From: Candidatus Bathyarchaeota archaeon
Lineage (GTDB): Archaea; Thermoproteota; Bathyarchaeia; Bathyarchaeales; Bathycorpusculaceae
Assembly: GCA_963717465.1 (NCBI GenBank)
Contig: OY970340.1
Location: 1,952,001 to 2,016,000 of the forward strand
DNA length: 64,000 nucleotides
Reading direction: 5' to 3'
Within the stretch, counting starts at the first letter, position 1, and each line of letters begins with the position of its first letter. Below, piece by piece: positions 1 through 64,000 of the stretch. The position numbers and the translations under genes were made by a program. Below the pieces are notes generated by a model. That model searched no databases. It saw only the letters and a program-made list of their open reading frames with translations, and was not told where the DNA came from.

Positions 1-343
1 TTCTTTGTGGCAGATCACTTGGATTTAAAAAATTAATTTCAGATACAGATTATGTGTGCGTAAAGCTTTAAGGGTAAATTCTCAAAACATTGTTTGGGGT
101 TAAGCTGGACTGCAGTTGATGGCTCGCCATCACATTTGCATCTCCGCATAAACTTAACCCCCCTTACCCTCAACTTACTTCTAAAAAAATTATCGCTAAA
201 AACTTGCTTGCTATGCAACGAAGTGATGCTGAACAAAAGTTTAGACTCTGTCGATACAATTACTTAAAAATAAAAGTGATTAATCATGACATTAGTTGAC
301 TGCAATGAATGATGATAATTAGGAAGCGTCAGAAAACCTGAGG

Positions 344-933
344 ATGGTTAAGCCTAATTCTTTTCCAGCTTTGCCTTTTCTGACTTTGGAGGAACAAAGA
401 GAACGTCGAGAAAAGCGATTCACTGTGTTCGTAAATAATGCTGAAGTCTCGGATAACATGGAAAATCTCGGAAAACCAAGTCATACTCAAACTTTTCAGT
501 TGAAAATTGCTGCTCGACGTCATCGAGTTTATGAGTTGCATGCTTTAGGGTTGAAGCATCTTCAGATTCAAGAGGCTCTTGCTAAGGAAGGGCAGTTTTG
601 GAGTTTAGAATACAATCGTGAGGATTTGAGAAGTGAGACAACTGAGGAAAAGCGTCAGGAGCTTGAGCGTTTGCAGTCTTGGGATATTGCTATGGAAGAG
701 GTTCGTAAAGTCAGTTGGAGTTTCGTGTTCGATTTGATTGAGCATTTTACGCCTCGTAAGAGTCCAGATGTGTAGGTTCAATTAGCCAATCAAGTAAAAT
801 TTGAAGAAAATCGACAATACGAAAATAACTTGCTAAAGACGCTGTCGCCAGAAGACCAAAAAGTACTCTTACAGCTGAAGAAATCCTTACACAAGCAAAT
901 CTGAAACAGCAAAATAAGTTAAACCGTAATTAA
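344..933 (+). pseudogene. Decayed paralog of the HTH terminase small subunit-like gene at 36670-37236
   Basis: RRHRVYELHALG..IQEAL..G..S..DLRS..ELERLQSWDIA aligns with TerS RRKLVFERRARG..IRTFL..G..S..DLRS..ELIRVQFRDIA. After TAG 773-775 the frame continues NNLLKTLSPEDQKVL, then shifts (~868) to LTAEEILTQAN, matching TerS DNLLSKMSEDEFEAILHAEEILRRAE. Stop at 931-933. Confidence 0.75.
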
Positions 934-942
934 TTTTTTTTA

Positions 943-968
943 GGTTGGTTGGATTAAATTTTAATCCC
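943..968 (+). repeat. 26-bp palindromic element, copy 1 (GGTTGGTTGGATTAAATTTTAATCCC)
   Basis: Identical to 1759-1784; 25/26 to the reverse complement of 4728-4753. Confidence 0.9.
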
Positions 969-1114
969 AAACCCAAACTCTGCTTCTCATATACCTCTCA
1001 ACATGCACAACACCAACACAACACAACATCAAATGATCCAAACACTTTTAGAAAGATAATTAGTGTGAGAAATTTTAAATAAAACATACTTCAAAATAGC
1101 TAACTGGTTTTTAT

Positions 1115-1513
1115 ATGAAAGGATTCAAATCCCATATTGAGAAGACCGTTGTGGGCAACCACTATTTCAGGCGTGTACTCTACACAGGCAAATACAGTCA
1201 GCTTGTTCTGATGAGCCTTAAGCCAGGCGAGGAAATTGGAGAAGAAGTTCACAGGAAAGTCGACCAATTCTTCAGATTCGAAAAGGGCACAGGAAAAGTC
1301 TCTATAGATGGCGTCAATAAATTAGTCACTAATGGAGACGCTGTTATAGTGCCTGCTGGAGCAAAACATAACGTAATTAATACATCAAAGACTAAGGAGC
1401 TTAAATTGTACACCATTTACTCGCCCCCAGAGCACAAGGACAAAACAATACGTAAAACAAAAGCTAATGCTTTAGCGAAACCAGAAGAGTTCGATGGGAA
1501 AACTAGCGAATAA
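1115..1513 (+). CDS. Cupin domain protein
   Basis: QLVLMSLKPGEEIGEEVH..DQFF and GDAVIVPAGAKHNVIN cupin motifs. Confidence 0.9.
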   Translation: MKGFKSHIEKTVVGNHYFRRVLYTGKYSQLVLMSLKPGEEIGEEVHRKVDQFFRFEKGTGKVSIDGVNKLVTNGDAVIVPAGAKHNVINTSKTKELKLYTIYSPPEHKDKTIRKTKANALAKPEEFDGKTSE

Positions 1514-1541
1514 TCCACTCTTTTTTTTATTTAGAGCACGC

Positions 1542-1655
1542 TTTTTTACACCCTTATATCATATTTTTAGTTTACAGTGGGTAATTTTTCCATCATTTTT
1601 TACCCCTCACCTTTATACTTTATGTTATATTTTTAGATTGAAGGGGTAATATTTT
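1542..1655. repeat. Two degenerate tandem units TTTTTTACnCC..ATATTTTTAG..GGGTAAT
   Basis: Units at ~1542-1589 and ~1596-1655, each with inverted TTAC(A/C)CC/GGGTAA ends. Confidence 0.5.
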
Positions 1656-1758
1656 TAGTATTTTTTCCTCCTCAAATATTATTAATATATGCCTATACCA
1701 ATATACCTATACCAACCTTGTATTTGTTCATGATTTTTTCTAAATTTTATGGTTGATT

Positions 1759-1784
1759 GGTTGGTTGGATTAAATTTTAATCCC
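1759..1784 (+). repeat. 26-bp palindromic element, copy 2
   Basis: Exact match to copy 1, inside a longer imperfect palindrome 1753-1808 (TTGATTGGTTGG..CCAACTAATCAA). Confidence 0.9.
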
Positions 1785-2110
1785 CAAAACCCAAACCCAA
1801 CTAATCAAACGCCTACACGCCTAACACGTACTGCCAACACGCTTTCCATTTCTTCTCTCTCTTATCCCCCTCAAAACACAATTACAATTACATACAATTA
1901 CAATTACAAAAAATTGAGCGTTAATCAGTCGCTCACTCCTTCCTCTACTTCCCTACTATATTCTATTTTTCTCTTCTCTCTTATGCACACACACAACGCG
2001 TATCACGTGTAGTGTATATCACTCGCGCGAATAATTAAGAATAGAGTGTATATACCTAAACCTCTTAAAATGAAAAGGAATTGAATGAATAGAGAATTAA
2101 GGAAGAAATT

Positions 2111-2875
2111 ATGAACTTATCAAATCTTTCAAGAACGGCGGTGAATACTCTCATTTGCCGAGCAGTTGAATCGGAATTGAAAAATTCCAAATTACATGAT
2201 CCTATGGCGGTTCAGATTTTAGAGACGTTGTTATCAATTTCGTCAGAAGAAGACAAGAAATGGATATTAAAGTGGAAAAAGAGGTATGGAAGTTTTTGGT
2301 CTGATGACAGGAGACAAGGTATTGAAAGGGTAAACAAGTTCGATAAGATAACAAAGGACTATATTTCCCAGAATAATAATTGCCATATCGTTAATCTGGG
2401 TTGTGGTCTGGATACCATGTACTGGCGAATCCAATCCGATACGTGCACATATATCGAACTGGATTTACCAGAAATTATTAATCTAAAAAAGGAACTTTTG
2501 GGGAATCAAATTCCCTATGAAATGATCGCATATTCTGTATTAGATACAAACTGGCTTGATACAATAACTGAACCCGGCAGTTCAAATTTTCTATTCATTG
2601 CCCAAGGATTACTCTATTATTTACCCAGAGACGGCGTTATTCATCTTTTTAAAACGATTTCGGAAAAAGTAAACAAATCTGAAATAGTATTTGATTTGAT
2701 GCCTCGCTTTTTAACAAGAGGGTTATTTAAATGGTTAGAGAAATTAGTTTTCGGAATTACGTTCACGTTTAGCGTGAAGAATGAATCCGAAATCGAATCA
2801 TTTGCGAACGGTCTCAAAGTTACATCCTTTGATAAGGCGTTCCCATTTCAATATATTACTGTTAACATAAATTAA
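2111..2875 (+). CDS. Class I SAM-dependent methyltransferase, leucine carboxyl methyltransferase (LCM)-like family
   Basis: IVNLGCGLDT, ELDLPEII and FIAQGLLYY motifs. Confidence 0.85.
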   Translation: MNLSNLSRTAVNTLICRAVESELKNSKLHDPMAVQILETLLSISSEEDKKWILKWKKRYGSFWSDDRRQGIERVNKFDKITKDYISQNNNCHIVNLGCGLDTMYWRIQSDTCTYIELDLPEIINLKKELLGNQIPYEMIAYSVLDTNWLDTITEPGSSNFLFIAQGLLYYLPRDGVIHLFKTISEKVNKSEIVFDLMPRFLTRGLFKWLEKLVFGITFTFSVKNESEIESFANGLKVTSFDKAFPFQYITVNIN

Positions 2876-2916
2876 ATCCTTATAGTGGACTATATCAATA
2901 GAGTTTAGTTTGTGGA

Positions 2917-2940
2917 TGCTCGCGGCGGAAGCCGCGAGTA
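2917..2940. terminator. GC-rich hairpin between convergent genes
   Basis: CTCGCGGC-GGAA-GCCGCGAG, a perfect 8-bp stem. Confidence 0.55.
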
Positions 2941-2952
2941 GTTCCCTTTCTT

Positions 2953-4533
2953 TTAGAACCTAGCCCCAGTTCCTACTTTGTCAACTGCGTAACCACCTAT
3001 CTGTAGTTTTTTGTCCCAGTTGGCTATGATTGCATTCATTCTGTCTGCTACATCTTTTGGTGGTAGTGGAGCAGGAAATTCCTTAACGATCTTGTTGTAC
3101 AAAGCAAATGCGCGGTCATCCATGTTTAACTTGTCTTCAATCCACCGTAAATATTGTCTTGTTTCGTATAGCCCATAACCGTGACGCATGGGATAGAATG
3201 CGTTGTCTAGTAATTTTGGAATGATCGTTTTATCTTTTAGGAAATCCCCCCTGGGACCTTTTGTAAGCCATGTTTCAGCCATAAAGGCATCGGGTGAAAA
3301 GTCGAATTCCTTAAGCTGAACCGCCATATTACGAATCCATTCAGCGGCTATAGCGTAACCCCAGGGATTGATTCCGTTTGGACCTACGGTTGCAGACCAA
3401 AATCCAGTTTGATCAGTACCACTAATCAACGCCAGCAAAAGACTACTAGTATTAATGCCCGCTTGCGTGTCTGACGCGCCCGCTGGACCTCCTATGCTTT
3501 GGCCGGGCCACATGGTCGCCTTTGGTGCACTGTATGTTCGGTGCCAAAAGTTAACATGAAGAGACAAAGCTGTGGTCAGTAAGCCTAATTGTTGGGTGTA
3601 TGGATCCATTGGCATCACTAGGTCATAGGTCATGACGGGGATATGCCCTTTTGCAATTCCATCTTTTCCCAGACCTAAACCAACGATCATTCCTGTGGAT
3701 GAAGCAACGGTTACTGCGTAAGCTCCAGTAATGCTTGAGGGGCCTTGGAAACCAGGTATGCAAACATCCGTGAAATCTATAAGCAGAGGCGTTCCTTTCT
3801 CCCAGCCTTCCAAGACGCCAGTCATTCTGTCACTAGTCTTTTGGCCATAAACTAAGCCTGGTGTGTCTCCATGGTTAGTTATGAACGGTCTCTTACGAAG
3901 CTCTTCAAACCCTCCCAGAACCTCAGCAGCTAACTCAGCGTAACATTCAACATGGTCAATTGCGTCAATGTGCCAAATATGCTTGGTATTGCACTGAATA
4001 TTGCTATTGAGATCATGAGTGTCCACTGGTAAGCCGGCTTCAGCCAAATCCATAGGTAAATACAAGGCACTTGTCATGTCGTACTCGGGGAAGAACTCAA
4101 AAATCTTCTGATCTCTCCAATTGTCTGCATCTGTCGCATCTCGGAATTCAAAAGTTCTTGTAGCTGGATCCCATTTGGAAAACAGAGCCATGACACCAAA
4201 TCCACCACAAAGGGTTCTTCCAGAATTGGCTTCTAAAATACAGTCTTCCTTAGGGTTCCTACCTGGCAGAATGAACAAGCTTGATAATGCATTTATGCCT
4301 TCCACTGCGAGAGATTGCGGTATCATAACAGTGCCTTTCTTCTCGTCAACAATAGTGCAGCCTAAATCCTTGTAGATTTTTTGTAGCTTAGGAGTGACGC
4401 CGCCTATTCCAACTTTTTCTAATAGAAACATTGCATTCTCATGAATTTTCATGAGCTCCTCTTTAGTGGCTATCGGAGGAGTAAACCTTGTAGATGCACG
4501 TATTCCATATCTCATTTTTTTTTTACTTCCCAT
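2953..4533 (-). CDS. mttB: Trimethylamine methyltransferase (MttB) superfamily protein, non-pyrrolysine, divergent
   Basis: IHENAMFLLEKVG, F.LPGRNP, NTKHI, SDTQAG and GPRGDFL motifs; 526 aa with no in-frame TAG. Confidence 0.75.
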   Translation of the reverse strand: MGSKKKMRYGIRASTRFTPPIATKEELMKIHENAMFLLEKVGIGGVTPKLQKIYKDLGCTIVDEKKGTVMIPQSLAVEGINALSSLFILPGRNPKEDCILEANSGRTLCGGFGVMALFSKWDPATRTFEFRDATDADNWRDQKIFEFFPEYDMTSALYLPMDLAEAGLPVDTHDLNSNIQCNTKHIWHIDAIDHVECYAELAAEVLGGFEELRKRPFITNHGDTPGLVYGQKTSDRMTGVLEGWEKGTPLLIDFTDVCIPGFQGPSSITGAYAVTVASSTGMIVGLGLGKDGIAKGHIPVMTYDLVMPMDPYTQQLGLLTTALSLHVNFWHRTYSAPKATMWPGQSIGGPAGASDTQAGINTSSLLLALISGTDQTGFWSATVGPNGINPWGYAIAAEWIRNMAVQLKEFDFSPDAFMAETWLTKGPRGDFLKDKTIIPKLLDNAFYPMRHGYGLYETRQYLRWIEDKLNMDDRAFALYNKIVKEFPAPLPPKDVADRMNAIIANWDKKLQIGGYAVDKVGTGARF

Positions 4534-4727
4534 CTTTTTATGTGCCTTCTAGCACACAATTGAATATGCGCGCTAGCGCATTTAAGATTAGATTACAAAC
4601 CAGCGTAATTTTTTCCATAAAATCGTGAAATTTGTCGTAAATATTACTAAGAATTGCATCATTCACATATTATTTTAGCACAACGTTAACAAATTTTCTC
4701 AATTGAAACGTTCGTTGGGTTGTATGT

Positions 4728-4753
4728 GGGATTAAAATTTAATCTAACCAACC
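4728..4753 (-). repeat. 26-bp palindromic element, copy 3 (inverted)
   Basis: Reverse complement GGTTGGTTAGATTAAATTTTAATCCC, 25/26 identical to copies 1 and 2. Confidence 0.9.
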
Positions 4754-4949
4754 AACAACAGACAAATAAATAAAAATAAAAAAAGCACTCCCTCACAAAC
4801 TCAAACTAGCACTTGCTCTCACTCACTCTCTCATGCTAACAAACAAACGAGTTTTTTCTTATCCGTTGTTGTATTTCATGGATTCTTGCCATGACTTGAA
4901 ATCGACATAAACGATCCCCGAGCTTTTTGTTTGTATAAATTTGAAAAAA

Positions 4950-5141
4950 TTATGGCGAACTTGGTTTAGTTGGTTTGGGTTCTGCTTCTCTGACTGCTTT
5001 TACTAATGCAGTTGCTGCATAGATAGCGCCGATTAAACCGACCGTAAAGAACAAGATGGTACCAATAATTTGCAGGAGTGTCCATGCAACTAAGCTACCA
5101 ACTGGCGTAGTTAGCCACGGTGCAACTGCACCAACGAACAC
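4950..5141 (-). CDS. Small membrane protein or gene remnant
   Basis: Hydrophobic ORF; in-frame TAG a short way upstream. Confidence 0.3.
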   Translation of the reverse strand: MFVGAVAPWLTTPVGSLVAWTLLQIIGTILFFTVGLIGAIYAATALVKAVREAEPKPTKPSSP

Positions 5142-5467
5142 TACAATGTACAGAGCCAGATAAACAACAGATACCCGATTCTAATCATTCAGTTTCACAT
5201 CTTATTTTGGAGTATTGCTGCGATAGTTTTGGTATGAGCTACTTGATCTATGTTTTACCACTCCAATTAACATCCAATTAACAAAATAAAGAAATTATAA
5301 AAGAATTTTGACAAGATACTTCTTGAAATGTACCATCCCTTAGCAACTTGCCCAATATCCTGGTTATTTTGACTGTGAAAGTGTACATTTTAAACATCGG
5401 ATTGTGGGCATAATTGAGAATAAATCTTAAATAAAATAAGGCTCAACAGACTTTGTTGGCGAAAATG

Positions 5468-5578
5468 TGGTGGGGCTGCCCGGATTTGAACCGGGGTCTA
5501 TAGCGTTCTCTGCAAGGCTCGCATCCTGTAGCCAAGCGCCCGAGGCTACAAGCCTGGACCAAACTAGCCGACAGCCCC
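5468..5578 (-). tRNA. tRNA-Pro(CGG) with 33-nt intron (5506-5538) at position 37/38, CCA encoded
   Basis: GGGGCTG/CAGCCCC acceptor stem, GGTTCAAATCC T-arm, GTAGC/GCTAT anticodon stem, BHB-like pairing. Confidence 0.92.
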
Positions 5579-5756
5579 AAATAATTTGTTACTTTTTTGC
5601 TGAGGTGTTAGAGTAAACACTGTTTAGGCATTAAACCTTAACGGTTGACTAAATAACAAAGATTGAAAACTGGGCTGGCTTGCCTTCCGTTCCAAACGCT
5701 GACTATCACTATGACTGTTTTCCTTACGAGTTGCTTGACCTTGGATCATTAGTTGC

Positions 5757-6518
5757 CTATGCATTAGAATCGTTTGAGTTTGAGTCCACACTTGTACGCT
5801 CAGCGTCATTAAACGGCGTACTCAAAACCTCTTTGACTTTGTTGGTAATCACTGGTCCAAGTCCATGCACTACTTTGGGCCAGTCAGCGATGTTGATGAG
5901 CGCATTTAGAGGCGTTTGGTAGGCTTCAAGAATAGCTTTCGCTTTTTCGCTGCCGACGTTTGGCAAACTGGCTACTAAGTAAATTTGGGCGTCGGCTAAA
6001 GTTTCGCATTTTTTGAAAGCATGCACTGTGGGAAAACGCTTTTCAGTAATCTGCTCTTGTCTAGCGGCTACGTAAAGAAAATCGATTGTTTCTTTGTAAG
6101 ATGCAGTATTAACTAGTGAAATCCCGTTTTTTGCTAAGTTAAACATTGCACCCCAAACAGCTGCAGGCTGAATATTGCTGAACTTATAAACGATTGGCAA
6201 ATACCCTTCCAAAATCATAAGTGATTTTGGGTAGGCTTCTTTGAGCTGAAATATCTGCTCAAAAAGGTACCTTCTAGTAAGTGTATAAACAAAATCCTGA
6301 ACTGTTTTTCGCTCAACTGCGCACTGGTCTGAGAGAATATAGTCGCCTTTTTCTAACTTTTCAGTTTTAATCTTTACTCCACGCTCAACTAATCCAATAA
6401 CAATTTTAGAGGCGGAGTTAGCTTCACGACTATCCACAATTATTGATAGTTCTTCCTCAGTGTTTTTTTTGCCTTTTACGTATGGCAGTAACGTATCTGA
6501 GCCTGACAAAGCATTCAA
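5757..6518 (-). CDS. xpf: ERCC4/XPF structure-specific endonuclease (short form: nuclease + HhH)
   Basis: IIVDSRE, GDYI, VERKT..DF and LPNVG/GLG HhH motifs. Confidence 0.9.
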   Translation of the reverse strand: MNALSGSDTLLPYVKGKKNTEEELSIIVDSREANSASKIVIGLVERGVKIKTEKLEKGDYILSDQCAVERKTVQDFVYTLTRRYLFEQIFQLKEAYPKSLMILEGYLPIVYKFSNIQPAAVWGAMFNLAKNGISLVNTASYKETIDFLYVAARQEQITEKRFPTVHAFKKCETLADAQIYLVASLPNVGSEKAKAILEAYQTPLNALINIADWPKVVHGLGPVITNKVKEVLSTPFNDAERTSVDSNSNDSNA

Positions 6519-6882
6519 CTCAAAATACGTAACCTTGCCTTCGCTATATTTTATTTACGCTCAAAAAACAATTCCAGCAACTTTACACTTGAGCGTATTT
6601 TCTAAAAAAGTTTATTCGTATCTTTTTAGAAACAAAGGTTTGCCAGCTTCCTTGCGTCTTTCCTTTAACGGCACGTCCCGCAAAGAGATAACTGCCACAT
6701 CATAATTTGAAAATTCAACAAAATTTTTTAATTCTTTTTTATTAACCATCAATTTTTCCCTTTGCTAAAACTAAACAAATTCAGCATAAAATATTAGCAA
6801 TTGTGATTGTACTATTACAACAACTAAAATTATCGATTATAATAAAAAATGGTTGCAAAAATCAAAAAATAGAACAGGGTTT

Positions 6883-8187
6883 TTATGGACCCTTTTTGGT
6901 AATTTCTTTAACTGCACCAGCTGCGACTGTGGTGCCCATGTCTCTAATCGCAAATCGCCCGAGTTCTGGAAAATCAGTGAAAGTTTCGATTGCAATCGGG
7001 TGAAGTGGCTCCATTCTTACCCAAGCTGCATCTCCAGTCTTTAGGAAACTAGGATGCTCTTCAGTGACTTGACCTGTTCGCGGATCAATCTTCTTGACGA
7101 GTTCAGTGAACCTGCATGCAATTTGACCTGTGTGGTAGTGTAGAACTGGAGTGTAGCCTGCTGCAATTGCTGTCGGATGATAAATGACAATTATTTGGCC
7201 TATGAATTCTTTTGCAACTGTTGGCGGATTATCGGTTGGTCCAGCAACGTCCCCACGGTGTACGTCAGTCTTTGAAATGCCTCTAACGTTCATTCCAATG
7301 TTGTCACCTGGTTCAGCCTGTGGAATTGCAGTGTGATGCATTTCTATAGATTTGACTTCAGCTGTCTTGTTAGAAGGCATGAATATAACGTTTTGACCTG
7401 GTTTTAGAATGCCTGTTTCAACTCGTCCTACTGGAACTGTTCCGATTCCAGTGATGCTGTAAATGTCCTGAATTGGAACACGTAATGGCTTGTTTGTTGG
7501 TTTAGCAGGTATTTCTAACAGATCTAAAGAGTCAATTAAAGTTGGACCAGTGTACCAAGGTAACTTATCGCTTTTCTTAGTCAAGTTGTCGCCTGTCCAG
7601 CCTGAAACTGGAATAAAGTTTATCTTTTCAACCTTAAAGCCTACCATTTTGAGCATACGTGAAACTTCATTCTTTATTTCTTCATACCTGTCTTTGCTCC
7701 AGTTAACAGATACGTCATCCATTTTGTTAACTGCAACAATCAATTGCCTAATGCCTAACGTGAATGCAAGAAACGCGTGCTCGCGTGTTTGACCTCCAGG
7801 GCCAATTCCCGCTTCAAACTCGCCTTTTTTAGCCGAACAGAAAAGCACAGCAGCATCAGCTTGGCTTGCACCCGTAATCATGTTCTTAACGAAGTCCCTG
7901 TGACCAGGCGCATCGATTACTGTATAATTGAATTTCTTTGTTTGGAATTGCAGGAAACGTAAGTCAATTGTAACTCCTCTTTCTCGTTCTTCTTTCAAGT
8001 TGTCAAGTACCCAAGCATACTTGAACGTGCCTTTACCCATTTTTTCAGCTTCTTCTTGATAAGCTTTGATTGTTCTTTCATCGATTGCACCTGCTAAGTA
8101 AAGTAGATGTCCTGTTGTTGTGGATTTTCCGTGGTCAACGTGCCCCATGATAATAAGATTTAAATGGGGTTTCTCGCTTTTGCTCAT
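6883..8187 (-). CDS. tuf: Translation elongation factor EF-1A
   Basis: [56 protein letters not shown]; probable start ATG 8187. Confidence 0.98.
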
Positions 8188-8880
8188 TTTTTCTTCCTCA
8201 TTATTCAATTTACTTTAAATTTTAGTGAATTCGTTAACACATCAGTTCGACCAATTATTTTAAGTTTACTAATATAATTCTACGTTTACTAACTAGCACT
8301 CTAGACACCCCAAACCGTCTTGGCCGATTGAAAAGGGAAATATACTATCTTTCCGCGGACACAATCGATAATACTGGAAGTTTGCTACTTGTACAGTTTG
8401 ACGCATAAAGTTTTTCGGTCCTTTCTTCAACTCACATTTGGAAAATAGCTTACTAGCGGTTCTAACTATTTGGGCTTCTTAATCAACTTGACTAAAAATG
8501 ATGTCCACAATTTTGAGTATCAAATTTTGAACCGAGTTCAAGTTGTTAAGGCCTTAAACTATCAGCTAAACAATAGAATTGCGTTGATGGCATGCAGAGT
8601 TTTGGGGGCTGAGGTGAGGAGAAGAAAAATTGAGACTCTTTTCTTTTAGGACAAGGAAGTAAACCGTCAGCCTTACCCACTCTACGTGTCACCAGCTTTA
8701 TTTTTATTGTTGTATTGTGGTAATGTTGCCACATAAGCTTTAGTTACTCTTGTTTAGTTTATAAGTTTTATGGTAGATTTGTGATACTGGTGCTGTAAAA
8801 GTGTAGCTATAATTATTGTTGTCTTTTTAACATTTTCCTGATTCAATTACCCATAAATTTTTTATGGCAAACATGCCATA

Positions 8881-9324
8881 ATGCTCAATATACATGCTAT
8901 CATAGAAGGGAGAAGCAAGATATCGAAGGGCGCAAAGGAAATAAAAGATTTTCGCGGAGTCAGCCTGAAGCGTGAATTGGTTGAGCAGGTCGAACGTTTC
9001 GTAGTGGAGCATCCTGAGTACAAGAATATCGCTGACTTTGTACACGAGGCTGTACGCGTTAGGATGGAAGAAATTAGAAAAAGTTATCCCGTCGCCTTGC
9101 CCCGTTTTGAATATTTCATAGATTCAGAGCATAATGAAGTGCGAGTTACTGACCGCAAAATCAACCGGCAAACAGACATCTACTTCACAATCCAAGGAAT
9201 ATACTGCGAACTGGACAAGACTAACGATTGCCAGCATATCCAATACATCCTAACAATTCCAGAAATCCAAGAAATCATAAAGAAAAAACGAAAAGAAGGC
9301 TGGCAAAAACTACCCGACATCTAA
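8881..9324 (+). CDS. Ribbon-helix-helix protein with C-terminal C-x5-C-x-H motif
   Basis: GVSLKRELVEQVE..YKNIADFVHEAVR; CELDKTNDCQH. Confidence 0.7.
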   Translation: MLNIHAIIEGRSKISKGAKEIKDFRGVSLKRELVEQVERFVVEHPEYKNIADFVHEAVRVRMEEIRKSYPVALPRFEYFIDSEHNEVRVTDRKINRQTDIYFTIQGIYCELDKTNDCQHIQYILTIPEIQEIIKKKRKEGWQKLPDI

Positions 9325-9355
9325 ATTACAAAAATATTCAGCAAAGTTTGAATGG

Positions 9356-9676
9356 CTAACTTAGTTTCTTTCCGCATTTAAAGCAGAAACTGTCCCCTGC
9401 ATAATTTTTTTCGCCGCAACTTGGGCAGATAACTATTCCTCTTTGGGAAGCTTTCTTTATTTCCTCTTTTGCTTTGTCGAAAGCTTTTTTCATTTCATTT
9501 GAAATTTCTATAAAATCTTGTTCTAACTGCTTGCCTAGTTCCTCAAACATGTCTCTATAAGGCACAGATACGTTATCTTGAGCGCCTCGTGCTGTTTTTA
9601 CACCGCATTTTGGACAAAAATACGCGTTTTCAGGAAGTTCATTACCGCATTTAGAACAATAGACCATGCATACCAC
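9356..9676 (-). CDS. Double zinc-ribbon protein
   Basis: CSKC..CPKC and CPSC..CFKC flanking a coiled coil. Confidence 0.8.
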   Translation of the reverse strand: MVCMVYCSKCGNELPENAYFCPKCGVKTARGAQDNVSVPYRDMFEELGKQLEQDFIEISNEMKKAFDKAKEEIKKASQRGIVICPSCGEKNYAGDSFCFKCGKKLS

Positions 9677-9886
9677 TTTAATCTTACATGTTCAATAATC
9701 AAAGTTTTACTTAAACAATTTCTTTCAAAAAATTGATTTCAATCGTGTTTACTCGATACGTGGGGCCAATCTACGGTGAACTGCCGTTTTCCTTTTATTT
9801 AGATTTATTCGCATTCAAAGTTTAGCAAAAAGAATCCTAATATTTAAAGAAGACTATGTTATCTTAATGTAAATGAAAAGTGATAG

Positions 9887-10135
9887 ATGACGGCTAGTCG
9901 AAAAATTTTGGTAATCAAAGTTATAGGTCAAGCCTTGTTTTTATACGGCTTTTTAGCTTGGCTTTACGGAGTATTGATTAATCTTTTTTACCCTGATTGG
10001 CTTTCATTACAAGTATCGCATCTTACATCTTGGCTCAGAACCGACACTTTTACAATCTTAGCTTTTTTTGCTAGCGGACTTGGCTTCTTAATTTGGAGAT
10101 TAACAGCCGAGTTAACAAAACCCAACAAGGACTAA
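9887..10135 (+). CDS. Small two-helix membrane protein
   Basis: Two hydrophobic segments. Confidence 0.6.
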   Translation: MTASRKILVIKVIGQALFLYGFLAWLYGVLINLFYPDWLSLQVSHLTSWLRTDTFTILAFFASGLGFLIWRLTAELTKPNKD

Positions 10136-10386
10136 AATATCATCGGACAAAAGCTTGCTTCTGACTACTTGACCGAACACTAAACGTTTCACTTTCGCTT
10201 AAAACTGCTCATGATTTTTTGGCTTAATGGAAAATTTGGCAAAGATGAGATAACTACGTTTTTGCTTTTTAGACTCTCAACTTTCTTTTGAACCATTTTT
10301 CTTTTTATACTTAGATCAGATCACTAAAAGCAAGAAGGCTACTAGCCAGCTGCTTTTTATCAAAATATTCGCGGTGTGCATCATTT

Positions 10387-11583
10387 TTAGAGCAAAGAGG
10401 TAAGTCCAAGTATTCCACATGCAACTATGATGAGAGCAGCTGCCCAGTAAGCGATTTTTTCATTCTTTTTGTATTGAAGTCCATTCATGACGTCGCTTCG
10501 GCCTACAAGCTTGCCCAAGAAGTACAAGGAAGGTATAATGACTATTGGAAAGATGAACATCATGCTAAGCATCAGTTGAATGTAGCCGCTAATAGTTCCT
10601 ACTAAAATGACGGCTGGAACACTTTCTAAAGCATAAATTGTTAAGAAACTTTTTCTTGAATTTTGTTGCCCTGCGGCTTCGAGAACTCCCCACACTGAGC
10701 CGAGTGATACTACTATAAGGGCTAGAAATCCTGCGAAGATAAAAATCAATCCGATTATCAGTGAGGCATAGTTGCCAAAAACTGGCAGTATTTTTGGAAG
10801 GTCTCCGATGCTGATTATGCTGCTTCCACTCCACACGTTTAAGCCGACTATAACAGTTATGATCATGAGGATTTCTGAAACTACTGCTCCAATTAACGTT
10901 TCGATTCGTTCATTTTTCAAGTCGCTGACTTGTTTGTGTTTTCTGGAGTCTGCGCCTGAGTGGAAATACAGCATCCAGGGCATCACGACTGCGCCTACAC
11001 CGGCTGCCAGTAGGTAGGCATAAGATGGGTTGCCGTAGGGTTGTATGGGTGAAAGGCCTGTGAAAATAAACGCGTTCGCGTCTAAGTGGAAGACCAATAT
11101 GGAGCTGACTATTGCTATTACTAGCAAGAAGCTTAATGGTATAAGCACTTTTTCTGCTTGTCTATACTGTCTGCCCACTACGATTGACGTGTGAATTGCG
11201 AACGCAATCATTAATCCTAAAATTACAGGAAATCCTATGAGGCTTAGACCTATTGCTATGCCTGCATACTCGGCGATGTACTCCAAAAAATCGCTTACAC
11301 CCATTGGGATTGCAGCTGTTATTGCTGCTCGTTTTCCGAAGTTTTTTCTGATTTGTTGTCCTAGTCCTCCGCCTGAAGCTATCCCCAGGCGTCCTGCGGC
11401 GTCTTGGATGATGAAAAGTGGGAAAATGAGTATTATGAATATGGAGATCATGTGGTAACCCCACGTTGCGCCAGATTGGAGGCCAGTTATGACTGAGGCT
11501 ACATCTACGTCTGCTATCATAACGATCCATGCTGGACCGAAATTTCTTAGCCAATCAGCCATTTTCTGGTTCATTCTCTTCAC
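10387..11583 (-). CDS. NRAMP-family divalent metal transporter
   Basis: GPAWIVMIADVD, GAVVMPWMLYFHS, about 11 TM segments. Confidence 0.88.
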   Translation of the reverse strand: MKRMNQKMADWLRNFGPAWIVMIADVDVASVITGLQSGATWGYHMISIFIILIFPLFIIQDAAGRLGIASGGGLGQQIRKNFGKRAAITAAIPMGVSDFLEYIAEYAGIAIGLSLIGFPVILGLMIAFAIHTSIVVGRQYRQAEKVLIPLSFLLVIAIVSSILVFHLDANAFIFTGLSPIQPYGNPSYAYLLAAGVGAVVMPWMLYFHSGADSRKHKQVSDLKNERIETLIGAVVSEILMIITVIVGLNVWSGSSIISIGDLPKILPVFGNYASLIIGLIFIFAGFLALIVVSLGSVWGVLEAAGQQNSRKSFLTIYALESVPAVILVGTISGYIQLMLSMMFIFPIVIIPSLYFLGKLVGRSDVMNGLQYKKNEKIAYWAAALIIVACGILGLTSLL

Positions 11584-11584
11584 A

Positions 11585-11638
11585 CTTAGGTTTACCTAAG
11601 TTAGTTACTAAGAATATTAACATTTAGGCTAACCTAAA
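11585..11638. promoter_or_regulatory. Two DtxR/MntR-type operators around the NRAMP promoter
   Basis: CTTAGGTTTACCTAAG (11585-11600) and TTTAGGCTAACCTAAA (11623-11638) flanking minus-strand TTAATATT. Confidence 0.8.
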
Positions 11639-11779
11639 CTATTTTCATCATCAAAAATCCAAAACCGAAGAAAAAACAAAACGATATCACTAGAATCCTC
11701 AATAACAATAAAAAAATCAATTTATTAATATGCAAATTTATAAGACAAGACGAGAATCTAAGAATAGGTAGCTATAATC

Positions 11780-12193
11780 GTGTCAACAGCCGAAACAGTT
11801 GAAGAATACTTAGAGACGCTCTTAATCTCAGAGGAACAAGGACAGAAGCTTGCTCGCCTAAAATGGGTAGCGAACCATTTGGGGATAGCGGCCCCAAGCG
11901 CATTTGAAATGCTCAAAAAACTAGAAAAAGAAAAACTCGTCATATACAAGACAAGAAAAGGAATCGAACTTACCCCTAAAGGAAGAGAAATAGCCAAACG
12001 AATTATCCGCGCCCACAGGTTAACTGAAGTATTAATGAGCCAAACCTTGAAAATAGACATTCAAGAAGAAACTGTCTGCGGAATGGAACACCACCTGGAT
12101 GAAAAATTTATGGATGCCCTTTGTATGTTATTAAATCATCCAAGAAAATGTCCACACGGAAAACCGATACCTAAAGGCAAGTGCTGCCCATAG
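11780..12193 (+). CDS. DtxR/MntR-family metal-dependent repressor
   Basis: EEYLE, HRLTE, CGMEHHL, CPHGKPIP. Confidence 0.92.
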   Translation: MSTAETVEEYLETLLISEEQGQKLARLKWVANHLGIAAPSAFEMLKKLEKEKLVIYKTRKGIELTPKGREIAKRIIRAHRLTEVLMSQTLKIDIQEETVCGMEHHLDEKFMDALCMLLNHPRKCPHGKPIPKGKCCP

Positions 12194-12437
12194 TTTAACA
12201 TCCGCTTGGCATAGACAACATCTGAAGAATGGCTAATATGCACTTACTTGTAAAAAGGGTGAGTATTCGATAGGTTTTTGCATCTCATAATCGATTTTCT
12301 GAAAATTTGCTTTTACTTTTTAAAAATATAACATGTATTATTGGTTAAGTATGTCTACTCCATGAAAATAACGAAATTGGGAGAAAATTTAAAAGATACC
12401 TAGACACCGTTAAAAGAATAAAACTTGGTGTATTAAC

Positions 12438-13544
12438 TTGTATTGCCAAAATTGTGGTGCTCAGATCCCAGATCAAGCTGAATTTTGTGCTAAGTGCGGA
12501 AAAAGCACTGGGGTAAACGCGGCTAAGTCCAATCAGACTTCTAATGTTCCTAATTCTCCTGTAATTGCTCCTTCAGGGGTAACTTCCTTAAAGTGCCCTA
12601 GTTGCGGGGCGCCTATCGCGCCTAAGTTTGGCGAACTGGTCATTACCTGCAGTTATTGCGGCAGTGGCGTCACTCTTGGAGATCAAGGGTGGACTAATAT
12701 ACAGAAGCAGACAATGCTTTCTTTGAAGGTTGTCACCGTTGATCAAGCGAAGGCAATTATTAAGCCTTTGATTAATAATGGTTTTCTGCACAGGCATCGT
12801 TTTGAGGATTCCAATCAAGAGGAAATGAGCCTTACTTACGTGCCTTACTGGATTGTGAGCGTTTCTGCCCGCACAAGCATTGTTGTGGCGAATCAAGCTG
12901 CACAAATTGCACAAACTGCTACCGCGGCTGCTTTGATGGGTGTAATTCTCGGTGGTATGGGAGGTGGCGGTGGAGGCGGTGGCGGAGGTAGAAGAGGTGG
13001 ACGCGGCGGAGGTGGGCGCAGACGCTTTTTTGAACCTGGAACAAGCAACCCTTTAGAAGTAATCAACGCCTTTGAGGGTGTTCTTGGGTTAAAGCGGATA
13101 AGAATAATGGCTTACGGTATGGGAATGGGAATGGGTCGCGGAGGAGCAAAGGGAAATGCCCAACAGATGGACGAGAACTATAACTTTCCAGTGATTGCGC
13201 TAAAGGCCTATCCAGATTATCAGCCTCGTGACTATCAATTCAACCTCGCTGGCAGAGAACTTTTTGACATTTCAAAGTTACCCAAAGACGTTAAAATTCT
13301 AAATGGCGACGTCAGCGAAGAGGGTGCCAAAGCCCAAGCAAAAACTTTGGTTGATCAGCTTCAATCGCAAAAAGCACATGCCAAATATCAAGAGATTCAA
13401 TCCATAAAAACTGAATGCGAAATTGGAGATGTGGAGTTACTTCACGCGCCGATATGGTTCACAAAATTCGATAACAAAGGCAAAAAAATCGTGTTAGTAA
13501 TTGATGCTAACGCTGGCAGAGTAATCACTGCCAGTGGTCTATAA
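12438..13544 (+). CDS. Zinc-ribbon protein with Gly/Arg-rich insert
   Basis: Two CxxC..CxxC ribbons, YVPYW and APIW motifs, GGGRRGGRGG tract. Confidence 0.75.
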   Translation: MYCQNCGAQIPDQAEFCAKCGKSTGVNAAKSNQTSNVPNSPVIAPSGVTSLKCPSCGAPIAPKFGELVITCSYCGSGVTLGDQGWTNIQKQTMLSLKVVTVDQAKAIIKPLINNGFLHRHRFEDSNQEEMSLTYVPYWIVSVSARTSIVVANQAAQIAQTATAAALMGVILGGMGGGGGGGGGGRRGGRGGGGRRRFFEPGTSNPLEVINAFEGVLGLKRIRIMAYGMGMGMGRGGAKGNAQQMDENYNFPVIALKAYPDYQPRDYQFNLAGRELFDISKLPKDVKILNGDVSEEGAKAQAKTLVDQLQSQKAHAKYQEIQSIKTECEIGDVELLHAPIWFTKFDNKGKKIVLVIDANAGRVITASGL

Positions 13545-13673
13545 ACTGATGTTTTGCGATCAATAATCTACATTTTTCTTTGCAGTGCGTTTACGCACCT
13601 TTTCAAACTAGCGACCAAAGGTTCCATAAAAGGAAGAAGTAACTTTTTTTGACTGTATGACTAAAGGGTGACG

Positions 13674-14561
13674 TTAAGTCTTCATCGAGTTTGGATGTAT
13701 TTGATTGGGTTGCCAGATGGCGAGTTCTTCTTTCAAGGTTCTTGTAATCTCCTTATCCATCACAGATGCCGTTTCTTTACCATCTATTCCATAATTTTCG
13801 ATTGAAGCGAAAAGTTGTTCGATTATTTTTTTGTGAATTTCGCTTGGAATGTTTGGTTGCCAGCAGAACGGTCCATGTTGAAACCTTGTCATAAGATCTT
13901 TTAATTTTGTTGTAACAACTTCATTACTTACCTCTACAATTTTCGATGGGGGCAGTTTAGATCGGATTTCGATTTCATTCTGCCACATTCGTTTATTACG
14001 CCTGATTGGGTAACCGTTCTGTTCTCTCAACTGAGCGTATCGTGTCCATAGCTCTGAAACTGTTTGAGATGAGCCGCCTGAAACGTTAAATTCGCTGTTC
14101 CATTCTCCCTGCCTGTTACTTAGCAATGCTGCCACTTTATTGGTGGTTACTCGTCCCATCTCCTCTATGACGCCTAGCCAATCTGGCAGAAGATGCAGGA
14201 CATGAATGATTATTGAAGCGTCAAATGATCCATCCTTGAATGGCATGGCGTGAGCGTCAGCCAATACGAGATTGCGGAATCCCTTCTGTTTTGCCTTTAA
14301 CACCATTTTGTGCGAGAGGTCTATTCCAATAATTTGAAATCCACGGTCCGAAAGTGGTTTAGCGAATCTGCCTGTTCCAACCCCAACATCGAGAATTGTG
14401 CGGCATTCTTTGAGCTCAATTGAGATTGCGTTCAGTTCGGCTTCTGTAGCCGCATGCCTAGTTGAGTCATAAATTTCGGATATATCATCAAACTCTTCAC
14501 CAATTGTTACAGGCTTGCCCTCATTTAAGGCGGGCCTGTTATTGCAATTATCGAATGACGT
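13674..14561 (-). CDS. Class I SAM-dependent methyltransferase (type 11), apparent ACG start
   Basis: Frame stays open 85 codons upstream of the called ATG and contains ILDVGVGTGRF; begins AGGTGG-ATAA-ACG at 14561. Confidence 0.75.
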   Translation of the reverse strand, partial: TSFDNCNNRPALNEGKPVTIGEEFDDISEIYDSTRHAATEAELNAISIELKECRTILDVGVGTGRFAKPLSDRGFQIIGIDLSHKMVLKAKQKGFRNLVLADAHAMPFKDGSFDASIIIHVLHLLPDWLGVIEEMGRVTTNKVAALLSNRQGEWNSEFNVSGGSSQTVSELWTRYAQLREQNGYPIRRNKRMWQNEIEIRSKLPPSKIVEVSNEVVTTKLKDLMTRFQHGPFCWQPNIPSEIHKKIIEQLFASIENYGIDGKETASVMDKEITRTLKEELAIWQPNQIHPNSMKT

Positions 14562-14743
14562 TTATCCACCTAAATTTAAGAAACTTTGAAAGACCTTAAT
14601 AACCTTTAAAGGTAAAACTGCGAAAGCAAAATAACACGTTGCTTAGAAAAATCAGCGATGACAGAAATTGTAAGAGAAAACCGTGATGCTTTTCAAGTAG
14701 CCAATCGCCTAAACGATTAGTCAATAAAAAGAAAAAAGGTAAG

Positions 14744-16120
14744 TTACTGTGGAAAGGATGGGTAATTCTGGTACTGCTTCGGTTTGCGGGTAATTCTAAC
14801 TATAACGAATATTAATACGCCTACCACGATGATTACAATTGCAGCTATAATAATAATGCCTTCCAAGGAGCTCCAACTGAATCCTGAACTAGTTGAAGTG
14901 TTTCCATTACTATCTGTTTTTACTAGGTAAAAGTCCCAGCCGCCAGCTCCAGTTGCGTCAGTATAGCCTGCTATCGCGTAGCCGCCGTCGCTTGTTTGAA
15001 CCAAGGAGGTAGCATAACTGTCCCCAGCCTCATACTGTTGGCTCCACGTTAAGTCACCATTAGCGTTCGTCTTTACCAACCAAAAAGCTTCACCTGAGCC
15101 TGAACTGGTGTCTATAGACCCAGCAATCGCGTAGCCGCCGTCGCTTGTTTGAACCAACGAGCTGGCTTCACTGTCACCGCCGCCATCGTAGGTTTGGTTC
15201 CATTGTTGATTGCCGTTTGCATCAGTTTTTACGAGAAAGAAATTATTGTAATCATCGGTGAAAGAATACGAGTAACCAGCTAACGCATAGCCGCCATCAC
15301 TGGTTTGAATAAGCGAGTATGCAACATCATCTCCAGCATAACCGTACGTTTGGTTCCACAGCTCCACTCCATTTGAGTCTACATTCATTAAGAAAAAGTC
15401 CAAGCCGCCATTTCCTGCCGTGTCAGTGGTTCCAGCTACCACGTAGCCTCCATCGCTTGTTTGAATAATTGCGTTTGCCTCGGTGTCACCAGGTCCACCG
15501 TAAGTTTGGCTCCATTCCTGAGTGCCATTTGAATAAGTTTTGACAAGTAAGATCTGGCGTCCGCCATTTTCAGTTGTGTAGCCTGCCAAGATGTATCCGC
15601 TATCATTTGTTTGTGCAAGAGCATAAGCTTCATTGTCTCCTGTTCCACCATAGCTTTGAGCCCACTGCTCGTTTCCGCTTGAATCGGTCTTTACAAGATA
15701 GAAATCGTAAACGCCAGGTCCAGTTGAATCAGTAAATCCAGCTAATGCGTAGCCGCCATCATTAGTCTGTACCAGAGCGTATGCTTCAGTGTCACCTGAG
15801 CTGTCGCCTTGGTTTCCGTACGTTTGAGTCCAGTTTTGGCTACCTGAACTCGTCGTCGTAACTAACCAAAAATTGTATGCACCGTTGCCGTACGATGCAG
15901 TCCAACCAGCTATTGCATAACCATCACTTGTTTGAATCATAGCGTTTGCTTTGTCATCACTTGAGCCTCCATAAGTTTGACTAAAAGTTGTAACTGAAGC
16001 TGCATGAACTAAACCGCCTAATCCGCCAACAATGCAAGTAAGCACAATTATAATTATCAGCAAAGTTGACCACATAACCGATTTTCCTATTTTCACCTTC
16101 ATATTTATCTCCTCGAACAA
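14744..16120 (-). CDS. Membrane-anchored surface beta-propeller repeat protein
   Basis: Signal peptide, about 7-8 (W.QTYGG..QTSDGGYAIAG..F.LVKTD) repeats, C-terminal TM. Confidence 0.85.
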   Translation of the reverse strand: MFEEINMKVKIGKSVMWSTLLIIIIVLTCIVGGLGGLVHAASVTTFSQTYGGSSDDKANAMIQTSDGYAIAGWTASYGNGAYNFWLVTTTSSGSQNWTQTYGNQGDSSGDTEAYALVQTNDGGYALAGFTDSTGPGVYDFYLVKTDSSGNEQWAQSYGGTGDNEAYALAQTNDSGYILAGYTTENGGRQILLVKTYSNGTQEWSQTYGGPGDTEANAIIQTSDGGYVVAGTTDTAGNGGLDFFLMNVDSNGVELWNQTYGYAGDDVAYSLIQTSDGGYALAGYSYSFTDDYNNFFLVKTDANGNQQWNQTYDGGGDSEASSLVQTSDGGYAIAGSIDTSSGSGEAFWLVKTNANGDLTWSQQYEAGDSYATSLVQTSDGGYAIAGYTDATGAGGWDFYLVKTDSNGNTSTSSGFSWSSLEGIIIIAAIVIIVVGVLIFVIVRITRKPKQYQNYPSFPQ

Positions 16121-16288
16121 TAGTTACCTATGAATATGTTAAGGCTAACATTTTGTAAAAGTCACTCTTAAAAATTTTTGCCCAAATTCCCCAATTTCAT
16201 GAACATCAATAGGTAGCAGTCAAATCCTAAACAAACGAAACTAAAGAAAATAAGTCATTATAAGATAAAAGGCTACAAAGTTGATTTT

Positions 16289-16459
16289 TCATTGAAGCAC
16301 ATATATGCTTCCAATTTCAGCTAATGCTCTTATTACTTCAACGCGTGCTTCTAATTTTTGTGATGAATTATATATTTTCGTTAAGCCGTTAACATCAGCT
16401 TTAATTTTCAAAGCTTTAATTCTGTCAGAATCCGCTTTTCTGGAACTGAAAAATGGAAA
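16289..16459 (-). pseudogene. Possible HEAT-repeat gene fragment
   Basis: Frame reads PFFSSRKADSDRIKALKIKADVNGLTKIY..ARVEVIRALAEIG with no canonical start at its 5' end. Confidence 0.35.
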
Positions 16460-16748
16460 ATAGCCCTCGCTTGGCTTCGCCTATAAATCTCACTAATCGC
16501 TATATTTAGAATTCATTCCACAATAATGCAATGAAAAATTCGTGAAATTGTCAAGTACTTTTCCGGATTCTTGAAACAAAAGCTTTTTTGCCTTTTTAGA
16601 ACTATTTTATCGCCTTGGTGACTTTCCATTTCTTGGCTGCCGTATTGCATAGCTATTATTTTTGAATACCTCTTTTCCCATTTTCTATTATTTGGTCTCA
16701 TGAGAACATTTATGGGATAGTTTTCTACTTGTATCACAGTACCTACTG

Positions 16749-17309
16749 ATGAATGGCTTTTTGCATAAAAAAATAAAGTACCCAAAATTAATGCTGTTCA
16801 TAATAACCGTCGTTGCAGTTTACTTTCTTTTTTCTGGCTTATTATACGAGCCTTTACATGAAACCCTTCTATTTTTAGGGTATTTTGGGACTTTTCTCGC
16901 CGGTTTACTCTACCCTTATGCATTTACTTCTGCAGCGGGTACTGCGATATTACTTATTCTTGCAAAAGGGCAAAACTTGCTCTTAGCAGGAGTTATAGCT
17001 GGATTTGGCGCTTTTATAAGTGATATCGTTATCTTCTTTTTTGTGAAACGTGGCTTTGGCGACGAGGTCGAAAAATTGTCAAAAGAGCCAGCTGTTCAAG
17101 CTGTCAGCAGACGGATACCTGATTCTGTTAGAACGTATTTATTTGGGACGCTTGCTTGCTTTTTCATTGCATCTCCTCTTCCGACTGAAATCGGCGTCAT
17201 GATGATGACCTCAATGAGAAATATGTCCACTAGAAAATTTGCAGTCATAGTAGATATTTTACATTTAAGCGCAATCTTCATAATTCTTTTAATCGGCAAA
17301 ACTATATAA
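16749..17309 (+). CDS. Multi-pass membrane protein
   Basis: Several TM helices; IASPLPTEIG motif. Confidence 0.7.
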   Translation: MNGFLHKKIKYPKLMLFIITVVAVYFLFSGLLYEPLHETLLFLGYFGTFLAGLLYPYAFTSAAGTAILLILAKGQNLLLAGVIAGFGAFISDIVIFFFVKRGFGDEVEKLSKEPAVQAVSRRIPDSVRTYLFGTLACFFIASPLPTEIGVMMMTSMRNMSTRKFAVIVDILHLSAIFIILLIGKTI

Positions 17310-17614
17310 TTCAATTCTTTGATTTCTGCAATTTCTTGAAAACTGGCTAAAAAAGCAAAAAGAGCCTACGTTCATTAAGTCAAAAAAGCCTCTTGCAGGT
17401 TTTCAATCGTGCATTTACGCCTTTATCCCTTACTAAGCAGGCAAGCAACCGTACTAACTTAGTGGTCTACTAAAACACCTATAACCTAAGAAGCGAGAGG
17501 ACAAGCTTACCGCAAAGCATAATTTGTACGAGAAAAATTATTGCTGGAAATTCACGCTTTAAATATCAGCTTACTCAATTGCACCTGTATTTGGATTAAG
17601 ATGGATGGAAAATT

Positions 17615-18196
17615 ATGCCTTCGCTTGACCTTTTCCCACTGCTTGCCTCTTTTGTTGTTGTGGCCTTGGCAGAGTTTGGGGACAAAACTCAGATTGCGAT
17701 TGTAAGTCTGAGTGCCAAGCATAGCCCAAAATCCGTCTTCATAGGCGGAATTCTTGCATTTGCTATTATCGATGGAGTTCTAGCTTTAATCGGCGGGTCA
17801 ATTGCCTCTTATTTCCCCTTAAGATGGATTGACATTGCAAGCGGCATTTTATTCCTGATAATCGGAGCCTACACTCTTTTTTCAAAAAGAGAACTCACTG
17901 TCAAAATTAAAGAACATTCAAGTGCTGTTGCAACATCCTTCTTGCTTGTCGCAACACTAGAGTTCGGAGACAAAACCCAAATCGCTGTCATAACGTTAGC
18001 GGCACAATACAACGCCCCGCTTCAAGTATTCGTCGGTGTAATGCTCGCTTTTATCTTACTTACTGGTCTTGGAGCAGCTTTCGGCAGTGTTATTAGTCGA
18101 TACGTTTCTGAAAAGTACATAAAAATCGCTTCAGGATTGCTCTTTTTGCTTTTCGGTGTACTTTTCTTGCTGGAAGCAACCTTGACTTTCCTCTAA
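17615..18196 (+). CDS. TMEM165/GDT1 (UPF0016) Mn/Ca transporter
   Basis: Two EFGDKTQ motifs. Confidence 0.93.
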   Translation: MPSLDLFPLLASFVVVALAEFGDKTQIAIVSLSAKHSPKSVFIGGILAFAIIDGVLALIGGSIASYFPLRWIDIASGILFLIIGAYTLFSKRELTVKIKEHSSAVATSFLLVATLEFGDKTQIAVITLAAQYNAPLQVFVGVMLAFILLTGLGAAFGSVISRYVSEKYIKIASGLLFLLFGVLFLLEATLTFL

Positions 18197-18424
18197 AATG
18201 ATAATAACCCTGATTTTTCTTGATTTTGGCTCTTGTTTGATTCGCTTTGTTAAAACCGATTGAGGAACACTCCCAACAGTTTAAAGAGTTTATCTACAAT
18301 AATTGAATTAGCAATTAAGAGTTAACCTGATAGCCAATGAAGCGGAACCAAAGTAGGACGCAAGTACCCTTCTAAAGAATTCAATAATACCCCCGAAAAC
18401 GTAAAATTTTTATGTAGTGACTTC

Positions 18425-18877
18425 TTGTTTGTTAACAGTGAAAACTCTTTGCCAACTGTGAAAGATATCATGACAAAAAATGTAGTTACAATCGATATTA
18501 ACAAAAGTGTTCTCGAAGCAGCAGAGCTTATGACTGAAAAGGGCAAAGGCTGCTTAGTCATAACAGATGGCGATTCACCTGTGGGAATAGTCACTGAACG
18601 CGACGTTGTTAGGCGGCTCGTAGCAAAAAAGATGCCGCTTGACATTAAAGTCTCGGACATAATGACTAAGAATCTAGTCACGGTTAAACCTAATGCGTCG
18701 CTTAAGGAGGCGGCGCGTTTGATGTCGGGCAATAAGATAAGACGACTGCCTGTTTTAGAACAGAATAAACTAGTTGGAATAGTTGTTGCTTCAGATTTTG
18801 TGCGAAATGTTGGAAAGAAATCTTTATCGGAAGAAATCCTTGAAGCAATGGGCCGTTACTGGGATTTCCCCCAATAG
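18425..18877 (+). CDS. CBS domain pair protein
   Basis: VKDIMT..VGIVTERD..VSDIMT..RRLPV..LVGIV. Confidence 0.92.
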   Translation: MFVNSENSLPTVKDIMTKNVVTIDINKSVLEAAELMTEKGKGCLVITDGDSPVGIVTERDVVRRLVAKKMPLDIKVSDIMTKNLVTVKPNASLKEAARLMSGNKIRRLPVLEQNKLVGIVVASDFVRNVGKKSLSEEILEAMGRYWDFPQ

Positions 18878-19158
18878 AGGCTCGTTCTCTAAATAACTAC
18901 TGACAATCTACAATAAAGACAAACAGTACTTTTAACTTCGTAAAAAGATTAAAGCAAGAGAAATAGAGCCAAGCTATGTCCTTTTCGAAAGCTTAGCTTC
19001 TTGTGATTTACATGTCCGAGTTACTTTTGAGTTAGCCTGATTATTTTTTAGTTTTGAAAGCTTTCAACTTATCGACCAATATGGTTAATGATTTTTCAAG
19101 ATATAATATGGGGAAAAAGTTTTTTATGATGCGTCGCAACTGAAAAGTTAGAGCTAAA

Positions 19159-19443
19159 ATGAATAAAGCTGTTGCGTTTATGGGAAGTACCCATCGATGG
19201 AGATTTAGATTAAGTGTCAAGAAGAAAGTAGCTGTCGCGTTTAGTGTTGCCTTCGCCGGAATTTATTCGCTTTTCATAGCTAACGCCTTAACAACCCAGT
19301 GGGAGGGAGTAAGTACAAACTATATACTTACTATTAACATAGCGCCCTCATTAATCTGTGGAGCTATCATTGCATTGATGTATTATTCCTATGCTGACTA
19401 TCACCCTGACGCGAAAAAAACAAAAGAAATAAATAAAATATAG
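19159..19443 (+). CDS. Small membrane protein
   Basis: Two hydrophobic segments. Confidence 0.5.
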   Translation: MNKAVAFMGSTHRWRFRLSVKKKVAVAFSVAFAGIYSLFIANALTTQWEGVSTNYILTINIAPSLICGAIIALMYYSYADYHPDAKKTKEINKI

Positions 19444-19766
19444 GCTTCAAAACTGGCTCAAAAGACTTAAAAAAGAAAATTAAAATAGCGTTTAACCTCT
19501 TTTAGGTCTAAACGTACATAAGCGCACGTAATCGCTTAAACTTCAACTTATTTTTTATAGCATCCGCTAACCTTAATTTTGTTTATTGAAAAATAAAGAA
19601 AAGTAAGTTTTAGTCGAAAATTAAATAGCTTCTTAAGATGCTAGTTGACTTGCACGCGCGAATTTCGGAGGTTTAAGGGTGATATGCAACACGAACCGGA
19701 TTTGGCTTAAAGTGATTATCAATATAAGATAGCGCGCCGCGCTAGCCGTAATGAAGCTACCAACTA

Positions 19767-19862
19767 TCATCTATTTTTAAGACGATGATCAAAAATCCAT
19801 CCTGCAGCAATCAAGACAATAATGTACAAACTGCCGAACAAAATCAAATAATCAACATGCAT
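19767..19862 (-). CDS. 31-aa single-TM peptide (not in ORF track)
   Basis: MHVDYLILFGSLYIIVLIAAGWIFDHRLKNR; ATG 4 nt after the previous stop. Confidence 0.45.
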   Translation of the reverse strand: MHVDYLILFGSLYIIVLIAAGWIFDHRLKNR

Positions 19863-19866
19863 TTTC

Positions 19867-20313
19867 TTACTCAGCAGTGCCTATCAATAAAATTATGTTG
19901 CTAAAACTTGAAATGCCCGTGATATTGTCTGCGACAGTTAAAGTGACCGTCACATTCATAAATTGTCCTGCATTAAGAGAGCCATTTTCGAAACTCCAAC
20001 TACATGATAAATAGTTTGCTGCATTCGCGGGATTCCAAGTTGTTGAAGTTAGAGTACAAATTTCAGCTGTACATCCAGTGTTTTGAATGTAGAAGCAATA
20101 ACTTGTATTTTGCCCAGGAATAAGCGTACCCCATGCTATGCTAGTTAATTGCTGAGTGCAGTTCTGGTCAATAAAAGCGGCAAGGTTTATAGTTTCAATG
20201 TTGCCCTGCGAGGATATTTGATATTGACTTGTTAGCATGCCAACGCAAAGCGTAGTTAAGACTAAGAAACACAAGCAAATTGTGAATAGAGTTTTCTTAT
20301 TAATAATCATCAT
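19867..20313 (-). CDS. Small secreted or anchored beta-rich protein
   Basis: N-terminal signal/TM; IAWGTL.PG..YIQNTG..TLTV. Confidence 0.7.
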   Translation of the reverse strand: MMIINKKTLFTICLCFLVLTTLCVGMLTSQYQISSQGNIETINLAAFIDQNCTQQLTSIAWGTLIPGQNTSYCFYIQNTGCTAEICTLTSTTWNPANAANYLSCSWSFENGSLNAGQFMNVTVTLTVADNITGISSFSNIILLIGTAE

Positions 20314-20362
20314 GAAAAATGCCTTCTAAAATTGAAAAACTAAAAAAAAGAAAGGGAAAGTT

Positions 20363-20764
20363 TTAGGATGAAGCTGTCGTAGCTGCTGGTGTAGTTGTAG
20401 CCGTTGAAGTGGTTGCTGTTGTAGTTGATGGTGTTAGGGCTTTAGCGATGCGTGCAGCCTCTTCCTTCTGGAACCAACTAACCACTTTGCTGACAAAAGC
20501 CGCTACCAGTGAAGGCGTAATCAATGTTACCCAAGCTGACCCAGTGAACGCAGCGCCGATAAGTGCTACTACCTCAACGCCCATCGTTGTAGCAAATTTG
20601 CTTGAATCAAAAGTTTCACCGCTAGAACCATAACCCAATAGCGCCCAAGCGATAGTAATAATTATACTTCCGATGTACGGAGCCAAAGCTCCCATGTTTA
20701 TCGAAACAATCATACTCATTTGATTTTTCACCTCCAAAAAATTGCATGAACAATGTAAGTTCAT
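20363..20764 (-). CDS. Holin-like membrane protein (true start probably ~20720)
   Basis: 2-3 TM segments with GETFDSSKF loop, Thr/Ala tail, at the end of the tail module. Confidence 0.5.
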   Translation of the reverse strand: MNLHCSCNFLEVKNQMSMIVSINMGALAPYIGSIIITIAWALLGYGSSGETFDSSKFATTMGVEVVALIGAAFTGSAWVTLITPSLVAAFVSKVVSWFQKEEAARIAKALTPSTTTATTSTATTTPAATTASS

Positions 20765-20796
20765 GACTGCAAATTTGGACTAAAAAAAATGATGAT

Positions 20797-22884
20797 TTAA
20801 GGCAAGCTGCTATACCAATTGTTTGCAGCTCGTGCTTTCACTTCAAGCGCAGTAAGCCGATCACGCAATGCACGTGCAACAGACGCAGCACCTTGATTCT
20901 GGCCATAACTCCACACTTGCGTCTGAAGTTTCTGAGCAACTGGCACAAGAGAAAGCTCCACCCGGTGATTCCATCCTAGCTCAGGCGATAAGCGGTCTAA
21001 TATGTGATGAACTTCCATGAAACGGTAAGCGCCATTCGTTAAATTCCATTGATCAACTGTGACGTTTACTTTGTAACCTGGCTGCGTCATCCAGCCTTGA
21101 CCAGCAACAAAAGCCGCATCACCTTTAATCCACAAAGTGATTTTGTCAAGAGGCGCCTTTCGCTTTTGATAAATACTTTGGCTATAATCATTTGCTTCTC
21201 TAAAAGTTCCAAAATCGCTTCTTGTGCTAAGCCATTGTTCTTTTCCAAAACCATGAGGATAAGTTACCCCGTTAACAGTGTATGGTGCATTATAGTTTGT
21301 TGGATCTGGGTCTATTGGGTTTGCATTTGCCCAGTATGCGACAGCTACAGGAGTAACACCAGGAATTTGCAAATTATCAATTAAAACATAGCTGGCACCA
21401 GATATCGAGGGAACAAAATAGCCTACAAATTCGAAAGAGACAATTCTCCAGTTAAAAGTTGTTGAACTGCCATAATAGTTCCAAGCATCATATGTCGGCG
21501 CAGGCAATCGATTATAAATAACTACTGACGCTCCTGACGCCATTGACAAGCTTGTCCACGTACCAGTATTTGATAAAACCGTATTACTAAACCATTGAAT
21601 CTGATTTCCAGCATCATCAGTCAAAATAACTGACCAATCAAATTGTACTCCGGCACCTACAGGCGCGTAAGCTTCAAACGTGATACTTTCAGGCTCAGTT
21701 AACTGGCTGTAATCAATTTTAGATATGCCATAAAGTGGGAAAACAAGCCTGCCTCCACAATAACCTGAACTAGCTTTTGGAAGCTCAATTGATGCCACTC
21801 CTGCAGTTGGAGCAATTGGCGGAGTTCCAGTAAAATCTACAGGGTAATCTATAGACTGAACAGTTGTTTGAGTAGCAGCGGGCTTCCAGTCTGAAGCATT
21901 TAGTTCGGTGAAAACATCAACATTACTTAAACTGAGCAGAGTGACAATGTAGTTTTTAAGGTCTGTTACATCGCCTTTATTCCTGTCAACAAGCTTAATG
22001 ATATTACTTGTAGGGTCGTTAGCTACTGATTTAAGGGTTAAATCGCTGCTGGGTTGATTGCTTGACCCATCATGAGGAAAAATACGCAGGACATTATTTG
22101 TATGTACAAAACCGTCATAATCAACTAGCTCTAAAACTTCCCGGACAATATCAAGCAAGTATTTGCCATTGGGCTGGTAATAAATTGGGTTTGTTGAAGT
22201 TGGAGCCGCTAAACTCACGCTTGTACCTGAATTAGCAAACACATCCTGCAATAACGCTTCAACAAGCATGGGCATATAGAACTTGTTAAAAATAAGCATC
22301 TGCAGGTTTCGTCCAAGATCCCGGCCGATAGTGGCGAAAGTGGGAATTCCTTTGGTCTGGTAATCCTCGGTTATCATTGATTCTGGAATGTCAACGTAGC
22401 CTTTCATCATCGGGTATTGCTTGTTATAAATTGCTACAGACGCTTTAGGAGCAATGTTCTCTAAGGCTTGGTTTTGATTGAAATAGCTTATTTGGAAGCG
22501 GCCTACGCCTTCAGTAGCTTTAAGCCACATTTCAATACGTTGTACATAATTGCTGTAATCAGTACCATCGATCAAGACAGTTGGCAAAGTTGAAGCGATA
22601 GTATCGAGAGAAATAATCGTGTCTATTGGGTAAGATTGGGAGTCTTTGCAGCCAACTTTTTCCGTTAGCGTTATGTTTTGGTGAGTACCGATAATTTGAC
22701 TTTGAGCGTCCTTGCAGCCTACTTTCTCTGTTAAAGTTACATTGTGATTTGTTCCCGTAATTGAGTTTTTAGTGTCTTTAACTCCTATTTTTTCAGTTAA
22801 CGTTATATAGTGAGGAAGTCCGGCGATTTGAGTGTCTTTTCCACCTATCTTCTCGGTAAGCGCAACATTATATGTAGTGCCCAT
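20797..22884 (-). CDS. Tail hub/baseplate-like protein with N-terminal repeats and an inserted beta-sandwich domain
   Basis: Distal position; MKGYVD, IGRDL..LQ, DGFV..LRIF and PG.KV.V hub-like pattern; four LTEK(I/V)GxKD repeats. Confidence 0.6.
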   Translation of the reverse strand: MGTTYNVALTEKIGGKDTQIAGLPHYITLTEKIGVKDTKNSITGTNHNVTLTEKVGCKDAQSQIIGTHQNITLTEKVGCKDSQSYPIDTIISLDTIASTLPTVLIDGTDYSNYVQRIEMWLKATEGVGRFQISYFNQNQALENIAPKASVAIYNKQYPMMKGYVDIPESMITEDYQTKGIPTFATIGRDLGRNLQMLIFNKFYMPMLVEALLQDVFANSGTSVSLAAPTSTNPIYYQPNGKYLLDIVREVLELVDYDGFVHTNNVLRIFPHDGSSNQPSSDLTLKSVANDPTSNIIKLVDRNKGDVTDLKNYIVTLLSLSNVDVFTELNASDWKPAATQTTVQSIDYPVDFTGTPPIAPTAGVASIELPKASSGYCGGRLVFPLYGISKIDYSQLTEPESITFEAYAPVGAGVQFDWSVILTDDAGNQIQWFSNTVLSNTGTWTSLSMASGASVVIYNRLPAPTYDAWNYYGSSTTFNWRIVSFEFVGYFVPSISGASYVLIDNLQIPGVTPVAVAYWANANPIDPDPTNYNAPYTVNGVTYPHGFGKEQWLSTRSDFGTFREANDYSQSIYQKRKAPLDKITLWIKGDAAFVAGQGWMTQPGYKVNVTVDQWNLTNGAYRFMEVHHILDRLSPELGWNHRVELSLVPVAQKLQTQVWSYGQNQGAASVARALRDRLTALEVKARAANNWYSSLP

Positions 22885-22898
22885 TCATTTGCCTTCAA

Positions 22899-23507
22899 TT
22901 AACTGCCTTGCTCAAACTGCACTTTTATTGTCAGATTCAAAACGTCTCCAGCACTCCAGTTCAATGTTTGCGCTGAATTCACCTGATGCATACATAATGT
23001 GTTTGTTGTGCCCTGGTCTAATCCGGACTCTGTCCATTGCATGGAACCACTAAGGCCATCTGATGAACTGAATGAAGCGGCAAACTGCGCAGTATCATTG
23101 GTACAAACTGTAGTCGCATAAGTTACATTAGCGGTCTTTCGCTTAGTTAACGATTGCAAATTAACATCACTAACATTAGCCGCTGTAGTTCCTGTGCCAA
23201 TTACAATACTGATTGCTTGCGTAACTGAACCTTGAGTGCTACTAACTAGAAGGCTTCCCAACATACCTAAACCGTAAGCAGTAATCAAATCAACGTTTCT
23301 GCCATGAGCTTTTACTTTTCCTGTTTTATCTTTGATTTCCCATTCTACAGAATCACAAATTCTTATTTTGCTCTCCATAATTTTTTCACCTCGATTAACA
23401 TTTTCATTTTTTGGTTGACTTTGATTTTGAGGCTGATTTTGAGTTTTGGATGCTTGGTTTTTCAGCAAGATATTTCTTAAAAATGCAAGAAATTGGTTTA
23501 ACCACAA
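22899..23507 (-). CDS. Tail fibre/collar-like structural protein (start probably MESKI ~23378)
   Basis: LITAYG..IVIGTGTTAANVSD..L..TESGL..GDVLNLT pattern seen in tail-collar fibre N-domains. Confidence 0.6.
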   Translation of the reverse strand: MWLNQFLAFLRNILLKNQASKTQNQPQNQSQPKNENVNRGEKIMESKIRICDSVEWEIKDKTGKVKAHGRNVDLITAYGLGMLGSLLVSSTQGSVTQAISIVIGTGTTAANVSDVNLQSLTKRKTANVTYATTVCTNDTAQFAASFSSSDGLSGSMQWTESGLDQGTTNTLCMHQVNSAQTLNWSAGDVLNLTIKVQFEQGS

Positions 23508-23532
23508 TTTATTTTGGCCTCACACTTCTTTT

Positions 23533-24126
23533 TTACTCTGAAACTGTGCTCCGGTACACTTGACGATACTCAATACTTCGTTGCTTCTCGATCGCTTGAT
23601 TCTGGAGGTATTGTTGATACTTGGCCCATTCTTGAAAAGCAATTGTGATTAGTGGCATCAAGATAGGCGCAATGATAGGTGCTAATTCAGGTGCTATTTC
23701 CTTTAATGCTTCGTGCGATAGGAAATGAGCTGCCGCTTCTGGGCTTCTTGCTGCTCGGAACCCACGCATCATACTGCGGGTACTCATTGATTCGCCCTCA
23801 TCAGATTGCTCTTGACTCCAATACGCATTATACTCGCTCGTATCTACCATCTCTCCGTACTCTTCGGTTTCCAGTGTACAACGGCAACCAAAGTGCCCGT
23901 TAACGTCCCAGCTCTCATCTGACACACGTTCAGCATGCAAAAATAACGAAGGAATCTGGCTTTCGTCAAATTCTAATCCATCCCAGGGCAGGCAATCCTT
24001 GCAAGCACCAAGAAACACGTGATACGTAAACTTCCGTTCTGGCTGCTGCCCTCCAACTTCAGCATCTTCAGCCATCCAAAGCAGACCGTTTACGGCGGAT
24101 AACCACTTGGAGGCGTGACAGTACAA
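23533..24126 (-). CDS. Protein with MuF-like C-x2-C..H-x2-CRC motif and helical C-terminus
   Basis: ACKDCLPWDG..F..GHFGCRCTL; sits where a tape measure gene is expected. Confidence 0.5.
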   Translation of the reverse strand: MYCHASKWLSAVNGLLWMAEDAEVGGQQPERKFTYHVFLGACKDCLPWDGLEFDESQIPSLFLHAERVSDESWDVNGHFGCRCTLETEEYGEMVDTSEYNAYWSQEQSDEGESMSTRSMMRGFRAARSPEAAAHFLSHEALKEIAPELAPIIAPILMPLITIAFQEWAKYQQYLQNQAIEKQRSIEYRQVYRSTVSE

Positions 24127-24560
24127 TAAAATGCTTGAAACGGGTAAACCCTGATAACTTCTTTGTCAACTTCAAAATCGCCAGGATCATCCACGGCAAT
24201 GAATCCGGTGAAGGTATAGGTCCAGGCGCGGCCAAGAGCATCTTTGGTTGTTGCGACAACGTAGGGGATTTGCGGGTTATCACCGTTTGGAACAATGTAC
24301 GCTTTGGTGCCGCCTGCAACAAGCGGATTCTTGTAAAAGGCCGCGTAGGCCTCTGAGGTGCAGTGGATTTCGCCTTTAATCATTTTATGTGGTTTATGCC
24401 AGTCAATCGGGTTTGTCTGGTTCATAACGTTTGCAGGTTTATACTCGCGTGGAACAGGCTCATACCATATGCGGCGAACATTACTAACTGACATGTTGTC
24501 GCCTGTTGTTGCTGAATTGCCGATTACAAGCGTGACGCCTGTAGTTAAAATTACAACCAT
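24090..24560 (-). CDS. Putative tail tube protein
   Basis: Size, beta-rich composition and gene position only. Confidence 0.4.
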   Translation of the reverse strand: MVVILTTGVTLVIGNSATTGDNMSVSNVRRIWYEPVPREYKPANVMNQTNPIDWHKPHKMIKGEIHCTSEAYAAFYKNPLVAGGTKAYIVPNGDNPQIPYVVATTKDALGRAWTYTFTGFIAVDDPGDFEVDKEVIRVYPFQAFYCTVTPPSGYPP

Positions 24561-24577
24561 CTTTCTTTTTCACTATC

Positions 24578-25030
24578 CTATTGAATTATGCTAACTGTTA
24601 CCGTGATTGTCTGCTTAACCCAACTTGCAAGCTCATTTGGGATGTCGCTTTTGGGCTTGATAAAAAAATTAGTTACTGAATTTGAATTGGTTTCAATGAT
24701 GCTGTTTACAACGGCTCGAAGGTTGGCTCTTTGCTGAAGCATATTGGGTAAAGTATCGCCTTTCACGTAAACGTCAACGATTACTTCATCATCAAGGCGC
24801 CAAGCACCAGGATAAAGAAGACGAGTTTTCGGTGCTCTACCAGGATAACAAGTGATCGCTGATTTATTCTTCGATTGCGATCCAGGCCAAGCTAGCGCTG
24901 ATGGTTTATCTGTGAGCCAATCAATCTGCGTTAGGGCTGGTGCAGTTAAACCTAAAGTCGTGACTGTGGCAGCATAATTAGTGTTAAGTAAGTTGCTGAG
25001 TGTCTTCACGTTGCTTGAAGCGTTGCTCAA
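24578..25030 (-). CDS. Putative tail completion/terminator protein
   Basis: Size, position, VIVDVYV pattern; SD GGTGA. Confidence 0.4.
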   Translation of the reverse strand: MSNASSNVKTLSNLLNTNYAATVTTLGLTAPALTQIDWLTDKPSALAWPGSQSKNKSAITCYPGRAPKTRLLYPGAWRLDDEVIVDVYVKGDTLPNMLQQRANLRAVVNSIIETNSNSVTNFFIKPKSDIPNELASWVKQTITVTVSIIQ

Positions 25031-25042
25031 TTATTATTCACC

Positions 25043-26041
25043 TTAGTAGCCGTCTGGCCAGCTGGGGTAACGATTATAAGCGTAAATATTTTGGATGCGA
25101 CTGCCGATTGCCGCGCTTGCTGAAGCACTTGGTAAGGTCACGTTTATCAAGTTGCTTTTTGCGCTTTCACGGAAGCCCTCAATTGCCATTTTAATTGCAG
25201 CTGCATAGGGTCCTGCACGCTGCATACTCATATCGCCAATTGAATAATCGTAAGCGCCTACGAGTGCACCGCCGACGCTTGCCACAAGGATTCCCATACA
25301 TGCCAAGTCTGTAGCACCTAACTCAGCGAAGGGTACACGTGAATCGTTTGACGGGTAAATTATTGACGGCGCCAAATTATATACGTACTTGTTTGCATGG
25401 TTAATCTGCGTTTGAATCGAAGAGAATGATAGATTTAAGCCATAAACCGTGTAATTCCCGTTTGAATCAGGTCCTTGGGCGCCTAAACGACTGATTACAT
25501 CATTGAAACTTGCGAAGGCAGGAGTAAAAAGTGCAATGGGTTCATAAAGAAAAGTTGCTGTTGATCCCGCTATGATTTCGAAGCCTCTTTGGCCAACACC
25601 AACCAGCGGCAGCAAATCTTCAGCTTCAACCACAGTGAAATCGTTTACTTGACCATAAACTGCAAAGGATCCGTCACTGAGAATTTCACTTTCCACAGCT
25701 AAGTTGTACGTTTGCCCAATGGTTACTGGAAAAGTTCGTGAAGCTAAAACGTTTCTTGAAGTCTCCGCGCCCTCCTCATTACGTACAACCGCTTCCAATG
25801 TTGCAACGTTATTTGCCGCGTCAAGATACATGGCTAAATAGTACTCATTCCAGCCTGCATCATATGTGTGATTAACGATTAAGCCTGCCTTGCCTGGGCT
25901 TGCTGGAATAGTCACTTGGGCTTGATGAGTGTAATTCTGATCAGTTTCTGAACCTTCCACAGCTGAGGCTTTACCCGTAGCATCAACGGTACCTATTATA
26001 GTGTTACCGTTTTGACTCCAAATGCCCAGAATAGTTTTCAA
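25043..26041 (-). CDS. Head-tail adaptor-like domain fused to an N-terminal beta-sandwich domain
   Basis: C-terminal FASFNDV..IQTQINHANKYV..ATDLAC..YSIGDMS resembles head-tail connector proteins. Confidence 0.55.
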   Translation of the reverse strand: MKTILGIWSQNGNTIIGTVDATGKASAVEGSETDQNYTHQAQVTIPASPGKAGLIVNHTYDAGWNEYYLAMYLDAANNVATLEAVVRNEEGAETSRNVLASRTFPVTIGQTYNLAVESEILSDGSFAVYGQVNDFTVVEAEDLLPLVGVGQRGFEIIAGSTATFLYEPIALFTPAFASFNDVISRLGAQGPDSNGNYTVYGLNLSFSSIQTQINHANKYVYNLAPSIIYPSNDSRVPFAELGATDLACMGILVASVGGALVGAYDYSIGDMSMQRAGPYAAAIKMAIEGFRESAKSNLINVTLPSASASAAIGSRIQNIYAYNRYPSWPDGY

Positions 26042-26044
26042 AGT

Positions 26045-28726
26045 TTAATCAAGCTCCCAATAATTAGAGAATAGACCATCAAAAGATGAGGGTCTAAAGT
26101 CGATGTATGCTGTTTGTATTCTGCTTTTTTGTAGTCTGCGGTAGAAGTATGCTACTACGGCGCCAACTCCCCCTGTAACTACAACTATAGCAACGGGCAC
26201 TGCGTAAACAGGCGGCGCATTACCATTATTAACGGTAAATGTGACTGTGCCATAAGCTACTGCGCCGTTTGCTCCTGTTACTTCGCAGCAGAGCGTTACC
26301 ATTTCCGTGTCAGTTATTCCCGTTATGTTTGCTGTTTGGCTTGTTTGGTTTGTTGTATAGAGCCATGTCTCATTCGCTAAAAGTACGTTCCAATTGAAGA
26401 CTGGAAAAGTGTCGTTGCCTGATGTAGACAAATCAACTGGTATACTGCCTTGATAAACAGTAGCTTGAGGTGAGAGAAACACTATGCCGATTGTGTACGT
26501 GTTGATAACTGCGACTGGATAGCTTGTTTGGGTAAATAATGCATAAACTATGAGATCGCTCAACATTGAAAGTGTATAAGAATCGCCTGTTAGAGTGACG
26601 TTTGAGCCATCGACGTTTAAAGCAGTAATTTGAGAGTATTGATTTGGCGTTAAAGTGATGGTTTCCTGAGTGTCATTCATGTCAGTGTAGCTTCCAGTAT
26701 TAGGCGAAACAGTATCGCCAATAGAAGGGCAGTTGAAACTCAAAACATTCACAGGTGAATAGACTGCAGGAGAGCCAGTGGATTCTTGAACGGAACAATT
26801 ATCAATATAGCAATATGAGGACGACTGATTGTTCTGATACTCAATTGATATTTGATTGAAGTATCCAGCTATTGTCGGAGCAGTTAAAGTCAGGACATTA
26901 TTTACGTAGAGTGAAGCGCCTTGAGTCGTTGACAAGGCATTTGCAACGCAACAAAGATTATACCACGTGCCATTATTCGGGTTAGCGGTAGTATTCCAAT
27001 AGTAATTAAAATGGCCAGTGCTTGAACAGATCCAAATGCCCCAAATAATCGATGAACCAGTATTGTTAACTAAGACTTCGAAGGGGTTTTGGTCGTAAGT
27101 GTTGTTTATGCAGTTGAAGAAGTAAAATATTTGTCCTGAGCCAGGATTGTTGTTCCAATAGACGGAGAAGTTGAATTCTACTTGTTGAACTACGGCTGGC
27201 AGATTATAGTAAGCGCCGTCACCGTTATATTTGACTTCCATTGAGTAAGCATCGCCTGAGTATGTTGGTGAAGGGACGAACCAGGGGCCGCCATTGTAAG
27301 TTGTTGTTCCCGACCATGCGTTTGCGTTTCCGCCTTGGAAGCTATTTTGGAAATAGAGCGTCGTGTTAAGAGTATCTAAGCTTAATAATTGTGAGTCTAT
27401 GCCATTGTCTGTTATTCCAAAAGTGCAGTTTGAAAGGTTATTCTGGAAGGTTCTTGTGTTGTAGGAGTTTGCATCGATGTAAATGCCCGTCCATGCTTGG
27501 TAATTGTTGTACTCGATAAGAGTGCTATTGCTAATGTGAATCCACATGCCATAGTCATTTGGTGAAATGGTAGTCATGGTATTGTTGAAGAAAGAGCAGT
27601 TGTAACAGGATGATACCCAAAAAATGTACCCAAGGGTTGTTGAAGAACTTGAACTATAAATGCTGTTTAAGGAGACTATTTCGTTTATTGAAGATTGCGT
27701 AGCAATAGCCCAAGCATAATTTGTACCCCAATTAGAGATATGATTCTGAGTGATCACATCGCCTATCGCAAGATATGTGAGTATTCCGCTATTGCAGTTA
27801 AAAATCACGTTATCAGCTACATAGTTAGAGTTTACCGGGTTACCTGTTCCTATGTCAATGCCATTAGTACAGTTTGACATCGTGTTTGAAATAAGCCAGT
27901 TGTCTTCGCCTGTCTGCCCATTGTTCGCTCCGTTTGACTCGATTGCTAAGCCATAATGCGATCCAGTGCCTACGCCAGCCCACCCGCCGATATAACCCGT
28001 TATGTTAAAGACCGTGTTGTCTTCAATCGTGCAACTGCTGTAAGTTGAGATTCCCACGTCGCTTGCAAAACTGCAGGTGTTGTTGATTGCTTTTGAGCCT
28101 GCGGCGTATTGTCCTAACTGAATGCAGTTCCATCCGCAATAATTGATAATGCAGTTCTCGATTATGGATGGATTGCACCCTTGCGCAGTGTTAGATATTA
28201 CTGCGCCCATCATTCTGCAGTTAGTTATTGTTCCGCCGTTTATTGTGCAGTTGTCGCAGTTTGAAAGAAAGACTCCGCAGAGAAGGCTAACTACAACCTG
28301 ATTTAACGCATTTCCATTTATCTGAATATTCTCGATTGCGCAGTTGATATCATTCTGCATTAAAAAAACAGTATCGTACAAAACCTCTGTGTTATTCACG
28401 TTATTCGGGAGAGTTAAAAGCGATCCTGACTCAAAAATAACTGTGACTCCAACACAATCAGCCATTATGATGCTTGAACCGTTATTTGTGTACGTGCCAG
28501 CATTAACGGTCACTGTTCCGCCTAAGCCTACATGATTAAAGGCATCCGCGAAGGCATCGTTGGCGCTTACTCCGGAGTAAACGCTGTTACTCACGGATAT
28601 CGTTTCGCCATTAGTGCTAATTGAGCAAGATAATGGCTGAGCTTTTACTGGAACTGAAATGCAAACAAGGGAAATAACAACTGCTAAGATAGCAGTCAAA
28701 ACAAGAATCTTTTTTAGGCTTTTCAT
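26045..28726 (-). CDS. Membrane-anchored surface protein: signal peptide, right-handed beta-helix, lectin-like domain, C-terminal TM
   Basis: MKSLKKILVL..VKA signal; parallel beta-helix repeats; many N-x-S/T sequons; TM followed by RR. Confidence 0.8.
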   Translation of the reverse strand: MKSLKKILVLTAILAVVISLVCISVPVKAQPLSCSISTNGETISVSNSVYSGVSANDAFADAFNHVGLGGTVTVNAGTYTNNGSSIIMADCVGVTVIFESGSLLTLPNNVNNTEVLYDTVFLMQNDINCAIENIQINGNALNQVVVSLLCGVFLSNCDNCTINGGTITNCRMMGAVISNTAQGCNPSIIENCIINYCGWNCIQLGQYAAGSKAINNTCSFASDVGISTYSSCTIEDNTVFNITGYIGGWAGVGTGSHYGLAIESNGANNGQTGEDNWLISNTMSNCTNGIDIGTGNPVNSNYVADNVIFNCNSGILTYLAIGDVITQNHISNWGTNYAWAIATQSSINEIVSLNSIYSSSSSTTLGYIFWVSSCYNCSFFNNTMTTISPNDYGMWIHISNSTLIEYNNYQAWTGIYIDANSYNTRTFQNNLSNCTFGITDNGIDSQLLSLDTLNTTLYFQNSFQGGNANAWSGTTTYNGGPWFVPSPTYSGDAYSMEVKYNGDGAYYNLPAVVQQVEFNFSVYWNNNPGSGQIFYFFNCINNTYDQNPFEVLVNNTGSSIIWGIWICSSTGHFNYYWNTTANPNNGTWYNLCCVANALSTTQGASLYVNNVLTLTAPTIAGYFNQISIEYQNNQSSSYCYIDNCSVQESTGSPAVYSPVNVLSFNCPSIGDTVSPNTGSYTDMNDTQETITLTPNQYSQITALNVDGSNVTLTGDSYTLSMLSDLIVYALFTQTSYPVAVINTYTIGIVFLSPQATVYQGSIPVDLSTSGNDTFPVFNWNVLLANETWLYTTNQTSQTANITGITDTEMVTLCCEVTGANGAVAYGTVTFTVNNGNAPPVYAVPVAIVVVTGGVGAVVAYFYRRLQKSRIQTAYIDFRPSSFDGLFSNYWELD

Positions 28727-29602
28727 CTATCGATCAACCCTTTTTAAAAGGCGCGAATTGGGTATGCAAGGCGAATATGGGCTAATGTACGAGTCAGCGA
28801 CAACAACATCGTCATAATAACAATACGGGTATGTTGTTCCGCCACTATAACCAGCAACAAGTCTAACTTTAGAGAATAAAGCGTTCTCAATTGCTACTAC
28901 CGTAAATGCTCCGACTTGAAAACCGTTAATATACAATACAACTGAGACATTTCTAATTCCCTGAATTTCTACGCAGTACCATATATTAGCGGTTGGGTTA
29001 GGTGTAGAAAAGAACTGCGCGTTTGACATTGAAGAGTTGGTTAAGCCCCACTCCATAGTGCCGCTAACATTTTTTATTAGAACTTGATATGGGTCTGAGT
29101 TCGCGTTAATTATATACGCGAGATAGATAATTTCTCCAGATGCAGGATTAACGCTCCATTGAACGTAAAATCGTAAATTCATCTGAACGATTGAAGCGCT
29201 CAGATTGTATTGAACTTGATATACGTCTCCGCTAAAAAGCTTGCAAGAATACGCATTACTACCGTGCGTAGGAGTAGAAACGATTACAGCACCACTTTCC
29301 GAACTCCAAGCGCTCGTAGTGCCTGACGCGAAACTATCGCTAAAAAGAACCGTGAAATATTGAGCTAAATAATTCCTTTCAAACTGGCTAACTCTTGGAA
29401 AAATATGCTCGTGTACATAGTCTTCAAGCTTCTTTTCGTCTTTTAAGTAAGTAGGCGGAATCTTCAAGGCGTTAGGATAATGTTCTTCGCAGTATGGGCA
29501 TTGATGGCTATTTCGCTTAACGGTTTTTCTGCATTTGGGACAGATATGCTCCCATAATGGAAGCAAACGCAAAAGCCACAGTGGAACGTTCACGATAAGC
29601 AC
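28727..29602 (-). CDS. Zinc-ribbon + lectin-like beta-sandwich protein
   Basis: CPKC..CPYC; C-domain paralogous to the central domain of 26045-28726. Confidence 0.7.
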   Translation of the reverse strand: MLIVNVPLWLLRLLPLWEHICPKCRKTVKRNSHQCPYCEEHYPNALKIPPTYLKDEKKLEDYVHEHIFPRVSQFERNYLAQYFTVLFSDSFASGTTSAWSSESGAVIVSTPTHGSNAYSCKLFSGDVYQVQYNLSASIVQMNLRFYVQWSVNPASGEIIYLAYIINANSDPYQVLIKNVSGTMEWGLTNSSMSNAQFFSTPNPTANIWYCVEIQGIRNVSVVLYINGFQVGAFTVVAIENALFSKVRLVAGYSGGTTYPYCYYDDVVVADSYISPYSPCIPNSRLLKRVDR

Positions 29603-29603
29603 C

Positions 29604-30437
29604 TTAGCTTGCGTCTGTCGATGTGTAAATTACAGTGTAGTAAACTGTTTGAGCCGCGCTAAGATGCAAGTTCAAAGCTTTACCCTGGGCAGTTTTGCAG
29701 TCATACATAGACTCGACGCTTGTGCCATGCCTACCAACACCTTCGCGTACGTTTAAATCCCAATTCTGCCCTACTTGCGTTTCACTTCCGCCAACATCAC
29801 TATAAAACGCAGCCGTCACTACAGCAGTGTTTGCATTTGCCGCCTGCAGGCTAAAATCGTAAACTTTAATCACTTTCCCAGTTACGGCCGCAACTATCGA
29901 GTTATCTCCACTCGCGCTTACGCTTCCAGTTACAACTTGATAGGTTCGCTGTGCAGTTTGAGAAACAAGCGTAGCTAAGTTGCCGCCTGTCTCCTTAGCC
30001 ACGTTAGCTGTTTGGCTCACTATAGTTGCGAGGTTTCCGCCTGTTTCTTTTGCAACATTAGCGGTTTGGCTTGCAATAGTGGCAAGATTGCCAGTTTCTA
30101 AAGCTGGGCTAGCAGGAATATTTGCCACGCTTGTTTTAATTGCGTCTAAGTCAGTTTTCGCTGCTGCTAGATTTCCGCCGCTTTCTTTAGCTAAACCAAC
30201 TGAATCAGTACCTAACGTAACAGCTGGTAAGGCGTTTACACCAATTTTACCCGAAGAATCCACGGCAAGCATGTTTGCTGGCGTATTAGGGTCTTGAATG
30301 TGAATATTTCCAATTGATACGCTCTCAGTTTCTAAGACGGCATCAACCTTAAGCCCATTACTTGTAACTTGAAGCTGCCCAGTTGACCCATCCGCATTTT
30401 TTATAATAACTGCTTGTTCAACAGTGCTAGAACTCAA
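29604..30437 (-). CDS. Putative head fibre/decoration protein with 18-aa repeats
   Basis: AKETGGNLATIVSQTANV-type repeats; directly follows the MCP; SD GGAGGT. Confidence 0.55.
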   Translation of the reverse strand: MSSSTVEQAVIIKNADGSTGQLQVTSNGLKVDAVLETESVSIGNIHIQDPNTPANMLAVDSSGKIGVNALPAVTLGTDSVGLAKESGGNLAAAKTDLDAIKTSVANIPASPALETGNLATIASQTANVAKETGGNLATIVSQTANVAKETGGNLATLVSQTAQRTYQVVTGSVSASGDNSIVAAVTGKVIKVYDFSLQAANANTAVVTAAFYSDVGGSETQVGQNWDLNVREGVGRHGTSVESMYDCKTAQGKALNLHLSAAQTVYYTVIYTSTDAS

Positions 30438-30562
30438 TTTTAATTAACCTCCAAAATCCAAAATCAAAAGTTTTTATTTGAGAAATATTGCCGGCTTTTA
30501 ACGGTCCCAAGACTTAAAAGACTGGGGCGAGGGAAAATTGTGGAAAACTGGAAACTGCATGT

Positions 30563-31462
30563 TTAGCTTGTGTTCATTCCAGTGATTGCACAGATGCAGT
30601 AGCCATTCGCAATGTAAGGAGTCTTGCGGTAACTCGTGAATGGTATAATCTTTCTAAGTCGCTTCTGGATGTCAATGTCGGTTGTGATCTCTTGCTTTGT
30701 CACCATGAAGCCCATCGGTGCATAGTTATTGTTGGGGTTTTGGCCATCGCTAATACAATATACTGTTCCTGGCGGGATTAAGTTGCTAACTAGCAGCGTC
30801 CAAATGCCAACTTTCTGCTCAACCTCATTCGTCAACGGATTCGTTACTTCACGGAAAATGTTTGGAAACGGCAAATTCCGCAAGGACTCTTCTTGGATTG
30901 GGTTGCAAGCGATGTATTTCATTATGAAGTTTTTCTGCTTTATTAGCCGGTTTGCATGGTTCAAATCTTCTAGTCCACAACCGCCGCTAACAGTGATTAA
31001 TGTGCCCGTAGCGCTTATAGTGTTGCCAGTAGCCGCGAAAGAGGTGCCGTTCAGTGTTGCAGCTGCTTGAATTGCTGTTAAGCAATCTAGCTCTATTTGG
31101 TACATGGTACGGAAGGCAAGACGCATCATTTGAGTATCGACAATCCCTAATTCATAGTCCGTGATCATTTCAATGGGAATTTCTACTTCTTCACCGTAAG
31201 TGTCAGGGGTTATTGACACGCTAGTTAAGGGTGTGAAATCCATTGCTGCGGGCGCTGCGATACCTTTTCTGAAGATTCCGACTGCAACGTTTCCGTTCTC
31301 TTTGACGTAGGTTCTTGTTCTGCCCTTAATAATTGGGTCTGGAACGAATAGCTTAGCCAGTATCATTGCGTTTGTTGCCATTTGCAGGATTTTTTGATGT
31401 AGTTCTGGGTATTGAATTGCTGCACTGTCATCCATCGTTACTTGGTCTGGAGTAAAACTCAT
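30563..31462 (-). CDS. Major capsid protein, HK97-type
   Basis: Position after protease/cement; SITPDTYGEEVEIPIEMI.D, IACNP..LR, LLVSNLIPPGT..ISD. Confidence 0.8.
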   Translation of the reverse strand: MSFTPDQVTMDDSAAIQYPELHQKILQMATNAMILAKLFVPDPIIKGRTRTYVKENGNVAVGIFRKGIAAPAAMDFTPLTSVSITPDTYGEEVEIPIEMITDYELGIVDTQMMRLAFRTMYQIELDCLTAIQAAATLNGTSFAATGNTISATGTLITVSGGCGLEDLNHANRLIKQKNFIMKYIACNPIQEESLRNLPFPNIFREVTNPLTNEVEQKVGIWTLLVSNLIPPGTVYCISDGQNPNNNYAPMGFMVTKQEITTDIDIQKRLRKIIPFTSYRKTPYIANGYCICAITGMNTS

Positions 31463-31547
31463 TGTCTATTTTTCTCTCCTTTTTTATTTTATTTTTTAAA
31501 ATTTTTTGTTTTGATTGTTCCAAACTTAAAAGATTGGAAAATTCAAT

Positions 31548-31997
31548 TTAGAGCAAGATGGCAATTCCTTGATTGCCATTAGTCGCGCCAGTATCACAGA
31601 TCGCTTTTCTGTAACTGTGGTTTTGAACTGAAGTTGCAATACCAGCTGCGGTTCCTTCATCACCAGATGCAGCTGCTGCTAACGTTTGCAAGGTTCCACC
31701 AGGGCCTGAAACAAGCTCGTCGCCTGCATTTGTGGTACCATACGAAGTATAGCGTATTTTTGCTTTGCCGCATGTCACTGTTGCCTTGTTGTTGCCAGCG
31801 AGTGAAGATTTGATGCCTACGGATTTTACCACGCCTAAGAAATCCGCGATTCCGCTAGTTGGCTGGATTTGACCGTTTGAGCCCGGTATAATCTGCACTA
31901 TCTGGCCTACTGTAACGGTTGTTCCGCTTGGAATAATAAACGATAGGTCAGTACTGCATGGCTGCTCAACGATTGGTCCTGAATTTTCAAAACTCAT
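31548..31997 (-). CDS. Capsid cement/decoration protein (DUF2190-like)
   Basis: VTVGQIVQ..LGVV..AGDELVSGPGG; lies between scaffold and MCP. Confidence 0.6.
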   Translation of the reverse strand: MSFENSGPIVEQPCSTDLSFIIPSGTTVTVGQIVQIIPGSNGQIQPTSGIADFLGVVKSVGIKSSLAGNNKATVTCGKAKIRYTSYGTTNAGDELVSGPGGTLQTLAAAASGDEGTAAGIATSVQNHSYRKAICDTGATNGNQGIAILL

Positions 31998-33166
31998 TAA
32001 GTCCGGCCCTCCTGAATATGCAATGCATCAAGGCTTTTTCTTCGCTCTGCCGCAGCAAATAACTCGCCGAAATAACTTGGTACTACAACTTTGCCCCATT
32101 GCACTTGTTGCGCTGGCGGTTTCTGATTCTTTTCATCTAAACTTCCAACTGCGCCTTTGCCTGATGCCCTTTGTTTTGCTGTTGCCTTGTTGATGAAGTC
32201 TTCAAGCTTCGCCATCATAGCGGCTGACTCAGCTTTAACCGCTTCTTTTGCGGCTTCTGACGCTGCCTTGATAGCTTCAGCTTTCGCCTCTGCCTCGCTC
32301 TTGTTACATGCTTCAACCGTTTGTTTGCAGGCTTCTGCAATACTTTGTCTGCATGCTTCCGCAAGGTTCTTCGCATGCTGTTCAATCATTGCTTTAACTG
32401 CGTCTGCATCGAAAAGATTTGTTTTGTTTCCTTCTGCGCTCATTATGTTTTTTTCTCCTTTTTGATTTTTTATTGGATTAGCTTCTCCAGCTGCAAAGCT
32501 GTTGAAGCGTACCTGTGAATCACAGCCAAGGCAATCAAACGTTAAGGCACCAGCGCATTTCATGCAGGAATGTTTGCCTTTAGCGTTTAATGCCTTGCTG
32601 ATTACAATTTGTTGAGCTGCAGTCATGGCCGCAGCGAACCCGACAGGCCTAAACCGTGTATGCTCATAAGCCCCCTTAGAAACAATACTTAACTCGACAA
32701 GCTGAGGCTTACGCATGATTTCCCAGGCGCCCCGGCAAATATGAACAAGATTCATGTTCTCATCACGTGAGTGACAACCGCAGGCACTGCAGAAGGCCTC
32801 ACCAACTACACGAGGGCTAACACTGTTAACATACTCTTTTTCAATTTTGTTAAGCAGTTCCTCGTCACCGCTTACCTCACCCTTGAAAGGCACTTCCATT
32901 CGGCCGTCAGCTGCAACTTGGGGCATGCGAAGAAAATTGACTACCCCTTTGACGTCTTCTATTTTATCGCCGTGGTCGACGCGAATCTGTACGTTTTGTC
33001 CCATGGCCACAAAGTAAGGTAATTCTTCCTGGGGAACCTGCCACATGTTACGGTTAACAGTATCGTCGATTGCTATGCCTTCAATAATTAGGACCTTGCC
33101 GTCAGCACTACGCTTGAAGGTAACTGGCACATTATAATCCAGCAGAATATTGGATTTTGTACTCAT
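31997..33166 (-). CDS. Prohead protease fused to a coiled-coil scaffold
   Basis: IEGIAIDDTVNRN, VDH, SVS..CSACG..HIC, ELSIV..GAY; Ala/Glu/Lys-rich C-terminus. Confidence 0.8.
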   Translation of the reverse strand: MSTKSNILLDYNVPVTFKRSADGKVLIIEGIAIDDTVNRNMWQVPQEELPYFVAMGQNVQIRVDHGDKIEDVKGVVNFLRMPQVAADGRMEVPFKGEVSGDEELLNKIEKEYVNSVSPRVVGEAFCSACGCHSRDENMNLVHICRGAWEIMRKPQLVELSIVSKGAYEHTRFRPVGFAAAMTAAQQIVISKALNAKGKHSCMKCAGALTFDCLGCDSQVRFNSFAAGEANPIKNQKGEKNIMSAEGNKTNLFDADAVKAMIEQHAKNLAEACRQSIAEACKQTVEACNKSEAEAKAEAIKAASEAAKEAVKAESAAMMAKLEDFINKATAKQRASGKGAVGSLDEKNQKPPAQQVQWGKVVVPSYFGELFAAAERRKSLDALHIQEGRT

Positions 33167-33242
33167 TGATTCTCACTTGTTTCTTGATTATGTTTCTGTT
33201 TTTTTATCTTCTTTCCACGATTGCCTTGTAAATTTGCCGTGT

Positions 33243-33479
33243 TTAAGGAGTACACTTTACAATGTCGCCGAGACTGCGCCAGATGGATAAATCCGCAGGC
33301 TCAAAGTCTCCGTTGCCAGCCTTATCTAGGCACCTGTGATATTTGACTCCGCGGAGTTGACAATCAATTTTAAGTGCTAAACAGGAAGCCCACCGTTTAC
33401 AATCATGCTCGCAAGCATATGGTCTAGGAGCGTTAAAGAAGGCCCCGAAACAAAGCGGGTCACCATCCCGATCTGTCAC
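33243..33479 (-). CDS. Small Cys-rich protein (may be frameshifted from a start at 33567)
   Basis: CFG..C..DC..W..C; a 26-codon ORF with SD at 33567-33487 lies upstream in another frame. Confidence 0.45.
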   Translation of the reverse strand: MTDRDGDPLCFGAFFNAPRPYACEHDCKRWASCLALKIDCQLRGVKYHRCLDKAGNGDFEPADLSIWRSLGDIVKCTP

Positions 33480-33655
33480 CTGAAGGTCAACACCTAAAAC
33501 AGGGTTTATTCTCTCTTTTCAGCTGAGCATCTTGATACTCTTCGAATGATTCGTCTGGTTGAGTCATAATTTAAATCACTATTTTATCTGATTTGAGCAA
33601 CCATATACTTTCTGCCTTTAGATTCAAAATAGGCTCTGTTACCGACAGCTTCTTT

Positions 33656-35026
33656 CTAATCAGGAACAGCTTTAGTCATGGCTGAAGTAGGCATGTTAGC
33701 ATCAACCTGCTCTGTTAAAGTAACAAGATTACCCCAAACCTGCTCAGGCAAACCAAGCTTCGAACGCGCTTCCAAATCGCCTTCTAAACCTGCTTGGTAC
33801 AACCTAATTTGTTGGTCAAACATAACGTCGGCTGAGGGTTCCCAGATTGGTTTCCACTCAACTTTCGGAATCTTATCAGGCGTAATCAACGAACTTTGAA
33901 AGTCGCCTTGAAGAATAGCGGGGAACAATTCATTTTCAAAGGTATATTTGAGATGCTGCTGCCGCGTTCTTAACCTTGTAACAAATTCTTGCATAACCAT
34001 TTCGGCCGTGGCTCGATTTGTCGATTCACTTTGACCCAAGAATATTTTAGGTACGCCTAATTGAGCTTCACGCTGCTGCAAAAGATAAGTCAGCCACCAT
34101 TCAACCCGTAAACTGCGGGTCATGCTATCGATGGGCTGGATTTTTACATCATGTTTAACGGCTATGTCAGTGCCCTGGTCACGTGCACATATTTCGTTGA
34201 TGAAGTTTGCAAGTTTAGTGTTCGACCATTCTCCTGCGCCTGGGCTACCGCAGACAAAACTGAGAATGGGCTTAGTGTAAATCTTCATGATTAAGGCCAT
34301 GTCATGCTGAAAATCATCGATCAAACCCTGAATAAGCAAAGTGCTGCGTAACAGGCTTACGCCATAGGCGCTGTTGTAGCGTCCTGATCCTGGATTGTGA
34401 ATTGTCCGAATGATGTCCTGTGGTAAAAATATTGCTGGAGGCACTGATAAGAGCTGAATGTAACCAAACGTATTCATTAAAGCGTCTCGGCGAATGCGCA
34501 CGTACAAGGGATCCAAGGGCTTGAGCCATTCTACACGCTGATTGTCTTCATCCCTGCAAATTTCCGTGATGCTGAAACCGTTTATAAGCGCGTCTCTTTC
34601 TTGAATTCGCGCCACTGAAGGTATATCATGGGAAGCAAGCCACTCTGTTAAGTAACTGTTGAATGTTGTGTTTCCGCCTTTTAGCTCAAACCAGTTACTC
34701 ATCGTCAAGTTAACTCGGACGTCAATCGACGCTGCCACATACGGGTTAAACTCATAGAGCGACTGAAGTTTGGGCAAGTCATCAACTGGAGTAACACCCC
34801 AAATCCGATCATATAGGCTGCTATAGGGTGGGGTTACAAAACCGATTCCAGCGCTCTTCAAAGTGTACTTGTTCAAGTAGGCCTGCAGGATAACATCACG
34901 CGAGGTCCTGAAAGGAATTTCGTCATTTAACTGCTTAGTTGCAGTATCCGCATCGACATTTCTCGCCGGGTTTGGCATACTATCTGCTAGTTTAAGCGTA
35001 GCGGTATATTCTGATCGTGTTGGCAT
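33656..35026 (-). CDS. Portal protein
   Basis: NPYVAASID, ALINGFSITEI, LKPLDP, YGVSLL, LGVPKIFLG..TNRATAE, EARSKLGL. Confidence 0.85.
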   Translation of the reverse strand: MPTRSEYTATLKLADSMPNPARNVDADTATKQLNDEIPFRTSRDVILQAYLNKYTLKSAGIGFVTPPYSSLYDRIWGVTPVDDLPKLQSLYEFNPYVAASIDVRVNLTMSNWFELKGGNTTFNSYLTEWLASHDIPSVARIQERDALINGFSITEICRDEDNQRVEWLKPLDPLYVRIRRDALMNTFGYIQLLSVPPAIFLPQDIIRTIHNPGSGRYNSAYGVSLLRSTLLIQGLIDDFQHDMALIMKIYTKPILSFVCGSPGAGEWSNTKLANFINEICARDQGTDIAVKHDVKIQPIDSMTRSLRVEWWLTYLLQQREAQLGVPKIFLGQSESTNRATAEMVMQEFVTRLRTRQQHLKYTFENELFPAILQGDFQSSLITPDKIPKVEWKPIWEPSADVMFDQQIRLYQAGLEGDLEARSKLGLPEQVWGNLVTLTEQVDANMPTSAMTKAVPD

Positions 35027-35035
35027 TCAATCAAC

Positions 35036-35254
35036 TCATTGACTAGGTTGCTGGGATTCTGCAGCAGGCTTAGGAACGGATACTGTGATAAGTAAACTAT
35101 CAAGCACAATTGTTTTCATGAGGTCCTTGCCGGCGCCGTTGATGTAAATATGAATGTCTTTTGGCTGAGCCGCTACTTCTATGCCTAATGTCTTTACAAT
35201 CTTGGCCTTATCGTCAATACTGAAGATTTCTTTCTCGTTTTCAGGGGTATCCAT
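35036..35254 (-). CDS. Hypothetical protein
   Basis: Fills the gap between TerL and portal. Confidence 0.55.
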   Translation of the reverse strand: MDTPENEKEIFSIDDKAKIVKTLGIEVAAQPKDIHIYINGAGKDLMKTIVLDSLLITVSVPKPAAESQQPSQ

Positions 35255-36719
35255 AATATTTCACTTTAATGTTTTTTTGGGGAAATGCGATGCCTATACC
35301 TTCAGACGGCTTGTCGCCGCCAATCAAGTTACGAACCGCAATCTCAACCGAGTCCAAAGCGTCGTCGTGTGCTCCACGTGGGAATTCAACCCACTCCTGG
35401 AAGAACTCACCTTTTGCATTATGCACGACAGGGTTGAGCAGTATGCGTTTAGCTTCAAAATGACTGCTTAATGGGATTAATCGCTCCTCTTTTCCTGAAA
35501 CCGTTTGAGTTGGAACGATTGGCAGCTTGTTTAGTTCAGGAAGGAAAGTTAGGACCTTTTGGAAAGCGTTCGATTCGATGTAAATTTTACTGTAGCCATA
35601 AAGTAAATGCAACTGCTTAAGTTTTTCAAGCGCTACCGGGAAGGGCACTTTCTCAGCCCAAACATCATAAAGATAACCCTGATTCGCGTCACGGTCATAG
35701 ATGAATGTGCTGATAGCGAATAAGTCACCTTCACCCAATGCGGGATCCACACCGGCATATTTTGGCAAGTTATGTGCAGGCTCAAACGCTGCATCCTTTT
35801 CATTCCAGGGATGTAACCATTCAGACTTCAACAAATCACCTTCCATACTTGTAGGATCATTCTGGTACTGTGACAAGAAATAGACGCTGCCGATATCATC
35901 GCATTTCTTCTTTAAGCGTTCATAAGGCCAGACTTCAGGCCACAAGACTTTAGGAGATTCGCCTTTGCTTATGGCTTCGTAATTTTGAATTGCCTTGTAA
36001 ACTTTAAACGGCCAGCCTTTGCCACCTTTCTCAGGAGGAGTAATTAATTCGCTGTACAAGTCGGCATAGTGCCATCTTGTCCCGATGACTAGGCAGGCGC
36101 CCCAACTGAATAGTGTTGTTAATAGTACTTTGAAGAACCATCGGCTGCTCTTTTCTCTTTGACATTGTGTGTAGACGTTTTCCTCGTCAATTATGTCATC
36201 GGCGATGATTAAGTCAAAGCCGCCCCCTGTAAGTGAACCCATAATGCCGCAACCGCGTAATGTGGGGAACTTGCTAATCTCTTTTCTCTTGACAAAGAAT
36301 TCGGTGTCAGTCCATTTTTGAGGATTCTTGGGCTTCAAGTTCCCAAAGACGCTGATGTAATTCGGGTCGTTTTCGATGCGGTTTTTGATGGCTGCGACTG
36401 TTTGATTGGCTAACTCTGCGGTTTTACTTACGATTAAAATTCGGATTTCAGGGTAATTGCCGATGAGCCAGCTGGGGTAATTGATGCTTGTGCATTCACT
36501 TTTCGCGTGTTTGCGTGGGGCTTCGAGATGAAAATTTTTTAATGCTAAAGGATGCCCTGGCAAAGGACTAAAATGAGATGGGTCATTCATTGGCTCCAAA
36601 AGTCGGTACCATTCATCATGAAACCAAGCGGTATTATTATAACCAAGATAACGAGCAAAATATCGAAGTCTACGGCGTGCCAGCTGCTGTCTCTGCTCTT
36701 CTAAGAATCTCTTCTGCAT
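35241..36719 (-). CDS. Terminase large subunit
   Basis: Walker A APRKHAKS, Walker B LIIADD, GTRWH, YQN.P, GVDPA, IESN.FQ, HDDALDS; probable ATG 36719. Confidence 0.95.
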   Translation of the reverse strand: MQKRFLEEQRQQLARRRLRYFARYLGYNNTAWFHDEWYRLLEPMNDPSHFSPLPGHPLALKNFHLEAPRKHAKSECTSINYPSWLIGNYPEIRILIVSKTAELANQTVAAIKNRIENDPNYISVFGNLKPKNPQKWTDTEFFVKRKEISKFPTLRGCGIMGSLTGGGFDLIIADDIIDEENVYTQCQREKSSRWFFKVLLTTLFSWGACLVIGTRWHYADLYSELITPPEKGGKGWPFKVYKAIQNYEAISKGESPKVLWPEVWPYERLKKKCDDIGSVYFLSQYQNDPTSMEGDLLKSEWLHPWNEKDAAFEPAHNLPKYAGVDPALGEGDLFAISTFIYDRDANQGYLYDVWAEKVPFPVALEKLKQLHLLYGYSKIYIESNAFQKVLTFLPELNKLPIVPTQTVSGKEERLIPLSSHFEAKRILLNPVVHNAKGEFFQEWVEFPRGAHDDALDSVEIAVRNLIGGDKPSEGIGIAFPQKNIKVKYYGYP

Positions 36720-37236
36720 GCAAGATTGCTTCGAATTCATCTTCAGACATCTTCGATAACAAATTATCGGTCTGTTGCTGAATCATAGTTTGCTGCTTAA
36801 CATTAACTTCAACGTTAACTTCGGATTTTTCAGGTTTAGGCTTCAAACAACTAATCATACTACCTCTGGCTCTAATCGCTGCCGCTAAAGCTTCCAAGTT
36901 CGGCGCTTTCCCATCCTGCAAAGCAAAACCGCGCAGCAAAGCAATGTCTCGAAATTGCACACGAATTAATTCATCAGTCAAAAAGACAACTTCGCCGCTG
37001 CGCAAATCACGAAACACTGTCATCCAACTTACAGAGTACCCTTTTTCAATCAAAAAGGTTCGAATTTCCTCAATTGTATCGCCACGAGCACGTCGCTCAA
37101 ATACAAGTTTGCGTCGAATTATCTGTTTTAAATTGACGGAAGAATATTCTGTTTCTTCTTCTTTGGTCTCTTCCTCTTCTGGTTCATTGTTTAAGATGAC
37201 TGTTGTTATTCCGTTAAAATCTAAAGGTGAATTCAA
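36670..37236 (-). CDS. Putative terminase small subunit (HTH)
   Basis: HTH-like N-domain, immediately upstream of and overlapping TerL; SD GGAGG. Confidence 0.7.
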   Translation of the reverse strand: MNSPLDFNGITTVILNNEPEEEETKEEETEYSSVNLKQIIRRKLVFERRARGDTIEEIRTFLIEKGYSVSWMTVFRDLRSGEVVFLTDELIRVQFRDIALLRGFALQDGKAPNLEALAAAIRARGSMISCLKPKPEKSEVNVEVNVKQQTMIQQQTDNLLSKMSEDEFEAILHAEEILRRAETAAGTP

Positions 37237-37298
37237 ATTTTAATAGCCTCCAAATTTTTTTATTTCAGCAGTTTAGCACAAAAATGCTTCTTGACATT

Positions 37299-37565
37299 TT
37301 AGCCTCCGCATGCCTTGACAATCAGGTAAGTTAATAGTCCTCCAGCGCCAGCGGAAATAATGGCTGTTGCAATTGGTTTGGTGAAGCGTACCCAAGATTT
37401 GTTTACTGCGTTGCAAGCCTCTAACGTTTCAAGGCGGCGGTAAATGTGAGGTAAATGATTATTAGTCAACTTATCAATCTGCACAGTAATGTAATCAAGC
37501 TTTGTCTCAATTGTTGCTAAACGCTCTGAGGGTGTAGGCATACTATTGAAAGGCTCCTTGTGCAC
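37299..37565 (-). CDS. Coiled-coil + C-terminal TM protein (XhlA/holin-like)
   Basis: ERLATIETKLD..NHLPHI..RLETLE, then a hydrophobic helix. Confidence 0.5.
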   Translation of the reverse strand: MHKEPFNSMPTPSERLATIETKLDYITVQIDKLTNNHLPHIYRRLETLEACNAVNKSWVRFTKPIATAIISAGAGGLLTYLIVKACGG

Positions 37566-37794
37566 GATTATCAGATAAAACTAGGCCTGTGGGGCAATCA
37601 GGAATATCCGCAAAATTTACGTTTTCAACGGATAATTTAATAAAGCGTTTTAGGTCTTCTGGAGTGCCTGTGAATATGCGTTCTTGAAGTTTAGGGTCAA
37701 ACTTGCTATTATGGAAACAGAATTGTCTTGATTTTCTAAATTCTATACTTTCATCTGATCTATGTCCACGATGAGTCAAAACAGACACTTCCAA
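37543..37794 (-). CDS. Hypothetical protein, first gene of the cluster
   Basis: Co-oriented with the cluster and overlaps the next ORF. Confidence 0.4.
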   Translation of the reverse strand: MEVSVLTHRGHRSDESIEFRKSRQFCFHNSKFDPKLQERIFTGTPEDLKRFIKLSVENVNFADIPDCPTGLVLSDNRAQGAFQ

Positions 37795-37882
37795 AAAAGC
37801 TTAACGCTTGAAACCGCACACAATCCTCTTCTGGGTGAGGCAGGCGAGACTTTGCAAATAGCTGCTTTTACTTAACTATTCC

Positions 37883-37930
37883 GATTTACTATTTAAGCAA
37901 TTGTAAAGATTCACTATTTAAGCAATTGTA
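37883..37930 (-). promoter_or_regulatory. Tandem 23-bp repeat containing a TATA-like box upstream of the virion cluster
   Basis: TACAATTGCTTAAATAGT(G/A)AATC twice, 25-bp period. Confidence 0.65.
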
Positions 37931-38110
37931 CATCTAAGCAATCGAGTTGCTTTAAGTTTCACAAAAAACTTTGACGTATGATTTTTTATGAACATTTTTG
38001 CAGTTATCTTGCGAATTCTTTGAATTTTTTTAATTTTTTTATTTGATCAGTTAATGAATATTTCTTAATTTAGTTAATGTTCAAGTTAACCCATTACAAA
38101 TGTGACGGGT

Positions 38111-38908
38111 TTACTGTCTAATTCCCAATATCTTTCGCCGATGGATCAAGATTCTTGCGAGATGGACAGCTACGTAAGCGCCTGATAAAGTCAGTAGTAA
38201 GAAGAACACTATTCTCTGCGAGTAATCAAATGAGGATGTGAAGACGTAGATTCCGTAGAAACCTGCTGCTTCAAGGAATATGAATCTCAAACCGAAGCCT
38301 GCAGTACTGGATAGCATGAATTCAGTAAAACTATTCTTGAGAGTTCCAGCGGCCAATGAAACAACTGTATAAAAGAATGGTATGAATGTGGATATGAAAA
38401 CTGAGAATTTGCCGTGTTCAACTAACCATTCATCTGCATTCTCAAGGCTTTTTTCAGATATGCGGAAAAAAGACAAAGCCTTCAACAGTAACGGTCTTGC
38501 TGCAAACCTGCCACAAACATACTCCACCGGTACAACGGCACCAACTAAGCACACTAGAAAAGTGTAATACGGATTGAACACTCCAATTGCTGACAGGTAG
38601 CCGCACGCTGGAACAAGAAAATAATCGGGAACTGGCGAAAAAACAATGCTCAGAAACATGCCTAGGTAACCTGAAAGCAAAAGCAACGATGATACAGCTT
38701 CCGGATCAGAACCGTAAGGTGAGACGTTGATTAAATGAAAATACCCATTAATCAAAGCCAAAACACTCACCAACATTATGAGAATCGAAACTGCGGAAAG
38801 GTAGTGCCAGTACTTGTGAAGCCCAAGTATTTCCTTTTTCAAAACTCGATAAGGCTTTTCCAAATCAGATATAAGTCTATTCTCTGAAACCTTCTCCCTC
38901 TTATCCAT
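38111..38908 (-). CDS. DedA/VTT family membrane protein
   Basis: PVPDY..GYL, W..HG..SVF..FIP..SLAAG. Confidence 0.85.
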   Translation of the reverse strand: MDKREKVSENRLISDLEKPYRVLKKEILGLHKYWHYLSAVSILIMLVSVLALINGYFHLINVSPYGSDPEAVSSLLLLSGYLGMFLSIVFSPVPDYFLVPACGYLSAIGVFNPYYTFLVCLVGAVVPVEYVCGRFAARPLLLKALSFFRISEKSLENADEWLVEHGKFSVFISTFIPFFYTVVSLAAGTLKNSFTEFMLSSTAGFGLRFIFLEAAGFYGIYVFTSSFDYSQRIVFFLLLTLSGAYVAVHLARILIHRRKILGIRQ

Positions 38909-39224
38909 GCCTCTGCTCTCAACCCATCAACTGCCAAGTAAGCTGTAATCATTTAACGTACTGTGTATTATACTAATTGCTCACAAAAGTTAGCACGCAA
39001 GAAACAGAAAAAGCTGAACACTAACTCCAAAGAACCACCCTGTCAAGTGCTCTAAAAACTTGAAACATCGCGTCAAGACTGAACATAAAACTATCATGCT
39101 CAAAATAAAAGCATTAGAAAATTGTAATGTCTAAATTCACAAAAGTAAATCGAGTTTAATTCGTTTCCACTAAGTCAGTTAATCTTTAAATATTGGTTAA
39201 GGCTAAGAAAATCTGGGTTTAATT

Positions 39225-39623
39225 TTGATCTTTGCCGATTTGCTTGTAACATTAGTCGGACTGATAATTCTCTGGATACTCGTTTCAATACCCGTTTGGC
39301 TTGCTGCGAAAGCTACTACGGGTGGCAGAGCGTCTTTTGGGGAAGCCATGCTCGCAACGCTTGTTGGACCGGTAATTTACGTCATTGTCAACTATCTCGT
39401 CAATTACTTCCTGGGTGCTGTGATAGGGGCAGGTGCTCTAGCTTTTGGCTACATTTTAGCACTTCTTGCTTGGATCTGGGTTTTCAAGGCTAGCTTTCGA
39501 ACGGGTTGGATTAGGGCAATTCTAATAGCAATCCTTGCGTGGGTTATCTTCATTATCTTAAGCATAATACTTGGAGTGCTCTTTGGGATAACTTATCCAG
39601 CGCCATTCTTCCCAAAAATTTAA
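39225..39623 (+). CDS. Four-TM membrane protein
   Basis: Hydrophobic; F.TGW.RA..IAILAW. Confidence 0.75.
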   Translation: MIFADLLVTLVGLIILWILVSIPVWLAAKATTGGRASFGEAMLATLVGPVIYVIVNYLVNYFLGAVIGAGALAFGYILALLAWIWVFKASFRTGWIRAILIAILAWVIFIILSIILGVLFGITYPAPFFPKI

Positions 39624-39796
39624 ACCGAAACTTTGAAAATTCAAAAGATTAAGGCACTTACTTGTTTATTGCTTGTTCATAAAGGAAACCTGTTTACTTC
39701 TCTTTTTGAATTATTTAAGACACTGTTTGTTGAAAGTTAGATATTCATTTTTATTTTAGCCATTAAAAAAGTTTATATACTGAGTAAATTTTTTTC

Positions 39797-40324
39797 TTGC
39801 AACGATTGATAAACATGAAAGAACTAAAACCAATCGACTATAAACTTTTGTATGAATTAATGAAAAACTCGCATAGAAGTGATAGGCAATTAGCTAAAGT
39901 TTTAGGGATATCTCAGCCTACTGTAACTCGAAGAAGAGCAATGCTTGAAGAAAATTTTATCGAAGGATACACGGTCATACCAAAATTTTTTGAAATTGGT
40001 TTCGAAATTGTTGCTTTGACATGTTTTAAAACTGTTGTAAAAGATCAAAAAGGACAGACAAAAGAAGAATCAATAAAGAAACTAAAAGAATGGTTCACGA
40101 AACAAAATAATGTGGTCATGGTCACTGAAGGACTTGGGATGGGCTGGAATTCAGCGTGCTTCTCATACCATGAGAACTACACCAGCTTCACAGACTTCAA
40201 AAGAAAGCTTGAATCAGAACTATCCGATTGGGTACTGGAAAGCCAAACCTTTATCATAAACCTTAGAACTGACACAGTGTTCAAGTCATTACACTTGAAA
40301 TACCTAACCTTTCAGAAAAAGTAA
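39797..40324 (+). CDS. Lrp/AsnC family transcriptional regulator
   Basis: IDYKLL.EL.KN..SDRQLAKVLGISQPTVTRR. Confidence 0.9.
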   Translation: MQRLINMKELKPIDYKLLYELMKNSHRSDRQLAKVLGISQPTVTRRRAMLEENFIEGYTVIPKFFEIGFEIVALTCFKTVVKDQKGQTKEESIKKLKEWFTKQNNVVMVTEGLGMGWNSACFSYHENYTSFTDFKRKLESELSDWVLESQTFIINLRTDTVFKSLHLKYLTFQKK

Positions 40325-40440
40325 GCAGACCTCAACCAATTATTCTTAATTTCTAAAAAAATCATTCTTAGTGGACCTATTTTTCAAAAGACTAATTAAT
40401 GCTTTCTTGATTTTTTAAGCTTTTCAATCATTTCTTGGCT

Positions 40441-40883
40441 CTATTCGAATGCTCCAGCTGCGTTTGATGCATTTTCCGGTATGAATTGGGTGATATCCCC
40501 GTACTCAACAATTTTCTCTTTGCTAAAACGGAAAATATGCACTTGCCTCAATCCGCCTTAATTTGGCTTGGAGCTAGCAAGTTGCGTGTGCACAGCAACT
40601 GCATCTCCTTCAGAAATGACTTGTCTGACAATAAGTCTAAACTTCGCTTTTGATCCTTTTACAATTCCTTCTGAACCCTGCTTTTGGACTGCAATCATTG
40701 CATCGATTAATGCATCCATTCCTCCTGAAACGTATGGATTGTGTGTTTTGCATTCAGGAGCAAAGAAACGTAATCCATCCTTTGGTCTTCCCAATTCAAT
40801 TAAATTAAGAAATTCTACAGAGCCATATCTTTCCTAACTTTGTTGCCATAGGTTTTTGAGTTATCATTTTCTTCAGCAGTCAT
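40441..40883 (-). pseudogene. SnoaL/NTF2-like gene with frameshift and nonsense codon
   Basis: Frameshift ~40820; TAA 40560-40558 followed in frame by GGLRQVHIFRFSKEKIVEYGDITQ. Confidence 0.75.
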
Positions 40884-40981
40884 TTTTCCACATAAAAGCA
40901 AGTTTTAAAATTATTTATACGTTTTGAAATAAATCCTAATGCGTTTTTTCAATAGAATTGCACTTCGAAATTTTAAGAGGG

Positions 40982-42118
40982 TTATATTGCCTCTTTTATT
41001 ACTTCGGGCAAGCCAGCAATTTCATAGACGTACTGCAAATGAATTAACCGCTTGAGTGTCTGAGCGATTTTTCCTTCAACTGTTACTCCATAAATTTTTC
41101 CGATGCCATAAATCTCTCCGACAGCCAAAACTAACCCGCTAAATTTTGGTCGGTAAACTGGTTTGGGAGACTTGTTTAAATCTGCATGTATATTCGCTGC
41201 AACCACTTCTGCCTGCTGAAGAGCAATTTCCACGCATTGAGGCAAAATCTCTCCAGTATTTGGATCAACCGTCAAAGCTGAATCACCTACCACGTAAACT
41301 CCTGGAAAGCCAACTGCCTCACAGAACTCGTTAATAACTGCTCTGCCGCCTTTTCCAGTTTTTAAACCGCTTTTGCTTACCACGCTAGAGGCTGAGACTC
41401 CAGCTGTCCAAACAAAGATTGAACTCTCAATTATGCTCCCATCGCTCAAAACAACCTGATGAGGCTTAACTTCCACGATGCGTTTTCCAAGCATCAAATC
41501 CGCACCCATACTCGTTAATACTGAAGCGACTTTTTTAGAAAATTCAACATTGTTCCACGAAGGTAGCAAATTCTCGTTCGCTTCGATTATGGTAACGCAG
41601 CAATGGGACTCATCCAGAATTTCCCCAACCAACTCAACCCCTGTAAACCCTCCGCCTCCAACCACGACGTTAAACCTCTTTTTTTCTGAAATAAATTGCA
41701 AAACTTTATCACGAATTTTAGACGCTGATTCAACAGAATTAAAAGGCATAGCAAACTCACTTACGCCTTTTATGCCGTAAAAGTTAGGTTCATTACCAAG
41801 AGCAATAACAACTTTAAAGTATGATAGGTCCCCCTTGTCAGTCTTAACAATTTTATTCTTTACATCTATCTCCGTCACAGTTGCTTGCATGACCTGTATT
41901 TTCTTGTTTTTTAACAGCTCAGCCAACGGTAACGTTAAATCGGAAACTTTCTTGACATTCGTCACTATTTCATAAGAAAGATGTACATACTGATGATAAG
42001 GATTTTTGTCAACAAGAACTATATCTAAATCATCCCGATCTTTCGATTTTGCTTCAAGTTTTACAGCAGTCATCAAACCGCCATATCCTGCCCCAAGAAC
42101 CAAAACAGTTTTCTTCAT
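40982..42118 (-). CDS. Type II NADH dehydrogenase-like FAD oxidoreductase
   Basis: VLGAGYGG, VGGGGFTGVE, WTAGV, VYVVGD; probable ATG 42118. Confidence 0.9.
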   Translation of the reverse strand: MKKTVLVLGAGYGGLMTAVKLEAKSKDRDDLDIVLVDKNPYHQYVHLSYEIVTNVKKVSDLTLPLAELLKNKKIQVMQATVTEIDVKNKIVKTDKGDLSYFKVVIALGNEPNFYGIKGVSEFAMPFNSVESASKIRDKVLQFISEKKRFNVVVGGGGFTGVELVGEILDESHCCVTIIEANENLLPSWNNVEFSKKVASVLTSMGADLMLGKRIVEVKPHQVVLSDGSIIESSIFVWTAGVSASSVVSKSGLKTGKGGRAVINEFCEAVGFPGVYVVGDSALTVDPNTGEILPQCVEIALQQAEVVAANIHADLNKSPKPVYRPKFSGLVLAVGEIYGIGKIYGVTVEGKIAQTLKRLIHLQYVYEIAGLPEVIKEAI

Positions 42119-42122
42119 ACCA

Positions 42123-42302
42123 TTAACACCAAAACATTTCAAAACAATTAAAATGAACTTGAGTTGGCGCAAGCTTTCCACTGACAACAAAGCCATTAGC
42201 CATTAAACGCTCAAAATATTGCCGCATATCATCTTGAGGATTGAATCCTGCAGTCTTATTGACCTTAAGCTCTGCAAACATGCATTCATCAAATAAGTCC
42301 AT
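42123..42302 (-). CDS. Small hypothetical protein upstream of the Ndh-like gene
   Basis: 59-aa ORF from ATG 42302, ending 4 nt before the Ndh start. Confidence 0.5.
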   Translation of the reverse strand: MDLFDECMFAELKVNKTAGFNPQDDMRQYFERLMANGFVVSGKLAPTQVHFNCFEMFWC

Positions 42303-42517
42303 TATAGCCACTAATAATGCAAAACCATACTTATAACAATATTTAACCATTTGCAAAACATAAAATGCACAAGACTATTTGTGTTTCTTATCCTGTCGAA
42401 TTAATCTAAATTTTCAGGATTTGCCGCAACTCGTCGCATGGAAAATTTCAGAACAGGTTAGGACGTTTGAAGAGAACATTTAAGAGTTGAAAAATCCATA
42501 CGAGCTTTCGACCTCTC

Positions 42518-43687
42518 ATGAAATTGAAAGGTTTGCCGCTTAATCTTGATACGTATGAAACAAATGAAGTACTTACGAGCAAGCATTTTCGAGAATTTAG
42601 GATGCCTGACTTTGAGTGGATCTACCTTCCAGAGAGCATGAGGCCGTTCGCAGGCGCTAGCCCTTTGGGCGTGAAGGAGTTTATTGCTGATGACAATAGA
42701 GGTGCCGTTTCCACTTTGCCTTCTTTAAAAATAGACGGCTCTGACTTTTACCTCTCTGTTAAAGGCGTTGGGTCCACGACTAATCCGTTTTCTCATCAGC
42801 TTTTGGACAAATCTGAAATTTGTAACTTATTGAGAGATTCAAGATTGAATGAGAAAATATTGAATTCCCCTGATTGTGCTCAGCGATACATTACAGGTGA
42901 ATTATGGTTAAGAGGTTCGCCGTATGGTGGGCAGGGACTCCAGCATGCAACTACTTCTTTGAGAGTATCCGAAATGGCCAACCTTACCTCCATTCACGGA
43001 TTTAGAATTGCACCCCTTGTGAAAATAGTTTTTCTTCCCCAAGACCTTGAACGTGAAATTAAGAAGATTTTTTGGTACCGCAGGTTCGCTGGGAGAATGG
43101 TTCAGGAAATAAGACTTGTGCCATCTAATGTAAGAATCTATTTTCACTCGGGAAGCACTGTCGGCAGTAACATTCATTCACTTTTTGAAATCTTTGGAGT
43201 AGACAGTAATGATAAAGCGTTGGAGTTTATGAAGAATTTTGTCAAGAGTGGTATTGCATTCCTAACTTTGTTTGTGAGATCGATAAAAAGTAATGTTGAT
43301 GGAACGTTCAGCGGGCTGGATTTTTATGATGTTTGGCTGGATAAAGATGCGGTTCTATCGCCTGATGGAAATATTTTCTTTGTGGACCTTGAAGGCTTGG
43401 AGTGGATAACTGTTTGTGAAAAAGATGTTCAGGAAAAGATAGAGGATCAGATATATCGTTCGCTTTACGAGTTCATGTATGCTTACGAGCAGATAGAACA
43501 TGAACGTTCCACAAGGTTTGGAGAAATGATGGATAGGAAAGCGCAGTTTGAATACATTCTCAGAGAAGCCTTGAGTAATGATGAAGTTGTTGATGTTGTG
43601 CGTGATCGACAAAGTCTGCAACTAATCATCGGTAATATTCTAGAAGAGCAAACTTTAACTAAGAAATTCCCAATGATTGACTGGTGA
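42518..43687 (+). CDS. Hypothetical protein with atypical kinase-like motifs
   Basis: YLSVKGVG, SPYGGQG, LDKDAVL..IFFVDLE. Confidence 0.55.
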   Translation: MKLKGLPLNLDTYETNEVLTSKHFREFRMPDFEWIYLPESMRPFAGASPLGVKEFIADDNRGAVSTLPSLKIDGSDFYLSVKGVGSTTNPFSHQLLDKSEICNLLRDSRLNEKILNSPDCAQRYITGELWLRGSPYGGQGLQHATTSLRVSEMANLTSIHGFRIAPLVKIVFLPQDLEREIKKIFWYRRFAGRMVQEIRLVPSNVRIYFHSGSTVGSNIHSLFEIFGVDSNDKALEFMKNFVKSGIAFLTLFVRSIKSNVDGTFSGLDFYDVWLDKDAVLSPDGNIFFVDLEGLEWITVCEKDVQEKIEDQIYRSLYEFMYAYEQIEHERSTRFGEMMDRKAQFEYILREALSNDEVVDVVRDRQSLQLIIGNILEEQTLTKKFPMIDW

Positions 43688-45246
43688 TTCAAATGCAGTG
43701 CAATGACGTAAGACTGTTCTTCTCTCAAATAACCGCAAAGTCCATTTCAATGCAAATATCACAAGCCGACATGGATTTTCTCAGTAACGGTGGCTACGTT
43801 TCAGTGATGAAAAAAGAAGACTATGATCAGGCGTTGACCGAAGTTTCAAATCTAAACAAATTGAATCTGGACCAACAAAATGAATTGAATTATGAGCGAG
43901 GCGAAGAGTCAACTCTTAGACAAGAAGAGAAGAAAGTTCATTCAATAATGTTTCATTTTGAGAACAAAGAGAAGAAGGAAGCCGAACTTGAAACTTACCA
44001 AAATGAAGAGAACCTTGTCTCCAAAGTAGAGACAGAAGTAGCTAGCAGAGATTCAAAAATAAAAGCTCTTATCCAGAAAAAATCAATTGTTGACAGAATG
44101 GTTCCTTATAACGGGGAATACCTGTCCCTTACTGGCCTTGGGGTAATAACCCTAAACGACCTTAACATTAGGAATTACAGGGTTTCAACTAGCCAGTTCT
44201 CCGACTTCATTGAAGAGAGAACGACAACTTTTGGCGAATTGCGATCCATAGCCGAAAGAGGCAGCTTTTACACTTCTAGGCTTGTTGCAGAATTGCCAGA
44301 TGCTGATCCATCTCAACTCTGGAGCGTTTCAATAGGATTAGGAAAGCTTCAAGGAGACCCAAATCAAATCATTCAAAAATTCTCTCTCGCAATGAATAGC
44401 TTGCAGCATTTCAATTCCACCCTTGAAAACAAAATGATGGCGGCCGAAATTATGACTTCCTCAAAGACAGATTTCTCTCAACCTAACAGTTCTGCCCTGC
44501 AGAGTTTATCAGAATCCTTGTCAAATCTTGACCGCGAAATTAGACACGACGCCAAAGTTCCCAAGCAATTATCAGCAGGCATTGCAGCCACTATCCTGTT
44601 TGGAAGAAGATTTGACGGCACTTTCCCCACTGACAACTTCCTAAAATTTTCCAAAATAACCTCTTCGTATGAATCGGCAGCAATATTAGCTATAATGAAC
44701 ACGCCTTTTGACCAACTGGCAGGCAAATTCCAATCTTTCAGATCACTATTTGGTTCTTGGGGTTATGAAGTGTCAGAGGACACTGAACTAGCCTCTGCAT
44801 ATTTATCAATTTCCGATTTAGGACCAGAAGACGTGAAGACGAAGTTAACTATAATTATCGATTCACTCAAGAATTATCTTGAATATCCCCTTGTGGCTTC
44901 AGCGATTCTTGGATCAATAGCGACTTTTGAAGCTAATGAAGCTCTTGACCTGCTACACAAAGCGTACACGACAATTGGGTCCTTCGCCCAAGACTTAAGT
45001 CCTTCTGAACTGCTAAGCCTTTCAGTCAGGATGATTCACGGAATCAAGAATGAACTAGTAAAACAGCTGGATTCAACCGCAAAGATAGTGAACACTCCAG
45101 TGCAATTCACATACGCACCATCAGGCATATTCTTCATATATTATGCACCCCTGATTATCGCACACTCATCTTACTATTCAACATTCAGCGGAGTCGGAGG
45201 CTACCACCCCGCACATGTTCATGGTGTGGGAGGGTTTATGGGATGA
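43684..45246 (+). CDS. Coiled-coil + helical-repeat protein with His/Gly-rich tail
   Basis: Coiled coil, repeated (S)AAIL/ASAYL helices, ends GGYHPAHVHGVGGFMG; GTGA overlap. Confidence 0.7.
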   Translation: MIQMQCNDVRLFFSQITAKSISMQISQADMDFLSNGGYVSVMKKEDYDQALTEVSNLNKLNLDQQNELNYERGEESTLRQEEKKVHSIMFHFENKEKKEAELETYQNEENLVSKVETEVASRDSKIKALIQKKSIVDRMVPYNGEYLSLTGLGVITLNDLNIRNYRVSTSQFSDFIEERTTTFGELRSIAERGSFYTSRLVAELPDADPSQLWSVSIGLGKLQGDPNQIIQKFSLAMNSLQHFNSTLENKMMAAEIMTSSKTDFSQPNSSALQSLSESLSNLDREIRHDAKVPKQLSAGIAATILFGRRFDGTFPTDNFLKFSKITSSYESAAILAIMNTPFDQLAGKFQSFRSLFGSWGYEVSEDTELASAYLSISDLGPEDVKTKLTIIIDSLKNYLEYPLVASAILGSIATFEANEALDLLHKAYTTIGSFAQDLSPSELLSLSVRMIHGIKNELVKQLDSTAKIVNTPVQFTYAPSGIFFIYYAPLIIAHSSYYSTFSGVGGYHPAHVHGVGGFMG

Positions 45247-46316
45247 ACTCAAAAAAATATCTTGTCGTCGCCATCTTTCTAATGTTCTCCCTTTTCCTAT
45301 TCTCTTCTACTTTTCCAGCTCACTCTACACCGACCTATGTTCCACAACCGGGAGATTACTTCTTTTACCACGAAGTCATAAGCATTGCGAATGGCACCGG
45401 TAATTATGTTGGATATATCGAACAGGACATCTATGATGGAAATGAAACGATAAACGGAGTAAGCCAAGATGGAATTGTATCTGCAAGCTACGGGTACACA
45501 CTTACTTGGAGTAACAGTGAAAATGAGATAGGCAATAATAGCGAGTCTGGAAACTTTACTTTCTCATCAGCAGACTTTCTTTACGTTAATGGAACTGATG
45601 ATCAAACTGGATATGTTAATCCAACTGTCTGGTTCTGGATAGATAACTCAATTCCAGTAGACGGCAACTTTACCCTTCTGAACACTGAGATGACAGTTCA
45701 ATCTACAAATTACAGCTACTTCAACGAACAGCAGCTTAGAAGCGTAAACGCGACTTATGCTCAAGGAAGCTCAAGTTACCAACGAAACGATGAATATGGA
45801 CAATTCACCGCATCCTACACCTGGAACGCTTACTTCGACCCATCAACAGGATACATAATTGGATATGACTATGTCGAGCACGATACTAACCAATCAGGAG
45901 ACGGGTTCACTTACACCGACCACCTAGATGTACTTTCAACTAGCTACCCTTTGACAACTGTGGCAACTATCACGCCCAACAGTACAAGTAGTACCGCTGA
46001 AGTATCATCTGTGGACTTAATATCATATGTAGGAATCTTTGCGGCAATATTAGTGTTAATTATTGTAATCGTAGTGGTTGTTGTAATCATTTATGCATCT
46101 ACGAGAAAACGAAAACCCCTTCCACAGCATTCCTACCAACAATACCAAAGACCACCGCCTCCGCCGCCACCGGATATTGATTTAACTCCAAAGCAGCAAC
46201 CGCCAGTACAGCAGATCGTTATCAAAGAGGTCGTAAAGGTGAAATGTCGCTACTGCGGAGCACTCATAGACTCCACCGCTGAAACCTGCCCAATTTGCGG
46301 AGCACCCAGAACTTAG
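45243..46316 (+). CDS. Single-pass surface protein with cytoplasmic Pro-rich linker and zinc ribbon
   Basis: Signal peptide, TM, poly-Pro, CRYC..CPIC; ATGA overlap. Confidence 0.8.
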   Translation: MNSKKYLVVAIFLMFSLFLFSSTFPAHSTPTYVPQPGDYFFYHEVISIANGTGNYVGYIEQDIYDGNETINGVSQDGIVSASYGYTLTWSNSENEIGNNSESGNFTFSSADFLYVNGTDDQTGYVNPTVWFWIDNSIPVDGNFTLLNTEMTVQSTNYSYFNEQQLRSVNATYAQGSSSYQRNDEYGQFTASYTWNAYFDPSTGYIIGYDYVEHDTNQSGDGFTYTDHLDVLSTSYPLTTVATITPNSTSSTAEVSSVDLISYVGIFAAILVLIIVIVVVVVIIYASTRKRKPLPQHSYQQYQRPPPPPPPDIDLTPKQQPPVQQIVIKEVVKVKCRYCGALIDSTAETCPICGAPRT

Positions 46317-47099
46317 ATAACTTTGCCAACTTTTTTGTTCATTTTTCCTGTATCAATGTATCGCTTGAAATATTGAAATAACTGTCCAGATGTTGTCATA
46401 TTCGCTTTTAAAGCAATTCTTGAAGAGGGAAGGTTATTTTGTGAAATTTCCGAGAACGCTAAATGGGCACGTTTTGATTTGAGCCAGAGAAGTCGAGCAT
46501 ATAGAATATCTTCACCTATTCCCATTCTCCTAAACTGAGGTTTTACATAAAGATCATGCAATCTTCCGACGCCATTCACAAATGAGACCCAGCCCAACCC
46601 AGCAATTTCATTGTTTAACCTGACAGTGAAGCATTTATCTCCATTTTCAAGTGCAACATTAACCCAGTGTCTGTTTATTTCAGGATATGCCGAAATCATG
46701 AATTTTTCAATCTCCTCTACGTGCTTATTCTCCGCCATAGAAATTTCGTAACTGAACCTGTGAACAATGGCTGCATCCTTTAAGTTTATATTGTAAATAT
46801 TATAGATTTCATTTTCATGCTCAGTTTTCATTTCTGCAAAAAGACACCTGAGCGGTTTTAAATTATAAAAGTAGTCAAACACTTCTCTTGACTTTGTATA
46901 AACTGAGCCAACTCTCTCCGAGCTATCGTACAAGAAAACTCCCGAGACAGTTTCATCGGAAGTTTCTAGCCACAAAAGCTTCACCTCCTATTTCAAGAAT
47001 TTCTTTCACAAAATATTGAAGATAAGGTTCAAAGAATGAGAAACTGTCAGGAAAGACAAAGTTAATATCGGCTAATTCACGTATATCGCAAACTCTCAT
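46313..47099 (-). pseudogene. GNAT acetyltransferase, apparently frameshifted near 46965
   Basis: LYVKPQFRRMGIG motif; upstream frame from ATG 47099 (FFEPYLQYFVKEILEIGGEAFVAR) joins after a 1-nt shift. Confidence 0.6.
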
Positions 47100-47252
47100 T
47101 TTTCTTGAACACTCATCTCTAAAAAGTACTTCAACCTGATAAACTTAAGTTTGAATTAAACAAGCTAAATCAAACTGGCTGATTGCAAAATTAAAAACGC
47201 AAATTGAGTTTAATGCTAAGACTTAAGAAGGATTAATTTAGCATTAGGTGGC

Positions 47253-48716
47253 ATGACATCCCTAACATTTTATGGGGGCGTTAACGAAATTGGCGGTAAC
47301 AAGATTCTACTTGAGGATCAGGGAACCAAGATATTTCTTGATTTTGGAATAAGTTTTGGTCAAGCAAACAATTATTTTTCCGAATTCATACAGCCAAGAA
47401 AATGCAATGGTTTAGGTGATTTTATCGAGTTCGGGCTCATTCCTGATATCAAAGGTCTCTATAGACTTGATTACCTGAAACAGATGGGCCGTCCACCTGA
47501 AGATTTAGAGATTAATGGCTTACTCCTGTCACACGCTCACGCTGACCATGCTTCTTACATTAACCATCTTCGCGAAGACCTGCCGATTTACTGTTCTCAA
47601 CAGACGTATCGTATTCTGAAAGCGATAAACGATACCGGTAACGGAAATTTTTCAGATATTACTCAGTTGACAAGAAGCTTTGAAACCTACGTTAACTCGA
47701 AAGGTGAAATCAGCCGCAAAACAACGCAAACCCATAAAGACATCTGCGTAGAAAGAAACTTTAAACCATTTAATTTCGGCAAATGTTTCAAGATTGATAA
47801 CGTTGAAATAGAACCGTACAATGTTGATCACTCCCTATCGGGAGCGACAGGCTACATTATTCACACCTCAATCGGAACCATTGTTTACACTGGAGACTTC
47901 CGATTTCACGGCAGAAGAAAAAAAGAGACAACGGCGTTTATGGAAGCAAGCATGGAGGCAAAACCTGACTTGCTACTCATAGAAGGCACACGTGTAGATG
48001 AGCCGTGCTCAAAAACAGAAGAAGACGTAGAAGAAGAAATTTGTAGCCTCTCTAAAAATACGAAGGGGCTTGCAGTTTGCAACTGGACTTTAAGAGATAC
48101 TGATAGGATGCTCTCTTTCCTTAACGTGGCTAAACGTATGGGCAAGAAACTTGCAATATCATTAAGGCAAGCTTATCTGCTAAATGAACTCTCTAAATGC
48201 TCAGATGCTTTAGCTCCAGACCTAAACGATGAAGCCATAGAATTTTATGCTAACAGAAAAAGCTGGGGATTAATCGGCAGTGCATGCGACAAAAGACTGA
48301 GAAACCAGGACTATGACAATTGGGAACGACCATACCTTGATAAGGCGATATGTTACAAGGATATAAAAGAGCATCAAGAAAAATACTTGATGTTTTGCTC
48401 CAACTTTGACCTTAAAGAACTAATCGACATTAAACCTGTAGACGGCTCAATCTACATTAAATCAGTTTGCGAACCATTCGACATCGAAATGGAGATTGAT
48501 TGGGCACACGTTAAGAACTGGCTAAACCATTTTGGATTAAACATCAAACCAACTCATGTTTCAGGACATGCATCCGCAGATCAACTCAAACAATTCATAA
48601 AAACAGTAAACCCTAAACTAACAATCCCAATTCACACGGAAAAACCTAAGTTATTTGAGCAATTGGGAAAAACGCATCTTCTAGGCAAGCAAGGAGACAA
48701 TTTTAAACTTATTTAA
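47253..48716 (+). CDS. Metallo-beta-lactamase/beta-CASP ribonuclease (RNase J-like)
   Basis: GGVNEIGGNK, HAHADH, VDHS, YTGDFR, HVSGHA, PIHTE. Confidence 0.9.
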   Translation: MTSLTFYGGVNEIGGNKILLEDQGTKIFLDFGISFGQANNYFSEFIQPRKCNGLGDFIEFGLIPDIKGLYRLDYLKQMGRPPEDLEINGLLLSHAHADHASYINHLREDLPIYCSQQTYRILKAINDTGNGNFSDITQLTRSFETYVNSKGEISRKTTQTHKDICVERNFKPFNFGKCFKIDNVEIEPYNVDHSLSGATGYIIHTSIGTIVYTGDFRFHGRRKKETTAFMEASMEAKPDLLLIEGTRVDEPCSKTEEDVEEEICSLSKNTKGLAVCNWTLRDTDRMLSFLNVAKRMGKKLAISLRQAYLLNELSKCSDALAPDLNDEAIEFYANRKSWGLIGSACDKRLRNQDYDNWERPYLDKAICYKDIKEHQEKYLMFCSNFDLKELIDIKPVDGSIYIKSVCEPFDIEMEIDWAHVKNWLNHFGLNIKPTHVSGHASADQLKQFIKTVNPKLTIPIHTEKPKLFEQLGKTHLLGKQGDNFKLI

Positions 48717-48790
48717 CAATCAATTCTTTTGCTTGAAACACGCCTTTTGGAAACGCTAAAAATATTAATTAATATCTTTAAATTGATTTT

Positions 48791-49318
48791 ATGAACCGCT
48801 ATGTCGCATTTCTAAGAGGCATTAACGTCGGTGGACATAAAGTCTTAAATGTGACTTTGAAAGAAGCTTTCGTTTCTTTAGGTTTTAAAAATATTGTTCT
48901 GTACAAGCAAAGCGGAAACATAATTTTTGAAACAGACAAAACAAGCACACAAGAAATCAGCACAATAATAGAAAACAAATTGCATACCGCACTTGGGTAT
49001 GAGGTAAGAACATTTATTCGTTCAATGAATGAGCTTACAGACATTATAAAATCTGAACCCTTCAAGAATCAATCTGAAGAGAATTCTAGTTTTTTGATAA
49101 CTTTTCTTCAAAGCAGTTTATCTGAATTGCCTCTTAAATTGCCTTTAACAATCCCAAATTCAACCGCACAGATAATTTTAGCAAGAGGCAAAGAGGTGTT
49201 CAGTGTAACTCACGGAGGCGGAGAAGGAGCGTTGCCTAACCCTTTTTTAGAATCAAAACTGAAAACAAAAGCAACGACTAGAAACATAAATGTAATTAAA
49301 GCCTTGATTGAAAAATAA
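48791..49318 (+). CDS. DUF1697 family protein
   Basis: YVAFLRGINVGG, QSGNI, ATTRN. Confidence 0.9.
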   Translation: MNRYVAFLRGINVGGHKVLNVTLKEAFVSLGFKNIVLYKQSGNIIFETDKTSTQEISTIIENKLHTALGYEVRTFIRSMNELTDIIKSEPFKNQSEENSSFLITFLQSSLSELPLKLPLTIPNSTAQIILARGKEVFSVTHGGGEGALPNPFLESKLKTKATTRNINVIKALIEK

Positions 49319-49489
49319 GAAAATCCAACCCTTCAAGCAAACCAGCGAGAAAGGATCAACCGAATAAAATATTGCTTAAAATTTGGGTGCTTTCTTGAAA
49401 TTGAGAATTTCTTATTTAAAACAATTATTGAAGCAATGATCTAACAGGCAAACGCTCTTGAGATACTGATTTTATGAAAGTAAAGAAAT

Positions 49490-50704
49490 TCACGATGATG
49501 AAGTCTTGTTCTTCAAGTTGCTGTGGCGTCTCCTTAGGAAAATTATGCTTGCTCCAACTGAAGCCGCGGCTGCGGCAACTACGACAACTATCACAGTGAT
49601 TGGTATTCCTAAAACTGATGGCATTGAGGAATTAGCAGAACCAGTAAATGAGGTTTCAACTGTTGGATCGCTTGCAATTTTTGTGGTTAGGCCATAGGTT
49701 AAGTTGTCAAATGTCTGGTAGCATAAAACGAAATTAGCCGCTGTGCCTTGGACACCAGATAGCATTGGGGCAAAGTAAGCTGTTGCTGTTTTGTTTGCTA
49801 TTTGAGTTGTTCCTTGATATTCGGTATATGGGTCACCGAAGTTCATATCTGCCATATTGTACTGGTAGCCATAACCGTTATTGCTAGTGTAGTAGATTTC
49901 AGTTGGCGTGACTGAAGGCTGAAGGTTACACGCATGACCAACTTGCCATGATTCAGTCAAGTTTGACATGTTAGTGGTGTAAAGTATGGTGAGTGAGAAA
50001 TTGGCTCCAGCACTAACCTCAGTTCCGTTTGGGTAATACAGGTGTGAGTTGGTTAAGTCTAAAGTTGTGCCCATTTTTTCCGTTACCAATGAATAGTTAG
50101 CTATGATCTGTTGGGTGAGCGTTAAGGTGACGTTTGATGGCGCGTTTCCGTATGTGTCAAGCGCGATATCGTGGAAGGTAAACGTGTTGTTGAATGCTGA
50201 AAGACCATCAGCGGTTGTAGTTATAGGCGTTATTGACTCGTTAAAGGAGGTGCTGTTCCAAAGGTTAATCGGAATAATCGTTCCTGAGAAATTCAAATAA
50301 AGAGAGGGCGGACTGTAATTATTATTCATGTAGCCTGATGAGCCGTCGGGTTGACATGCAAGTTCTGTTTCAAAACACATGTAGCTATCATTGTTAACGT
50401 AAAATTGGATGTTGGAGTAAAGACCCTCACCGGTGCTACCTTCAGAGCCATTGCCTTGATAAATATTCAAGTTTGTCATCCAGTTTTCTCCTACGCCTAC
50501 AACTACTCCGCAACCTGTTTCACCTCTACTGGTAAACATTGAGGAAGTATCAATTGAATAGCCAAGCGGAGGAGCTGATTGGTCACTATTATAAATCCAT
50601 GTGGAAGAAGAATGAACACTATGCATAACGGAAGAAGCAAGAATTAAAACTAAAAAAGACACCAAAAAAACAATTTTTCGCAGCTTTACCATACCAATCA
50701 ACAT
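49490..50704 (-). CDS. Membrane-anchored surface protein
   Basis: Signal peptide, many sequons, C-terminal TM + RRR. Confidence 0.75.
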   Translation of the reverse strand: MLIGMVKLRKIVFLVSFLVLILASSVMHSVHSSSTWIYNSDQSAPPLGYSIDTSSMFTSRGETGCGVVVGVGENWMTNLNIYQGNGSEGSTGEGLYSNIQFYVNNDSYMCFETELACQPDGSSGYMNNNYSPPSLYLNFSGTIIPINLWNSTSFNESITPITTTADGLSAFNNTFTFHDIALDTYGNAPSNVTLTLTQQIIANYSLVTEKMGTTLDLTNSHLYYPNGTEVSAGANFSLTILYTTNMSNLTESWQVGHACNLQPSVTPTEIYYTSNNGYGYQYNMADMNFGDPYTEYQGTTQIANKTATAYFAPMLSGVQGTAANFVLCYQTFDNLTYGLTTKIASDPTVETSFTGSANSSMPSVLGIPITVIVVVVAAAAASVGASIIFLRRRHSNLKNKTSSS

Positions 50705-50937
50705 TTATTAATACTTACGATTTTATATTAAAAAGAATTATGAAGCCAAAATTACAATTTCAGAAATCTACTGAGTATCAATTATAAATCCCAAAGCTAA
50801 GTTCCGATTGTGCTCGCTTTCCAATTTCACCCACGAACCGGATGAAAATTTAGTTGCAAAGGCAAAACATTCTTTTAAATAGTAACGCTTCGATAGAGCT
50901 TAACCTGTTTTTGATAAAATGCACAAAATGAAGAGAA

Positions 50938-52992
50938 TCATAGAAAAATCAGCCATAGAATATACGAAACAAAACAAACTAGAAAGATGCAAAGCCAGAG
51001 CTTCTTGCTGTAATGAATGATGTCTCTACCACTCATAGGGGTAAACGGCATAGCATCAAACAATGCACTCATGATGCACATGGACAGACCTATTCCACCG
51101 ATCAAGGCAAACCCTAACTTGTATAAGATGAAAAAGCTTAACGCAAAAAGCAGGCTTATGATAATTTCAAAAGCAGCTGTTCTTACACCTATATGCTTAG
51201 AAAAAATTGAGTCATCTTTCACGTTACGAGTAGGAGATGAGAAGGGTGAACGGAAAGCAAACGCTGTCACCACGAACAATACGAAACCTAACGGCCAAAA
51301 CCTATGTTCACAATGGACGCCTTTATGACGAATGTAAGCAATGGTGAAGTACTTTTTAACTAAAGCTACAATGATACTAGTGCCTAAAACTATAGGCAAT
51401 ACAGTGAGTATCAAGGAAAAATCCGGCACTTTAACGTAAGAGAATGCTAAAGTTAAAAAGACGAGTAAAATTATGTATGCCACTATTTCCGTTTTGGAGA
51501 TTTTAAAAATCGAGCTTGCCTTTTTTTTGGTACCAGCTTTATTTTTTGAGGCAACAAAATCTTCAAACCATTTCTTGACGCTGTCTGGAATAAGACCCTT
51601 TAGGTAATCTACAAATCTCACCCAGAAACCTGCACCTGCAGGAGCGCTTGTCGTTGAAAATATTGCTGAAACAACGCCGGTCACGACTGCAGCAAAGCTA
51701 ACGGATATGGCAGCTTGACTTGGGGTCGGTGTCCAAGCAGATGAAGAGGCGACTGCGACATCAGTGTCAACGATTGTTTGTCCAGGTGTGTAATTGCCAA
51801 AAGCGTAAAGGTTTGAATCATAGTCGCCTACGAATAAGGCGCCATCAGCAAGGGCTGAAGAAGCAAAAAAGCTTCCGGCAGAATAGCTCCAGACCAAGCT
51901 TCCATCCGAAGCTGATAATGCATAAAGCGTGCCGCCAAAGCTTGACACGTAAATAACCCCTGAAGAAATGGATGGAGAACTGTAGACTGCTCCATTTGTT
52001 TGATATTTCCAGACTAAGCTGCCATTTGTTATGTTAATTGCATAAACGTAGTCGTCTTCGCAGCCAACGTATAAAATGTCATTGCTTACGGCTGGCGTTG
52101 ATGAAACCTTGTTGCTGCTTGCTTGGTAACTCCAAATCTCTTTGCCCGTACTTGCATCAATCGCGTAGACGTAACCACCATCGTCCCCAATGTACAATAC
52201 ACCGTTTACAACTATAGGTGAAGAGTCCATGTATGTGCCTCCGCCTATAGTTTGGTAGCTCCAAATGAGGGCACCCGTTTGAGCGTTTAGAGCGTAGACT
52301 TTACCGTCTTCAGAGGCAATGTATACAGTATTACCAACCACTGCTGGTGTAGTGCGAATTTGACCGCCAGTAGTATAAGTCCACAGTAAGGCGCCTGTGT
52401 TTTCGTTGAGGGCATATGTTTTATTGTCGGTATCACCAAAATACACGGCGCCGTTAGCAACGGCTGGAGAACCGTATATAGAATCTCCAGAAGTAAAATT
52501 CCATTTTAAAACACCTGTATACGCATCTAACGCATACAAGCTGCCCTTTGTTGCTCCATTAGTGTTATCGCCAAAATAGACAATTCCTTTAAAAACTGCG
52601 GGAGAAGACCAAATATCGCCTGAAGCAGTGAAATTCCAAATTTCATTACCAGTTGAAGCATTTATTGCACTAAAATAACCGCCGAAAGTGCCTACGTACA
52701 AGATATTGTTAAAAACAGCTGCAGATGAGCGGATTGCGCTTGGTAAAGCATGAATCCATAATGTCTGGTTAGAAGAAGGTCCAGCAATCGAGGAAACACC
52801 AGTATTGGAAAAATCATGACGAAAAGACCTCCAATAATCAGTAGAACTTGCTATCGAAGTGCTTTGTGTGTTGCTTGGCAGGCTACCTGAAGCACCAAAA
52901 CATATAACAGAAGTTAAGGCAAAGATAACAAGCGACAGCATTACTGTTAAGATGATCAAAGATAACTTTTTCAATGCCTTCCCCCCAATCAA
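50938..52992 (-). CDS. PQQ-type beta-propeller protein with C-terminal multi-TM domain
   Basis: SSPAV..VY.G..LYAL.A.TG..W repeats; C-terminal FDAMPFTPMSG resembles a degenerate M50 NxxPxxxxDG motif. Confidence 0.85.
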   Translation of the reverse strand: MIGGKALKKLSLIILTVMLSLVIFALTSVICFGASGSLPSNTQSTSIASSTDYWRSFRHDFSNTGVSSIAGPSSNQTLWIHALPSAIRSSAAVFNNILYVGTFGGYFSAINASTGNEIWNFTASGDIWSSPAVFKGIVYFGDNTNGATKGSLYALDAYTGVLKWNFTSGDSIYGSPAVANGAVYFGDTDNKTYALNENTGALLWTYTTGGQIRTTPAVVGNTVYIASEDGKVYALNAQTGALIWSYQTIGGGTYMDSSPIVVNGVLYIGDDGGYVYAIDASTGKEIWSYQASSNKVSSTPAVSNDILYVGCEDDYVYAINITNGSLVWKYQTNGAVYSSPSISSGVIYVSSFGGTLYALSASDGSLVWSYSAGSFFASSALADGALFVGDYDSNLYAFGNYTPGQTIVDTDVAVASSSAWTPTPSQAAISVSFAAVVTGVVSAIFSTTSAPAGAGFWVRFVDYLKGLIPDSVKKWFEDFVASKNKAGTKKKASSIFKISKTEIVAYIILLVFLTLAFSYVKVPDFSLILTVLPIVLGTSIIVALVKKYFTIAYIRHKGVHCEHRFWPLGFVLFVVTAFAFRSPFSSPTRNVKDDSIFSKHIGVRTAAFEIIISLLFALSFFILYKLGFALIGGIGLSMCIMSALFDAMPFTPMSGRDIIHYSKKLWLCIFLVCFVSYILWLIFL

Positions 52993-53138
52993 AGATTTTG
53001 AAATAATTATTTAAACTTTCAATTTAGCGGTGAATAATCAGCAATCTAAGTCTAAATTTAATACTCTCTTTAGAAGAATTTTAGACGGCAATTTAGCGGA
53101 TAAACTTTCATGACATAACGTCTTAAGTAAAATGGGGA

Positions 53139-53597
53139 TTAGGGGAAGCCTGTTATTAAATCGTATATGTAAGCGTTCCATTCTTCGGATTTTTTGTCCA
53201 GTATTTCGTACAGTTTCTTTAGAAATTCATGATACTTGTTTTCATCTTCCATTATGTTTAGGATTAATTGCTTGACATTTTTGTCTTTAAGAGCTTCGCT
53301 GATTTCTTTTGCTTGCTTAAGCATTTTTGCCTCTTCTTTCACATGTTTTTCAATTTCGTTTCTGCTTAGATTTTTGCTTTCTTCGCCCATAACGCTGGTA
53401 TTGTTTAGATCTATTATTAATTGGTAAGTTTCTGAGTGTTTCATCGTGTCAAAGATTAGGCAGTGGACAAGCAACTTGACCAGTGGATTTTGAGCAGACT
53501 CGTATACGGTCGTTAATTCTTTAGCCGCAAGATCTTCAAATTTCTTTTGTTCCTTTATCTTTTCAAGAATTTTTTCATCTACAATTTGCCAAGACAA
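53139..53597 (-). CDS. Ferritin-like protein
   Basis: Helical; DTMKH, HVKEE and EDENKYH patterns. Confidence 0.7.
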   Translation of the reverse strand: MSWQIVDEKILEKIKEQKKFEDLAAKELTTVYESAQNPLVKLLVHCLIFDTMKHSETYQLIIDLNNTSVMGEESKNLSRNEIEKHVKEEAKMLKQAKEISEALKDKNVKQLILNIMEDENKYHEFLKKLYEILDKKSEEWNAYIYDLITGFP

Positions 53598-53702
53598 ACA
53601 GACAGCCTCTAACTATTGCAGAAATATGAGTTTGCTTATTAAGTTTTTATCCTTGCAACGTAGGCTAAGGAAAATATAAAAAAAATTAATTTGTCGAAAA
53701 CG

Positions 53703-54260
53703 TTAGCGGATTATGTTGTAATATTGTTTGTATTTTTTCGGCGGCGCTACAGCTTTTGTATTTTCAAGTTTATATCCAAGAACTAGACCATAATGCGCTT
53801 CATAGCCGTCTGGGATGCCCAGTCTTGTATAACTTTCAGGACTGCTAAAATAGAATCTGGCAAAGCCTATCCAGCAAGAACCAATGCCAATGCTTTCAGC
53901 AGCTAAAAGCATATTTTGCATAGCGGCACAAATATCAGCAAGTGGTGTAACGGCATCTTTCTTTGCGGAGACAATAATTGCTGTTGGAGCATTATAGAAT
54001 ATGTTTAGTTTTTCGTTGCTTCCCATTGTTACTATCCAGTCAACACCACTTTTCCTCATGCCTTCCTTGGCTCCATCGCTGACTTCTTTTATTAACGATT
54101 TATTTTGCAGGACAGTAAAGTACCATGATTGGTCATTATGACCGCTTGGAGCCATAAGACCAGCATCCAAAATCAGTTTCAACTCTTCATCTTTAATTTG
54201 TTCATCTTTAAATTTGCGAATACTACGCCGACTCGCTATAACCTTTAACGTCTCATTCAT
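53703..54260 (-). CDS. Nitroreductase family protein
   Basis: RRSIRKF, APSGHNDQSW, NMLLAAESIGIGSCWIG. Confidence 0.95.
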   Translation of the reverse strand: MNETLKVIASRRSIRKFKDEQIKDEELKLILDAGLMAPSGHNDQSWYFTVLQNKSLIKEVSDGAKEGMRKSGVDWIVTMGSNEKLNIFYNAPTAIIVSAKKDAVTPLADICAAMQNMLLAAESIGIGSCWIGFARFYFSSPESYTRLGIPDGYEAHYGLVLGYKLENTKAVAPPKKYKQYYNIIR

Positions 54261-54422
54261 GACAATTCCCTCAACAAGTAGTAAATTGAAATCTAGATTC
54301 TTGAATGACTTGAGTAATATAAACTCAGTGGCTTTGCTACCCTAATTCGCCTAACTATGCCCTCAACGTTCAATGACCTATTTTTCTTAGCAAACGGCAC
54401 GTCCCAACTAACATCTGCATAA

Positions 54423-54776
54423 TTAATTGTTGATGCGTTCCTCATAGTCAGCGGAGCACCCGCCATCTGGAACTATAACTATGCGAGTGTTGTCTGGAAG
54501 TGGCACTTCTATTGATTCTCGAAGGTTTATGAATGGCTTTTCAGGACATGATGCCATGAGTGCAACCATTCTGTAGAAACGGTTCTCTTTTGGATGCCAA
54601 ATCAGTTCACGCAATGGACAAGTCTCACTTAACATTGAATCAGCCGTATCTATAGCATCCTTTATTGTTGCTCCGTTATCAAGATTCAAGGGCAACTCAA
54701 CATGCAGGGAGCGATGGTGAATACTAATTGTAATTTTCTTCAATTTTCGTTCACCATAGCGGTTTTCAAGATTCAC
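54423..54776 (-). CDS. Possible beta-grasp (MoaD/SAMP-like) protein
   Basis: GATIKDAI..PLPDNTRIVIVPDGG pattern. Confidence 0.4.
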   Translation of the reverse strand: MNLENRYGERKLKKITISIHHRSLHVELPLNLDNGATIKDAIDTADSMLSETCPLRELIWHPKENRFYRMVALMASCPEKPFINLRESIEVPLPDNTRIVIVPDGGCSADYEERINN

Positions 54777-54885
54777 TTCAATTGATACTTTTAAATTACT
54801 TCATTTCTTATTTACACATAGATTTTATTATACATTGAGGATAATTCTTTTCGTTTTCCAATTAATTCGTTTTGTTAAACATTTG

Positions 54886-55689
54886 TTATTTTTTATTTGA
54901 TAAAGGGTATATTCTTTTATCCTTTAGATACTTGATTGATTTTTCAATTTTTCTTAATTCCCCTATTTCGAATACTACTTCAGGCTCAAGGCCCTGCTTC
55001 TCGAGCAATGAGGTTAACTTTGTCCAGTCTATTTTGCCAGCTCCAACCTCTAAATGCTGATCTGTTAAACCGTTATTATCGCTGTAGTGCAAGCATTGAA
55101 TTTTTGAACCGAGCATTTCAATCCATTTGTCCATTGGCAATTTAGAGAAGACGTTTGCATGAGCAACATCAAAGCAAACCTTCAATCTGGATTCATTTAT
55201 TGTTTCAAGAAGTTTGCAGAGTGCTTCAGGAGAAGATTCCCAAAGGTTTTCGAGCAAGATTACGCCATCAAAACTTTTAAGCGTTTTTTTCCAAAAAGCT
55301 GCGTTACGTTCAACCCAAAATTGAAAGTAAAATGGGTCCGAAATGAACGGGTTAAAGTTTCCATGAAAAACTATCTGTTTTGCGCCCACCGTTGAAGCTG
55401 TCTTAATGCTTTCAAATATGCGCTTTTGAGAAACTTCAGCTATCATAGCATCGCTACTGTGGACTAAAACGTCTTGAAAAACCCCGTGAAAAGAAATTTT
55501 CCCTTTAAACCCCCTCAAGACATCAATGTGCATCTGTAAAACTTTCTGCCAATCCATCTCAAACGCATTAGCATAAGCAAAACTAGCAATTTCCAAATTA
55601 TAATTTTGTGCTACTGCAAAATCAACAATTTCAATCAAGTTATCATGATGAAGAGGCTGAACAAACAGCTTGGACATGTTAGAGTGCAA
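54886..55689 (-). CDS. Sugar phosphate isomerase/AP endonuclease 2 TIM-barrel protein
   Basis: VFH, LLEN, CFDVAH, HYSDN..DQH, VFE. Confidence 0.88.
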   Translation of the reverse strand: MHSNMSKLFVQPLHHDNLIEIVDFAVAQNYNLEIASFAYANAFEMDWQKVLQMHIDVLRGFKGKISFHGVFQDVLVHSSDAMIAEVSQKRIFESIKTASTVGAKQIVFHGNFNPFISDPFYFQFWVERNAAFWKKTLKSFDGVILLENLWESSPEALCKLLETINESRLKVCFDVAHANVFSKLPMDKWIEMLGSKIQCLHYSDNNGLTDQHLEVGAGKIDWTKLTSLLEKQGLEPEVVFEIGELRKIEKSIKYLKDKRIYPLSNKK

Positions 55690-55740
55690 TTAGTTTTTAC
55701 CAATATAAATTTGTCCCAATAAAGCTCCGGATTAACTTGC

Positions 55741-56589
55741 CTAACGCCACAATGTTCTAATTGTGTGTCTGGCTTTTTCCATTATTGATGAAACAGCTTG
55801 TTTTGATAAACCAGTTTTTCTTTCAATATACTGGCTATCTTGTTCGGTAAACTGTTTTATAAGCACTATGCCAGCATCGACTAGAAGTAGTCTTGCTTTT
55901 GTGCTAACTCCTCTAAGGCAACTCAATGGATACAATTCGTATTTCTCAATAATATCTCTTAGTCCGAAACCTTCAGGGGAAGTCCATCCTATCTGCCAAA
56001 TGTTACGGCAACCGCCATAAACTATGGCATGGTCGGAGTATCTGGTGTTGGTAACTATGATTGCGCCATCAATTTTAGTTCCACTTGAACCGCGTGCGTA
56101 ACCGTCTCCAACGTCTTCAAGGATTGCCCTTGCTATGCGACTCTCGTCAAGTCCAGTCAAGGAATGATAGCTTCTGTGATGTTTTGCTTCCACAAAGTAT
56201 GTTAAGCCATTTTTAGTCGCTAAAGCATCAACCTCGTGTTCCCCACACAATCCCTTAAGAATCGTGTTAGGCTTCACCTGGAAACCACTATGATCCAGTA
56301 GAACTCGAACAAAAACTTCGAATTCAGGCTTAGGCTCCATTAAGCTTATGCCCTGTTTAAGATCAAAAAGATGTTTAACAGCGGGCTTGCGTTCCCGCAT
56401 CAAAGCAAAAATAGTTTCCAGAATTTCCTGCGTCGATATACCTTCGTAGAGTTTTCTCTCCACTTCTTGTTCAATCTCAGCAGCAATTTCACGATTGATG
56501 CCCATTCGCCTGCATGTCTGGGCAACTTTTTCCCTATCGAAAGGCTGTCTTGAACCATTTGCTTTAGTTACGAGAACCGTCAAATGCAT
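55741..56589 (-). CDS. ATP-cone + Mrr-like PD-(D/E)xK nuclease domain protein
   Basis: VTKANGSRQPFDREK; FE..V, EVDALA, VEAKHH, VTNTRYS. Confidence 0.85.
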   Translation of the reverse strand: MHLTVLVTKANGSRQPFDREKVAQTCRRMGINREIAAEIEQEVERKLYEGISTQEILETIFALMRERKPAVKHLFDLKQGISLMEPKPEFEVFVRVLLDHSGFQVKPNTILKGLCGEHEVDALATKNGLTYFVEAKHHRSYHSLTGLDESRIARAILEDVGDGYARGSSGTKIDGAIIVTNTRYSDHAIVYGGCRNIWQIGWTSPEGFGLRDIIEKYELYPLSCLRGVSTKARLLLVDAGIVLIKQFTEQDSQYIERKTGLSKQAVSSIMEKARHTIRTLWR

Positions 56590-56776
56590 TCAACCGCAAT
56601 TGAACAGATACGTTCGTTGACGTTTTAATTTTTTACTATTGACCTATTCCCGATCTGCCTTATTTCATTAAAAAACAAGCAACTCCTAAAATATGCTCTC
56701 TATTCATTTCAAATATTGCTAAAACAAAATAAAAAATTAAGGCGACTTAATTTTAAAAGCCGATTAAGTCTGCTGA

Positions 56777-57889
56777 TTACAGCTTTCTTTTAACTAAGAA
56801 TTCAGTGAATGCTTTTAATTTTTCCTTGGCTTCTGAGTCAGGTAAAAGCTTATTCACTTCAGTCCAGCTTTCCTCAACTATGCTTTGCGCAGCGAGCCTT
56901 ACATAGTCAATGGCATCGTATTTTTGCATCAAAGAAATTGCCTCATCTCGCAGAGCTTGATCTGAAGTGTGCATATTAAGAATTTCAATAAGTCGTTTCT
57001 TATCAGCACTGTTTGCTCTTTCAAGCGCATAGATAACCATTAAAGTTCTCTTGCCTTCGGTGATGTCTTGACCAACTCCGCCTTTATTCTTAGCGAATTC
57101 TTCACCTGTTAAATCCAGAATATCATCCTGCATCTGGAAAGCAACACCTATGCTTTCAGCGAAGCGGCCCATTTTGTCGACTAAGTCTGGGGTTCCACCT
57201 GCTAAGACCGTGGCTATTTTGGCTGCCATGCGTGCGAGTGTGCCTGTTTTGTAAGCGCACATTTGAAGGTAATCTTCTTCACCTATCTTGTCTGCGTTAG
57301 CTATGCCTTTATGCCAAGTTATGTCCATTGCTTGGCCCATACTGATGTTAATCATTTCTTGGACGTAAATTTTGTAAATGTTGCACTTCGTTTCTGCGGG
57401 TAATTTTACTTTTTTATCCATCAACGGCAGAAGAGGCAGATAATACATTGCTTGACCAACGTTTATTGACATATCTACTCCAAAGGTTTTGTAAGTGCAT
57501 GGTTTTCCTCGGCGCATTTCCGAGGAATCCTGGATGTCATCGATTATGAGCGTGCCGTTATGAACGACTTCTGGAATTATTGAAAAATCTATCCAGTATT
57601 CGGGGTTTTTGCCTAATGCTTCACAAATCAGCAAGAAGAGCACGGGGCGCCATCTTTTTCCACCTCTATCCAGCATATCCCAGATTGGTGCTGCAATGGC
57701 TTTGTTCAAAGGTTCCAAATTGTAACTGTACATTGGTGAATTGACATCGAACAGAATCGTGTTTTTGGAGAATTTTCTGGGAATGTACTTTGCGATGGCA
57801 TTGTCGATTAAGGGTAATTTGTCTTCAAGATACTTTTCTATATTCAATACTGCACTTGTTTCTTCATATATTTTCTGAGATGTTAGCAT
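56777..57889 (-). CDS. Polyprenyl (GGPP) synthase
   Basis: GGKRWRP, DDIQD..RRG, GQAMD, KTG, FQMQDDILD. Confidence 0.93.
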   Translation of the reverse strand: MLTSQKIYEETSAVLNIEKYLEDKLPLIDNAIAKYIPRKFSKNTILFDVNSPMYSYNLEPLNKAIAAPIWDMLDRGGKRWRPVLFLLICEALGKNPEYWIDFSIIPEVVHNGTLIIDDIQDSSEMRRGKPCTYKTFGVDMSINVGQAMYYLPLLPLMDKKVKLPAETKCNIYKIYVQEMINISMGQAMDITWHKGIANADKIGEEDYLQMCAYKTGTLARMAAKIATVLAGGTPDLVDKMGRFAESIGVAFQMQDDILDLTGEEFAKNKGGVGQDITEGKRTLMVIYALERANSADKKRLIEILNMHTSDQALRDEAISLMQKYDAIDYVRLAAQSIVEESWTEVNKLLPDSEAKEKLKAFTEFLVKRKL

Positions 57890-57948
57890 TTAAATTTCAT
57901 TCCATCCTTAAAACTTGGATTTTTCATTTTTCTGCGTCAATTTTGAGT

Positions 57949-58368
57949 TTATTTTTGTTGTATGATCTTGTCTATGCGATTTCTGATGTTTTGCAGTCGC
58001 TCAACATAGTTGCTGATATTGGGCTTTTCAACTCTTATCTTATCTTCTAAGTAAGAGCTGTTAGATTCCATTTCGGCGATAACTTCCTCTGTGGTTCTAG
58101 GCATTCCTGAGATGTTTCCAAACGGCGTCCATAAGAGTTCTTGTCTTCCTTTTTCCGTGATTTCGTATCTGCCATCATCACGTTTCTTTATTATTCCTTG
58201 TACTGAAAGATCCTCAAGTAGTGGGTAAATTGAGCCCGGCGAAGGTCTCCACCAACCTTGGCTTACTGTTTCTATTTGATCCATTATTTCGGCTCCGTTT
58301 TTGGGTGATTGCTTTAATAATGTAATTATCCATACGCGGAGTCCTCCTCTTTTGACAAGTCTAAACGT
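57949..58368 (-). CDS. PadR family regulator, apparent ACG start
   Basis: WRPSPGSIYPLL; frame extends 28 codons upstream (RGGLRVWIITLLKQSPKNGAEI) to AGGTGA-TATCGA-ACG. Confidence 0.8.
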   Translation of the reverse strand, partial: TFRLVKRGGLRVWIITLLKQSPKNGAEIMDQIETVSQGWWRPSPGSIYPLLEDLSVQGIIKKRDDGRYEITEKGRQELLWTPFGNISGMPRTTEEVIAEMESNSSYLEDKIRVEKPNISNYVERLQNIRNRIDKIIQQK

Positions 58369-58426
58369 TCGATATCACCTATTCGATACGATGTTTTATG
58401 CTGTAATCGATATCGATAAATCGATA
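58369..58426. promoter_or_regulatory. Putative PadR autoregulatory operator array
   Basis: Five TCGATA hexamers, including palindrome ATCGATATCGAT at 58406-58417. Confidence 0.55.
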
Positions 58427-58763
58427 TAATAGTATCCATTCTAATAAACATTCCTAAGCACGGAGCTGTCTAATCTTTGAGGCATAAGCTCCTTTCTGGC
58501 TTTTCTGTAAAAATTCAGGGCATAGGTCGAAAGATCGCTGGCACCGTAAAGTCCTTATCTGTGAAAAAGGCTTACTCAAAATTTTTTATGAAAAAGCGTT
58601 ATCTGAAGACTATCTTAATTTGTTCATTTAAACGATTTGTCACTTTACATAGAAAAAGTTTAGATACATCTTCTTTTTTGATGTATCATAGGCTTTGCTA
58701 ACATCTTTTTTTCACTTTTAGTGAATGGGTTTTTAACTCATCAGTTTGGATGGGATGTTTTAA

Positions 58764-59531
58764 TTAGTCAGATTTGGCTTCTCTGTGGAATTTTTGTAAC
58801 CATTTGCGGGCTTTTGATTGGGCTTTTGGTGTTGAAGGGGTGGAAGGAGCAAACGGACAATTTACCTGACAAGTTATCTTCTGATATGATATTTTATCCT
58901 CTGGAATAAAAACGCTTATTATTGGTTGGAATGCAAGTATGCTGACTCCTACTAAAACCCATGTTAACTGTTCCGATTTAATATTGTTTTGAATACTTAG
59001 TGTATCGGTTGCACTTGCGACTGTTATAGCAGGATAGCCTGCCTCAACAGCAACTGCATAAACAACAACGTTGTATATTGTGGGAGTTAAGTATGGCCAA
59101 GAAGACCCATCTATGAGCCAAATAACTTGTCCGCTTGCTTGGTAAATATTTGGGGTAGTAGTTGCAGTTATTGAAAGAAATGCTGTGGTAGGCGCTTGAT
59201 TTGGGTTGCCAACTGTGCTGATATTATATGCCTCAGTAAATGCAATCCAAGGATAATCCTGCAAGAGGTTTGGGTCAGTTGAGTTGATAGAGACGAAAAC
59301 TGTAACTGGGTTGTTTACGCTAATTGAGCCTTGTGCAGTAAATAAGAAAGTACAAGTTACGGTTATATTCGGATGATTAGGCCAATAATCAATTGGCATT
59401 TGTAAAATAGATGGAACTGTAATATTTGGTACAGAGGAAATAAAAAGTACGCCGATTGGAACTATTGTGATAAAAGCAAGAAAAAGCATTATTGCAACTG
59501 CCCATCGTTTATGCTTATTTTGCATTACCAT
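58764..59531 (-). CDS. Two-TM membrane protein
   Basis: N- and C-terminal TM segments with a beta-rich loop. Confidence 0.6.
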   Translation of the reverse strand: MVMQNKHKRWAVAIMLFLAFITIVPIGVLFISSVPNITVPSILQMPIDYWPNHPNITVTCTFLFTAQGSISVNNPVTVFVSINSTDPNLLQDYPWIAFTEAYNISTVGNPNQAPTTAFLSITATTTPNIYQASGQVIWLIDGSSWPYLTPTIYNVVVYAVAVEAGYPAITVASATDTLSIQNNIKSEQLTWVLVGVSILAFQPIISVFIPEDKISYQKITCQVNCPFAPSTPSTPKAQSKARKWLQKFHREAKSD

Positions 59532-59585
59532 GCCTTCTCTCTAATTTAGTTATCATTTAGTTTAGAGAATTGTTAAGTTTTTGGG

Positions 59586-59651
59586 TTACTTGCTTGCTTT
59601 GCTTGCGTTTTGTATTAGGGTTATCCATTTATTTTGTCCTTCAATTGTTAT
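59586..59651 (-). repeat. Orphan 3' end of an IS6-like transposase gene
   Basis: Encodes ITIEGQNKWITLIQNASKASK*, versus ITIEGKNKWITLIQNASKQKRE* at 60855-60787. Confidence 0.9.
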
Positions 59652-59738
59652 TCTAGGCTCTGTTAATTTATCGTCAAATTTTTCTGGGTAGTAACTGTCG
59701 TCAGATGAAAGGCTTTGATGTTTAATTTGCTGATTAAT

Positions 59739-60209
59739 TCATGGGGTTAAGTACAATTTTCCTTTGTTGTAATTCCAATTCCAATGAGTAAAAATCCCAA
59801 GAATATCCATGCCTAATAGATTAGGAGAGGGTTCGATTTTCTTTCTTTTTGAGAATGGAATTACCAAAATTCTTTGAGGGTTAAAGATTTCTTCCTTTGG
59901 TTCTGTGTTTCCGCCTATAATATTAAATTTAATTTCTGGATAACAAAGAATTCTAGGGCGGATTTCTTTACCATTAGCCATTTGGCAAGTGTGAATAGAT
60001 TTGGTTAATTTTTTCACATTAATATTGATTGACTTAGCGAAAAAAGGCGATAATGTCGTTGTAGTTGCTCCCGAATCAATAATAAAAAAAACATCTTTTT
60101 GATTTTTTATCCATTGAGAATGACTAATTGAACCAACTATTGCAGCATAAGTGTAAATTGACTGCGTTAACTCGTCTTCTTCTGTAACAATGTCCGCAAT
60201 TAACTGCAA
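59739..60209 (-). CDS. Retropepsin-like aspartyl protease
   Basis: FIIDSGATTT and NLLGMDIL. Confidence 0.88.
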   Translation of the reverse strand: MQLIADIVTEEDELTQSIYTYAAIVGSISHSQWIKNQKDVFFIIDSGATTTTLSPFFAKSININVKKLTKSIHTCQMANGKEIRPRILCYPEIKFNIIGGNTEPKEEIFNPQRILVIPFSKRKKIEPSPNLLGMDILGIFTHWNWNYNKGKLYLTP

Positions 60210-60220
60210 TTATTTTTCCC

Positions 60221-60535
60221 TTAAAGAAGGAAACATGTTGGCTTTTGACTAACGAAATCAATAGCAAACGAGTCGGAATTTTGACCTGATGCTTTAATTT
60301 TTCGCATTAAACTGTCAATGTCTTTCTCAGCAAATACAACTTTTCCTTGTCTAACAGCTACGTATTTGTTTACAAATTTAGGGTCATGTGATAATACCTT
60401 TTTTGACTCAAGTAACCATTTATAGTCTGCTTGTAATTTTTCACGGCGTTCATTAAGCGCACTAGAACTTGATGTCACTCTCGGTCTTACCACTACAACA
60501 GACATTGGTTTTTTCCTCATAACTTTGCTTTTCAT
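60221..60535 (-). CDS. DUF5678-like protein
   Basis: W...NKYVAVRQGKVVFAEKD..L; adjacent to the aspartyl protease. Confidence 0.7.
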   Translation of the reverse strand: MKSKVMRKKPMSVVVVRPRVTSSSSALNERREKLQADYKWLLESKKVLSHDPKFVNKYVAVRQGKVVFAEKDIDSLMRKIKASGQNSDSFAIDFVSQKPTCFLL

Positions 60536-60786
60536 TTTAGTGCACCCTGTTCCTATATAAGCTTTGGCAATGTTTTGTAGGCATTTATTGGCGCATGGAT
60601 AAATTACATGCGACTTATTAGTCTATATTTAAAATTCAGCAGTAATTATTAATGAAATTATGTGATTGTACTCGAACAGTAACAATCTAAAAGTAGAGGG
60701 ATAGTGGTGACTTCACGCCTTTATCATGCCTTAAATGGGTATGTCACAATATTGTCCATGAAGCTTTATCTACTACCCTTTCTCTC

Positions 60787-61914
60787 TTATTCTCGCTTTT
60801 GTTTACTCGCATTTTGAATTAGAGTTATCCACTTGTTTTTTCCTTCTATGGTTATTCCGCATGCTTCGCTTGGAGTTTTGCCTTCTAATGCTTCATGGGG
60901 TCTTATGTAGTTGTGGAATATTTGGTAGCCTTGAAGGATTGCTGTGTCGTTTGTTTTTAATCCTCTCATGGTTTTTTCTCTATCTCGGATTTCACCGTTC
61001 ATTCTTTCCATTTTGTTATTGTTTCTATCGCCCCTAAGTTGAATGTGAGCAATATGCTCGGTTCTCGTCTCTTTCAAGTATGTCCAATATTCTTTTAGGT
61101 ATGCATCGCGGTAAGCGGGTAAACCATCAGTTATGAACGTCATTGGTTTTTTGCCCATAAGCTCTTTAGACATTCGCAATAGGTTTCTTGCATCATGCTT
61201 ATCTTTTGTTTCTGCGACTTCTTGCGCTATTCAAAACCTTGTCTCATCATCCATCATTGAGAACAAATATTTCATGTTACCTTTAACTTTGAGGTAAATT
61301 TCGTCTGCTCTCCATGTATCGCTTACGTTTGGCACTATTTTTTCTGTGTAGTTTTTCATTAGGGCTATGTACTTTTTAATCCAGTTATAGATTGTTTGAT
61401 GCGAAATCTCAACACCTAACAACTGTAAAGATTCCATTGTATTCCGTAATGATTCACCACTAAAGTAAAGTTGCATGGCACTAGTGATTGCTTGAGGATT
61501 ATGCTTCATTCGTTCAAAACCTATGTTGAAAGTAAAGTCTTTGTGGCAATTTTTGCAGTTGAATACTTGGATATTTCCAGCTTTGTTTTTTCTTATGCCA
61601 TGTTTAACTATGTTTGGTGAACCGCAATAGATGCAATTTGAAAGGTTTTCTATTGGAGTAATTGTTCTGACTTTTACTTCTGCTCTCATTGTTAATGAGA
61701 ACTTTACCGCATGAATGTGTTTGCATTCTACATGTCGGTATGTGTTGTCGGGGCATTGGCAAATCCATTCATCGTCTATTTTGGTTACTGCGTACTCTCC
61801 GTTTCCTGATTGTGATTTGACTTTATAGAAGCATTCGTCAACTCTTTGTATTTGGTTTTGGAGTTTTGCGATTGCTTCTCCGCGTTCTTCTCTTGTGGTT
61901 GTTAGTTGTGCCAT
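60787..61914 (-). pseudogene. IS6-family DDE transposase with N-terminal SWIM and zinc ribbon, interrupted by in-frame TGA
   Basis: CQCPD..CKH, CIYC..CKNC, WRADE, ITDG, NNKMER, YNxxRPH-like. The two ORFs are one frame broken by TGA 61233-61231 (DDETRF*IAQEV, likely TGG>TGA). Confidence 0.88.
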
Positions 61915-62042
61915 TTTACTTACCCTTATGTTTACCTAATAACACACCCACTTGTAAGCATTTAGGTGTGCTATTGGACAGCGTTATAGGTAAATTAATA
62001 TACCACTTAACCTATACCTACACCTAACAAAAGGTAAAGAAA

Positions 62043-62228
62043 ATGGGCGAAATAACTAACCTAAACAAGGCAGCATCAAAAACCGAGTCTCTACGAACCA
62101 CTGTTCCATCAAGCATCATTCACCAATTCGGCTTAACCGAATGGGATAAACTTGAATGGATTTTAAAGGCTGAAGGCGGAGAACTTATTATTCAGGTTAA
62201 ACCAATAAAAACAGGAAGAACCGAATAA
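62043..62228 (+). CDS. AbrB/MazE-type DNA-binding protein
   Basis: SLRTTVP..I..FGL..DKLEW. Confidence 0.8.
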   Translation: MGEITNLNKAASKTESLRTTVPSSIIHQFGLTEWDKLEWILKAEGGELIIQVKPIKTGRTE

Positions 62229-62247
62229 AGAACAGGAGAAATTTACT

Positions 62248-62487
62248 TTGGCAGTTAAGGATAGAACAGGAGAAAAGTGTCCATTCTGTGACAAAGGCAA
62301 ACTTTTTGTTACAGGAAAAAGAGAAGTTTTGGAACCTGCTATAACACCTAAAAGTGGTGAATATCATAGAGAATTTACTGAATATGAGTGTGATGCTTGC
62401 CACAAAAGAACTGGTGCGCATGGACTAGGTATAGGGGTATCGCTTCATCTAACAGGTTCTGCAAAAGTCGAAAAAAAGAGTGATTAA
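62248..62487 (+). CDS. Small zinc-finger protein
   Basis: CPFC..CDAC; SD AGGAG. Confidence 0.65.
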   Translation: MAVKDRTGEKCPFCDKGKLFVTGKREVLEPAITPKSGEYHREFTEYECDACHKRTGAHGLGIGVSLHLTGSAKVEKKSD

Positions 62488-62694
62488 TTAGGTCATGCCT
62501 CGAAAGTTTACATGGAGAGTCAAGCCTTGAGAACTTTACAGAACCCTAAGCACGTTAGATAGAATAACATTCTTTAAATGATTTTAACGGCAAGCTTTTT
62601 TGAGACATTACGTCTCTTCTAATCGTTTGACTAATTTGTCATCTAGTTTGGCAGTGGTTAGTTTATACAGGTAACTTAACCAAGCCCTCGTGCC

Positions 62695-63018
62695 TCAAGA
62701 TATACAAGATGCCCAGATTATTCTTGTGTTTTCCTTAATCAATTGGTCAACCATATCCTCAATTTCTTTAGGGTCCATTGCTTCTTTGTTTGCCCTGTCA
62801 GCTATTATTATGTTTGCCACACTGACCAGGTAGTTATGCATAAAGTCGTAGTTGCTTCCCTCATATTTACCTGTATTTTGATTTTGACAGTAAATGCAAT
62901 AATTAGCATCAAATTTTGAAGACCCAGTTTCATTTAAATCACATCCACAACGAAGGCAAACTGCTGATTGTCTGTTATCGGTAAAACTCACTATCTGTAT
63001 GTTTTCCACAAACATCAC
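62695..63018 (-). CDS. Zinc-ribbon protein
   Basis: CLRCG..YCIYC. Confidence 0.55.
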   Translation of the reverse strand: MMFVENIQIVSFTDNRQSAVCLRCGCDLNETGSSKFDANYCIYCQNQNTGKYEGSNYDFMHNYLVSVANIIIADRANKEAMDPKEIEDMVDQLIKENTRIIWASCIS

Positions 63019-63983
63019 CTCCCAGAACTAAATATCAGCGATTGTTGAAATGATGGTTTTCCCAACTCTTTTTTCTCCATCAAAATGTTTATAACTTCTA
63101 CGACTGCTTCGGCTGTTCTGCCTTCAAAATCTGGCCCGAAAAGCTCAACAATATCTCCTAAAAGAAGGCTATTTTGGTTTAGTTGCAATCCTATGGGCAA
63201 ACCAATTTTAATATTGTTTTTGACGGCAAAACTCTTTATTATTTGGACTATTTTGGCGATTTTGGTTAGAGGTACCCCATCCTCGCCTATTTCAAAGAGA
63301 TTTTTGTGAACGATGATTTGAGGGTTATTTAGGCTCTCAATTGGTTGCATTATGCAATCATGAAGAGCGCTTGTCAGTTTCTCCCTGTTAGTTTCTAACA
63401 TAATGTCTTTTTCGGCTAACGCGGTTAAAACGTGAAAAGAGCAGTATTCCATTGCCGTATATTTTTCTCTTCTGCTGGAGAGTCCATCCACATCAAAGGA
63501 ATAGAATATATGCGTCGGCAATGAGCTGATCCACTTTGATAATGTTGATTCGATCTCTTCTTGTGTTCCCCTCCAGTCTAGAAAGAAAATTCTATCGTTC
63601 ATTTTTTGAGGCAGTTTATTAGTCATGTATTCTTGTCTTAACTTTGTAACGCCAACAAATAGTATTGAGGAGATAATCTCTTTTTCGAGAAGAAATGAGA
63701 AAACATTACCTTTCCATCGTATTTTTTCAAAATCGTACAAATCAGCGTGAGCGTCAAAACATACAACCCCTATTTTTGGAGCCGGGTTTAAATCTTTGTA
63801 TACTCTTAGGACGATTTCAGTTGTAGCGTGTGAGTCAGAAAGAAACAATAAATTGCCATTTTTCCCGTCTTTGCACTTTTCCAGATTTTCCTTGACTATT
63901 CTCTCGCAATCGCTGTATGCTTTTTCCTCAGCATAATTAACATCCAAATCCTTATTCTTTGTCAATGTTTCTCTAATCCACAA
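63015..63983 (-). CDS. Arginase/ureohydrolase-fold protein (may extend beyond the window)
   Basis: DSH, FDAHADL, SFDVDG, DIVE. Confidence 0.75.
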   Translation of the reverse strand: MWIRETLTKNKDLDVNYAEEKAYSDCERIVKENLEKCKDGKNGNLLFLSDSHATTEIVLRVYKDLNPAPKIGVVCFDAHADLYDFEKIRWKGNVFSFLLEKEIISSILFVGVTKLRQEYMTNKLPQKMNDRIFFLDWRGTQEEIESTLSKWISSLPTHIFYSFDVDGLSSRREKYTAMEYCSFHVLTALAEKDIMLETNREKLTSALHDCIMQPIESLNNPQIIVHKNLFEIGEDGVPLTKIAKIVQIIKSFAVKNNIKIGLPIGLQLNQNSLLLGDIVELFGPDFEGRTAEAVVEVINILMEKKELGKPSFQQSLIFSSGR

Positions 63984-64000
63984 CCATTCGGGAATTTTTG

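Follow-up and report, generated by a model that had tools for sequence, protein, structure and literature searches.

The window is the whole stretch of 64,000 nucleotides that was analysed, taken from a genome of Candidatus Bathyarchaeota archaeon. Within it, positions 58462-62545 form a block of 4084 bp whose termini are both of the type found in one transposon family, with an 8-bp target site duplication (TSD), CTAAGCAC, just outside them. On the low-coordinate side the block is preceded by a gene of the PadR family (57949-58284). If the block is a composite of an older element (E1) and an incoming one (E2), as argued below, its features are as follows.

58454..58461: left TSD copy, CTAAGCAC; the same 8-mer recurs at 62546-62553, each copy lying immediately outside an inverted repeat
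58462..58551, plus strand: outer right end (IRR1) of the putative older element E1; GG..CTGT tip, with the TSD directly before it
58764..59531, minus strand: older cargo gene, 255 aa, predicted membrane or secreted protein (from the ORF listing)
59586..59655, minus strand: orphan transposase tail assigned to E1, starting with the final base of codon Cys354 and ending with the TAA stop (59586-59588)
59656..59708, plus strand: inner right end (IRR2) of the putative incoming element E2; terminal and subterminal box
59739..60209, minus strand: cargo assigned to E2, retropepsin-like aspartyl protease, 156 aa (PF13975, 4.5e-7; PF13650, 1.2e-6)
60221..60535, minus strand: cargo assigned to E2, DUF5678 protein, 104 aa (PF18929, 3.3e-7)
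60536..60786, minus strand: non-coding spacer from the transposase stop codon to the DUF5678 gene, homologous over its full length to the spacer of an element in genome G054
60787..61914, minus strand: IS6-type transposase gene, 375 codons, in-frame TGA at 61231-61233 (PF13610, 3.7e-18)
62043..62228, plus strand: small AbrB/MazE-like gene, 61 aa, divergent; weak PF04014 match
62248..62487, plus strand: small Cys-rich ORF in the left arm, 79 aa (from the ORF listing); missing from the related locus L010, against which it appears as a 240-bp gap
62494..62545, minus strand: left end (IRL), two boxes; the family 13-mer is matched exactly
62546..62553: right TSD copy, CTAAGCAC, identical to the left copy

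Both genes that a first-pass annotation had placed between two transposase tails (DUF5678, 60535-60221; protease, 60209-59739) are present, as is the further cargo gene it described beyond them (59531-58764). The transposase is of the IS240/IS26 type with a DDE catalytic domain. Translated with TGA as tryptophan for the Pfam search, it matched PF13610 over residues 199-338 with 66.4 bits (cut-off 27; E = 3.7e-18), and paralogue B, whose element is intact (genome 1246698-1250326), aligned with positions 1-201 of the 202 in the NCBIfam profile NF033587 at 123.7 bits, just below the cut-off of 125. Several Cys/His columns are conserved in the N-terminal part of the alignment (C56, C58, H65, C68 and H70; C96, C99, C122 and C125), the zinc-binding domain profile of IS1/IS1595 (NF050000) reached 23.9 bits at a cut-off of 28, and the catalytic glutamate is followed by the motif E..N...R.R. 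At 61231-61233, three paralogues and L010 have a tryptophan where the window gene has TGA. Since this in-frame stop codon replaces a conserved residue, the "full" gene is a pseudogene. The use of TGA as a sense codon was considered and rejected; the paralogues have TGG at this site, which points to a nonsense mutation. With this stop codon and with both right ends imperfect, the window element now looks inactive. The AbrB-like protein is identical at 61/61 positions to its counterpart in L010 and the related locus L011; homologues occupy the same position in 38 loci, and the gene is a core partner in this family.

On the minus strand, the full transposase gene ends in (G)ITIEGKNKWITLIQNASKQKRE, and the orphan tail reads (R)ITIEGQNKWITLIQNASKASK. 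At the nucleotide level, this forms a direct repeat (59598-59653 and 60802-60857) spaced at 1204 bp and identical at 46/56 positions. From I356 to K373, 17 of the 18 residues are the same, with nine synonymous changes and a single non-synonymous one (Q/K); the final four codons of the two tails differ. The similarity sets in abruptly at GAATAAC, 5' of which the two copies have nothing in common at either the DNA or the protein level. All of this agrees with the initial description of the tails. The nine synonymous changes against one non-synonymous change show that both diverged as parts of working genes. Moreover, the orphan tail had been attributed to a different homologue, which is borne out by its 82% identity to the resident tail against 89-93% to tails of other lineages (L016, 93%; L022, 89%; L010, 89%). 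A genome-wide tblastn search recovers it at E = 7.5e-4. With only 21 codons, the displaced tail is covered by no ORF of at least 30 aa with a start codon and is predicted not to be expressed.

The nature of the break point is given by its neighbour. The first base of the tail (59655) adjoins the outer G (59656) of an IS6-type inverted repeat, GGCTCTGTTAATT, placing the 13-mer of the family's ends exactly where the tail breaks off. With up to two mismatches, such 13-mers occur 492 times in 6.1 Mb counted on both strands, or about 8e-5 per position. The right junction is thus formed by a two-part inverted repeat of the standard IS6 type, at its outer tip, and not by the recombination core that had been proposed at GAATAAC. 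A search of 400 bp around each of the four transposase genes found no inverted repeats, the true ends being 365-4700 bp off, and in a DNA alignment of the four paralogues with their flanks similarity broke off with the stop codon, which left the ends hidden. They were located only through L010 and L011, in which a 2434-bp unit bounded by inverted repeats is 100% identical and lies between different 8-bp duplications. The consensus of the family's inverted repeat is GGTTCTGTNAA(G/C)T, with GG tips and CTGT. In the window, the outer right end has GGAGCTGTCTAATCTTTGAGGCATAAG as its terminal box, then a subterminal one (58500-58526) and, at 58540, a third repeat-like 13-mer; the inner right end has GGCTCTGTTAATTTATCGTC followed by a subterminal box at 59688-59708; and the left end has GGTTCTGTAAAGTTCTCAAGGC and CATGTAAACTTTCGAGGCATG as its terminal and subterminal boxes. 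Two end types emerge from these boxes. One, with GAGGCAT-type boxes, comprises the window's left end, its outer right end and the right end of L010, while the other, with CGTC-type boxes, comprises the inner right end of the window and both ends of the G054 element. Over 60 nt, the left ends of the window element and L010 are identical at 55 positions, and IRR2 matches at 20/21 positions a right-end-type repeat of L172, which follows the transposase gene there at a distance of 40 nt.

Relatives of the window element are numerous: species genomes yielded 364 and metagenome contigs 443. Inverted-repeat pairs with identical 8-bp flanks number 84 in the first 96 loci, distinct duplication-flanked sites among the related loci number 91, and the source genome holds four more elements with perfect inverted repeats and 8-bp duplications. 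Family elements measure 2.0-8.1 kb and carry the AbrB-like partner gene together with cargo that varies and may lie to the left or the right of the transposase gene. One of them, intact in another genome of the genus (G054, contig 106, 5464-9182; duplication TATTTTTG), has its transposase, homologous spacer, DUF5678 gene, protease gene and right end in the order proposed for E2. In the window, the transposase 3' end, spacer and cargo likewise run on into the inner end, homologous to this separately inserted element. The unit that had been taken for a cassette is thus the right arm of a transposon. DUF5678 and protease genes are paired in 12 loci, and in L109 and L030 the pair follows the transposase gene on its downstream side; a literature search on DUF5678 returned nothing relevant. 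The 255-aa cargo protein matched no Pfam or NCBIfam profile. Its distant homologues (24-29% identity) directly follow the transposase gene in L081, L034 and L022, and at the DNA level the tail alone of the window's right arm aligns with these three loci.

Taken together, these data make it probable that the tail is what is left of the transposase 3' end of a resident IS6-type transposon with cargo, that another family member abuts it to the base with its two-part right end, and that recombination fused the two. Before this event, E1 would have consisted of a left end, the AbrB-like gene, the transposase gene, the gene of the 255-aa membrane protein and a right end, and E2 would have brought in a transposase gene, spacer, DUF5678 gene, protease gene and its own right end. 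Transposition of E2 into codon 354 of the E1 transposase gene in the same orientation would create a direct repeat of more than 1 kb, which could then collapse by recombination between the co-oriented homologous left parts. The 5' part of the resident gene and the left end of the incomer would likely have been lost in this step. What remains would begin with a hybrid gene and the new cargo, continue with a fossil right end and the old tail, and close with the cargo and right end of E1. Replacement of the transposase 3' end, as first proposed, therefore describes the outcome well, with a newer 3' end and cargo upstream of an older tail and cargo; a dedicated mechanism for it does not stand.

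Support for a fusion comes from the left arm of the window element, which is L010-like in its left end, AbrB-like protein and transposase 5' part. A FastTree tree of the first 800 nt of the transposase gene places the window copy and L010 as sisters (support 0.94), and a sliding-window scan together with the FastTree tree hints at a switch of lineage near nt 800-825; the AU test for nt 825-1125 does not reject the clade of the window gene, L010 and L011 (p = 0.84), and the switch is at most hinted at. The pairing of the left end with the outer right end indicates that the incoming DNA was joined on the left inside homologous sequence, a point on which the original proposal holds. For the window this pairing rests on the box motifs, since over the 26-nt repeat the left end matches the outer and the inner right end almost equally (15 and 14 positions). 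A clearer case is L030 (duplication GTACCTTG), which has the same architecture: the inner repeat that closes its DUF5678/protease arm abuts a tail from about codon 339, and its left end agrees with the outer right end at 20/26 positions but with the inner one at 13/26. Among 13 elements that have a right-end-like 13-mer in their interior, 12 have a left end closer to the outer than to the inner end. The tip of one element abutting an interrupted family member was seen in the window, L030, L067 and L158. Several points stand against this explanation. The TATA-like motif present at most insertion sites of the family is missing beside the inner end at 59656, no nested intermediate keeping E2's own left end was seen, and tails just 82% identical would make homologous recombination inefficient unless the left parts were more alike. 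No locus has a nested insertion in the opposite orientation, although random nesting would predict some.

The same arrangement could also arise without homologous recombination. Adjacent deletion is known for IS26, and if E2 and E1 had inserted in tandem at one 8-bp target, the right end of E2 could have attacked the E1 transposase gene on the same molecule and removed the DNA in between, in an IS6-type adjacent deletion. Arrays of two to four different elements with identical 8-bp copies between them do exist (L041, L057, L067, L073 and L074), and this route too would yield identical outer duplications. Such a deletion would, however, retain the left end of E2, whereas the left end in the window is of the GAGGCAT type and not the CGTC type; the bias of left ends toward the outer right end in L030 and across the 12 of 13 elements speaks against it as well, and we regard this route as unlikely. 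Another reading, possible but somewhat doubtful, has the composite formed elsewhere and arriving whole by means of its left and outer right ends, such that CTAAGCAC dates the arrival of the 4.1-kb block. The duplication does lie at the outermost ends, the sequence outside the left TSD (GAATGTTTATTAG, reverse complement of 58441-58453) fits the TATA-like target pattern of the family, and L030 is another duplication-flanked composite, but a DNA search found no second copy in the source genome or 40 relatives. This reading bears on the order in which things happened and does not conflict with fusion of two nested family members. When the 4.4-kb stretch with its flanks was compared with the 40 relatives by DNA search, the flanks matched in none, leaving no empty site to inspect. 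Only one public sequencing run (X1) shares words with the stretch, at a share of 0.07 and in contigs only; it covers just pieces of related transposase genes and contains no joints.

The most far-reaching proposal was that promoterless modules of tail and cargo are captured site-specifically at GAATAAC to build an integron-like array. This would predict tails sharing one start codon downstream of full genes. Among 160 related loci and the source genome, 26 orphan tails were found, with about 20 different start codons from 191 to 356, and only 5/26 lie co-oriented downstream of a full gene, the others including upstream, inverted and solitary ones. Several tails do begin at codons 351-356; such a cluster is expected, as the detection limit of the search lies at about codon 356. 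The tail in L112 also starts at GGAATAAC with no inverted repeat directly adjoining, and left ends fused to a tail and cargo are mobile, as at 30324-31007 of the genome (duplication TGTCTTAG). Nevertheless, in the window the junction is an ordinary transposon tip, the "cassette" belongs to an element found intact and TSD-flanked in G054, no tyrosine or serine recombinase is encoded within 55-64 kb, and the element has one tail only and hence is no array. A capture system of this kind is very improbable; the locus is a commonplace instance of transposon nesting, in an archaeal family of which little has been described, and needs no new recombination system. Three candidate fragments were left out of the census: the "truncated" gene of L036 is a frameshifted full-length gene, the extra "tail" of L147 is a tandem duplication of about 27 nt within a full gene, and the N-terminal piece in L179 runs off its contig.

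Among known systems, the closest is the IS6/IS26 family, including its long zinc-finger branch (the ISCpe7 group) and ISDsp3, with which the window family shares an IS240-type DDE transposase, 8-bp duplications and GG/CTGT repeats. In the sections available, members of IS6 average about 800 bp, with short inverted repeats that have GG tips and an internal cTGTt motif, and ISDsp3 is the sole passenger-carrying member listed (Varani et al., 2021, PMC7986276). The long zinc-finger branch appears there as clade h and, in the available text of another study, as clade VII (Harmer and Hall, 2019, PMC6807381). It is this branch that the N-terminal Cys-rich extension of the window family's transposase recalls, and E..N...R.R resembles the archaeal signature E--F---K-R quoted in that text (PMC6807381). 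Unlike the IS6 norm of about 0.7-0.9 kb with a single transposase ORF, the window family spans 2.0-8.1 kb with an AbrB-like partner and cargo, and its ends are two-part, with a subterminal box. IS15, described in the sections cited as one IS6-family element inserted in another (PMC7986276), is alike in that one family member entered another; in the window, the interrupted copy lacks its 5' part, a single, likely hybrid transposase gene is left, and two cargo modules stand in series inside one duplication-flanked unit. A 2019 survey states, in the part available, that passenger-carrying transposons were undetected in archaea (PMC6563490), and the literature found on Bathyarchaeia insertion sequences, available in part, held no description of a cargo-carrying IS6-type family. 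The archaeal IS6-type branch is apparently large and uncatalogued.

Rhs/YD-repeat loci contain displaced orphan C-terminal tips, and the outcome in the window is similar, with a new 3' end and linked genes brought in, the old ones pushed downstream and the left junction in conserved sequence. The right junction, however, was made by a transposon end, and the toxin/immunity logic of Rhs does not apply. With integrons and SSV-type elements with an att site in the integrase gene, only the picture of gene modules in series is shared; the window locus lacks an integrase, any attI/attC-like site and a fixed junction. The 4.1-kb block is probably a case of two family members merged into one unit with two cargo modules, and if such fusions are common, they would be a simple route for archaeal transposons to gather accessory genes. 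We suggest only tentatively that right arms are stacked in this way more generally, a resident being hit by a family member and the shared left parts recombining, whereby cargo would grow in the IS6-type family. After every such event a fossil right end, in some cases with a transposase tail, would separate one cargo module from the next. If true, stacking would account for the lack of 5' pieces among the 26 partial copies seen, every one of which is a 3' tail, and it would amount to a displacement route, similar to that of Rhs, by which multi-module transposons with defence or accessory genes are built. The cargo of family elements in the source genome includes restriction-modification genes.

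The transposase gene belongs to Pfam DDE_Tnp_IS240 (66.4 bits against a cut-off of 27), while the NCBIfam IS6 model aligns with it from end to end at 123.7 bits, under the cut-off of 125. Reviews of the IS6 family name 8-bp duplications, GG tips and cTGTt among its marks, put the mean size at about 800 bp and list a single passenger-carrying member (PMC7986276, PMC6807381). The block in the window is organized as follows.

Features of the window block
62248-62487, divergent from the minus-strand transposase gene: small gene
62043-62228, likewise divergent from it: second small gene, AbrB-like
61914-60787, minus strand: transposase gene, 375 codons
60535-60221, minus strand: DUF5678 gene
60209-59739, minus strand: aspartyl-protease gene
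59655-59586, minus strand: orphan copy of the transposase C-terminus, 21 codons
59531-58764, minus strand: 255-aa gene

This genome holds four full transposase copies, 60-73% identical to one another. The window copy has an in-frame TGA (61231-61233) where the three paralogues and L010, one of the loci with related transposases (L001-L189), have Trp (TGG), and the "full" gene is thus broken, a pseudogene. The first-pass annotation had described the two tails accurately: from I356 to K373, 17 of 18 residues agree, the codon-by-codon comparison gives nine synonymous changes against one non-synonymous, and the similarity (46/56 nt, at a spacing of 1204 bp) starts abruptly, with none found between the two tail regions upstream of GAATAAC. 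The final four codons differ. Genome-wide tblastn recovered the window tail (E = 7.5e-4) and one other, at 30341-30514, which begins at residue 316 and adjoins no full gene; 2726209-2726258 holds a third tail, which is decayed. Past the protease TGA, the same frame stays open for 50 codons, across the inner repeat described below and the orphan tail, to the TAA at 59586. No ORF of at least 30 aa with a start codon occurs in 59586-59741, and the open frame is probably due to chance.

No inverted repeats were found close by the transposase genes. The ends came to light in the best 80 related loci of species genomes, two of which (L010 and L011) share a 2434-bp unit, 100% identical, with ends GGTTCTGTAAAGTTCTCAAGGC and GGAACTGTAAAGTC and with 8-bp duplications that differ between its two sites. 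It holds one passenger gene and a divergent AbrB-like gene, the latter identical to that of the window (61/61). A search of the first 96 loci with the consensus GGTTCTGTNAA(G/C)T gave 84 pairs of repeats, spanning 0.6-11.3 kb, whose 8-bp flanks are identical. Apart from the window block, four elements of this genome have ends and duplications that are perfect.

Further elements in this genome
238978-243315: element A (4.3 kb, locus L001), perfect ends and duplication
1246698-1250326: element B (3.6 kb, locus L002), perfect ends and duplication
2805162-2812638: element C (7.5 kb, locus L003), perfect ends and duplication
30324-31007 (L004:3325-4008): 684-bp unit without transposase, perfect inverted repeats, duplication TGTCTTAG

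A, B and C are intact family members. Judged from translations, their cargo comprises methyltransferase genes, restriction-type genes and type I R-M genes, and looks like restriction-modification and toxin-antitoxin genes. The 684-bp unit is a mobile tail-plus-cargo derivative: its 14-bp left end is joined directly to transposase residues 313-373, followed by an ORF for an 86-aa membrane protein and the right end.

In the window, the family 13-mer is found exactly at 62545-62533 on the minus strand with CTAAGCAC directly beyond it (62546-62553), and a second CTAAGCAC directly precedes GGAGCTGTCTAAT at 58462. With family ends flanked by CTAAGCAC on both sides, 58462-62545 (4084 bp) is one target-duplication-flanked unit. 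Within it lies an inner repeat, GGCTCTGTTAATT, which reads towards the transposase gene and whose outer G (59656) adjoins the first base of the orphan tail (59655). A full two-part end has this inner 13-mer as its tip (second box at 59688-59708) and matches at 20 of 21 positions the repeat found 40 nt after the transposase gene of L172; 13-mers this near the consensus occur at about 8e-5 per position in this genome. Across 112 duplication-flanked elements, a set that includes three element pairs duplicated between the genome and metagenome collections, internal end-like 13-mers (at most one mismatch) are present in 27, and 27 of the 32 matches point to the transposase gene. Part of them are subterminal sites, located 66-190 bp in from a terminus; others, 0.1-1.4 kb inside, may be fossil ends.

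The boxes within the ends distinguish two contributors, an older resident element (E1) and an incoming one (E2). GAGGCAT-type boxes mark the window left end, the outer right end and the L010 ends, and CGTC-type boxes the window inner right end. In another genome of the genus (G054), an intact element on contig 106 (5464-9182, locus L109, duplication TATTTTTG) has CGTC-type boxes at both ends and the order transposase, spacer, DUF5678, protease, right end, its spacer being homologous to that of the window over the whole length. The 3' end of the transposase gene, the spacer, the DUF5678 and protease genes and the inner end thus make up the right arm of a known type of family member, E2. The left end, AbrB-like gene, transposase 5' part, orphan tail, 255-aa gene and outer end belong to another member, E1. 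The window left end is 55/60 identical to that of L010, the first 800 nt of the transposase gene are sister to L010 (support 0.94), and distant homologues of the 255-aa gene lie directly 3' of the transposase gene in L081, L034 and L022. The spacer itself (about 250 nt after the transposase stop, 60536-60786; L109:7636-7934) is non-coding and conserved between the window and the G054 element, one block being TGATAAAGGCGTGAAGT...CTATCCCTCTA, and might have a regulatory role or specify a small RNA.

The right junction is the product of a transposon tip, and the left junction lies within sequence common to E1 and E2. The simplest route would be insertion of E2, in the same orientation, into codon 354 of the E1 transposase gene, after which the left parts of both would form a long direct repeat and recombine, the latter an inferred step. 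No intermediate was seen. In an AU test of nt 825-1125, the unswitched gene tree was not rejected, and the gene is thus not proven to be a hybrid. Alternatively, the two could have inserted side by side at one 8-bp target, followed by IS6-type adjacent deletion. However, this would retain E2's own left end, which is at odds with the end types in the window and in L030. It is also at odds with a wider bias: of 13 elements that contain an inner right-end-like 13-mer, 12 have a left end nearer to the outer than to the inner end; the exception is L036, and the window is a near tie (15 outer, 14 inner).

L030 repeats the architecture of the window block, with transposase, DUF5678, protease and an inner repeat adjoining a tail that begins at about codon 339, then more DNA and an outer repeat (duplication GTACCTTG). 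A tail beginning at about codon 297 adjoins a repeat tip in L067, and in L158 the tip of a left end is separated by 8 nt from a tail that is inverted. With L036 (frameshift), L147 (internal duplication) and L179 (contig edge) left out, 80 genome loci, 80 metagenome loci and this genome yielded 26 orphan tails. All 26 partial copies away from contig edges reach the C-terminus, and no 5'-only fragments were present in the 160 loci and this genome, contig edges excluded. The first-pass annotation had proposed integron-like capture of cassettes at the transposase 3' end and predicted, as support, co-oriented tails starting at the same codon. Instead, the starts range from residue 191 to 356 and only five tails lie downstream of a full gene in its own orientation (window, L030, L075, L112, L177), the very pattern of random starts without co-orientation that it had itself set against capture. 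Five lie just inside a left end as deletion derivatives (L004, L012, L020, L061, L177); the remainder are upstream, inverted or solitary. The L112 tail likewise begins at GGAATAAC, and one such coincident start is expected since about nine breaks fall within the last 16 codons, the detection limit. In L147 (1030-1129), a tandem duplication of about 27 nt from the Cys354 codon of a full-length gene shifts the reading frame.

An IS that has inserted into a second IS is already known from IS15 (PMC7986276), and the window is likewise a case of IS in IS. What it adds is a clear case in which two family members have been fused into a single unit that contains two cargo modules, and the present survey adds the survival of 3' stumps only. 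A 2019 survey states that no passenger-carrying transposon had been detected in archaea (PMC6563490), and no description of the family was found in the literature, supplements aside, on IS6 passenger genes in archaea, Bathyarchaeia insertion sequences or IS6 in Thaumarchaeota.

In five loci, two to four different members of the family are arranged in arrays.

Arrays
L073:2410-11155: TGCTTTTG four times
L041:8852-13287: same 8-bp sequence at every junction
L074:4723-16047: same 8-bp sequence at every junction
L057:4846-13792: same 8-bp sequence at every junction
L067:8911-14986: same 8-bp sequence at every junction

The identical junction sequences point to repeated insertion at one exact target. 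Most of 91 insertion sites in L001-L189 have, on their right-end side and 5-10 nt past the duplication, a T-rich, TATA-like motif (TTTATA-like); at the window site it is GAATGTTTATTAG (58441-58453), upstream of a PadR-family gene (57949-58284).
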